37,288 bases of DNA from a virus. Below the pieces are notes generated by a model. It worked only from the letters and a program-made list of their open reading frames with translations, had not been told where the DNA came from and made no database searches. Of the stretch, positions 1 to 37,288 are shown one piece after another. The first letter of the stretch is position 1, and each line of letters opens with the position of its first letter. Made by a program: the position numbers and the translations under genes. The DNA is taken from UHGV virus genome UHGV-1407012, one strand, 5' to 3'.

Positions 1-164
1 TCATCAATTTCCATCGCAGCGGGCACAGATACCGGCGCTGGCGGGGAGGCGAGCATGGACATCAACGCGCATATGGTGTCCTCGCTGATTTCAAACATAC
101 CACTGGTGTTCTGCGTCGATGCTTTCATCTCTTCGATAATGCGCTCTTTCGTAAATTCAGCCAT
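1..164 (-). CDS. Hypothetical protein, 3' truncated by window edge (N-terminus MAEFTKERIIEEMKAS...)
   Basis: ATG at 164..162 preceded by GGGGGAG-type RBS; open frame continues to position 1 without stop; not in ORF track because incomplete. Confidence 0.4.
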   Translation of the reverse strand, partial: MAEFTKERIIEEMKASTQNTSGMFEISEDTICALMSMLASPPAPVSVPAAMEID

Positions 165-168
165 ATCC

Positions 169-507
169 CTACTCCCCCTTTATGCTGACATTAACGCCAA
201 CTTTGCGAATCTCATCGGCGCATCTGTTGATAATATTTCTGTGAAAATCACAAAAAATTTTCGCCGACTGTGGCCCTAACGGGTGAACATCTTGCGTACG
301 CGGCAGTACAACCTGCCGCGCCTCCAGCTCGGCAATCCGCTTCTCTGCGGCTTCCAGCTCATCCAGCAGCGCCAGCACAGCATCCGGCGTGGCCGCCTCT
401 TTGAATTCCAGCAGGGCAATCATCGCTTTGGTATAGCGTGAAATGTTTCCCAACTCTTTTGCTTTCTGCGCCGCCTCACCCAGTGCCTGATAATCAATCT
501 TGCTCAC
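169..507 (-). CDS. Hypothetical early-left protein (about 112 aa from GTG 507; ORF track allows GTG at 528)
   Basis: ORF 169..528; AAGGAGG RBS 6 nt upstream of GTG at 507..505; GTGA overlap with upstream small ORF. Confidence 0.5.
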
Positions 508-671
508 TGGTTGCCTCCTTTGCGCCACATCGCATTCAGATATTTGTTTTTATTCACTGAAGGAAAAGAATTTCTCTTAAGCAATTCCTCTCTCGATGGC
601 ATTGGCTTTACGCGTTGGCGAATAATCATTTCTGCCGGAAGAATGCCGGGATTGTATGCAAGTCCTCTCAT
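504..671 (-). CDS. Small hypothetical protein (55 aa, [26 protein letters not shown]...)
   Basis: ATG at 671 overlaps the stop of the upstream gene (ATGA); GGAG 9 nt upstream; ends with TGA overlapping next start; below ORF-track size cutoff. Confidence 0.3.
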
Positions 672-958
672 GATTTACTCTCCACGACCTGGTCAATAGC
701 CATGCTAAGTGACACACCTAAAGTCTCGATATGTTGCTGAATATCCTGTAGCGTCTGCGCCTGAGATAACAGGATTTCACGGTTGCATAATTCTTTAACC
801 AGATGCTCAAACTTGCTGTAATAACCGATACGGCTTAGTGTTTCTTTCCCTGCATTCTCGCCTTCTTTGATAATTCCTCTTTCGCTAAGAATCAGATCGT
901 GTTTGGTTCCGGTAATAACGTATTTTCCGAGGTCGATGTTTAGCTTCATTGTTTTCAT
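668..958 (-). CDS. Hypothetical protein (96 aa, [21 protein letters not shown]...)
   Basis: In-frame ATG at 958 with GAGGAA RBS 5 nt upstream, inside track ORF 668..1111. Confidence 0.55.
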
Positions 959-968
959 TGTTAATTCC

Positions 969-1265
969 TCAGTCATTACTGATAGCGCCATAGCGTGAGC
1001 GGTAATTACGCAGGCGCGGGTCGATATATTCAGGGAAGTGGGTATATGTGGCTTTGCGGAATGGTCGGATTGATGTCTGGTAAATTCGCTCGCGTTCTTC
1101 TTTCTCTGCAAGCCATATACAGTGGCGAAATTCCTTTTCCTCTTTCGTTTCCTGCGGTAGAGACATTATTCGATCGTAGTTTTTTCTGAATTTATCCAGC
1201 ACCTCCGATACGGAATTGCCGGAACAGCGGCGCGGGTCATCCGCACCATACTGAGGCGCTGGCAT
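969..1265 (-). CDS. Hypothetical protein (98 aa)
   Basis: ATG at 1265 with AGGAG RBS 7 nt upstream; tight packing with neighbours. Confidence 0.6.
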   Translation of the reverse strand: MPAPQYGADDPRRCSGNSVSEVLDKFRKNYDRIMSLPQETKEEKEFRHCIWLAEKEERERIYQTSIRPFRKATYTHFPEYIDPRLRNYRSRYGAISND

Positions 1266-1278
1266 GATTTTCTCCTGA

Positions 1279-1758
1279 TTAAATTGCGTGAATAGCGTGA
1301 CGAGGGAAGGGGAGAGTTACTGGTTCCTCGTCTGGGTAGATAGGTTTGTTATGTTTGTGCCACTCGACATGGCATGACTTGCAGAGCCACATCACATCGG
1401 TTGGTTTGCTGTAGTCGCAGTGGTGCGCCTGTGGTTTACATTCTGATCCGCAGCACTCACATTGTGGTGGTCGGATTAGCTTACCGTCGCGCAAAAAATT
1501 ACCCACAATGATGTGGGCTTTTCTTTTCCATGGGTTGCTCTGAATGAACCGCTTTTTGGCTGCGTTACACCGTTCTCTTCCGCGTTCCGATGATTGATAT
1601 TCTCTCCTTGCTGATACTCGATGTGGCAATCCAGCGCGTTCTTTGTCGTATTCAGCCAGGCAAGCCCGGCAAGCGGCAGTTAATCCATCTCTGGATGCTC
1701 TTCTGATTTGAAATTCCCTTTCTTCCTTCTGTTGATGGCATCTTGAGCAGATTTTCAT
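1279..1758 (-). CDS. HNH-family endonuclease with N-terminal Cys-rich (zinc-ribbon-like) segment
   Basis: CxxC...CxxC pairs and C-terminal HHCDY...WLCKSCH...WH motif typical of HNH nucleases; AGGAG RBS. Confidence 0.7.
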   Translation of the reverse strand: MKICSRCHQQKEEREFQIRRASRDGLTAACRACLAEYDKERAGLPHRVSARREYQSSERGRERCNAAKKRFIQSNPWKRKAHIIVGNFLRDGKLIRPPQCECCGSECKPQAHHCDYSKPTDVMWLCKSCHVEWHKHNKPIYPDEEPVTLPFPRHAIHAI

Positions 1759-1767
1759 ATTCAGCTC

Positions 1768-2241
1768 CTAGAACGGAATATCCGAATCGTCGAAGTTCAT
1801 AGGTGGTTCGCTGTGATTCCCCTGCTGCTGAGATTGCTGTCTTTGTTGCTGACCGTTATTTCGCTGAGGTGAAGACTGTTCATTGCCTCCTTGCTTGCCA
1901 CCAAGCATTTGCATGGTTCCACCAACGCCAACGATGACTTCGGTAGTGAACCTATCCTGTCCGCTTTGATCCTGCCATTTTCTTGTCCGCAATTTTCCTT
2001 CAAGATAAACCTCAGAGCCTTTTCGCAGATATTCGCTGGCAATTTCTGCCAGTTTCCCGCTCATTACCACGCGGTGCCACTCCGTCTGCTCCTTTTGCTC
2101 TCCAGTTTGCTTATCACGCCATTGTTCTGACGTAGCAACTGTAAGGTTTGCAAATGCCGTTCCTGATGGTGAATATCTGATTTCTGGATCATGCCCAAGG
2201 CGACCAATAATGATCACCTTATTTACGCCTCTGCTTGCCAT
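1768..2241 (-). CDS. ssb: Single-stranded DNA-binding protein
   Basis: OB-fold SSB signature ([17 protein letters not shown]...), Gln/Gly-rich tail, acidic C-terminus ending DDSDIPF. Confidence 0.9.
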
Positions 2242-2949
2242 TTATGCCGCCTGTTTTAGCTCGTTAACTCTGATGTTCATTACCTGAACGCATTTAGCCT
2301 GCGCATCCTCATTGCCAGCCATTAATTGCCAGTCACGCTGATAACGCTCGATGAGTTTTTTCTTGTCAGTTTCTGTTGACGCATAATCGCTGAAGTCTTT
2401 CAGGATTTGTTCGCAGTCAACCGATGGAGATTTCTGGTTGGTATTTTCTGGTGATGGTTTGTTATCTGATGCTGGTATTGCCCATCCCGGCAGCGATGGA
2501 GGGAGCCAGTAAAATCCTGTTCCATCCTTGAGTTTTGCCCTGTGCCATCCCTGCTTTTTATCGAGAGATGTTTGTGCAAAACCTTCCTCAAGGTTATACA
2601 GATACCGACCGATTCCCCACTGAACGGCAGCGCGCTTCATTGCACCGGAACGACCACCTTTTACGGCTTCTACCTGCGTGTTTTCAGCAGCATCCCATTT
2701 GGTTACCCATTCGGAATCAATCCTGATTGATATGCCGCATTCAACGCCTCCGTTGTTGGGAATATCGCGGTATTCATTGCGCCATCCTGCTTTGCCGCAA
2801 ACATCGTCCAGGCGTTTCATGATTGCCCTGTTCGTGACATAAGCCAGCACCATAGCCCACACCTTTCCATCGCGTGTTTTACCGCTTTGCTGTATTCGCC
2901 ATTCGATATCTTCAGGGCTGAATGGCTCATCGAATTTGTTCAAATCCAT
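2242..2949 (-). CDS. Rad52-like single-strand annealing protein (recombinase)
   Basis: Motif ...MKRAAVQWGIGRYLY... characteristic of Rad52/Sak-type annealing proteins; sits directly upstream of ssb as in phage recombination modules. Confidence 0.7.
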   Translation of the reverse strand: MDLNKFDEPFSPEDIEWRIQQSGKTRDGKVWAMVLAYVTNRAIMKRLDDVCGKAGWRNEYRDIPNNGGVECGISIRIDSEWVTKWDAAENTQVEAVKGGRSGAMKRAAVQWGIGRYLYNLEEGFAQTSLDKKQGWHRAKLKDGTGFYWLPPSLPGWAIPASDNKPSPENTNQKSPSVDCEQILKDFSDYASTETDKKKLIERYQRDWQLMAGNEDAQAKCVQVMNIRVNELKQAA

Positions 2950-2957
2950 AATTCACC

Positions 2958-3128
2958 TCAGAATGGACACGGCCCAAGGAAATAACGCTGATTTAATACT
3001 TCGACTCGGGACAAATTAAGGCATACCCGCATTCCTTCGCGGTCGCCATTATGGCGATACCAGAGAGCTTTCTGCGTGTACATGCGTCTCTGTAACTTGC
3101 TCTCCTTCACTGTGGTTGCAAGTGACAT
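2958..3128 (-). CDS. Small hypothetical protein (56 aa, MSLATTVKESKLQRRMYTQK...)
   Basis: ATG with strong AAGGAGATATTC RBS; overlaps 3049..3207 in another frame, so only one of the two may be real. Confidence 0.3.
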   Translation of the reverse strand: MSLATTVKESKLQRRMYTQKALWYRHNGDREGMRVCLNLSRVEVLNQRYFLGPCPF

Positions 3129-3207
3129 GAATATCTCCTTCGTTACCGATTAAATCTTTCATCTGACGAATGAATTCTTCGTCTGACCAGTTATCTGTAA
3201 AACTCAT
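3049..3207 (-). CDS. Small acidic hypothetical protein (52 aa, MSFTDNWSDEEFIRQMKDL...)
   Basis: ATGA start/stop overlap with the upstream Kil-like ORF (translational coupling). Confidence 0.3.
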   Translation of the reverse strand: MSFTDNWSDEEFIRQMKDLIGNEGDIHVTCNHSEGEQVTETHVHAESSLVSP

Positions 3208-3356
3208 TTCCTGCGATACCACGGAAGGTTGATAGCTGATTTCATCTCTTTATTTGCTTCAAGCCACATTTTGGAATCACCAATAAATCTGGCTATTACT
3301 GCTTTGTTTTGTGCCGCACGAAGCATCTGGTGATTGATGGCTATTTCATTGCGCAT
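3204..3356 (-). CDS. kil: Kil-like small protein (50 aa)
   Basis: Position immediately after cIII, overlapping its 3' end as in lambda; segment ...AVIARFIGDSKMW... resembles lambda Kil as recalled (from memory, unverified). Confidence 0.4.
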   Translation of the reverse strand: MRNEIAINHQMLRAAQNKAVIARFIGDSKMWLEANKEMKSAINLPWYRRK

Positions 3357-3472
3357 AATAAGACCTCAACTCTTTTCCATCCGTCACGTAATTTACGGGT
3401 GATTCGTTCAAGTAAAGATTCATTTAGTTGGAAGGCACCCATGCGAGCGCCTCCCGCGATTGCGTAAATCAT
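3341..3472 (-). CDS. cIII: cIII-like FtsH (HflB) protease inhibitor (43 aa)
   Basis: Core ...ESLLERITRKLRDGWKR... matches the lambda CIII helix as recalled; AAGGAA RBS; position in the pL operon. Confidence 0.6.
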   Translation of the reverse strand: MIYAIAGGARMGAFQLNESLLERITRKLRDGWKRVEVLLCAMK

Positions 3473-3496
3473 GGGTGGTTCCTTATGTTGGTTTTA

Positions 3497-4465
3497 TTAG
3501 TAGGTTATTTTTGTTGCGAATACTTCGCCTTTTACGATGGCTGTTATGATATTTTTAGCAATATCTTCTGATGCGCCAACCTTGATAAGGTCAGCAAGTA
3601 TTTTGTTATTTACTTCTTTCCGGTGAGCTTTATCCTTTGCTCTACGCTCTTCTTCGTCCTTGATTCTTTTTTCTTCTGCTATTCTGGCTTGCTCTTTTGC
3701 TTCAGCCTCGCGACGGATTCGTTCAGCCTCCTCCTGTGCTTTTCTGCGTTCTGCTTCAATTGCTGCCTGCTTTTCTCTTTCAGCTCGTTCTGCTGCCTCT
3801 TTTGCTTCGCGCTGTGCTCGTTGCTCGGCTTCAATGCGTTCACGCTCTGCACGTTCCGCTGCGGCCTTAGCTTCTGCTTCTCGCCTTGCTGCTGCTTCAA
3901 TTTCGGCTTTTGCCTTTGCTTCGGCTTCTGCTCTGGCTTTCTCTTCAGCTTCTCTTTTTAATCGTTCTTCATGCTCTCGCTTTTCCTGCTCCGCTTTGAG
4001 TCTTGCCTCTTCTCTTTGGCGGTCAAATTCGCGATCCATCAAAATCGCTATTTCATGGTCAGACTCAATTTGCTTTGCGAGAGCTTCAGCTGCTGCCTTA
4101 GCTTCTTCTTCGGCTTTAATCCGCGCCTGTTCTTCCTCATAATCAGTAAGAGGCTGGCGCGCCTTGGCTTTCAGTTCATCAAGGCGATCACGCACCGTCT
4201 TGCGGTTGGCATCAATTAGCTTTGGAATTTCCTTCAGTTCAGCAACAAGGTCTTTGCCAAGACCATCGAGATATGTTTTCGTCTGTGCAACTTTAAACGC
4301 CAGAGAAGCGATCTCCTTTCTGCCCTTTGCCGTTGTGATATCAGGCACAAAGGACATAACTTCACGTTCAACCTTTTGGAGAATTTCTTCAATCTGGTCA
4401 GCAGACTGAAATACAATCATTGCATTTGCTTTTTCAATAACAACTAAATCTGTTACTTCACTCAT
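3497..4465 (-). CDS. Coiled-coil protein with long Glu/Ala/Arg/Lys low-complexity repeat (322 aa)
   Basis: ATG 4465 with GGAGG RBS (track ORF extends to TTG at 4519); about 150 aa of EAKA/RREAE heptad-like repeats between structured N- and C-terminal regions. Confidence 0.7.
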   Translation of the reverse strand: MSEVTDLVVIEKANAMIVFQSADQIEEILQKVEREVMSFVPDITTAKGRKEIASLAFKVAQTKTYLDGLGKDLVAELKEIPKLIDANRKTVRDRLDELKAKARQPLTDYEEEQARIKAEEEAKAAAEALAKQIESDHEIAILMDREFDRQREEARLKAEQEKREHEERLKREAEEKARAEAEAKAKAEIEAAARREAEAKAAAERAERERIEAEQRAQREAKEAAERAEREKQAAIEAERRKAQEEAERIRREAEAKEQARIAEEKRIKDEEERRAKDKAHRKEVNNKILADLIKVGASEDIAKNIITAIVKGEVFATKITY

Positions 4466-4599
4466 ATATCCTCCATCAAAAAAATCGCCCTCACATTGGA
4501 GGGCAAAGAAGATTTCCAATAATCAGAACAAGTCGGCTCCTGTTTAGTTACGAGCGACATTGCTCCGTGTATTCACTCGTTGGAATGAATACACAGTGC

Positions 4600-4788
4600 T
4601 TATTCGTCATGCATTTCAGGTAATTCTTCGTATTCGACTCCCCATACGAGTTTACACCAAGTGACTCGCTCATATCTTTTACAAAAATCAGACCACATAA
4701 CTTGTGTTCCATCATGGTTTGTTATTACTTCTGTAATATCACCAACACTAACAAAACTGGTATTAGAAGCAGTTATTTTTACTTTCAT
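4600..4788 (-). CDS. Hypothetical protein (62 aa)
   Basis: TAATG overlap with upstream gene stop; AT-rich. Confidence 0.55.
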   Translation of the reverse strand: MKVKITASNTSFVSVGDITEVITNHDGTQVMWSDFCKRYERVTWCKLVWGVEYEELPEMHDE

Positions 4789-5075
4789 TACTTATCCCCA
4801 AGAGCTTTTCTGATTGCTGCGATACCTTTATTAACAGCTCCATACCATTCTGGATATGTTGTCGTTGTTCTATTTTTGGTTTGCTTAAGTAATAACTGAA
4901 GTGCTTCGAGAAGGTCAGGAGCTGCTGCTATCAGTAGCGCATCCTCCCTTTCATTTCTTGTTGCTGCTTCAATGTATGTGTCACCAATCGTCACACCATG
5001 GAACGTAGTCATCATCTCGTTGACGTTTCTAACCGTGTACTTCCATTTACCAGGCGTACCCTTAAACTCTTTCAT
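4788..5075 (-). CDS. Hypothetical protein (about 95 aa)
   Basis: ATG 5075 with GAGGTG RBS (track start 5081 is GTG). Confidence 0.55.
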   Translation of the reverse strand: MKEFKGTPGKWKYTVRNVNEMMTTFHGVTIGDTYIEAATRNEREDALLIAAAPDLLEALQLLLKQTKNRTTTTYPEWYGAVNKGIAAIRKALGDK

Positions 5076-5095
5076 ATCCACCTCTGTTGTTTATG

Positions 5096-5123
5096 CCAAA
5101 AATAAAGGCCGACTATGCGGCCT
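5096..5123 (-). terminator. Rho-independent terminator (minus strand) after the membrane-protein gene
   Basis: AGGCCG-loop-CGGCCT stem followed by a U-tract on the minus-strand transcript. Confidence 0.5.
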
Positions 5124-5127
5124 GAGA

Positions 5128-5577
5128 TTACTTAACCAATGATGCTGCATATTCGATAAGGTAAAGCTTTGGGGCCAGCCAAATTTTTAACCAAGTCATA
5201 TTGGTTACTACACCAATAATAAAAATCCCCCACAGAGTCAAAACTCCAACCAATGGCATGATAAGAAGGTTAATATCTCCTTTGCTATCCCAAACCATTG
5301 TCGGCCTGTATTTGGGATTTCCCCTCTCCCATGAGTATCCTTCATCACCGATTTTACCTGTCTCAACTCTTTGGCACTGCTTCTTCATAAACCAGAAAAC
5401 CAGTGGGATTGTTAGAATGGCTATTAATGTTTTAATCAGACTGTCAACCATATTCCATAGCAGCAACTGATGAACAACATCAGGAATCTGCGCTTGGCTG
5501 AATGAAACAGCCGCGTCTATTCCATTGCTGGCTTTTTGCAGTAGTTCTACGAGAATCTTGTTTGCTTGTTCTTCCAT
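5128..5577 (-). CDS. Inner-membrane protein with two predicted TM helices (149 aa); possible superinfection-exclusion-type moron
   Basis: Hydrophobic segments IKTLIAILTIPLVFWFM and LLIMPLVGVLTLWGIFIIGVV; intrinsic terminators on both sides; position equivalent to sieB-type genes of lambdoid phages (inference). Confidence 0.65.
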   Translation of the reverse strand: MEEQANKILVELLQKASNGIDAAVSFSQAQIPDVVHQLLLWNMVDSLIKTLIAILTIPLVFWFMKKQCQRVETGKIGDEGYSWERGNPKYRPTMVWDSKGDINLLIMPLVGVLTLWGIFIIGVVTNMTWLKIWLAPKLYLIEYAASLVK

Positions 5578-5618
5578 ATATCCCCTTGATTGTAATAAGC
5601 ATGAAATTATTTACGGCC

Positions 5619-5648
5619 AAAAAATAAAGGCCACCATCAGGCAGCCTT
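5619..5648 (-). terminator. Candidate rho-independent terminator (minus strand)
   Basis: 9-bp stem that pairs only on the minus-strand RNA (two G-U pairs) followed by UAUUUUUUGG; overlaps the stop codon of ORF 5637..5837. Confidence 0.4.
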
Positions 5649-5837
5649 GTTATTCTGTTTACCAAGTTCTCTGGCAATCATTGCCGTCGTTCGTATTGCC
5701 CATTTATCGACATATTTCCCATCATCCATTACAGGAAACATTTCTTCAGGCTTAACCATGTATTCCGATTGCAGCTTGCATCCATTGCATCGCTTGAATT
5801 GTCCACACCATTGATTTGTATCAATAGTCGTAGTCAT
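5637..5837 (-). CDS. Hypothetical Cys-containing small protein (66 aa)
   Basis: ATG 5837; contains CGQFKRCNGC cluster. Confidence 0.5.
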   Translation of the reverse strand: MTTTIDTNQWCGQFKRCNGCKLQSEYMVKPEEMFPVMDDGKYVDKWAIRTTAMIARELGKQNNKAA

Positions 5838-5907
5838 ACGGATAGTCCTGGTATTGTTCCATCACATCCTGAGGATGCTCTTCGAACTCTTCAAATTCTT
5901 CTTCCAT
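5821..5907 (-). CDS. Possible very acidic micro-protein (28 aa, MEEEFEEFEEHPQDVMEQYQDYPYDYDY)
   Basis: ATG with GAGGTG RBS 4 nt upstream; 3' end overlaps the start of the next gene; too short for ORF track. Confidence 0.25.
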   Translation of the reverse strand: MEEEFEEFEEHPQDVMEQYQDYPYDYDY

Positions 5908-5969
5908 ATCTCACCTCAAATAAGTGGTTTGCTGCCAAAACAATGAACCATCCGGAAATTCCAGATAGT

Positions 5970-6194
5970 TCATAATTCACTCTTCAATACTTCCAACTTA
6001 CTAATCGCCGATAGATATCCGCGCTGATAGGGCATCATCATTCCTTCGAGCTTGCCACTTCTTAACTCCTCCCTGAGCAATTGTATTGCTTGATCAATAA
6101 CCTCTGCCTTAGCGTCCTTTATGGCTTGCTTGCGGGGCTTTGCTTTCTGCTTTGGCAGATTTCTCAAGCATGATGGAATGTATGTCTGATTCAT
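5970..6194 (-). CDS. First gene of the pL operon (74 aa); N-like antiterminator only by position
   Basis: ATG 6194 with GAGG RBS; Lys/Arg-rich N-terminal stretch KQKAKPRKQ but no clear arginine-rich N motif. Confidence 0.55.
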   Translation of the reverse strand: MNQTYIPSCLRNLPKQKAKPRKQAIKDAKAEVIDQAIQLLREELRSGKLEGMMMPYQRGYLSAISKLEVLKSEL

Positions 6195-6437
6195 CACTTA
6201 CCTCGCTGTAACCTGCTTACTTGTACGATGACCAGCTGCGAAAAGCGCAACTTCTGGCAGGCAGACAGTACCACTCTTCAAATCAGCCTCCTTTTTCTTT
6301 TTCTATATCAAAAAGCTGCTTTGCTTTTGTGACTAAAAGCAAAAAAGCCTTCTCGCTAATGAGCAGCATTGCCGTTCATCCTGAACCCGCCGCGCTCCCG
6401 ACGCATGGTTTAATGTCGCGCCGTTCGACATGGCTTA

Positions 6438-6466
6438 ACTATATCCAAAGCTATTATTTCTGTAAA
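6438..6466 (-). promoter_or_regulatory. pL-like early-left promoter (-35 TTTACA, 17-bp spacer, -10 TATAGT on minus strand)
   Basis: Read on the reverse complement; overlapped by operator half-sites. Confidence 0.5.
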
Positions 6467-6473
6467 TAGCTAT
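6447..6473. promoter_or_regulatory. OL-type operator: AAAGCTAT-N11-ATAGCTAT inverted repeat
   Basis: Same half-site and spacing recur between cI and cro (7379..7405). Confidence 0.45.
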
Positions 6474-6560
6474 AGTTATAAAATAACTACTTTGGTTATT
6501 TAGTTGTTGATATATAATGTAATTTATTTTTCTTGAGTGTGATGTTTGGTGTGTTTTGGG

Positions 6561-6588
6561 CAATAAAAAACCCGCAAAAAGCGGGTTT
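6561..6588 (-). terminator. Rho-independent terminator downstream of cI
   Basis: AAACCCGC-loop-GCGGGTTT hairpin followed by UUUAUUG on the minus strand. Confidence 0.6.
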
Positions 6589-6605
6589 GTTGTGGTGTGA
6601 TGCGG

Positions 6606-7337
6606 TTAGTAATCAACTACAGACCACCAGAAAATTCTTCCGATGATCTCAATGTCACTTAGATTCTTTTCTTCTTGTGGGTATTCCAGTGAGTTAAAGC
6701 TTCTAATGCTTACCTTGTCAGGCCCTGTTCGAAAGAGAATCTTAATGCGTTTCCAACCGTTCTCGTTAATGGCGTAAATCTTTCCGTCAACTATTTTCTT
6801 ATCGTTGGTGTTAACAGCAACTGTTGTTCCATCAGGAATGTTTGGCTCCATGCTGTTGCCACGAGCCGGAAAACAAACAACCCCGCTTCCATCACTGTTC
6901 GCGCCAACTCTGCGAAGGGTTGATTTGGAAAAGCGCAACATAAAGCCGTTGTGATCTTCATCAATCACCCGACCATCCCCGCATGCAAACTCAATATCTT
7001 TAAGGTAAGGAATTTCAACTTCATCACCTCTTAAAGGCGTTCCTCCATCCCATGGGTCCAAACATCCCCACGTGCTTTCATGAGGAATAGAAGATTTTGG
7101 ATCATAAGGTTCAACTCCCTCATCACGCATTGGCCCAGTTCCATCGGAAAGCCATTCCGTACGAACTCCAAGCACTTTTGATATTTCAAAAAGTTTGCGC
7201 GTATTGCGTGTTTTTCCAGACGTAAGTTTCCAGACGCTTGGCTGAGACATGCCAACAGCATTGCCAAGAGAAGCCTGAGTAAACCCAGCCTGATCCATCG
7301 CGTATGTAAGCCTTTGAGAAAAAGTATCTAGTTTCAT
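6606..7337 (-). CDS. cI: CI-type prophage repressor (HTH N-domain, LexA-like S24 autopeptidase C-domain)
   Basis: HTH segment QASLGNAVGMSQPSVWKL; C-terminal GNSMEP serine motif and downstream Lys; divergent from cro. Confidence 0.9.
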   Translation of the reverse strand: MKLDTFSQRLTYAMDQAGFTQASLGNAVGMSQPSVWKLTSGKTRNTRKLFEISKVLGVRTEWLSDGTGPMRDEGVEPYDPKSSIPHESTWGCLDPWDGGTPLRGDEVEIPYLKDIEFACGDGRVIDEDHNGFMLRFSKSTLRRVGANSDGSGVVCFPARGNSMEPNIPDGTTVAVNTNDKKIVDGKIYAINENGWKRIKILFRTGPDKVSIRSFNSLEYPQEEKNLSDIEIIGRIFWWSVVDY

Positions 7338-7348
7338 TCGGACAACCT

Positions 7349-7405
7349 ATAGCTACAGCTATTATTAGTCAAATATCTAAAGCTATTTACTTTCTGAATA
7401 GCTTT
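7349..7405. promoter_or_regulatory. OR operator region: 14-bp palindrome ATAGCTacAGCTAT (7349..7362) and AAAGCTAT-N11-ATAGCTTT (7379..7405); includes putative pRM (-35 TTGACT on minus strand)
   Basis: Inverted repeats read directly; arrangement between divergent cI and cro. Confidence 0.45.
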
Positions 7406-7414
7406 GGCTATTAT
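7386..7414 (+). promoter_or_regulatory. pR-like promoter (-35 TTTACT, 17-bp spacer, -10 TATTAT)
   Basis: Positioned about 30 nt upstream of the cro start and overlapped by an operator. Confidence 0.45.
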
Positions 7415-7445
7415 TCTTGTTGTGAATTCAGCAGGAGTTATTTTT

Positions 7446-7676
7446 ATGGTCAACAAGGCTATTAAAGCGGCTATTGACTCAGTAGGAAGTCAGCAAAAGT
7501 TAGCTGATGCCTGCGGTGTTAAGCAGCCGTCTGTATGGGCTTGGTTGCATGGGAAGAAAAGGGTATCCGCTAAAAATGCCAAGCGCATTGAAATGGCTAC
7601 CAATGGAAGCATCCCTGCATACCTGATTCGCCCTGATTTATCCGATTTGTTCCCCAATCCGAACAAAGCAGCTTAA
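7446..7676 (+). CDS. cro: Cro-like repressor (76 aa)
   Basis: ATG 7446 with AGGAG RBS inside track ORF 7404..7676; HTH QQKLADACGVKQPSVWAW. Confidence 0.7.
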   Translation: MVNKAIKAAIDSVGSQQKLADACGVKQPSVWAWLHGKKRVSAKNAKRIEMATNGSIPAYLIRPDLSDLFPNPNKAA

Positions 7677-7795
7677 TAAAGCAAATTTTTATACCGAACG
7701 GCCCGGTATACGGTCGGGTGCCCGGCGTGGTCAAGGATGACTGTCAATGGTGCACGATAAAAACCCAAATTATTTACCTATGGAGATAGTAAGAA

Positions 7796-8092
7796 ATGAC
7801 ACAAGCAAGCTACAGCAAGCCAACACAGCGAGAAATTGATCGCGCTGAAACAGATTTACTCATCAACCTGTCAACGCTTACCCAGCGCGGTCTGGCAAAG
7901 ATGATTGGCTGTCATGAATCGAAGATAAGCAGAACGGACTGGAGATTTATTGCTTCGGTTCTGTGTGCTTTTGGAATGGCATCAGACATCAGTCCGATTA
8001 GCAGGGCTTTTAAGTATGCATTGGATGGAATCACAAAGAAAAAATCCCCGGCCGCCACCGAGGATTTTAAGCAAATTGATATGCAATTCTGA
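7796..8092 (+). CDS. cII: CII-like transcriptional activator
   Basis: C-terminal ...TKKKSPAATEDFKQIDMQF resembles lambda CII ...TNKKRPAATERSEQIQMEF (recalled); HTH KMIGCHESKISR. Confidence 0.85.
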   Translation: MTQASYSKPTQREIDRAETDLLINLSTLTQRGLAKMIGCHESKISRTDWRFIASVLCAFGMASDISPISRAFKYALDGITKKKSPAATEDFKQIDMQF

Positions 8093-8124
8093 GGTCATTA
8101 CTGGATCAATCCACAGGAGTAATT

Positions 8125-8286
8125 ATGACAAAACGTCGTAAGAAATACCAGGAAAAAGAAGAGATTCGACACCCTGATTCACCTGAGGGATTAGTGGTAG
8201 CCGCAGCAAATAACAGGGCTTTCGCAGAGCGCCTTGTTGGTGTTTACAGACTAGCCAAAGCAGGAGTGAAACATGGGCGTCGTTAA
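8125..8286 (+). CDS. Small basic hypothetical protein (53 aa, MTKRRKKYQEKEEIRH...)
   Basis: AGGAG RBS 5 nt upstream of ATG; lies between cII and the replication gene. Confidence 0.4.
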   Translation: MTKRRKKYQEKEEIRHPDSPEGLVVAAANNRAFAERLVGVYRLAKAGVKHGRR

Positions 8287-8335
8287 GTTAGCTGATTACA
8301 GGCATAACCCTGTACAACATCAGGAGGCATCCAGT

Positions 8336-9163
8336 ATGGGGTATGTCTCTATACACCGCCAGTTTATGGACAGCAGGCTCTATAAGGACTCTCAGGCAGT
8401 ACATCTTTGGCTTCACTTAATCCTCAAGGCTAATCACGAATCTACTGTCGTCAATACGGATATCGGGCCGATAACTGTTGATCGCGGTCAGATGATAACT
8501 GGACGCCCGTCGCTGGTCAGAGAAACATTCATCCCCGACAACAAAGTTCGGAGCTTATTACGGACTTTTGAGTCGAAAGGGATGCTTAATATTTGCTCGA
8601 TGGGGAAGAAATTTAGCCTGTTTACAATCGTTAAATATGACGATTTTCAGGCAAAAAATTGTCCAACGGTTGTCCAACGGTTGTCCAACGCAAACACCAG
8701 TAATGGCGCGGCTCTCAGCGGAGATTGTCCAACGGTTGTCCAACGGTTGTCCATAAACAATAATATAAATAATATCTCTAATACTGACGTATTAGAGAGT
8801 GCCACAGCAGACAAAAAGTCTGACAAGAAAAAACCTTCCGTTAGCTGTCAGGATGTTGTCGATGCTTACCACGAAATCCTTCCTGAAGCGCCAAAAATCC
8901 GCGCACTGAATGACAAGCGTAAAAACCAGATCCGAACGTTCTGGCGCAAAGCCGGAGTGATAACCCGCCAGCTTGACGGGCATGGGTTCACGATGCAGGA
9001 CTGGAGAAATTATTTGAGCTACGTAGGCGAAAATTGCCGATGGATGTTCGAAGAGCGTCCAAACCATCAACGCGGAACCGTCTGGCACAAAAAGGGATTT
9101 GATTTCCTGCTTAACGATAATACCTACCTGAAAGTTCGTGAGGGTGAACACGATGACCGATAA
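8336..9163 (+). CDS. Replication initiator (lambda O / P22 gp18 functional analogue) carrying the origin iterons
   Basis: ATG 8336 with AGGAGG RBS (track ORF starts 8273); iterons and AT-rich tract inside the gene; followed by the helicase gene. Confidence 0.75.
   Translation: MGYVSIHRQFMDSRLYKDSQAVHLWLHLILKANHESTVVNTDIGPITVDRGQMITGRPSLVRETFIPDNKVRSLLRTFESKGMLNICSMGKKFSLFTIVKYDDFQAKNCPTVVQRLSNANTSNGAALSGDCPTVVQRLSINNNINNISNTDVLESATADKKSDKKKPSVSCQDVVDAYHEILPEAPKIRALNDKRKNQIRTFWRKAGVITRQLDGHGFTMQDWRNYLSYVGENCRWMFEERPNHQRGTVWHKKGFDFLLNDNTYLKVREGEHDDR
8659..8757. repeat. Origin iterons: six 11-bp TTGTCCAACGG-type direct repeats in two triplets, followed by an AT-rich tract
   Basis: Triplets at 8659..8691 and 8725..8757; AT-rich 8757..8790; encode the repeated peptide CPTVVQRLS. 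Confidence 0.7.
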
Positions 9164-10589
9164 TTTTTATGCGCCGCCCCATAGCATCGAGGCAGAGCAG
9201 GCGGTGATTGGTGGATTGCTTCTGGATGATGACAGCAGTGAGCGCGTCCAGAAAGTTCTGGCGATGCTGAAGCCTGATTCATTTTACAGCCGACCACACA
9301 AAATCATTTTCGAAGAAATAACCAGAATGCACCGGGAGCAAAAGCCAGTAGATGGCCTGACGCTTTTCGATGAACTGGAGCGTAAATCGTTAACGGCGTC
9401 TGTTGGCGGTTTTGCTTATATCGCTGAGATCGCAAAGAACACGCCAAGCGCAGCAAACATCGTTGCCTATGCAATGCAGGTTCGTGAAACCGCAATGGAA
9501 CGCTACGCCATCAACCGCATGACTGAAGCGACGGAATTGCTCTATTCCCGCAATGGAATGACTGCAACGCAGAAGTACGAAGCTATTCAGGCGATTTTCA
9601 CGCAACTGACAGACCATGCAAAAACCGGATCGCGTCGCGGCCTTCGCTCATTTGGTGAGGTCATGGAAGGCTGGGTTAGCGACCTTGAGAAGCGATTTGA
9701 CCCGTCAGGCGAACAACGAGGAATGAGCACAGGGATCCCATCGCTGGACAGGATGCTGTCACCGAAAGGTCTGGTGAAAGGCTCTCTGTTTGTCATTGGC
9801 GCTCGCCCTAAGATGGGGAAAACGACGCTATACAGCCAGATGGCAATCAACTGCGCAGTGCATGAGAAAAAGCCCGCTCTGATGTTCAGCCTTGAAATGC
9901 CAGGTGATCAGATACTGGAAAAACTGGTAGGGCAGAAGTCTGGTGTTAACCCGAATATTTTTTACCTTCCGGCGACAAATGACGCTGATGACGGCTATCA
10001 GGGTGATTACGATGGTGACTTCAACAGGGCGATCGAAACAGCCAATCGCTTGAGTGAAATCGACCTGCTTTACATCGACGACACGCCGGGATTATCTCTG
10101 GCTCAAATCGTCAGCGAAAGCCGTCGAATCAAGCGAGAAAAAGGATGTGTTGGCATGATTCTGGTCGATTACCTGACACTAATGACCGCTGAGAAGGCCG
10201 ATCGCAACGACCTTGCTTACGGCATGATCACCAAAGGACTGAAGAACCTTGCCAAAGAGCTTGATTGCGTTGTTGTGCTTCTGACACAACTTAACCGCGC
10301 ACTGGAAAGCCGAACCAATAAACGCCCGTTACCAAGTGACTCACGAGATACAGGGCAGATTGAACAGGATTGCGATTATTGGGTTGGGATCCATCGGGAA
10401 GGTGCTTTTGATGACAGCGTTCCTCCTGGTGAAACCGAACTAATCCTTCGTCTCAATCGTCATGGCAATACCGGCACGGTGTATTGCATTCAGGCAAATG
10501 GAGCTATTTATGACACAGACCAACAGTCTGCTGAAATGCGCCGCCGTGAACGCGAGGAACCGCAGTCCAAGAAGAAAGGAGGATTCTGA
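9153..10589 (+). CDS. DnaB-type replicative helicase
   Basis: N-terminal IEAEQAVIGGLL motif and Walker A GARPKMGKT; ATG 9153 with GAGGG RBS (track start 9138 is GTG). Confidence 0.9.
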   Translation: MTDNFYAPPHSIEAEQAVIGGLLLDDDSSERVQKVLAMLKPDSFYSRPHKIIFEEITRMHREQKPVDGLTLFDELERKSLTASVGGFAYIAEIAKNTPSAANIVAYAMQVRETAMERYAINRMTEATELLYSRNGMTATQKYEAIQAIFTQLTDHAKTGSRRGLRSFGEVMEGWVSDLEKRFDPSGEQRGMSTGIPSLDRMLSPKGLVKGSLFVIGARPKMGKTTLYSQMAINCAVHEKKPALMFSLEMPGDQILEKLVGQKSGVNPNIFYLPATNDADDGYQGDYDGDFNRAIETANRLSEIDLLYIDDTPGLSLAQIVSESRRIKREKGCVGMILVDYLTLMTAEKADRNDLAYGMITKGLKNLAKELDCVVVLLTQLNRALESRTNKRPLPSDSRDTGQIEQDCDYWVGIHREGAFDDSVPPGETELILRLNRHGNTGTVYCIQANGAIYDTDQQSAEMRRREREEPQSKKKGGF

Positions 10590-10672
10590 TGACCATCTAC
10601 ATTACTGAGCTAATAACAGGCCTGCTGGTAATCGCAGGCCTTTTTATTTGGGGGAGGGTGAATCGTGGCTGA
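10589..10672 (+). CDS. Possible 27-aa hydrophobic peptide (MTIYITELITGLLVIAGLFIWGRVNRG)
   Basis: AAGGAGG RBS; ATG overlaps the helicase stop (TGATG); coding region contains the terminator hairpin. Confidence 0.3.
   Translation: MTIYITELITGLLVIAGLFIWGRVNRG
10617..10649 (+). terminator. Rho-independent terminator after the replication operon
   Basis: AGGCCTGC-loop-GCAGGCCT stem followed by TTTTTATTT. Confidence 0.5.
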
Positions 10673-10871
10673 GTTAATTTTCTCTGCATTGAGGATTCTC
10701 GGTGCTATGTGGATGGTGGCGACGTTCATTGTTGTTGCCAGCAGTTTTGTCCGGTTGGTAGGCGAAGGTAAAGACCTGGTGGGTGTGCTTTTCGGTAGCA
10801 TTTTCCTGTGGGTGATTATCGGTGTTATGCCTGTCGCTGTAGCAAAAATGGCGTGGCGTTTTGTGAGTTGA
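10665..10871 (+). CDS. Small membrane protein (68 aa, two hydrophobic helices)
   Basis: GTG start with GGAGG RBS 8 nt upstream; hydrophobic throughout. Confidence 0.5.
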   Translation: MAELIFSALRILGAMWMVATFIVVASSFVRLVGEGKDLVGVLFGSIFLWVIIGVMPVAVAKMAWRFVS

Positions 10872-10888
10872 ACTGAGGGTAAGTATCG

Positions 10889-11152
10889 ATGGACGAATCA
10901 AGAAAGCAGTTTGAAGAATGGTTTGAAAATTACACCGGATGTGATCCTAAAAATAAAATATACGCCAATATGGTTGAGATGTATTGGCAAGCGTGGCAGG
11001 CATCGCGAGCAGCTATCGAGATTGAGCTGCAAAAGCCAAAGAAAGGCCCACTTCCCGGTGATTATCACATTGGCTATGACTCAGGTGCAGAATCGCAATA
11101 CGAAAGCGATGTAGAGGCTATCCGCGCCGCTGGAATCAAAGTGAAGGAGTGA
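10889..11152 (+). CDS. Hypothetical nin-region protein (87 aa)
   Basis: ORF with GAGGG RBS. Confidence 0.6.
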   Translation: MDESRKQFEEWFENYTGCDPKNKIYANMVEMYWQAWQASRAAIEIELQKPKKGPLPGDYHIGYDSGAESQYESDVEAIRAAGIKVKE

Positions 11153-11156
11153 GTAT

Positions 11157-11411
11157 ATGCCATTTATAAAATTAACCATGCAATGCAGCATCTATCAGCC
11201 ACCAAGCACAGGCGTGATAGAAAGCACCAGAAGTGCATATGAGCCCTTGTACGTTAACTCTGACAACATCGAAACCCTATTTGAGGCCGGGATTACGATT
11301 GTAAGAATGGCAAGTGGTGAGCGGTTCGATGTTATTGAGAAACCAGAAGCTATTTTGGCGTTAATTAATCCATGCGTGCAGAAGGTGAGCAATGAGGAAA
11401 CTAACGTTTGA
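11157..11411 (+). CDS. Hypothetical nin-region protein (84 aa)
   Basis: AAGGAG RBS 7 nt upstream of ATG. Confidence 0.55.
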   Translation: MPFIKLTMQCSIYQPPSTGVIESTRSAYEPLYVNSDNIETLFEAGITIVRMASGERFDVIEKPEAILALINPCVQKVSNEETNV

Positions 11412-11808
11412 ACTAAGAAGCCCCATCCATCAGCAGAACGCCATTCAAGCTATCCAGCAAATCCTTCCAGACCCAACCAAACCAATCGTAGTAACCATTC
11501 AGGAACGCAACCGCAGCATTCGGCAAAATGCACGCCTTCACGCGATGCTATCTGAAATAAGTAAGAAGGCTACATATCATGGAAAAGCAAGAAATATTGA
11601 GTTTTGGAAGGGGTTATTCGTTTCTGGTTGGCAGATTGCAACCAACCAGCACCCTGAGATTATATCAGGGTTAGAAGGTGAGCTAATAAACATCAGAGAG
11701 AGTACAGCGACTCTATCTGTAAAAAAAATATCCGAAATAATGGACTACATAGAAGCATATTGTGCCATGAACTCAATTCATCTTAGCGAATGGAGGAATT
11801 ATGATTGA
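11392..11808 (+). CDS. ninB: NinB (Orf family recombination mediator), C-terminally truncated by an HNH insertion
   Basis: N-terminal ~110 aa (MRKLTFELRSPIHQQNAIQAIQQILPDPTKPIVVTIQERNRS...) track lambda NinB as recalled; frame ends ...SEWRNYD. Confidence 0.8.
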   Translation: MRKLTFELRSPIHQQNAIQAIQQILPDPTKPIVVTIQERNRSIRQNARLHAMLSEISKKATYHGKARNIEFWKGLFVSGWQIATNQHPEIISGLEGELINIRESTATLSVKKISEIMDYIEAYCAMNSIHLSEWRNYD

Positions 11809-12403
11809 GGTTTGGGTAGATATCGAAGGGATTCCATTTTATCAGGTTAGCAATAAAGGAAATTTCAGGTCTATTACGAGGGAGGTTACAGTAACATCAA
11901 CCAGACAGAGGCCATATAAGAAAATAATTAATGGCACTAGTGTAAAACCATTCATGTGCAAGTCGACAGGATATCTTCAAATAAAGGTATACGGTAAGAA
12001 ATACAGCGCCCACAGGATAGTTGCGAAAGCATTCTGTACAGGGTTCTGTGATGGCTTGGTAGTTAATCACAAAAATGGGCGAAGAGATGACAATAGGGCT
12101 GATAACCTTGAATGGGTATCACATTCTGAAAACTCAAAACACGGATATAAACAAAATGGAAGAATACCTGTATCGCTAGGTAAATTTAGTGGTGACCATC
12201 CTGCCAGTAAAGCTGTTATTTCTACTGACATGAAAACTGGGGAGGAGGTTTATTATGAAGCAGCTATGGATGCTGTCAGAGAAGGATTTGATAGTTCGTC
12301 AATTAGTCGTTGCTGTAATGGCGAAAGCTCATATCACAAAGGAAGATTCTGGCGATTTGCAAATGAAACAATGAAAGCGCGATGGGGAGACAGGGCTGCA
12401 TGA
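11801..12403 (+). CDS. HNH homing endonuclease (NUMOD4-like N-terminus plus HNH_3-like domain) whose last ~15 codons derive from the ninB 3' end
   Basis: [17 protein letters not shown] and [25 protein letters not shown] motifs; C-terminus ...[10 protein letters not shown] matches the lambda NinB C-terminus; own GGAGG RBS; AT-rich. Confidence 0.8.
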
Positions 12404-12582
12404 GGCGACAGCGACGAAGTATCACCGACATAATCTGTGAAAACTGCAAATACCTTCCAACGAAACGCTCCAGAAATAAACGCAAGCCAATCCCAAAAGA
12501 ATCTGACGTAAAAACCTTCAACTACACGGCTCACCTGTGGGATATCCGGTGGCTTAGAGAACGTGCGAGGAAAACAAGGTGA
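12400..12582 (+). CDS. ninD: NinD-like zinc-ribbon protein
   Basis: [23 protein letters not shown]... with ATGA overlap onto the upstream stop. Confidence 0.7.
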
Positions 12583-12749
12583 TTGACCCAAATCGAAGTT
12601 ACGAACAAGAAAGCGTCGAGCGGGCTTTAACGTGTGCTAACTGCGGTCAGAAGCTGCATGTGCTGGAAGTTCATGTGTGCTCCGATTGCTGCGCAGAACT
12701 GATGAGCGATCCGAATAGCTCAATGTACGAGGAAGAAGACGATGAGTGA
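12579..12749 (+). CDS. NinF-like small Cys-rich protein (56 aa)
   Basis: GTG start overlapping the ninD stop; CANCGQ...CSDCC motif; below ORF-track cutoff. Confidence 0.55.
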
Positions 12750-12954
12750 TTACCTGAAATGGTATCTCTGCCACCGCTGGTTAATTAAGTTTGCTGTAAA
12801 AGACTGGATGACAGCGGATGCCAACAAGCTTAAACAACGAAAGGACTATTACTACGCCAGAATGAAGGAAAACTACTGCTCAATCCGCACTCGCATATTT
12901 ATTAAAAAAGACCTTCAGTCAATTCTTCAATTGCGAGGGAAGGTAAATGGCTAA
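12742..12954 (+). CDS. Hypothetical nin-region protein (70 aa)
   Basis: ORF overlapping neighbours by a few nt. Confidence 0.5.
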   Translation: MSDYLKWYLCHRWLIKFAVKDWMTADANKLKQRKDYYYARMKENYCSIRTRIFIKKDLQSILQLRGKVNG

Positions 12955-13237
12955 TCTACGCAAAGAAGCGCGCGGCAGAGAATGCCAGGTACGTATTTAC
13001 GGCATATGCAATGGCAATCCTGAAACTACAGTTCTGGCACATTACAGGATGGCTGGAATTTGCGGAACGGGAATGAAGCCTGACGACCTGATCGGTGCAT
13101 GGGCTTGTAGTGACTGCCACGCGGAGATCGACCGACGCACCCATAACCTCGACAACAAAGACGCCAGACTTTACCACCTCGAAGGCGTGATCAGGACGCA
13201 GGCGATACTGCTGAAGGAGGGGAAGATTAAGTCATGA
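12947..13237 (+). CDS. DUF1364-like (YbcO-type) Cys/His-rich nin-region protein
   Basis: MANLRKEARGRECQVRIYGICNGNPETTVLAH...WACSDCHAEID; GAGGGAAGG RBS; family assignment from memory. Confidence 0.55.
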   Translation: MANLRKEARGRECQVRIYGICNGNPETTVLAHYRMAGICGTGMKPDDLIGAWACSDCHAEIDRRTHNLDNKDARLYHLEGVIRTQAILLKEGKIKS

Positions 13238-13596
13238 ACGAATATCAGTTTGTGCTTCCTTACCCGCCGTCGGTGAATACCTACTGGCGAAGACGGGGAA
13301 GCCAATACTACATCAGCGATAAAGGCCAGAAATACCGAAAAGACGTTCAGCAAATCATCCGCCAACTCAAGTTAGATATTTTCACCAAATCACGACTCCG
13401 TATCAAAGTCATCGCAGACGTTCCAGACTCCCGCCGCCGCGACCTCGACAACATCCTGAAAGGTTTACTCGACTCACTTATCCACGCCGGATTTGCGGAA
13501 GACGACGAGCAATTCGATGACATTCGCGTAATTCGTGGCGTGAAAGTACCAGGCGGACGGCTTGGAATAAAAATCACCGAACTGGAGAACGCATGA
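13234..13596 (+). CDS. rusA: RusA Holliday-junction resolvase
   Basis: Size and motifs (LPYPPSVNTYW..., DLDNILKGLLDSL, acidic DD cluster); position before ninH and Q. Confidence 0.85.
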   Translation: MNEYQFVLPYPPSVNTYWRRRGSQYYISDKGQKYRKDVQQIIRQLKLDIFTKSRLRIKVIADVPDSRRRDLDNILKGLLDSLIHAGFAEDDEQFDDIRVIRGVKVPGGRLGIKITELENA

Positions 13597-13781
13597 ACGC
13601 CACAATTCAAACGATACCAGAGCTTCTTATCCAGACACGAGGCAATCAGACCGAAGTGGCGAGGATGCTTTCCTGCGCAAGAGGAACAGTGCTCAAGTAC
13701 AACCGAGACAGCAAAGGCGAGCGTCACGTAATAGTTAACGGCGTCCTGATGGTCAAACAGGGCAAGAGGGGAAGACGATGA
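13593..13781 (+). CDS. ninH: NinH-like protein
   Basis: ...GNQTEVARMLSCARGTVLKY...IVNGVLMV resembles lambda NinH as recalled. Confidence 0.65.
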   Translation: MNATIQTIPELLIQTRGNQTEVARMLSCARGTVLKYNRDSKGERHVIVNGVLMVKQGKRGRR

Positions 13782-14401
13782 GACTCGAAAGCGTAGCTAA
13801 ATTTCATTCGCCAAAAAGCCCAATGATGAGCGACTCACCACGGGCTACGGCTTCTGACTCTCTTTCCGGTACTGATGTGATGGCTGCTATGGGGATGGCG
13901 CAATCACAAGCCGGATTCGGTATGGCTGCATTCTGCGGTAAGCACGAACTCAGCCAGAACGACAAACAAAAGGCTATCAACTATCTGATGCAATTTGCAC
14001 ACAAGGTATCGGGGAAATACCGTGGCGTGGCAAAACTCGAAGGAAATACTAAGGCAAAGGTACTGCAAGTGCTCGCAACATTCGCTTATGCGGATTATTG
14101 CCGTAGTGCCGCGACGCCGGGCGCAAGATGCAGAGATTGCCACGGTACAGGCCGTGCGGTTGATATAGCCAAAACAGAGCAGTGGGGGAGAGTTGTTGAG
14201 AAAGAGTGCGGAAGATGCAAAGGTGTCGGCTATTCAAGAATGCCAGCAAGCGCCGCATATCGCGCTGTAACGATGCTAATCCCAAACCTTACTCAACCCA
14301 CCTGGTCACGCACTGTTAAGCCGCTGTATGACGCTCTGGTGGTGCAATGCCACAAAGAAGAGTCAATCGCAGACAACATTTTGAATGCGGTCACACGTTA
14401 G
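13778..14401 (+). CDS. Q: Late-gene antiterminator Q (lambda-type)
   Basis: 207 aa, near-colinear with lambda Q as recalled (MRLESVAKFHSPKSPMMSDS..., zinc motif CRDCHGTG...CGRCKG). Confidence 0.9.
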   Translation: MRLESVAKFHSPKSPMMSDSPRATASDSLSGTDVMAAMGMAQSQAGFGMAAFCGKHELSQNDKQKAINYLMQFAHKVSGKYRGVAKLEGNTKAKVLQVLATFAYADYCRSAATPGARCRDCHGTGRAVDIAKTEQWGRVVEKECGRCKGVGYSRMPASAAYRAVTMLIPNLTQPTWSRTVKPLYDALVVQCHKEESIADNILNAVTR

Positions 14402-14443
14402 CAGCATGATTGCCACGGATGGCAACATATTAACGGCATAATA

Positions 14444-14472
14444 TTGACTTTTTGAATAAAGTTGGGTAAATT
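14444..14472 (+). promoter_or_regulatory. pR' late promoter with overlapping qut site (-35 TTGACT, -10 TAAATT)
   Basis: Sequence matches the lambda pR' region as recalled; immediately downstream of Q. Confidence 0.65.
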
Positions 14473-14478
14473 TGACTC

Positions 14479-14672
14479 AACGATGGGTTAATTCGCTCGT
14501 TGTGGTAGTGAGATGAAAAGAGGCGACTCTTACTACCGATTCCGCCTAGTTGGTCACTTCGACGTATCGTCTGGAACTCCAACCATCGCAGGCTGAGAGG
14601 TCTGCAAAATGCAATCCCGAAACAGTTCGCAGGTAATAGTTAGAGCCTGCATAACGGTTTCGGGATTTTTTA
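14479..14672 (+). ncRNA. 6S-type terminated late leader transcript (pR' to tR')
   Basis: Distance from predicted +1 to the tR' U-tract is about 194 nt, as for lambda 6S RNA; ends approximate. Confidence 0.55.
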
Positions 14673-14673
14673 T
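14613..14673 (+). terminator. tR' rho-independent terminator
   Basis: CCCGAAAC...GTTTCGGG stem enclosing an inner hairpin, followed by ATTTTTTAT. Confidence 0.7.
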
Positions 14674-15088
14674 GTCTGTGCAACAGGTAAGAGTATTTGT
14701 AGAGTTCGACTCTCTACCGTGGGCTTTTTCCCGCGATGCGAGCCATAAATGCTCTTTCCGTTGTGCTGAATTAAGCGAATGCCGGAAGCAGAACCGGATC
14801 ACCAAATGCGTACAGGCGTCATCGCCGCCCAGCAACAGCACAACCCAAACTGAGTCGTAGCCACTGACTATCCTGAATTCATCAGTGATAGTTATGCTGC
14901 GGCCTTCTACACATGACCTTCGTGAAAGTGGGTGGCAAGAGGTTGCGCTAACAACCTCCTGCCGTTTTGCCCGTGCATATCGGTCACGAACAAATCTGAT
15001 TACTAAACACAGTAGCCTGGATTTGTTCTATCAGTAATCGACCTTATTCCTAATTAAATAGAGCAAATCCCCTTATTGGGGGTAAGAC

Positions 15089-15412
15089 ATGAAGATGCCA
15101 GAAAAACATGACCTGTTAGCCGCCATTCTCGCGGCAAAGGAACAAGGCATCGGGGCAATCCTTGCGTTTGCAATGGCGTACCTTCGCGGCAGATATAATG
15201 GCGGTGCGTTTACAAAAACAGTAATCGACGCAACGATGTGCGCCATTATCGCCTGGTTCATTCGTGACCTTCTCGACTTCGCCGGACTAAGTAGCAATCT
15301 CGCTTATATAACGAGCGTGTTCATCGGCTACATCGGTACTGACTCGATTGGTTCGCTTATCAAACGCTTCGCTGCTAAAAAAGCCGGAGTAGAAGATGGT
15401 GGAAATCAATAA
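15089..15412 (+). CDS. S: Holin/antiholin S (class I, dual start Met1-Lys2-Met3)
   Basis: [32 protein letters not shown]..., colinear with lambda S as recalled. Confidence 0.95.
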
Positions 15413-15872
15413 TCAACGTAAGGCGTTCCTCGATATGCTGGCGTGGTCAGAGGGGACTGATAACGGACGACAGAAAACCAGAAATCATGGTTATGACGTC
15501 ATTGTTGGCGGAGAGCTATTCACTGATTACTCCGATCACCCTCGCAAACTTGTCACGCTAAACCCCAAACTCAAATCAACAGCAGCAGGACGTTACCAGC
15601 TTCTTTCCCGTTGGTGGGATGCCTACCGTAAGCAGCTTGGCCTGAAAGACTTCTCTCCGAAAAGCCAGGACGCTGTGGCATTGCAGCAGATTAAAGAGCG
15701 TGGCGCTTTACCGATGATTGATCGCGGTGATATCCGTCAGGCAATCGACCGTTGCAGCAATATCTGGGCTTCACTGCCGGGGGCTGGTTACGGTCAGTTC
15801 GAGCATAAGGCTGACAGCCTGATTGCAAAATTCAAAGAAGCTGGCGGAACGGTCAGAGAGATTGAGGTATGA
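15396..15872 (+). CDS. R: Endolysin R (lytic transglycosylase)
   Basis: [39 protein letters not shown]..., colinear with lambda R as recalled. Confidence 0.95.
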
Positions 15873-16336
15873 GTAGAGTCACCGCGATTATCTCCGCTCT
15901 GGTTATCTGCATCATCGTCTGCCTGTCATGGGCTGTTAATCATTACCGTGATAACGCCATCGCCTACAAAGAACAGCGTGATAAAAAAGTCAGTGAGCTG
16001 AAGCAGGCGACCGCCACCATTACTGACATGCAGCAACGCCAGCGTGCTGCTGATGCACTCGATGCTAAATACACGAAGGAGTTAGCTGATGCGAAAGCTG
16101 AAAATGATGCTCTTCGGCGCAAGCTTGATAATGGTGGCAGGGTGCTCGTCAAAGGAAAATGCCCTGTGCCATCCTCAGCCGAAACCTCCGGCGCCTCCGG
16201 CATGGGCAATGATGCCACCGTCGAACTCTCTCCAGTTGCTGGACGAAACGTTCTCGGTGTCCGGGACGGAATTATCCGCGACCAAACAGCACTGAGAACG
16301 CTTCAGGAATACATCAGGACGCAATGCCTTCGATGA
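15869..16336 (+). CDS. Rz: i-spanin Rz
   Basis: N-terminal TM helix then coiled coil; ATGA overlap with the R stop. Confidence 0.9.
16089..16295 (+). CDS. Rz1: o-spanin Rz1 lipoprotein, embedded in Rz in the +1 frame
   Basis: Lipobox LIMVAGC followed by Pro-rich segment; nested in Rz. Confidence 0.8.
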
Positions 16337-16511
16337 TAGCGATAATTTTACTCATCATCCTTCACATCTGGCTCTGTAGACAGGGTGGTGATCACTTCTG
16401 GAGTGAATCCAGATTAAACATCTCATTGCTGATGCTTGATATTGAGCATCTGGCGCGCGGTAAGGGGCTGCGTTGAGATAAGAGCCAGTTCATTACAAAT
16501 ACCAGGATTTA

Positions 16512-16536
16512 GCCTCGCATTCGCGGGGCTTTTTAT
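16512..16536 (+). terminator. Candidate rho-independent terminator after the lysis cassette
   Basis: GCCTCGC-attc-GCGGGGC stem (one G-U pair) followed by TTTTTATAT. Confidence 0.45.
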
Positions 16537-16678
16537 ATCTGAATTTCACAGCGCATCTCACGCGCATATTAACGAGAGCCTTTCAGTAAGCGAGCCTGAG
16601 AAATGCCGTTATAGGTGGCGACCTCTCTCGGGCGGCTTTTCTGTGAGACAGGCTCACTTTCTAAAAGGTAAAGACGCT

Positions 16679-17197
16679 ATGAATCATCAATTGGCTAATC
16701 TCGATTTCCGGGACATGGTGGTTGTTTCTGGTGATCGCGTGATCACAACCTCCCGCAAGGTAGCAGCTTACTTCGACAAGCAGCATCACCACATCATTCA
16801 GAAAATCGAAAAGCTAGACTGTTCGGATGAATTTCTAACCAGCAACTTTTCGCGGGTTACCTATGAACACAAGGGTAATCAGTATGTTGAATATGAAATT
16901 TCCAAAGACGGCGCGATGTACATCATCATGTCGTTTACCGGCAAAAAAGCTGCCGCCATCAAAGAGGCGTTTATCAAAGCATTTAATTGGATGCGTGACA
17001 GGCTGATGGAGATGGCTCACTCATACCAAAGAGAGCACAACGAGTTAATGCTGGAGTTCATGAAGGAAAAGGATGTTGCCAGTATGTCAGGACGCTTGCT
17101 GAGTCGCTGGGGCAGGATCAAAAAACCGCAACTCATAGCAAGAATCGAAAGGCTTGAGCAGCAGGCGCAAATATCGATCCCCGGACTGCCAAAGTGA
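16679..17197 (+). CDS. rha: Rha-family phage regulatory protein
   Basis: ATG 16679 inside track ORF 16436..17197; N-terminal DMVVVSGDRVITTSRKVAAYFDKQHHHIIQKIEKL is typical of the Rha domain. Confidence 0.7.
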   Translation: MNHQLANLDFRDMVVVSGDRVITTSRKVAAYFDKQHHHIIQKIEKLDCSDEFLTSNFSRVTYEHKGNQYVEYEISKDGAMYIIMSFTGKKAAAIKEAFIKAFNWMRDRLMEMAHSYQREHNELMLEFMKEKDVASMSGRLLSRWGRIKKPQLIARIERLEQQAQISIPGLPK

Positions 17198-17491
17198 CCA
17201 TTCCAAAGCCCATCTACGGGTGGGCTTGATAATGAAACCGGAATTTATTCTGGGCAACCAGTTACGGCAGTACCGCGAAACAACCCAAGCCAGTAAGTGG
17301 GGAAATAACACTGGCAGCCACTGAAAGATGAACCTCCTGCCTGATGGCAAAAAAGATTCTTTGTGGTGGCGGACTGATGGAAAGACATCGGTTATTGCAG
17401 AGACCATTCAATGAGTGGTCTCGACAATGGCTTATACCCTACACGGGATAACTTAACTGATATCCCTTTTAACGGATAAACGGAGCCAACA

Positions 17492-17734
17492 ATGGCAGAG
17501 ATTATTCCCATGACTGAAGAACAGAAATTCCAGTTAGAGATTTACAAGCTGGTCATGAACCAGAACGCAGCCGCAGAGGAAGCATTTCAATTCATTGGCA
17601 CTGACGAGCTGAAGCTTGAGCTATTCAAAATTCACTTCCAGTCAGGCGGCGCTAATTCAGATATCACGATCCGCACATTCGAAGCGGTGCGTAAATCGAA
17701 GGAAGCGTTAGACCTGTTCACCACCGGAGCATAA
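17492..17734 (+). CDS. Hypothetical protein immediately upstream of terminase (80 aa)
   Basis: GGAG RBS 6 nt upstream of ATG. Confidence 0.55.
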   Translation: MAEIIPMTEEQKFQLEIYKLVMNQNAAAEEAFQFIGTDELKLELFKIHFQSGGANSDITIRTFEAVRKSKEALDLFTTGA

Positions 17735-17736
17735 AC

Positions 17737-18174
17737 ATGGCGCGCCCAACAAAGTATCAAGAGGCGTACGCCGAACAGGCACGCAAACTGTGCTTGCTGG
17801 GCTACACCGATGCAGAGCTTGCTGATTTCTTCGAAGTCAGTGAGTCAACTATTAACAAGTGGAAGCTTGATTATCCTAAGTTTTCGGAGTCCATAAAAAA
17901 GGGTAAGGCCGTCGCTGATGCAGAAGTTAGTGATCGTCTTTATCAACGCGCTATGGGCTTCGTGGCTCCAGACATCGATATTCGTGTTATTGAAAACAGA
18001 ATTGTCGAAACTCCGCTTGAGAAGTATTACCCGCCTGATACAACAGCTGCCATCTTCTGGCTTAAGAACCGACAGAAGGATAAATGGCGCGATAAGCAAG
18101 AAGTTGAACACACCGGAGAGGTTAACCTGATTCAGCGCATTCAGGAGGCCAGAAAACGCGCGAGAGGTGAGTAA
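17737..18174 (+). CDS. Terminase small subunit (HTH-containing, Sf6-like type)
   Basis: HTH LGYTDAELADFFEVSESTINKWK; position directly upstream of TerL with TAATG junction. Confidence 0.65.
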   Translation: MARPTKYQEAYAEQARKLCLLGYTDAELADFFEVSESTINKWKLDYPKFSESIKKGKAVADAEVSDRLYQRAMGFVAPDIDIRVIENRIVETPLEKYYPPDTTAAIFWLKNRQKDKWRDKQEVEHTGEVNLIQRIQEARKRARGE

Positions 18175-19634
18175 TGTCGTCAGAATTCGAGGCAATGCTT
18201 GCCGATGATATGGGGCGATTCTTTTACGATCCGCTTGGCTTCGTTATGTATGCGTTTGATTGGGGAACTGGTGAGCTTGAGGGCTTTGACGGACCCGATG
18301 AATGGCAGAAAGAGTTTCTGACAGATTGGGGAGACGCAATCAGGACTAATAACTTCGACGGTGTTAAACCTGTTGAAGCCTATCGTTGCGCTACCAGCTC
18401 TGGTCACGGTATCGGTAAAAGTGCTCTAACTGCCTGGGTCATTCTGTACATCCTCAGCACTCGTCCTTTCTGCAAGGGCGTCGTGACAGCCAATACCTCT
18501 GAACAGCTTCGCACCAAAACATGGGGCGAGCTGGGCAAGTGGAAGAAGCGGTGCATCACCGGTCACTGGTTTGAGTACAACAACGGAAAAGGCAACATGA
18601 ACATCTACCATGTGGATCACATGGAATCATGGCGCTGTGACGGCCAGACGTGTCGGGAAGAGAACAGCGAGTCATTTGCTGGCCTGCATGCAGCTAACTC
18701 AAGCCCGTTCTACATCTTCGATGAAGCCTCAGCGGTTCCTGACAAAATTTGGGAAGTAGCAGAGGGCGGCCTTACTGACGGCGAGCCTTTCTGGTTTGCA
18801 TTTGGGAACCCGACGCGTAACACCGGTCGATTCCGAGAGTGCTTCCGCAAGTTCAAACACCGATGGCGTCGACGTCAAATTGATAGCCGCCTGGCAAAGA
18901 TGACCAACAAAGAGCTCATCGAAGAGTGGCGCAAGGATTACGGTGAAGACAGCGACTTCTTTAAAGTACGTGTTCGCGGTCTATTCCCATCGACATCAGA
19001 AGTCCAGTTCATACCTCAGGCATATGTGGATGAGGCCATGTCTCGCACGCTTGAACCCGGCTCTTACACATTCGCATCCAAAATAATCGGCGTTGACCCT
19101 GCTTACACAGGTAGTGATGAGGCATCAATTTACCTTCGCCAGGGTCTTCATGCGCGCCTGCTTGGCACCTACCCGAAAACAGATGACGACGTTAAGTTCG
19201 CGCAAATCGTCGCAGGATTTGAGGATGAGCATAAGGCAGATGCAGTGTTCATAGACTTCGGGTATGGCACCGGAATTCACTCAATAGGTAGGTCGTGGGG
19301 AAGGAAGTGGCAGCTGGTTAACTTTGGGGGTGAATCCAAAGACCCCGGCATGCTGAACAAGCGCGGTGAGATGTGGAACTCAATGAAGTCATGGCTCAAA
19401 GAAGGGGGAAGTATCGATGATCAGCAAACAGCTGACGAAATCGTTGCTCCTGAGTACAGGGTTAAGCTCGATGGGCGCATCGTCCTTGAGGCCAAAGATG
19501 ACATGAAGCGCCGTGGGGTTCCTTCACCAAACCGCGCTGATGCGTTAGCCCTGACGTTTGCATTCCCGGTAGTCAAAAACAAACCAACTAAGCCATTACC
19601 GGCTCCAATTCGTCCAATTTCCAGAGGTAGATAA
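18174..19634 (+). CDS. Terminase large subunit
   Basis: 486 aa; Walker-A-like [10 protein letters not shown]; acidic nuclease-domain motifs; stop overlaps the portal start. Confidence 0.85.
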
Positions 19635-21454
19635 TGGCCGACCAAGACGACAAATTGCGAACCATTCTCCTTCGGTTTGACAGGGATTGGGCAGCAAGCG
19701 ATGAGGCCAGAACCGAGGCGACAAATGACCTGTATTTTAGCCGAGTGTCGCAATGGGATGACTGGCTATCAAACTACACCACCCTGCAATATCGCGGACA
19801 ATTCGATGTTGTCCGCCCGGTGGTCAGGAAGCTGGTCGCAGAGATGCGCCGGAACCCTATCGACGTTCTCTTCCGACCAAAAGACGGTGCTAATCCTGAT
19901 GCAGCCGATGTATTGATGGGTATGTATCGTACTGATATGCGCCATAACACGGCAAAGATTGCCGTTAACGTTGGCGTTCGTGAGCAGATAGAGTCCGGCG
20001 TTGGTGCATGGCGTCTGGTCACACAGTACGAAGACAACGACCCAACAAGCAACAATCAGGTAATCCGACGCCTTCCAATCCATGAAGCCTGCTCACACGT
20101 CATATGGGACGCAAACAGCAAGCAGATGGATAAGAGCGACGCTAAGCACTGCACGGTGATTAACGCCTTGTCGCGCAATGGCTGGAAAGAGTTCGCAGAG
20201 GATTACGGTATTGATCCTGACACCCTGCCATCTTTCCAGAATCCGAACGATACATGGCTGTTTCCGTGGGTATCGAATGATGTCGTCTACGTCGCTGAGT
20301 ATTACGAGGTCGAAGAGAAGAAGGAGAAAGTCTTCATCTACCGCGACCCGCTGACAGGTGAGCCGGTCAGCTATTACCAGCAGGATATCAAAGACGTCAT
20401 CGACGACCTGGCTAATCGTGGATTCATTAAGGTAGCAGAGCGTAAGGTGAAGCGTCGTCGTGTGTATAAGTCGATCATCACCTGCACGCAGATACTGAAA
20501 GACCGAGAAAAGATAGCCGGAGAGCATATCCCAATCGTTCCAGTGTATGGAGAATGGTCATTCGCTGGTGACAAGGAGTGCTACGAGGGAGTGGTAAGGC
20601 TGACGAAAGACGGGCAGCGACTTCGCAACATGATTATGTCGTTCAACGCCGACATCGTGGCGCGGAACCCTCAGAAGAAACCTTTCTTCTATCCAGAGCA
20701 GATTGCCGGTTATGAGCACATGTACGGTGGCGATGACGCCTATCCGTACTATCTCATCAATCGCACTGATGAAAACGGAGCTGATCTACCGCCAACGCCA
20801 GTTGCGTACATGGAGGAGCCTCAGGTTCCGCAGGCCAACGCCTACATGCTTGAGGCCGCCACCGCTGCAGTGAAGGAAGTCGCTAGCCTTGGCGTTGATG
20901 CTGAGGCTGCAAACGGGCAGGTGGCTTTCGATACCGTCAATCAACTGAACATGCGGGCAGACCTTGAGACATACGTGTTTCAGGATAACCTGGCTACCGC
21001 AATGCGGCGTGATGGCGAGATTTATGCCTCAATGGTCAATGATATTTATGACGTTCCTCGTCATGTAACGCTGACACTTGAAGATGGAAGCGAGAAAGAC
21101 GTTCAACTCTATGCGCAAGTTGTCGATTACCAGTCCGGCAATGTGGTCACACTCAACGACATTCGCGGTCGCTACGAGTGCTACACCGACACCGGCCCAT
21201 CATTCCAGAGCATGAAGGAGCAGAACCGCGCAGAGATTCAGGAGTTGCTCACCAAGGTTCCGCAAGGTACTCCAGAGTTCCAGATGCTGATGCTGCAATA
21301 CTTCACGCTGCTTGACGGTAAAGGCGTCGAGATGATGCGAGAGTACGCGAACAAGCAACTGGTGATGATGGGGCTGAAGAAACCAGAAACACCTGAAGAG
21401 ATGGAGATGGTACAGCAGGCTCAACAGCAGCCGCAGCAGCCATCAGCAGCGTAA
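19634..21454 (+). CDS. Portal protein (P22 gp1-type), ending at the first of three in-frame TAA codons
   Basis: 606-aa ORF closely resembling the P22 portal core as recalled ([26 protein letters not shown]...[13 protein letters not shown]...). Confidence 0.85.
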
Positions 21455-21466
21455 ATTTAAGGGTAA

Positions 21467-21802
21467 GGTATCCTTCTGCAAGGTCAGGCTGAATTGCTCA
21501 AGGCAGAGAACCAACAGGCGCAGATTCAGGTTGAAGCCGCCAAGGTTGAAGCCCAAAACCAACTCAACGCCGCGAAGATTGCGGAAATCTTCAACAATAT
21601 GGACCTCGACAAGCAGGCAGAACTGCGTGAGTACCTCAAGCTCGTAGGTCAATTCCAGCAACAGCGCAGCAAAGATGCTCGTGCTAACGCTGAGCTGCTT
21701 CTTAAAGATGCAGACCAGACTCATTCACAACGCATGGATTTCGCGAATCTTATGCGTCAAGTTCAAATCCCCTCCGGCGGAGTAGCCGAGACACCTCAAT
21801 AA
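21467..21802 (+). other. Portal C-terminal barrel-homologous segment, same frame as the portal, separated from it by TAA-ATT-TAA-GGG-TAA
   Basis: [47 protein letters not shown]...SGGVAETPQ is colinear with the C-terminal helical barrel of P22-type portals; first possible start is TTG at 21494. Confidence 0.6.
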
Positions 21803-21815
21803 GAGAGAGTTAACC

Positions 21816-22727
21816 ATGGACCAAACCACCGACATTCAGGCTTCTGAAGAATTAACCCTGCCCGGCAATCATGCAGCGGCATCTGCTGATGGCTTAGTTG
21901 TCGATAATGCCAACGACAACGCAGGTCAGGAAGAAGGCTTCGAGATTGTCCTGAAAGACGATGAGAAACCAAAACAAGACCCGGCAACTAATGCTGAATT
22001 TGCCCGTCGCCGCATCGAACGCAAACGCCAGCGTGAGCTTGAGCAGCAGATGGAAGCGGTTAAGCGAGGAGAGTTGCCGGAGCACCTGCGGGTGAACCCT
22101 GAGTTACCAAAACAACCAGACCCTAACGATTATCTTTCCGAAGATGCACTGGCTAAGTACGACTATGACCAGAGCCGCGCACTGGCTGCCTTCCAGCAGG
22201 CAAACAGTGAATGGCAGATCAAGGCTATGGACGCACGAAGCCAGGCTGTCGCCGAGCAGGGTCGCAAAACTCAGGAGTTCACCCAGCAATCAGCGCAATA
22301 CGTCGAGGCAGCCCGTAAGCACTACGACGCAGCGGAAAAGCTCAATATCCCTGACTATCAGGAGAAAGAGGATGCATTCATGCAACTGGTGCCGACAGCA
22401 GTCGGTGCCGACATCATGCGCCTCTTCCCGGAGAAATCCGCCGCTCTCATGTATCACCTTGGTGCTAATCCTGAGAAAACACGCCAGTTGCTGGCGATGG
22501 ACGGGCAATCCGCGCTGATTGAGCTCACTCGACTGTCAGAACGTTTAACTCTCAAGCCTCGAGCCAAGCCTGTTTCAGAAGCCCCGTTACCTGATGAACC
22601 CATTCAGGGACACGCTGTTGCTGCAAATATTTCTGCGATTGAAAAGCAGATGGAAGCGGCAGCAAACAAAGGGGATGTAGAGACGTACCGCAAGCTCAAG
22701 GCGCAACTGAATAAAGGAATTCGATAA
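21816..22727 (+). CDS. Scaffolding protein (P22 gp8-type)
   Basis: 303 aa, acidic and helical, colinear with P22 scaffold as recalled; position between portal and coat. Confidence 0.8.
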
Positions 22728-24022
22728 TGGCATTAAATGAAGGTCAACTGGTCACGTATGCTCTGGATGAAATCATCGAAACCGTCCAGAATCTGACGCC
22801 AATGGCGTCCAAAGTGACAAAATACACCCCTCCGGCAGAATCCATGCAGCGTTCAAGCAACACCGTGTGGATGCCTGTTGAGCAGGAAGCGCCAACTCAG
22901 ACTGGCTGGGATTTAACTGGCAACGCTACCGGGATTCTGGAACTCTCCGTGAAATGCAACATGGGCGATCCGGATAACGATTTCTTCGAGCTTCGTGCAG
23001 ATGACCTGCGTGATGAGCGTTCTTACCGTCGCCGCATCCAGGCATCCGCCAAAAAACTGGCGAATAACATTGAGTCAGCAATTGCCAAACAGGCAACCGA
23101 AATGGGCTCACTTGTTGTTCACGATACCCGCGCAATTGGTCCATCTACTGGCCTGTCTGGCTGGGATTTTGTGTCTGATGCAGAGCGCCTGATGTTCTCC
23201 CGTGAGCTAAACCGCGATATGGGCATCAGTTACTTCCTGAACCCTGACGATTACCGCAAAGCAGGCCGCAACCTGGTAGATGGTGACATCTTCGGTCGCG
23301 TTCCTGAAGAAGCGTATCGCAACGGTACTATTCAGCGTCAGATTGCTGGCTTTGATGAAATTCTTCGCTCACCGAAACTTCCGGCAGTTACCAAGTCAAC
23401 CGCTACTGGTGTAACTGTTTCTGGTGCGCAGAAGTTTAAGCCGCAGGCATACACCCTTGATACCGATGGTAACAAAGAGAACGTCGACAACCGTGTTGCA
23501 ACGGTGACCGTATCCTCCACCACCGGATTTAAGCGCGGCGACAAAATCAGTTTCACTGGTGTGAAATTCCTGTCTCAGATGGCGAAGAACGTGCTGACTG
23601 ATGATGCTACTTTCTCAATCACCCGTGTGATCGATGGTACTCACATCGAAATTACGCCGAAACCGATTGCACTGGATGACGCGTCACTGACAAAAGAAGA
23701 GAAGGCTTACGCTAACGTAAACACCTCTCTTGCTGATACCACTCCGGTAAACGTTCTGAACGTGGCAACAACCACCGCTAACGTGTTCTGGGCTGATGAC
23801 TCAATCCGCCTGCTGTCTCAGCCGATTCCGGTAACCCATAAACTGTTTGCTGGCATGAAAACGTCTTCCTTCAGCATTCCTGGTATTGGTGTTAACGGAA
23901 TCTTCGCAACGCAGGGTGATATCAACACTCTGTCTGGTAAGTGCCGTATTGCTGTGTGGTATTCAGCATGTGCTGTACGACCAGAGGCAATTGGTGTTGG
24001 TCTGCCTAACCAGACCGCGTGA
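22727..24022 (+). CDS. Major coat protein (P22 gp5-type, HK97 fold)
   Basis: 431 aa, [22 protein letters not shown]... colinear with P22 coat as recalled. Confidence 0.85.
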
Positions 24023-24028
24023 TAACCA

Positions 24029-24055
24029 GAGGGAGCTTCGGCTCCCTTTTCTATT
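24029..24055 (+). terminator. Rho-independent terminator after the coat gene
   Basis: AGGGAGC-ttcg-GCTCCCT stem followed by TTTTCTATT. Confidence 0.65.
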
Positions 24056-24065
24056 GGAGATACCA

Positions 24066-24671
24066 ATGAGCGTAATGATTTTTCAGGCTGGCGGAGATAC
24101 CAAAATCTGGGGGCGCAAGCTGAAAACGAAAACCGTTGATCCTGATGATGTAGCTGTGCACTTAGCAAATGGCTGGTATAAGCACCCTGACGATGTTCCT
24201 GATGATCCTCTTGTTGGTGATCAAATTGGGAGTGTTGGCGGAGGTGAAACTTCCCCAGTTGATATGGGCGAAGTGTCCGACGGTTATCACACTTTTAACG
24301 AGCTTTACGCTCACCGAGTGCGGCTCTTCTCATCGCTGATGCATGCTTACGCTGAGCTTTCGTGGTGGTCTCGCAAACACAGTGACGGTGAAGAGTGGGA
24401 TGGCTGGATCATTGCTGGTATCACCACTCCAGAAGGCGAAATCACTTATCACCTACCTGTTGAAGAAATCGAGTTCCTTCCTGAAGGTACTGAGCTTGAG
24501 TTCGGGAAAGAGTGGGATGGTCATGAAGCAAATGATGTTCTTGGACGACTCCTGAGTTTGCGTCCGGCTATTGCAGAGCCAGAGCCAGAGCCAGAGCCAG
24601 AAGAAAAACAGCGTAAAAAGCCTGGTCGAAAACCTAAGGCGGCAGCAGATGAACCTGACAACGAAGGGTGA
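24066..24671 (+). CDS. Acidic hypothetical protein with PEPEPEPE linker and basic tail (201 aa); apparent inserted gene between coat and gp4
   Basis: ATG 24066 with GGAG RBS inside track ORF 23886..24671; own terminator upstream; 3' end overlaps the gp4 start by 23 nt. Confidence 0.6.
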
Positions 24672-25149
24672 TTTAGTTCTTGCGGCATTACGTAAGCTCG
24701 GTGTGGCATCAAATGCCACGTTAACCGATGTCGAACCGCAGTCTATGGAAGACGGCGTCAACGATCTTGAAATGATGATGGCGGAATGGCTTGGCGGTGA
24801 TGCGTCACCAGGTATCAACGTTGGCTACATTTTCGCTGATGCCGATGTCGCTCCAGATCCGGGCGATGAGCACGGTTTATCAAATAACGCTATCAATGCT
24901 GTCATTTTCAACCTTGCCTGCCGCATTGCTCCGGATTATGCGCTGGAAGCGCCTGCAAAACTTATAACCACTGCCAGATACGGGAAAGAGCGACTCGTCA
25001 AACTGTCTGCAATGGACAGAGCAAAAGCCGCTAAATGTAAGTCCGGTTATCCAAACCGTATGCCTGTTGGTAGCGGTAACCAGTTGGCGAAGTGGAACGG
25101 TTGGAATTACTTCCACCGAAAGGAACCTTGCGATAACGGGAGCGAATAA
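24649..25149 (+). CDS. Tail accessory factor gp4 homologue
   Basis: [47 protein letters not shown]... resembles P22 gp4 as recalled; ATG 24649 inside track ORF 24571..25149. Confidence 0.75.
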
Positions 25150-26567
25150 TGCCGATTCAGCAACTTCCGCTCATGAAAGGTGTCGGCAAAGACTTTCGAA
25201 ACGCCGACTATATCGACTATCTGCCAGTGAATATGCTGGCTACACCCAAAGAAATCCTGAACAGCAGCGGATATCTTCGCTCATTCCCGGGCATTGCCAA
25301 ACGTTCTGATGTGAACGGTATATCGCGCGGCGTCGAGTACAACATGGCGCAGAATGCTGTGTATCGCGTGTGTGGTGGGAAGCTGTACAAAGGAGAAAGT
25401 GAAGTCGGTGATGTTGCCGGAAGTGGTCGAGTATCAATGGCTCATGGTCGGACATCACAGGCGGTAGGTGTTAATGGTCAACTGGTCGAGTATCGCTATG
25501 ATGGCACGGTTAAAACCGTCTCAAACTGGCCTACTGATAGCGGATTCACTCAGTATGAGTTAGGTTCAGTCCGCGACATTACACGCTTACGTGGGCGTTA
25601 TGCGTGGTCAAAAGACGGCACGGATTCATGGTTTATCACTGACCTCGAAGACGAATCGCATCCTGACCGTTACAGCGCACAATATCGCGCAGAATCGCAG
25701 CCGGACGGTATCCTCGGCATCGGAACATGGCGAGACTTCATCGTCTGCTTTGGTTCATCGACGATTGAATATTTTTCCCTGACTGGGGCAACCACCGTTG
25801 GTGCCGCTTTGTATGTCGCACAGCCATCACTGATGGTGCAGAAAGGCATTGCCGGAACTTACTGCAAAACGCCATTCGCTGATTCGTATGCGTTCATCAG
25901 CAATCCGGCAACAGGTGCGCCGTCTGTGTATATCATCGGCTCCGGTCAGGTATCACCAATCGCCAGCGCGAGCATTGAGAAAATTCTCCGCTCCTACACT
26001 GCTGATGAACTGGCTGAGGGTGTGATGGAGTCTCTGCGATTTGATGCGCATGAGTTGCTGATTATCCACCTTCCTCGCCATGTTCTCGTGTACGACGCAT
26101 CTTCAAGCACCAATGGTCCGCAATGGTGTGTGCTGAAAACAGGTCTGTATGACGATGTGTACCGCGCTATCGACTTCATTTACGAAGGCAATCAGATAAC
26201 GTGCGGCGATAAACTGGAGTCCGTGACCGGGAAATTGCAGTTCGATATCAGCAGCCAGTATGGGCTACAGCAAGAACACCTGTTGTTTACACCACTCTTC
26301 AAAGCTGAGAACGCCAGAGTTTTCGACCTTGAAGTTGAATCTTCAACTGGCGTTGCGCAGTATGCTGACCGCCTGTTCCTCTCTGCAACTACTGACGGCA
26401 TCAATTACGGGCGTGAGCAGATGATTGAGCAGAATGAACCGTTCGTTTACGACAAACGCGTTTTGTGGAAGCGTGTCGGGCGAATCAGGAAAAATGTTGG
26501 CTTCAAATTGCGCGTTATCACGAAGTCACCTGTCACTCTGTCTGGCTGCCAGATAAGGATTGAGTAA
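25149..26567 (+). CDS. Tail accessory factor gp10 homologue
   Basis: 472 aa colinear with P22 gp10 as recalled ([16 protein letters not shown]...). Confidence 0.8.
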
Positions 26568-27268
26568 TGGCGGATTCGAATCTCAATGTGCCGGTAATCA
26601 TCCAAGCTACGCGGCTCGATACATCAATCCTTCCACGCAATATCTTCTCGCAGTCGTATCTGCTTTACGTTATCGCACAGGGTACTGATGTTGGTAACGT
26701 GGCGAACAAGGCCAACGAGGCCGGACAGGGCGCTTATGACGCACAAGTCAGGAACGATGAGCAGGATGTGATTCTGGTCGATCACGAAGAAAGAATTCGT
26801 CAGCTCCGCATTGAAGTAGATGACCATGAAATCCGTATTGCTGCGAATACTGCGGCAATTGCAGCGCTGGATGTCAGACTAACCACTGCTGAAGGAGAAA
26901 TAGTCACTTTACAGGCTGACGTCAGCGCTCTTGATGGCCGGGTTACGACTGCTGAGAGCAACATTTCTGCATTACAGGACGACTATGTATCGAAAACAGC
27001 CACTGCAACACAATCGCTGGCATCTCCCCTCAATGTAACAACATCCTATTCGGTCGGCGGCACCAAGGTTATTGGTGCTCGTCAGACAGGGTGGACAGCG
27101 GCTACAGGTACGGCTCTTCGCGGCTCATTCAACGCTAACCAGACATACACGGTAAGTGCCACATACACACGGTCTGAGGTGTCGGCTATGGCTACAGGAT
27201 TGCAGCAGGCGCGGCAGCGTATCAAAGCTCTGGAAGATGCATTACGGACTCATGGGTTGATTGACTGA
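26567..27268 (+). CDS. Tail needle protein (gp26 homologue, trimeric coiled coil)
   Basis: 233 aa with heptad-rich centre, colinear with P22 gp26 as recalled. Confidence 0.8.
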
Positions 27269-27723
27269 TGATTACATTCAAACCAACGCGAAACATCGAC
27301 CTGATAGAAGCAGTAGGAAATCACCCTGACATTATCGCCGGGAGCAACAACGGTGATGGATACGACTACAAACCTGATTGCCGTTACTTTGAGGTGAACG
27401 TGCACGGGCAGTTCGGCGGCATTGTTTACTATCAGGAGATTCAGCCGCTTACATTCGATTGCCACGCCATGTACCTGCCAGAGGTTCGTGGATTCAGCAA
27501 GGAAATCGGGCTGGCGTTCTGGCGATACATTCTGACTAACACCACCGTTCAGTGCGTCACATCGTTCGCTGCACGCAAATTCCGCCACGGTCAGATGTAC
27601 TGCGCAATGATTGGCCTTAATCGTGTAGGAACCATCAAGAAATACTTCAAAGGCGTGGATGACGTGACGTTTTACAGCGCAACACGCGAAGAACTAATCG
27701 ACTTCCTGAATCACGGGAGATAG
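27268..27723 (+). CDS. gp14 homologue (virion assembly/ejection-associated protein)
   Basis: Synteny after the tail needle gene; 151 aa. Confidence 0.65.
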   Translation: MITFKPTRNIDLIEAVGNHPDIIAGSNNGDGYDYKPDCRYFEVNVHGQFGGIVYYQEIQPLTFDCHAMYLPEVRGFSKEIGLAFWRYILTNTTVQCVTSFAARKFRHGQMYCAMIGLNRVGTIKKYFKGVDDVTFYSATREELIDFLNHGR

Positions 27724-27725
27724 CC

Positions 27726-28418
27726 ATGTTATATGCATTTAAGCTGGGCAGAAAACTGCGCGGCGAGGAACCTTATTGCCCTGAAAAAGGCGGGAAAGGT
27801 GGCAGCTCTGATAAAAGCGCAAAGTATGCAGCAGAAGCTCAGAAGTATGCCGCAGACCTGCAAAATCAGCAGTGGCAGACGATCATGAAAAACCTTGCTC
27901 CGTTCACGCCGCTTGCGGAGCAGTATGTTAACCAGCTTCAGAATCTTTCCAGTTTAGAAGGTCAGGGGCAGGCACTTAATCAGTATTACAACTCTCAGCA
28001 GTATAAAGACCTTGCAGGTCAGGCGCGTTACCAGAGTCTTGCTGCTGCGGAGGCGACGGGGGGACTTGGCTCGACAGCCACAAGCAATCAACTGGCCACG
28101 ATTGCCCCGACTCTCGGTCAGTCGTGGTTGTCGAACCAGATGAGCAACTACAACAATCTGGCAAACGTTGGGCTTGGTGCGCTGCAAGGTCAGGCAAACG
28201 CTGGGCAGACATACGCCAACAACATGAGCAGCATTGCACAGCAAAGCGCATCTCTTGCCGCTGCTAATGCCAACAAACCATCAAGTCTTCAGACAGCAAT
28301 TAGTGGCGGAACGTCCGGTGCGATTGCCGGCGCAGGTCTTGCCAGCCTTTTGGGAACATCAACACCTTGGGGCGCTGGCATTGGTGCTGGTATCGGATTG
28401 CTTGGCTCGTTGTTTTAA
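27726..28418 (+). CDS. Ejection protein (gp7-position homologue)
   Basis: Synteny; Gln/Ala/Ser-rich with Gly-rich hydrophobic C-terminus. Confidence 0.65.
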   Translation: MLYAFKLGRKLRGEEPYCPEKGGKGGSSDKSAKYAAEAQKYAADLQNQQWQTIMKNLAPFTPLAEQYVNQLQNLSSLEGQGQALNQYYNSQQYKDLAGQARYQSLAAAEATGGLGSTATSNQLATIAPTLGQSWLSNQMSNYNNLANVGLGALQGQANAGQTYANNMSSIAQQSASLAAANANKPSSLQTAISGGTSGAIAGAGLASLLGTSTPWGAGIGAGIGLLGSLF

Positions 28419-28427
28419 GGGGTAATC

Positions 28428-29816
28428 ATGGCTACTTGGCAAGGATCAAATGGCGGATTGTTGGCTGGTATCGGTGGCGTCAACTCAAACGCTCCTAGCG
28501 TAAATGACATCGGCAATACGCTTCAGCTCATCAGGCAGAACAATGATATTGAGCGTTCAGGCGCTAACAATGTTGGGCTGACTGCTTTGCAAGGTCTTTC
28601 TGGTATTGCGGGTGTTTTTCAGCAGGAAAAGCAGGCTCAGCGGCAGAAAGAATTTCAGCAGGCATACGCTAATGCCTATTCGTCTGGTGATCGTGGTGCT
28701 TTGCGTCAGTTGGCTACTCAATATCCAGACCAGATTGAATCTGTTCGTAAAGGCATGGGATTCATTGATGAAGACCAGCGCAATTCTATTGGCACCTTAG
28801 CGGCTGGCGCTCGTCTTGCAGCATCGTCTCCAGAAGCAATGCAATCATGGCTGCAAAACAACGCCAAGGAACTGACTCGCGTCGGTGTTGACCCTAATAA
28901 CGTTGCTCAGATGTATCAGCAGAATCCTTCAGGATTTGGTGAGTTTGTTGATCACCTTGGAATGGCTGCTCTTGGTCCAATTGATTACTTCAATGTTCAG
29001 GACAAGATGGCTGGTCGTGAGATTGATCGAGGAAAACTTGCAGAGACAATCCGCAGCAATCAGGCTGGCGAGGCGCTAACAGCACGAGGCCAGAACATCA
29101 CGATGCGCGGTCAGGACTTATCTGCTTCTACTGCGCGACGAGGTCAGGATTTGGCAATGCAGCGAGCGTCAACAAGAGGAATCGCTGGGAATGATGAGCG
29201 TACAGTTCAGTTATCAGATGGCAGAACTGTAACGGTAGGCGGGAAGCTTCATGGCGCTGGGGCTAATGCGTTCTACGAAGGCATCGACAACGAGGGGAAT
29301 ATGGTTCGCGTCCCTGCCAGTTCAATCGCTGCGCCTGCAACATCGTCTGCATCAGCACAAAACTATGCCATGAAGAAGGATATCGACGCGATCGCAAATG
29401 CAGACGCTTCTGCTCTCGATTTCATGACAGGAATGACAGGCGGTGCAGGTAATCCAGCAATTGGTGCTGATGTTCGCAGCCGATTAACGGGAAAAGAGCA
29501 GCGCCAGTTATATAACTCAGCACAACGTATTCAGGGCAGAATGCAGAATCAGGGTGTGGCGGCAGCAAGGGACATGGGTGCCAGTGGTATTAACACCGTT
29601 GCAGAAGCGAAGATGTATTTTCAGGGGATGCCGCAGGTTGACTATTCAAGCCCGGAGGCTATGCAGCAGTCGATTCGTGAAATTCAGGAATACACCAACA
29701 ATTACAACCAACAATATAACGTTAATGTTGGTAAATCTCAGCGTAAGCAATCTCAACCTGCACAGGTATCACAGCCAGCAGCCAGCAGTAACTTTTCTTC
29801 ACTATGGGGTGATTAA
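28428..29816 (+). CDS. Ejection protein (gp20-position homologue)
   Basis: Synteny; 462 aa. Confidence 0.65.
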
Positions 29817-31813
29817 TGGCTAAAGCATGGAAAGATGTTATCGCCTCTCCACAGTATCAGGCGTTAGCACCAGAACAAAAAGCGCAAGCTCAGGAGCAAT
29901 ACTTCAATGAAGTCGTAGCCCCGCAAGCCGGAGAAAATGCAGAGCAGGCTAAGCAAGCTTTCTATGCTGTCTATCCATTGCCATCTGTACAGCCAGTGGA
30001 GACACAGCAACCAGTAGCACAGCAACAACCACAGCAAAGTGGATTTATGTCTGATCTTGGCGAAGCAGTAAAAGAGACTGGTCGCGGACTGGTGCAGGCT
30101 GGCGTGAACGTGGCAAACATACCTGCATCAGTTGCCGATGCTGTAACAAGCGCGGCGGCTTGGGCTGGCGGTAAACTCGGTATTGGCGATGGGACATATC
30201 AACCAGCACCACGAGTAACAACGCAGGGATTAGAGCAGGACTTTGGCCTTCAGCAAGGTGCGCTGACTCCACAAACGACAGAGGGAAGGGTATTTGCTGA
30301 AGCATTGCCTTACCTCACTCCTGCTGGCGTTGAGAGAGCGGCGGCACAGGCACCAACACTTGCTGGTCGAATTGCTCAGGGGGCAACTCGCCTTCTAGCA
30401 GAAAACGCAGTTGGATCACTTGCTGCAAATAGTGCGAAAGATGATGCGGAAGCACTCGCCACCGATTTAGGCGTTGGTGTACTTGCTGGCGGTGCTATTA
30501 ACGCTGCCGGACGTGGATTAGGTGCTGCTTATCGTGGCGTTCGTGGTGCTATCGCGCCAGAAGCTCAGCAGGCTATCAGATTTGCAGAGCGTGAAGGAGT
30601 TCCTCTGCACACCACAGACCTGTTACAACCAACTTCCCGCGTCGGAAAAATGGCGCAGACTACAGCAGAAAATATCCCTCTGGCTGGCACAAGCGGAATG
30701 AGAGCAACGCAACAGGAAGCGAGAAGCCAGTTGGTGCAGAGATTTGCTGATAAATTCGGTGAGTATGATCCAGCGGTTGTTATTGACAGCCTTAAAGCAA
30801 AAACATCAGGAATTCGTCGCGCTGCAGGAAATCGACTGGAGCAGGTTCAGAATGCTATGGCGGGAATAAACATTCAGCCTGCAAGAGCAATTCAGCAGAT
30901 TGATACAGAAATATCTAACCTGCAGAAGCTTGGTAAGGTTGCTGATAACGAGACTATTTCAAAACTTCAGTCCTATCGTGATGAGCTTGTTCGCAATGCT
31001 GGTCCTGATGGTCCGGTAAATCTGGATTTGAAGCAATTAAGCGATCTGCGCAGCCAGTTCAGAATGGACGTGAAGGGTGAGCGACCAGTGTTACCAAACC
31101 GTTCCGATGCTGCCATTCAGCGCGTTTACAAGGCGATGACCGATGATATCAATGGTGCCATTGGTCAGAATCTTGGCAACGATACTCTCCGTAAATATCA
31201 GCAGGCCAATGCCGTCTACGCTGACGAAGCGGCGAAACTAAAGAATACCAGGCTGAAGAATGTTCTCATGAAAGGCGACCTGACGCCGGAAGTTGTCAAC
31301 AACATGCTATTCAGCAAGAACAAATCGGAAATTAAGACGCTGTATAACTCAGTTGGTCGTGTTGGCAGGGCGCAAATGCGCAATGGCATCATTGGAAAGG
31401 CGATGGAGAAATCAGGTGGTTCCCCTGATCAGTTCCTTCGACAGCTTAACATCCTGCAAAACCAGACTGGCATCACATTTAAGGGGCAGGACGCTGCTTA
31501 TCTGAAAGGATTGAAAAACTATCTGCAATCCACGCAGCAGGCTGCAAAATCGGCAGTAACAACACCAACAGGGCAGCAAACCATCCCGTTCATTATCGGG
31601 TATGGGACAGCAATGAACCCGGCGACAACTGGCGCAGCAGTAAGCTACGGACTTCTTACTCGCGCCTATGAGAGCGAGCCATTCAGAAATGCAATGCTCC
31701 GAATGGCAAACACACCACGCGGATCAACAGCGTTTGAGAAAGCCATGCAGCAGGCGCAAAAGGCCATTAACGCCCTGACTCAGGGTGTCAAGTCTGATGC
31801 GTTGTCAGAATAG
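29816..31813 (+). CDS. Ejection protein (gp16-position homologue)
   Basis: Synteny; 665 aa, Ala/Gly-rich. Confidence 0.6.
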   Translation: MAKAWKDVIASPQYQALAPEQKAQAQEQYFNEVVAPQAGENAEQAKQAFYAVYPLPSVQPVETQQPVAQQQPQQSGFMSDLGEAVKETGRGLVQAGVNVANIPASVADAVTSAAAWAGGKLGIGDGTYQPAPRVTTQGLEQDFGLQQGALTPQTTEGRVFAEALPYLTPAGVERAAAQAPTLAGRIAQGATRLLAENAVGSLAANSAKDDAEALATDLGVGVLAGGAINAAGRGLGAAYRGVRGAIAPEAQQAIRFAEREGVPLHTTDLLQPTSRVGKMAQTTAENIPLAGTSGMRATQQEARSQLVQRFADKFGEYDPAVVIDSLKAKTSGIRRAAGNRLEQVQNAMAGINIQPARAIQQIDTEISNLQKLGKVADNETISKLQSYRDELVRNAGPDGPVNLDLKQLSDLRSQFRMDVKGERPVLPNRSDAAIQRVYKAMTDDINGAIGQNLGNDTLRKYQQANAVYADEAAKLKNTRLKNVLMKGDLTPEVVNNMLFSKNKSEIKTLYNSVGRVGRAQMRNGIIGKAMEKSGGSPDQFLRQLNILQNQTGITFKGQDAAYLKGLKNYLQSTQQAAKSAVTTPTGQQTIPFIIGYGTAMNPATTGAAVSYGLLTRAYESEPFRNAMLRMANTPRGSTAFEKAMQQAQKAINALTQGVKSDALSE

Positions 31814-31902
31814 CTTCGCAAACACCAGGAACGTGCAAAAACCAAATATGTAGAACGCAATATTCAGCATATCTCTTTGCATAAATCCTCTGTAACTGAT
31901 GG

Positions 31903-32163
31903 TTAGCTGCTGTCTTTTTTATATAGCTCTTTGAGCGTATCAAAGACAATTTTCTTAACCATATCAGATTGTTGTTCTGCCATACGCTCTGCATCGTCAA
32001 TGTAAACTGATGCAGAGCTTTGTTTAGCCAATGATTCTTCAATCGCTGCAATTATCTCTGAGTTCAGTGACCTGTTATTCATCTTCGCGCTCTGTTTAAT
32101 TTTCGCGTGGAGTTCATGCGGAAGTCTCAAGTGAAACTGCGCCTCGTCGTATTTGCTGTACAT
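31903..32163 (-). CDS. mnt: Mnt-like ribbon-helix-helix repressor
   Basis: C-terminal ...DDAERMAEQQSDMVKKIVFDTLKELYKK resembles P22 Mnt as recalled; ATG 32163 inside track ORF 31903..32196. Confidence 0.7.
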   Translation of the reverse strand: MYSKYDEAQFHLRLPHELHAKIKQSAKMNNRSLNSEIIAAIEESLAKQSSASVYIDDAERMAEQQSDMVKKIVFDTLKELYKKDSS

Positions 32164-32284
32164 CCTTGATGCCTCACCAGTTTGGTGGAATGGCATCGTA
32201 ACCTACTGGATAAATACTCAATAGTACCATTTCGGTATGCAATCACATCATGGTTGCATCATATCATTCGTCTGGAGCAATGAA

Positions 32285-33952
32285 ATGTCAGATATCACCG
32301 CAAATGTTGTGGTAAGCATGCCTTCGCAACTCTTCACTATGGCTCGTTCTTTTAAAGCTGTAGCCAATGGCAAAATTTATATCGGAAAAACTGACACTGA
32401 CCCGGTAAATCCTGAAAACCAGATTCAGGTTTATATGGAGAGCGAAGACGGCTCTCACGTTCCTGTTTCGCAACCAATCATCATTAACGCTGCTGGTTAC
32501 CCTGTATATAATGGACAGATTGCCAAATTCGTTACCGTGCAAGGCCATTCTATGGCTGTTTATGATGCGTACGGTGCGCAGCAGTTTTATTTTCCGAATG
32601 TACTGAAGTACGACCCGGATCAGCTTGAGCAGCGTCTTGCATCATCAATAGGTTCTTCCATGGTTGGCATTACCGATGGAAGGACAGTGCATGATTTTAT
32701 ATCTGTTGATGACTATCAGAGAATTGGTGATATCCGTGGTTACGGGGCGACAAATGAAAACGTAAACCCTGTCAACATTGCCGTTGCCACAGGTGAGGCC
32801 AATGGTCTACTGAAGGTACCTAATGGAGTATGGAGCGGTAATTTTGAGTTAAAAAATAAAACTAGCATAACTGGTGAATCCATAACATCAACAGTTGTTA
32901 ACGTTCCTATAAACACGATCGGAATAAAGCCTGAGGGCTCTGACGTTAGAGGGATTACTATATCAAACATGAATCTCCAAGTTAACGGATCTGTTGCTGG
33001 CGGTCCTCCTGTTGGTAGCGGGGTCGGAATAGACATGTCTTTTTGCGGAAAGGCAGTTAACTGTGAGTTTAACAACCTTTATCTCGATTTCTTTGATATT
33101 GGTTACAACGCTGGATATGCTGATTTTTCAAATATTTATAACAATATGAGGTGCAATAACAACCGAATCGGGATTAACCTATCCAGTAACGGAACAATTA
33201 TTCAAAACGTGTTCAATGGGTGTTATGTTGCAAACTGGACGGCTTATGCCGTGAAAGTTTCTGGCGCTAGCAACCAGATATTCAACGCGCTTAACATGGG
33301 ACATAACGGGTCCGCCAATGCTTATTTCCTGCAGATAGATACGAACTCAAGAGGAATCATATTTAATCAACCTAACTTCGAAATGGACGTTGCAAACGGG
33401 AAAATTACAGCAGGAAGCCAGGCTATCGTGGTCGCCTCTAGTTCTGAGGTTACATTTAACTCCCCGACATTCAACAGGGTTAACGCTGCAGGGGCAAATG
33501 CCTACCTGTTCCGGGTTAGGGGTAACGCTATAGTACGTATAAACGACCCTCAAATCTACAACGACGATGGCACAATAGGTCACCTAATTATCAGTGATGA
33601 AGCTGTTGTTTATCTCAATGATCCAAATCGAATATTCACAGTAATTACTATCCAAGGTAATGGGAGGCTAATACGTGTTGACGAGAAGATATCAAACTCC
33701 CCTAACTATACAAACATTCTTACTTTAAAATCTGGAGACATAATTAACTTTGGATTCTATGCAAGATATGCAATGGCGGTTCCAGATTTTCACTCCAATA
33801 CTATGCCATCACCATTCAAGTACGCAGTGAGCTTTGACACTTACCATAGCAGTGGAACTGCCATTGCTCGAGTGTATGATACAACCACAGGAAATGGAGT
33901 ATCAAACATCAATGTTACATGTTTCGTACAGGCGTGGAGAGAGGATAGATAA
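32285..33952 (+). CDS. Tailspike: P22 gp9-like head-binding N-domain fused to a different beta-helix receptor-binding domain
   Basis: N-terminal ~110 aa ([11 protein letters not shown]...[13 protein letters not shown]...VLKYDPDQ) P22-like; remainder Asn/Gly/Ser/Thr-rich repeats typical of parallel beta-helix; ATG 32285 inside track ORF 32237..33952. Confidence 0.85.
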
Positions 33953-33984
33953 AAATAGGGCGGTTTCCCCGCCCTATTTTTATA
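33953..33984. terminator. Bidirectional rho-independent terminator shared by tailspike (+) and acyltransferase (-)
   Basis: ATAGGGCGG-tttcc-CCGCCCTAT stem flanked by A-run and T-run. Confidence 0.7.
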
Positions 33985-35047
33985 CTGTAACTAAATTGTC
34001 TTCATTTCTATTGGTTTTTCTTTTTAATTTAAGAAAATGTATTTCAAAAAGATAGTATGATGCAATTGATACTATATATGCGATAGCAAACCCACATGCT
34101 ATTATCACAGCATTATTGTTTACTCCAAACAAGGAGGACATTTTGTTTGCAATTGAAAAACACAGCAAATGCCACATATACAAACCATAACTTATCTTTC
34201 CTGTAAATGTTAATGGCTTTAATGATAATGCTTTTGTTATTATTTGTTTTTTCCCTAGCACACTCCACTTGTAAATGAAAAAAATTGCAGATGAAAAAAT
34301 CATCCCAAACGCTGTAAACATATACCAGCATTTCCCAGCCCAATCTACAGGGTTCCAAAAAGCATTAAGACCAACAGAATTTATTCCATTAAGAACCAGC
34401 CCAACACCTGCTATAAAAGTTAAAAATCCTGATTCATATGCGTACTTCTCATCTTTTATCTTTGAAAACAGAGCGCCAAGAACTAACATGTCAATGCAAC
34501 TGATAAGAGTTACATTTACAATGTATGGGTTTCCATCAGTGATTTGAAATATAAAATATCTTGATATACTTGATGTTATTATTAGTATAATAAAAATCAG
34601 ATTCATATTCTTTTTGTTTATGAAAAATATGAATAGAGGCCAAAGCCAGTAAAATTGTTCTTCCACTGCAAGAGACCAGGTGTGCCCCAAAATTCCAGGT
34701 GTTGTAACATTTATTCCTATATAATAGTTTTGTAGATAAGTTATAAACCACAAATAACCATCCGTTGGTTTCCCAGTTGCAATTAGAAGAATAAAGTTAA
34801 CAAGTAGGTAAGCATAAAATAACGGGAATATTCTAAGAGATCTATTTATAAGAAATCGTTTAATATAGTTACTAAAACCAGAGTCTTTATCCTCGATAAG
34901 GATTGAGGTAATTAAGAAACCAGATAAGCAAAAGAACAGCGGAACTCCAGACCAACCAAGAGAAAATCCTGAAACTTTGGCATGAAAAAGCATTACAATG
35001 AGCACCGCAATACCTCTCACACCATCTAAAGATTGTATATGTTTCAT
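33980..35047 (-). CDS. oac: Acyltransferase-3 family integral membrane O-antigen O-acetyltransferase (serotype-conversion type)
   Basis: N-terminal MKHIQSLDGVRGIAVLIVMLFH signature, about 10 TM helices, strongly AT-rich relative to the phage backbone; location between tailspike and int. Confidence 0.85.
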   Translation of the reverse strand: MKHIQSLDGVRGIAVLIVMLFHAKVSGFSLGWSGVPLFFCLSGFLITSILIEDKDSGFSNYIKRFLINRSLRIFPLFYAYLLVNFILLIATGKPTDGYLWFITYLQNYYIGINVTTPGILGHTWSLAVEEQFYWLWPLFIFFINKKNMNLIFIILIITSSISRYFIFQITDGNPYIVNVTLISCIDMLVLGALFSKIKDEKYAYESGFLTFIAGVGLVLNGINSVGLNAFWNPVDWAGKCWYMFTAFGMIFSSAIFFIYKWSVLGKKQIITKALSLKPLTFTGKISYGLYMWHLLCFSIANKMSSLFGVNNNAVIIACGFAIAYIVSIASYYLFEIHFLKLKRKTNRNEDNLVTV

Positions 35048-35237
35048 GCTAAAAATCCATATTCTACGGGAAGCGGGAGTCTATCAGATTTAGTTGATAT
35101 TATCTATATAGACTAACTAGATGTTATCTAGCGATTGACTGTCATTCTATGTATATTTTCACGCCTGTTATCATATAACTTGATCATTTGGTATTTTGAG
35201 AGATTAACTTCTTTTGTTTCCAGTGTGGCTATGCCAA

Positions 35238-36395
35238 TTACTCCACCTTTTCATCAATCCAGTCCGCCCACCACTGCATCATTTCTCTGCGCTTATCGAG
35301 ATACTGAGCATGGTTGTAAATCCCACGCACAGATCCGCCGTTGGCATGTGCCAGTTGCACTTCAATGGCGTCGGCAGGCCATTCGTGCTCGTTCATAATC
35401 GTGCTGAATTCATGCCTGAATCCGTGACCGCTTTCCAGCCCCTCATAGCCGATTTGTTTGATCACAAGCAATACCGCGTTCTCGCAGATTGGCTTCTTCT
35501 TATCGTTGCGTCCGGCAAAAACAAACTCTGATACCGGTTTAGTGATTGAGCTTAGCGTAGTGAGAAGTTCAATAACCTGGTCCGACATAGGAACCACATG
35601 AATCTTGCGTCCCTTCATCACATTGGCGTCGATGGTGATAATCCTGTTTTCAAAATCGACGTTCTTCCATTGCATGGAACGAAGCTCTTTCGTTCTTAGG
35701 GCTGTATAGCGTAAAACCTTGGTCGCAATGAGCGATACGATGCTTCCTGAAAATGTTGCCAGTGCTTTGTTAAATGCCGGGATCTGGTCTGCAGGAAGAA
35801 ACGGGAAGTTTTTCTTGCGGTATCCCTTCATGGCGTCAGCAAGGTCAGGTGCCGGGTTATATTTAGCCCTGCCGGTGACAATAGCGTAACGGAAAACCTC
35901 GCCGCATCTTCTGCGGGCTTTATTTGCTCGCTCCATTGCACCGCGATCTTCAAATCTGCGGATTACTTCCAGCAGTTGCATCGGCTCAATATCCTGAATC
36001 TCAAGACCGCCGATGATGGGTAAAATGTCGTCATCAAACATTTTGGCAAGTTCAGTTGCATAGCCTACTGACCAGACTTGCTTCTTGTGCTCGTACCATT
36101 CCTTGTAAATCGCACTAAAGGAATTGTTGTTAGACGAAGCCTTTTTCGCCTTTACCGGATCGATGCCGACCGAGATGTCTTTCCTCGCAGTCCATGCTTT
36201 ATCCCTTGCCTCTTGCAAAGTCATAAGCGGATATTTTCCGACGGTCAGGATTTTCTCCTTACCGTCAATCTTGTAGCGAAGCTGCCATACCTTTTTCCCG
36301 GATACAGGGACATAAAGGTACAGGCCATTACCATCGAGTAGGCGGTATGGTTTTTCTTTCGGCTTTGCTGCTTCAATCTGCTTAACAGTGAGCAT
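35238..36395 (-). CDS. int: Tyrosine integrase, P4-type with N-terminal arm-binding domain
   Basis: LTVKQIEAAKPKEKPYRLLDGNGLYLYV N-domain; catalytic HGFRH and C-terminal Tyr region; ATG 36395 (track start 36431 is GTG). Confidence 0.85.
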   Translation of the reverse strand: MLTVKQIEAAKPKEKPYRLLDGNGLYLYVPVSGKKVWQLRYKIDGKEKILTVGKYPLMTLQEARDKAWTARKDISVGIDPVKAKKASSNNNSFSAIYKEWYEHKKQVWSVGYATELAKMFDDDILPIIGGLEIQDIEPMQLLEVIRRFEDRGAMERANKARRRCGEVFRYAIVTGRAKYNPAPDLADAMKGYRKKNFPFLPADQIPAFNKALATFSGSIVSLIATKVLRYTALRTKELRSMQWKNVDFENRIITIDANVMKGRKIHVVPMSDQVIELLTTLSSITKPVSEFVFAGRNDKKKPICENAVLLVIKQIGYEGLESGHGFRHEFSTIMNEHEWPADAIEVQLAHANGGSVRGIYNHAQYLDKRREMMQWWADWIDEKVE

Positions 36396-36399
36396 GGGT

Positions 36400-36640
36400 A
36401 AAAATCCGGTGGGTAAAATTATTTTATCCACTTTTTACCCGTCATGGAGTACGGCTGTCAACGATCTGACGCGAACCATTACGAACTGTGAATCTACGGA
36501 AGGCTTGATATTCAGGGGATTTTGCGGACTGGTACGGATGGGAGCGAACTGATAAATGGTGTCCCCTGCAGACATCTACTTGACGCGGCAGGGGATTGAT
36601 TGGAATGATGTTTTTTAGATGTGAGAAATATTTTACCCGC
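36400..36640. repeat. int-xis intergenic region with five copies of TTTTACCC/GGGTAAAA in both orientations (candidate recombinase arm-type or regulatory sites)
   Basis: Copies at about 36406, 36415, 36440, 36620 and 36631, the last two as a tandem TATTTTACCC pair. Confidence 0.3.
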
Positions 36641-36644
36641 TATT

Positions 36645-36845
36645 TTACCCATTGGCGCGGCTTAAAAGCTTATTCTTGAATTCACAATGGTCACGATATA
36701 ACCATCTTGCTCGCCCGTGGATAACTTTGGCTTTAGGCAGGTCTCCGGACTTAATCCGGTCATAGATGAAGGTTTTACCGAAGCCAGTATCGGCCATGAT
36801 GAATTTCAAATCAACCAGTGAATCAGGCTGTAGTTCGTGTTGCAT
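36645..36845 (-). CDS. xis: AlpA-family excisionase/transcriptional regulator
   Basis: 66 aa with HTH ...LVDLKFIMADTGFGKTFIYDRIKSGDLP... and conserved Trp; upstream of int on the same strand. Confidence 0.7.
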   Translation of the reverse strand: MQHELQPDSLVDLKFIMADTGFGKTFIYDRIKSGDLPKAKVIHGRARWLYRDHCEFKNKLLSRANG

Positions 36846-36968
36846 GAGTGCTATCTCCGAATAGGGAATCGAACCTGCAAATCAGGCAATAAAAAACCGC
36901 ATTGATGCGGCGATGGTAGGTCTGGATATCATTGAGCAATGAACAGGCCTCATCGAGTGTGAGGCGGG

Positions 36969-37288
36969 TTAGTCCTTGCGTAGCTCGCTGATTCTTCTGT
37001 AAGTCTCTGGTGCTTTGTTTCCGTGTATCTTCATTTCAGACTTCAACAGAGCAACGAGGGAATCCCATTCGTTGAGGATTCCTTTGAATGCCGGAACGCG
37101 CTTTGCAACCTTGTTGAATGAATCTCTGATTTCTGGAATCTGCTCAACAAGTGCAACGCATCGTCTGAAATCTGCTGCGTCATGTGGAGCGCCGAAGTGA
37201 TGACCATAGATATTCTTTTTCACGTCCCAGGCGCTTGAGGCAAGAGTTGCGCTACTGATGCCGTCATCGCCGGTCGATTGCCATTTCA
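36969..37288 (-). CDS. Hypothetical protein, 5' truncated by window edge (C-terminal about 106 aa present)
   Basis: Frame of track ORF 36969..37223 stays open upstream to the window end; the track start is an internal GTG. Confidence 0.45.
   Translation of the reverse strand, partial: KWQSTGDDGISSATLASSAWDVKKNIYGHHFGAPHDAADFRRCVALVEQIPEIRDSFNKVAKRVPAFKGILNEWDSLVALLKSEMKIHGNKAPETYRRISELRKD

Follow-up and report, generated by a model that had tools for sequence, protein, structure and literature searches.

A putative host-recognition and serotype-conversion module of the Sf6 type in a temperate Escherichia phage genome

Described modules and the layout of the present one

Tailspike domains and O-antigen modifiers set the host strains of temperate phages and the serotype of their lysogens. 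In phage Sf6 the two functions lie side by side, gene 14 (the endorhamnosidase tailspike) being followed by gene 15 (oac, the O-antigen acetylase) and gene 16 (int), and this oac module has been characterised experimentally. Salmonella phage g341c (Lederbergvirus) likewise combines a tailspike with a convergent O-polysaccharide acetyltransferase gene, and its record annotates two Rho-independent terminators, one per strand, between the convergent genes. In g341c a gtr flippase gene comes after the acetyltransferase gene; the latter codes for about 640 aa, a size that would suit a fusion of an acyltransferase-3 (AT3) and an SGNH domain; the corresponding protein described here has 355 aa. Immediately downstream of relatives of the receptor-binding domain (RBD) discussed below, this convergent slot is occupied by gtrABC cassettes (P22/SfV type), which bring about glucosylation with three proteins, whereas the present module has a single AT3 acyltransferase. 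Resemblance only at the level of the fold (11-15% identity) links the present tailspike to the depolymerases CBA120 TSP2 (O157-specific), Acinetobacter phage Belisarius gp86 and AS12 gp42, which have other N-terminal anchors and different, unrelated substrates.

The module analysed here belongs to UHGV virus genome UHGV-1407012, a stretch of 37,288 nucleotides that we refer to as the window (Table 1). Its gene order and orientations are identical to those of Sf6 genes 14, 15 and 16. The likeness extends to the terminator that separates the convergent genes (the Sf6 annotation has one putative oac terminator) and to a promoter region between the acetylase gene and int. The tailspike follows the gp7/gp20/gp16 ejection-protein genes and an Mnt/Arc region (31903-32196, detected with Pfam), which is the position of a P22-like tailspike. 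Before the Mnt/Arc region lies a 665-aa ORF (29816-31813), for which the Pfam scan returned no family; a 665-aa gene at the equivalent position carries PF26808 in near-identical prophages and in the P22-like phage L002.

Table 1. Features of the tailspike-acyltransferase module and its right flank (window coordinates)
Feature	Coordinates	Strand	Remarks
Tailspike	32285-33952	+	555 aa
Tailspike N-terminal head-binding (particle-attachment) domain, aa 1-114	32285..32626	+	conserved left flank of the swapped block
Tailspike RBD, aa 115-555: neck, right-handed parallel beta-helix, C-terminal beta domain	32627..33952	+	
Symmetric bidirectional intrinsic terminator	33950..33982	both	sequence reading and RNA folding
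Stand-alone AT3 membrane protein, 355 aa	33980..35047	-	PF01757, PHROG 3333
AT3 upstream region with two sigma-70-like sites, right end of the swapped block	35048..35244	-	
Tyrosine integrase (IntS type), conserved right flank of the swapped block	35238..36431	-	Pfam

DNA alignment with Sf6 delimits what has been exchanged. Over 32269-32623, which takes in the head-binding region, the identity is 86%; homology is lost after 32623 and returns at 35245, from where int is 96% identical to Sf6 int. This gap implies that the RBD, the terminator, the AT3 gene and its upstream region form a single swapped block of 2.6 kb (32624-35244); in other words, the entire inner block of Sf6 is replaced in the present phage. 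The spikes differ in length (623 aa in Sf6, 555 aa here), and beyond aa ~180 no sequence similarity can be detected between the present RBD and that of Sf6. The g341c spike aligns with aa 1-233 of the present tailspike at 56% identity and is unrelated in its RBD after aa ~233.

With the integrase (PF00589, PF22022 and PF13356 in the Pfam scan) as its neighbour, the module lies at the int-proximal prophage end. The attP core ATGGTGTCCCCTGCAG is intact at 36556-36571 and identical in Sf6. In lysogens the order of genes is yfdC, int, AT3, tailspike; the insertion site beside yfdC we take to be argW, as judged from the K-12 map and from Sf6, HK620 and Kapi1. With tailspike, terminator, convergent modifier and int in the Sf6 order at this end of the prophage, the locus is an uncharacterised but ordinary version of the Sf6 host-recognition and serotype-conversion module.

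The acyltransferase gene, the terminator and the upstream region

The AT3 start codon has its first base at 35047, on the minus strand; an alternative annotation of the protein gives 341 aa. In the Pfam scan, PF01757 (Acyl_transf_3) matches with E 1.8e-25 over profile positions 2-325 of 326, with neither a second domain nor an SGNH fusion, and the protein also matches PHROG 3333, O-acetyltransferase (E 1e-39). The hydropathy plot contains 17 overlapping windows, which by our own grouping make about 8 clear segments and are compatible with about 10 transmembrane (TM) segments. Stand-alone AT3 proteins carry an R/K-X10-H motif in TM1 and an RXXR motif in the first cytoplasmic loop (PMC9558356); both are found here, as R11-X10-H22 and R69-S-L-R72. 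A protein spanned by PF01757, free of SGNH and equipped with both motifs corresponds to the stand-alone AT3 sugar O-acyltransferases of the Oac/OacB/WbaK type, and the presence of these motifs lends support to a function in O-antigen modification and lysogenic conversion. We presume that the product is an O-antigen O-acetyltransferase, and the gene one for lysogenic conversion and superinfection exclusion.

We rejected the possibility that this gene is the orthologue of Sf6 oac, since similarity of the two proteins does not extend over their full length and is confined to the first 85 aa, at 29% identity (E 1e-4). As judged from this comparison, it is an analogue occupying the same slot, and its function is not transferable from Sf6 by orthology. 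The best matches among phage records are acetylases of Pseudomonas phages (29% identity), and a search of PDB sequences with the AT3 protein gave no match.

The sequence-only reading had assigned to this gene a GC content much lower than that of the phage backbone and a bidirectional terminator common to it and the tailspike gene, and both assignments bear up. The gene has a GC content of 0.318 and a GC3 of 0.261, compared to a window mean of 0.474 (sd 0.043); this is the minimum among all 1068-bp windows, about 3.6 sd under the mean, and also below the 0.418 of Sf6 oac. The terminator is a perfect, symmetric hairpin, AAAAATAGGGCGG-TTTCC-CCGCCCTATTTTT, the stem of which holds the stop codons of both convergent genes (TAA at 33950-33952 for the spike, and TTA at 33980-33982, which is the TAA of the acyltransferase). 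Its folding energy is -25.4 kcal/mol on the plus strand (z -6.0) and -24.0 kcal/mol on the minus strand (z -5.8), and none of 200 shuffled sequences folded as well. The stem GGGCGG/CCGCCC is kept at the same position in the P22-like phage L002 and in L001, a T7-like prophage of Trabulsiella, with different loops. The hairpin was not listed by a consensus terminator scan, probably because the T-run was counted into the stem.

Upstream of the AT3 gene, the minus strand contains two promoter-like sites, ATAACA-16-TAGAAT (35171..35144) and ATAACA-17-GATAAT (35127..35099), each agreeing with the consensus at 9 of 12 positions; these are weak matches, not commoner than in shuffled sequence. A putative oac promoter is annotated at the equivalent place in the Sf6 record. 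The region 35048..35244 is specific to this lineage, as homology to L001 ends at 35055 and that to L002 at 35048. An Rfam scan of 31700-36900 returned no family, and the idea of a small RNA or a hidden gene in the spacer between AT3 and int was dropped for want of an Rfam match there. Two plus-strand ORFs, of 87 aa and 105 aa, start in this spacer and enter int antisense.

Relatives of the module

The exact proteins of the module were found in many prophages of E. coli and E. albertii, beside yfdC, and the RBD-AT3 pair is widespread in Escherichia draft genomes. The exact AT3 protein occurs in 147 blocks of the collection, with int and yfdC adjoining in nine of the ten places listed; 25 of the contigs that contain it were read. 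Examples of assemblies with both the exact spike and the exact AT3 protein are GCA_019297505.1, GCA_045583995.1, GCA_044017355.1, GCA_027116095.1 and GCA_014413125.1. Two degraded prophages (L015, L022) retain an intact AT3 gene. In DNA searches for near and for distant matches, neither the RBD nor the AT3 gene turned up among 5,426 complete E. coli RefSeq genomes. A related-locus search with closer alignment returned only two genome loci and six viral loci, the PADLOC scan gave no match, and a full-text literature search on four protein accessions found no paper.

Downstream of RBD relatives at 72%, 64%, 54% and 51% identity lie gtrA, gtrB and gtrC in convergent orientation; some other relatives have no modifier gene. 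As gtrABC is an operon for O-antigen glucosylation, this neighborhood argues that the RBD family targets the O-antigen, and the layout, identical to Sf6 gene 14/oac/int and to g341c, supports an O-antigen function of the present module as well. An alternative is that the spike and the acyltransferase act on another glycan, such as a group 1 or group 4 capsule, colanic acid or the enterobacterial common antigen (ECA), as a pair of capsule depolymerase and acetylation enzyme. AT3 proteins do modify many glycans, including O-antigen, ECA, peptidoglycan and capsules (PMC9558356), and among the best structural neighbours of the AlphaFold model of the tailspike, capsule depolymerases score the same as an O-antigen spike, at only 15% identity. 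We consider such a target unlikely, and homology and synteny support the reading of the module as one of O-antigen specificity and lysogenic conversion.

The relatives also bear on whether spike and modifier belong together. In both L002 and L001, DNA homology of 70-72% extends without a break from the RBD up to the start codon of AT3; the proteins of L002 are 84% (RBD) and 71% (AT3) identical to those of the window, and those of L001 are 77% and 73% identical. It is conceivable, though quite improbable, that the slot is simply permissive to insertion, the AT3 gene being a moron that was acquired independently and acts on a glycan with no relation to that of the spike, with no logic of receptor and anti-receptor. 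This would agree with the difference in GC between tailspike (0.418) and AT3 gene (0.318), with AT3 relatives at 56-58% identity that share the slot with spikes having unrelated RBDs, and with the finding of gtrABC in place of AT3 beside the RBD of 72% identity, by which the linkage of RBD and AT3 is evidently not obligatory. However, in three lineages, one of them with a different type of tail, the RBD, the terminator and AT3 keep the same order and have diverged to a similar degree, which is expected from co-inheritance rather than from repeated independent insertion, and the homology stops exactly at the AT3 start codon.

The receptor-binding domain and the proposed function

The tailspike starts with the ATG of MSDITANVV... 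at 32285, preceded by a GGAG Shine-Dalgarno sequence 8 nt upstream, and its homologues begin at the same residue in the alignment. It had been read from the bare sequence as a P22-type head-binding domain in the first ~110 aa followed by a different, Asn/Gly-rich beta-helix RBD, and the searches and the model agree on both parts. PF09008 matches aa 1-113 over the whole profile (E 8e-66), and PDB entry 7sg7, the N-terminus of Sf6 gp14, matches aa 1-124 (E 4e-63). Neither DNA nor tblastn searches of phage records found anything matching the tailspike beyond aa ~233, i.e. no sequenced phage with this RBD, and profile scans with Pfam, PHROG and NCBIfam gave no family for the RBD. Pas et al. 2023 (PMC10408124) derived serogroup-specific RBD subtypes from sequenced phages, and these subtypes are therefore unlikely to cover it. 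The RBD contains 12.5% Asn and 9.8% Gly (Asn is 6.3% in the RBDs of Sf6 and g341c). In the AlphaFold model it forms a right-handed parallel beta-helix, as in P22-like tailspikes, with block-mean pLDDT mostly 78-94 over aa 141-470.

Distant relatives of the RBD are pectate-lyase-like, and we presume that the domain cleaves a glycan. The alignment points to E366, within an N-F-E-(M)-D motif, as the leading candidate for the catalytic residue, for it is the sole acidic residue invariant across the wider family. That classical spikes use two or three carboxylates, and that no glycoside-hydrolase family model matches the tailspike, would suit a domain that binds the glycan without hydrolysis or has some other activity, e.g. 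that of a lyase or a deacetylase. This we regard as improbable too: D271, D280, D368, D446 and D518 are also invariant in the close family, and the nearest folds in the structural comparison are all active depolymerases. A deacetylase spike of the SGNH/GDSL esterase kind was rejected from the Pfam scan, in which the tailspike has no SGNH hydrolase domain (PF13472 or PF00657). Some other P22-type spikes among the listed matches do carry PF13472 and PF00657.

The region probably serves a temperate Escherichia phage of the Sf6/HK620-like kind (Lederbergvirus) as its module for host recognition and serotype conversion, swappable as a block, and we infer that the O-antigen is the target, with hydrolysis by the spike, acetylation and exclusion as the activities. 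According to this proposal, the tailspike would use its conserved P22-type head-binding domain to attach to the virion, and the rare beta-helix RBD would bind, and most likely cleave, a particular host O-antigen, possibly by means of E366. The AT3 gene would be a moron with, presumably, a promoter of its own that is active in the lysogen, and the bidirectional terminator shared with the tailspike gene would insulate it. The AT3 protein would carry an acyl group, probably acetyl, through the inner membrane and attach it to the O-unit; the serotype would change, and same-type spikes would find a poor substrate in the lysogen. Recombination in the conserved flanks, where the head-binding domain and int end, could exchange the 2.6-kb block, and a diverged version of the RBD-terminator-AT3 combination has also been grafted onto a T7-type tail-fibre anchor.

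It is tempting to go one step further and to consider RBD, terminator and AT3 as a "receptor key plus lock-changer" cassette that moves as a unit between unrelated tail architectures, its RBD founding a small, undescribed family of O-antigen-cleaving domains with the N-F-E-(M)-D motif as the catalytic one; we find this proposal attractive, but lean slightly towards doubt. If the cassette stays whole both in inheritance and in horizontal transfer between P22-type and T7-type anchors, host range and exclusion of superinfection by phages with the same spike would travel together. The module extends the Sf6 paradigm and leaves the current understanding unchanged. Identification of the receptor and of the modification would provide an additional pair of O-antigen and spike for typing and phage engineering, would explain non-cluster O-acetylation in the serology of E. 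coli or E. albertii, and would give a clean case of a spike domain and a receptor-masking gene moving together between phage families.

Setting and boundaries of the block

The window represents a mosaic Lederbergvirus with IME10, HZ41 and Sf6 as close relatives. In it, genes for a gp16-type ejection protein and a Mnt/Arc repressor lie 5' of the tailspike gene, which is followed by the acyltransferase-3 (AT3) gene, an IntS-type integrase gene and an intact Sf6/HK620 attP core (ATGGTGTCCCCTGCAG). Since this core is intact and the sequence runs on into an xis-like gene, the window is in phage (excised or permuted) rather than prophage order. No antirepressor gene lies between the repressor gene and the tailspike in the window, unlike in loci L006, L007 and L016, which have P22_AR-type ant genes between the repressor and spike positions.

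The feature extends exactly from the tailspike start codon at 32285, with GGAG 8 nt 5' of it, to the acyltransferase start codon at 35047 on the minus strand; the start of a longer ORF at 32237 is used by no homologue. The P22-type head-binding domain, which the sequence-only reading had placed in the first ~110 residues, is recovered by Pfam at full length (see the table of features).

Compared with Sf6 DNA, the window matches at 86% over 32269-32623 (head-binding domain), and the match restarts at 35245 (96%) in the end of int. The 2.6 kb between 32623 and 35245 comprise the receptor-binding domain (RBD), the terminator, the acyltransferase gene and its 190-bp upstream region, and replace the RBD, oac and oac promoter of Sf6. 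The layout is common to the window, Sf6 and phage g341c, which has a tailspike and a convergent acetyltransferase gene. In the g341c record, a pair of Rho-independent terminators, one per strand, is annotated between the convergent genes; in the Sf6 record, one putative oac terminator is annotated there. In the window, the predicted shared bidirectional terminator is borne out by a hairpin that is stable on both strands (-25.4 and -24.0 kcal/mol, z about -6; none of 200 shuffles as stable). Despite this stability, it was not reported by a generic consensus terminator scan, probably because its A/T runs pair together and are counted as stem; similar terminators will escape that scan.

Features of the tailspike and acyltransferase region
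Feature	Position	Strand	Remarks
Mnt/Arc-type ribbon-helix-helix repressor gene, 97 aa	31903-32196	-	directly upstream of tailspike
Tailspike gene, 555 aa	32285-33952	+	
Head_binding domain, full	tailspike aa 1-113	+	Pfam, E 8e-66
RBD	tailspike aa 115-555	+	
Symmetric hairpin AAAAATAGGGCGG-TTTCC-CCGCCCTATTTTT	33950-33982	both	stem holds both stop codons
AT3 gene	33980-35047	-	
Acyl_transf_3 domain, full	355-aa protein	-	Pfam, E 1.8e-25
AT3 promoter candidates	35171..35144; 35127..35099		weak
attP core	36556-36571		
xis-like gene	36645-36845		

In the assembly collection, 147 blocks list the identical AT3 protein; E. coli and E. albertii are the species named for members of its cluster. Nine of the 10 places shown have the order fadL, mlaA, yfdC, int, acyltransferase, tailspike; the integration site on the yfdC side we take to be argW (K-12 map; Sf6, HK620, Kapi1). 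Near and distant DNA searches with the block 32600-35200 gave no match among 5,426 complete RefSeq E. coli genomes, nor among 50,697 phage records: the module occurs in draft genomes and is missing from well-annotated reference sets.

The receptor-binding domain and the acyltransferase

The RBD matched no model in Pfam, PHROG or NCBIfam. Its GC content is 0.418, and it is rich in Asn (12.5%, twice that of the Sf6 and g341c spikes) and Gly (9.8%). The family is small: an exhaustive HMMER search, run against 1.84 billion cluster representatives, yielded only 23 relatives at E<=1e-3 (10 at E<=1e-30), and scans of the collections added just two genomic and six viral loci. It is carried by four types of anchor: the P22 head-binding domain (PF09008), the T7 tail-fibre N-terminus (PF03906), the TSP1/gp66 N-terminal domain (PF18668) and the tail-collar fibre N-terminus (PF12571). 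The AlphaFold model of the spike, poor in the head-binding part because the alignment mixes anchors, has block-mean pLDDT mostly of 78-94 across aa 141-470 and predicts a right-handed parallel beta-helix followed by a beta-rich C-terminal domain, in line with the beta-helix that had been anticipated. The nearest known structures are only 11-15% identical throughout, and Foldseek returns the same class. The capsule-depolymerase hit, of the kind that was to refute the sequence-only reading, has 15% identity and is tied with an O-antigen spike, which hardly amounts to a match with a known depolymerase; the resemblance is at the level of fold and does not distinguish O-antigen from capsule. A target glycan other than the O-antigen is considered unlikely. 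Dedicated O-antigen modification systems repeatedly partner the RBD family (see the table of neighbours), which is the best available evidence for the O-antigen as its receptor.

E366, within N-F-E, is the sole acidic residue invariant in all 18 family members compared, some with identity as low as about 20%, and R289, Y314 and Y407 are likewise invariant; D271, D280, D368, D446 and D518 are invariant too in the close family. The remotest relatives match the pectate-lyase-like family PF12708. The spike is best read as an enzyme with E366 in its active site; a spike that does not hydrolyse its glycan, or that has some other activity, is considered improbable.

The AT3 gene has, as expected, a GC content far below that of the backbone (0.318, GC3 0.261), the minimum among all 1068-bp windows of the 37-kb sequence (mean 0.474, sd 0.043). 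Every sequence feature noted in the sequence-only reading has thus proved real. Its product contains the R/K-X10-H (R11...H22) and RXXR (R69-S-L-R72) motifs and hydrophobic segments compatible with about 10 transmembrane helices, and no SGNH domain was found in it; these are listed traits of stand-alone AT3 sugar O-acetyltransferases, e.g. the Oac proteins of Shigella phages (PMC9558356). It matches the PHROG families "O-acetyltransferase" and "O-antigen acetylase"; a PDB sequence search found no related structure. Orthology to Sf6 Oac was rejected (only 29% identity over 85 residues). In other P22-like prophages of E. coli that share this chromosomal site, relatives 56-58% identical fill exactly the same slot; they form a second subfamily (L024-L028; 373-393 aa) between int and spike. 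For L027, where the pair was compared, the 636-aa spike alongside has an unrelated RBD; it is the only pair so compared. The int-spike slot is a hot spot with a repertoire of spike and AT3 pairs. One IMG/VR contig (L034, 6357-7106) matches 250 of the 355 AT3 residues at 99% identity and may carry a truncated or frameshifted allele.

Linkage of the RBD to modifier genes

Neighbours of RBD relatives, ordered by RBD protein identity to the window
RBD identity	Locus	After RBD
>=99%	many E. coli prophages	100%-identical AT3
84%	L002, P22-like	AT3 at 71%
77%	L001/L036, T7-like prophage of Trabulsiella odontotermitis	AT3 at 73%
72%	L029	gtrABC
64%	L003-5/L037, Enterobacter cancerogenus	gtrABC
54%	L030	gtrAB + different third gene
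51%	L008-10, E. coli	gtr genes, partly degraded
50%	L006	integrase directly
about 42%	Morganella (L007, L031, L032), metagenome locus (L038)	nothing, integrase, or distant AT3 gene 1.4-1.6 kb downstream

DNA homology to the window (70-72%) is unbroken in L001 and L002 from the RBD, through a conserved GGGCGG/CCGCCC hairpin, as far as the AT3 start codon, where it ends. Their sequences indicate that RBD, terminator and AT3 were inherited together in the three closest lineages, even where the tail type differs. At longer evolutionary distances the pairing is no longer obligatory, as would be expected if the two genes were neighbours by chance, without functional coupling; given the joint inheritance, we consider such coincidence improbable. 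Intact AT3 genes are kept in two degraded prophages, as selection for the conversion gene would lead one to expect: in L015 (6001-7497) the spike is cut to its last ~133 codons, with early-region genes directly after, and in L022 (5750-8525), at a different chromosomal site (dacD-sbcB), AT3 accompanies an intact RBD part of a spike missing its first ~80 codons beside IS1.

L001 (1-12300 of JNGI01000178.1; also L036) is an integrated T7-like prophage beside host tadA, mltF and purL, with an SLT-domain internal virion protein, a T7-type terminase and a PF03906 tail fibre that bears the RBD, followed by the convergent AT3 gene and holin and lysozyme genes. A temperate T7-like Enterobacterales element with a conversion gene is unusual. 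The genome organisation of L002, L029 and L030 differs from the Sf6 type: a 128-129-aa gene with a weak Peptidase_S24 match (10880-11266, 9615-10001 and 9564-9953, respectively) follows the conversion genes, and no integrase gene is found there.

Proposed mechanism and significance

This kind of system is textbook knowledge (Sf6, g341c, Sf101, the P22 gtr cassette); new here is the particular pair of a rare unannotated RBD family and an AT3 subfamily that is only distantly related to characterised Oac proteins. Beyond the fold and the motifs, we infer that the head-binding domain docks the trimeric spike onto the tail, and that the beta-helix would bind and cleave the O-polysaccharide of the host, so that the virion reaches the outer membrane. 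With integration beside yfdC, about 1.4 kb would separate the AT3 gene from the prophage's int end; the gene is presumably driven by its own promoter. The symmetric hairpin would end AT3 transcription before antisense reading of the spike gene, and late spike transcription before antisense reading of the AT3 gene. The AT3 protein would acylate the O-unit, altering the serotype and hindering other spikes with this specificity, in the manner established for Sf6 Oac (PMC9558356). The addition to the biology of these phages is modest: RBD, terminator and AT3 appear to travel together between prophages of the P22-like and T7-like kinds.

Follow-up and report, generated by a model that had tools for sequence, protein, structure and literature searches.

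The IntS/TorI recombination module is common to phages that integrate at argW (PMC3509656). For KplE1 (CPS-53) of E. coli K-12, a 16-nt core has been stated, together with five TorI sites (GTTCG, GATCG and GTCCG) in two blocks and with IntS arm-type sites that, on the P′ arm, all contain TAAA (PMC2951348). In vitro excision of KplE1 requires IntS, TorI and IHF, and in vitro recombination with IntS and IHF, plus TorI for excision, has been shown for both KplE1 and HK620 substrates (PMC2951348). The -10 element of the KplE1 intS promoter overlaps P′1, its -35 element abuts TorI site I5, and both IntS and TorI repress the promoter (PMC2951348). An unusual layout with attP between xis and int, and with the int promoter in attL, has already been described for KplE1, HK620, Sf6, CUS-3 and Kapi1, the Kapi1 preprint placing attP between int and xis.

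We analyzed a stretch of viral DNA of 37,288 nt (UHGV virus genome UHGV-1407012; hereafter the window), a mosaic P22-like genome whose closest whole-genome relatives are IME10, HZ41 and Sf6. We are highly confident that the spacer between xis and int, at 36396..36650, is the attP of the known IntS/TorI site-specific recombination module. Judged by its sequence, the locus belongs to the IntS/TorI argW module, every sequence-level defining feature of which was found. It shares with KplE1 the 16-bp core, the arm-type sites, the five TorI sites, the -35 and -10 of PintS and the argW target; the difference is that in K-12 the site is divided into attL and attR, with a defective prophage of 10 kb between them, whereas in the window, a complete P22-like genome, attP is undivided. 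In HK620 and Sf6 (Lederbergvirus), whose GenBank records (AF335538 and AF547987) label this core and these repeats attP, the genes follow, as in the window, the order tailspike, conversion gene where present, int, attP and xis. The block from int to xis, 35238 to approximately 36895, is 96–97% identical to HF4s, HK633, IME10, Sf6 and HK620.

The attP of phage lambda is similar in having a heterobivalent tyrosine integrase, arm sites flanking a short core, an RDF near the core and dependence on IHF (PMC2951348 and established knowledge). In lambda, however, attP lies downstream of int, whereas the attP of the window lies between xis and int and is directed to a tRNA 3′ end; unlike in lambda, the int promoter lies inside attP/attL, and int and xis transcription would therefore be uncoupled in the prophage. 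In the satellite phage P4, att likewise precedes int and overlaps the promoter of this gene, which controls its own expression, and the core sequence is that of a tRNA 3′ end; P4 differs from the module described here in its tRNA, leuX, its arm motifs and its RDF.

The 16-bp core and its junctions at argW

The elements that define the locus are as follows.

36396–36650, minus strand (read from xis to int): complete attP with P arm, core, TorI sites and P′ arm, from the alignment with K-12 attL and attR and the HK620 annotation
36556–36571, minus strand: 16-bp core ATGGTGTCCCCTGCAG (the minus strand reads CTGCAGGGGACACCAT), the sole block common to attP, attL and attR
35238–36395, minus strand: integrase IntS, 385 aa, 381/385 identical to K-12 IntS; Pfam PF13356, PF22022 and PF00589
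36645–36845, minus strand: excisionase or recombination directionality factor (RDF) TorI, 66/66 residues identical to K-12 TorI

The order of these genes places attP between the RDF gene and int, as in the described module. The IntS orthologue has the N-terminal arm-DNA-binding domain PF13356, and the RDF is orthologous to TorI over its whole length. The longest int ORF, 35238-36431, opens at a GTG at 36431 and would encode 397 aa; the 12 extra codons would cross the P′ arm sites, and the true start is almost certainly the ATG at 36395, as in K-12 IntS and in the gene calls of the lysogens (385 aa).

When the minus strand of the window was aligned with K-12 attL and attR, the identity of the site to the characterized system was directly visible: the xis side of attP matched the CPS-53/KplE1 attR at 140 of 145 positions (5 mismatches) and the int side matched attL at 186 of 192 (6 mismatches), which gives eleven base differences across the arms. 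Beyond a 16-nt block the attP, attL and attR partners were unrelated. This block occurs once in the window, and 15 of its 16 bases, read in reverse complement, give the 3′ end of argW, the gene for tRNA-Arg(CCU), CCA included; the core CTGCAGGGGACACCAT is thus the argW 3′ end plus 1 nt, with a single exact match at 36556-36571. The stretch TGGTGTCCCCTGCAG (36557-36571) corresponds to argW nt 61-75. The 'attP core' of the HK620 record (1368-1383) maps to the same sixteen positions of the window (match offset +35188), the core is annotated likewise in the Sf6 record, and it equals the 16-nt core given for KplE1 (PMC2951348). An earlier note on this DNA had held that the attachment site was not identifiable and that neither region flanking int contained a tRNA-like core; both statements proved wrong, as attP is found at 36396..36650 and its core includes the final 15 nt of argW as an exact reverse complement. 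Of the host tRNA 3′ ends with which that note had proposed a comparison, that of argW matches in the segment upstream of int. ARAGORN found no tRNA gene in the window, a blank that says nothing about the core, as no more than 15 nt of the tRNA are present in attP.

A 46-aa ORF runs across the attP core on the minus strand (36512-36652) and corresponds to HK620 hkaB and Sf6 gene 17. It is split by integration and is therefore expressible only from the excised form of the phage; it may well be spurious.

To follow the site into the host chromosome, an acyltransferase encoded beyond int was used as a lysogen probe because it is peculiar to this phage. Exact look-up of its protein in public assemblies located it in 147 blocks, and eight contigs were taken (L005-L012). 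All eight carried the order fadL, mlaA, yfdC, argW, int, a 190-bp spacer, acyltransferase and P22-like tail genes. In each, ARAGORN placed tRNA-Arg(CCU) at 8417-8491 and the core 16-mer lay at 8477-8492, with int next to it, and similarity to the window ended 0 nt outside the core in 8/8. The junction position is therefore a direct observation: integration at argW with the junction at the core was found in every one of L005-L012. Counted inward from the core, the contigs L006 (ABWAZB010000001.1) and L007 (AASPIU010000002.1) differed from the window by 5 mismatches in 3200 nt and are, by this sequence agreement, lysogens of essentially the same phage.

The opposite junction was read at eight attR loci, obtained by exact look-up of the TorI protein with L008 and K-12 added, all of them in related prophages and L006 and L007 not among them. 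The xis side differed from the window by 7–17 mismatches in 346 nt, and similarity stopped precisely where the core ends on its int side; over the next 60 nt, 13–20 of 60 positions were identical, as in random sequence. In the prophage form, int adjoins argW and xis adjoins dsdC; the K-12 CPS-53/KplE1 prophage likewise has tRNA-Arg(CCU) argW at its left border and dsdC at its right one. The mapping of attL and attR, a check named by the earlier note, placed the lysogen junctions within the upstream region that it had pointed out.

The module was present in 1900 of 5426 complete E. coli genomes. Among the split (prophage-form) matches listed for these genomes, the xis-side matches start at approximately 36550, and in phage records of the prophage form, such as CUS-3 and VT2phi_272, the int-side match ends at 36571. 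The 84-aa ORF at 36969-37223, by whose exact protein sequence the attR of the acyltransferase-bearing lysogens was sought, had no recorded match.

Two further observations were made at these loci. In some attR junctions with an identical TorI, the core varied by one base (CTGCAGGGGACGCCAT or CTGCAGGGGACACCAG; L018 and L019, both at 6275-6290, and L021), and the flanks of the variant cores were aromatic-dioxygenase genes or csc sucrose genes instead of dsdC, which suggests other host backgrounds or rearranged argW islands. Prophage remnants were also seen between two cores at argW: one of about 1.6 kb (L020, 4620-6290) with xis and without int, and one of about 11.6 kb (L008, 8477-20082) with int, the acyltransferase and early genes and without structural genes. 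These remnants show frequent in-place decay of such prophages.

The low-GC spacer and the acyltransferase downstream of int

The other region flanking int comprises two elements.

35048–35237, minus strand: AT-rich spacer from the int stop to the acyltransferase start; 190 bp, 34% GC; intact in 8 lysogens
33980–35047, minus strand: acyltransferase, Acyl_transf_3 (PF01757, E = 1.8e-25)

The spacer is not part of att. It had 0–1 mismatch to the window over its 190 bp in 8/8 lysogens, and, being uninterrupted in all eight, it contains no junction; a core placed in this spacer is refuted by the same observation. The earlier note had allowed that either flanking region could hold attP arm sites. 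This held for the upstream region, whose TTTTACCC repeats are arm sites, and failed for the downstream one, which has no att function.

The GC content is 29–38% in 33950-35237, and about 30% over the gene with its spacer at 33980-35237, against 45–52% in int, and the spacer is continuous with the acyltransferase gene in this respect. Similarity to every other IntS phage begins exactly at the int stop codon, 35238, and a search with the DNA of the acyltransferase and spacer against 50,697 phage records and 5,426 complete E. coli genomes gave no match beyond the last 64 nt of int. The exact acyltransferase protein was beside IntS at argW in all eight of the eight cases shown. The gene adjoining int differs among the related phages: it is oac in Sf6, there is none in HK620, and in the window the place is taken by an unrelated Acyl_transf_3 gene of low GC that has an upstream spacer of its own. 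The similarity of its product to Sf6 Oac is no more than remote (29% over 85 aa), while its position between tailspike and int is that of Sf6 oac, and the Sf6 record marks a 'putative oac promoter' in the corresponding place. The acyltransferase is probably a lysogenic-conversion gene, O-antigen-modifying and distinct from Sf6 oac. It was probably acquired horizontally, with the spacer as its promoter and leader, a reading that we put forward only weakly.

Sigma-70-like hexamer pairs directed toward the acyltransferase on the minus strand were found at 35127-35099 and 35171-35144. No intrinsic terminator was found downstream of int by a terminator scan. The repeats that had been reported for this region do exist: the palindrome CTAGATgttATCTAG lies at 35117-35131, and the direct repeat GAT(A/G)TTATCTA at 35096-35106 and 35120-35130. 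In first-order Markov simulations of a 190-bp spacer of 34% GC, a comparable palindrome arose in 36% of cases, a direct repeat in 12%, and both in 3.4%; promoter-like matches in the region numbered 10, against 8.9 in shuffles, and were not more frequent than by chance. The palindrome and the repeat are thus not clearly above chance, in contrast to the repeats upstream of int, which are clearly non-random.

Rather than promoter hexamers or chance occurrences, the palindrome and repeats could be an operator, bound either by a phage repressor or by a protein that regulates the acyltransferase gene. One predicted promoter is built from both copies of the direct repeat, which coincide with its -35 (35122-35127) and its -10 (35099-35104), and the palindrome overlaps the -35; the two features occurred together in only the small share of simulations given above, and the segment is conserved in the eight lysogens. 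Each feature by itself, however, is common by chance, the conservation may reflect a recent spread of the cassette, which is nearly identical throughout, and there is no known binding protein. We consider an operator in this spacer unlikely, and retain for the spacer the role of an upstream region of the acyltransferase gene.

Arm-type sites, TorI sites and the int promoter within attP

Between xis and int, the following sites were assigned, in the order from xis to int.

36643–36650, plus strand: P-arm IntS arm-type site TTTTACCC, overlapping the xis stop codon (motif scan, K-12 alignment, HK620 record)
36631–36638, plus strand: P-arm IntS arm-type site TTTTACCC (motif scan, K-12 alignment; HK620 repeat_region attP 1441-1463)
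36589–36601, minus strand: candidate IHF site AATCAATCCCCTG (pattern scan only; 1 mismatch to WATCAANNNNTTR)
36544–36551, minus strand: TorI (RDF) site I1 CAGTTCGC (K-12 coordinates of PMC2951348 transferred via the attL alignment)
36524–36531, minus strand: TorI site I2 CAGTCCGC (PMC2951348 coordinates via alignment)
36461–36488, minus strand: TorI sites I3, I4 and I5 (GTTCG, GTTCG and GATCG; 10-nt spacing; PMC2951348 coordinates via alignment)
36432–36461, minus strand: promoter PintS, with -35 TTGACA at 36456-36461 and -10 at about 36432-36438, overlapping P′1 (equals the K-12 attL promoter region)
36432–36440, plus strand: P′-arm site TTTTTACCC, the promoter-proximal P′1 (motif scan, K-12 alignment, PMC2951348)
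36422–36429, plus strand: degenerate P′-arm arm-type site TTTTATCC, with the TAAA motif kept (pattern scan)
36411–36418, minus strand: P′-arm IntS arm-type site TTTTACCC (motif scan, K-12 alignment)
36396–36403, minus strand: P′-arm IntS arm-type site, abutting the int ATG at 36395 (motif scan, K-12 alignment)

The motif TTTTACCC occurs in 6 copies in the 37.3-kb window, against 0.66 expected, and 0 of 100 dinucleotide-preserving shuffles reached 6, so that the arm motif is non-random. Five of the six copies sit in the spacer between the xis-like ORF and int, in both orientations, as had been noticed before: 36396-36403(-), 36411-36418(-), 36433-36440(+), 36631-36638(+) and 36643-36650(+), the last of which extends 6 nt beyond the end coordinate of the earlier note. 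With the degenerate site, the P arm has 2 arm-type sites and the P′ arm 3 perfect and 1 degenerate. Sites with TAAA are thus found on both arms, at positions homologous to K-12. Panis et al. (JBC 2007 and Virology 2010) reportedly map the arm and IHF sites.

The sixth perfect copy lies inside int at 36018-36025, where GGGTAAAA is read on the plus strand about 370 nt from the start codon, as a seventh arm-type-like motif. Four 'attP' repeat regions of the HK620 record map exactly on TTTTACCC copies, this int-internal one, which the HK620 annotators marked as an attP repeat, included. As a lone copy it is compatible with chance.

All five TorI sites (GTTCG/GATCG/GTCCG) were found between the core and the P′ arm, a GTTCG at 36545-36549 lying inside I1. 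The candidate IHF site lies between the P arm and the core, with an A-tract before it. The PintS region is identical in sequence to the K-12 promoter mapped in PMC2951348, and would accordingly place the int promoter in the P′ arm here as well.

Integration would proceed as in KplE1. IntS, as a tyrosine recombinase, would bind the TTTTACCC arm-type sites, two on the P arm and four on the P′ arm, with its N-terminal domain and the core at 36556-36571 with its catalytic domain, and would bridge arm sites and core. Together with IHF, it would carry out recombination between attP and the host gene argW, for tRNA-Arg(CCU), whose 3′ end has the same 16 bp; the tRNA would be regenerated in the process. 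The expected products are a left prophage end with int (attL: argW-core-P′-int) and a right end with xis (attR: xis-P-core-dsdC side). Excision would need TorI, which would occupy its five sites of the GTTCG type on the stretch from the core to the P′ arm. As the int promoter lies inside the P′ arm, Int and TorI would repress int, and after integration int would keep its own autoregulated promoter inside attL. The spacer at 35048-35237 would play no part in recombination and would form the region ahead of an acyltransferase gene of low GC that came in by horizontal transfer. The binding of proteins to the attP sites and their regulatory roles are taken over here from the literature on the KplE1 system, and the proteins of this phage, being nearly identical to those of KplE1, would be expected to behave in the same way.

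It could be argued that the TTTTACCC copies are merely operators or promoter elements for int autoregulation and not recombination arm sites, since the -10 and leader of PintS, a promoter that Int represses, share sequence with the P′ copies (PMC2951348). Two of the copies, however, are separated from the promoter by 230 bp, on the other side of the core, and become part of attR upon integration, and PMC2951348 treats the copies as intasome arm-type sites that double as operators, so that both roles coexist. A purely regulatory role is very improbable, and we keep to arm-type sites. That attP, or some of its arm sites, should lie in the AT-rich spacer at 35048-35237, in the style of lambda and P22 with attP after the 3′ end of int, would agree with the usual lambda-type gene order and with an AT-rich region carrying a palindrome with 6-bp arms and an 11-nt direct repeat, but is scarcely credible given a spacer that is contiguous in eight lysogens with no junction inside, lacks TTTTACCC, has repeats at chance level only, and shows no DNA similarity to HK620, Sf6 and K-12, which use the same Int.

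An argW T-arm fragment upstream of torI and a possible origin of the module

Besides the core, a second stretch of argW was found in the window.

36865–36880, plus strand: 16-nt argW T-arm fragment GGAATCGAACCTGCAA, the reverse complement of argW nt 46-61

In the tRNA, this T-arm stretch directly precedes, on the 5′ side, the nucleotides found in the core. In the window, it has the same orientation as the core and lies 293 bp away from it, with the xis leader, xis and the P arm between. Exact matches of at least 16 nt between the tRNA and the window are expected 0.001 times. K-12, HK620 and Sf6 have the fragment upstream of torI as well, and in 12 loci the conserved module ends 5–40 nt past it. 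The HK620 record has a putative cII-dependent promoter at the position of the fragment (putative pI/torI promoter region), and the torI promoter was called uncharacterized in PMC2951348. The fragment is not mentioned in PMC2951348, PMC3509656 or the Kapi1 preprint. A search of IMG/VR for the unsplit 30-nt argW block of T-arm plus acceptor gave, among the matches examined, only full tRNA genes at prophage borders or matches cut by contig ends.

The fragment may be non-accidental, either as the relic of a tRNA-derived attP of at least 31 nt that was split by a segment of RDF plus P arm, or as a working element (part of the torI promoter or a secondary Int site); we regard this suggestion as doubtful and offer it tentatively.

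The attP itself adds nothing beyond the annotation of an already known module on this mosaic P22-like genome. It carries little discovery weight, as the attachment site is textbook-level and has been dissected experimentally in KplE1, HK620 and Sf6; its practical value is a correct annotation of the phage, with integration at argW, attP at 36396-36650, the core at 36556-36571 and the int start codon ATG at 36395. If the T-arm fragment were indeed a relic, the module would have arisen when a segment of RDF plus P arm split a longer tRNA-derived attP.
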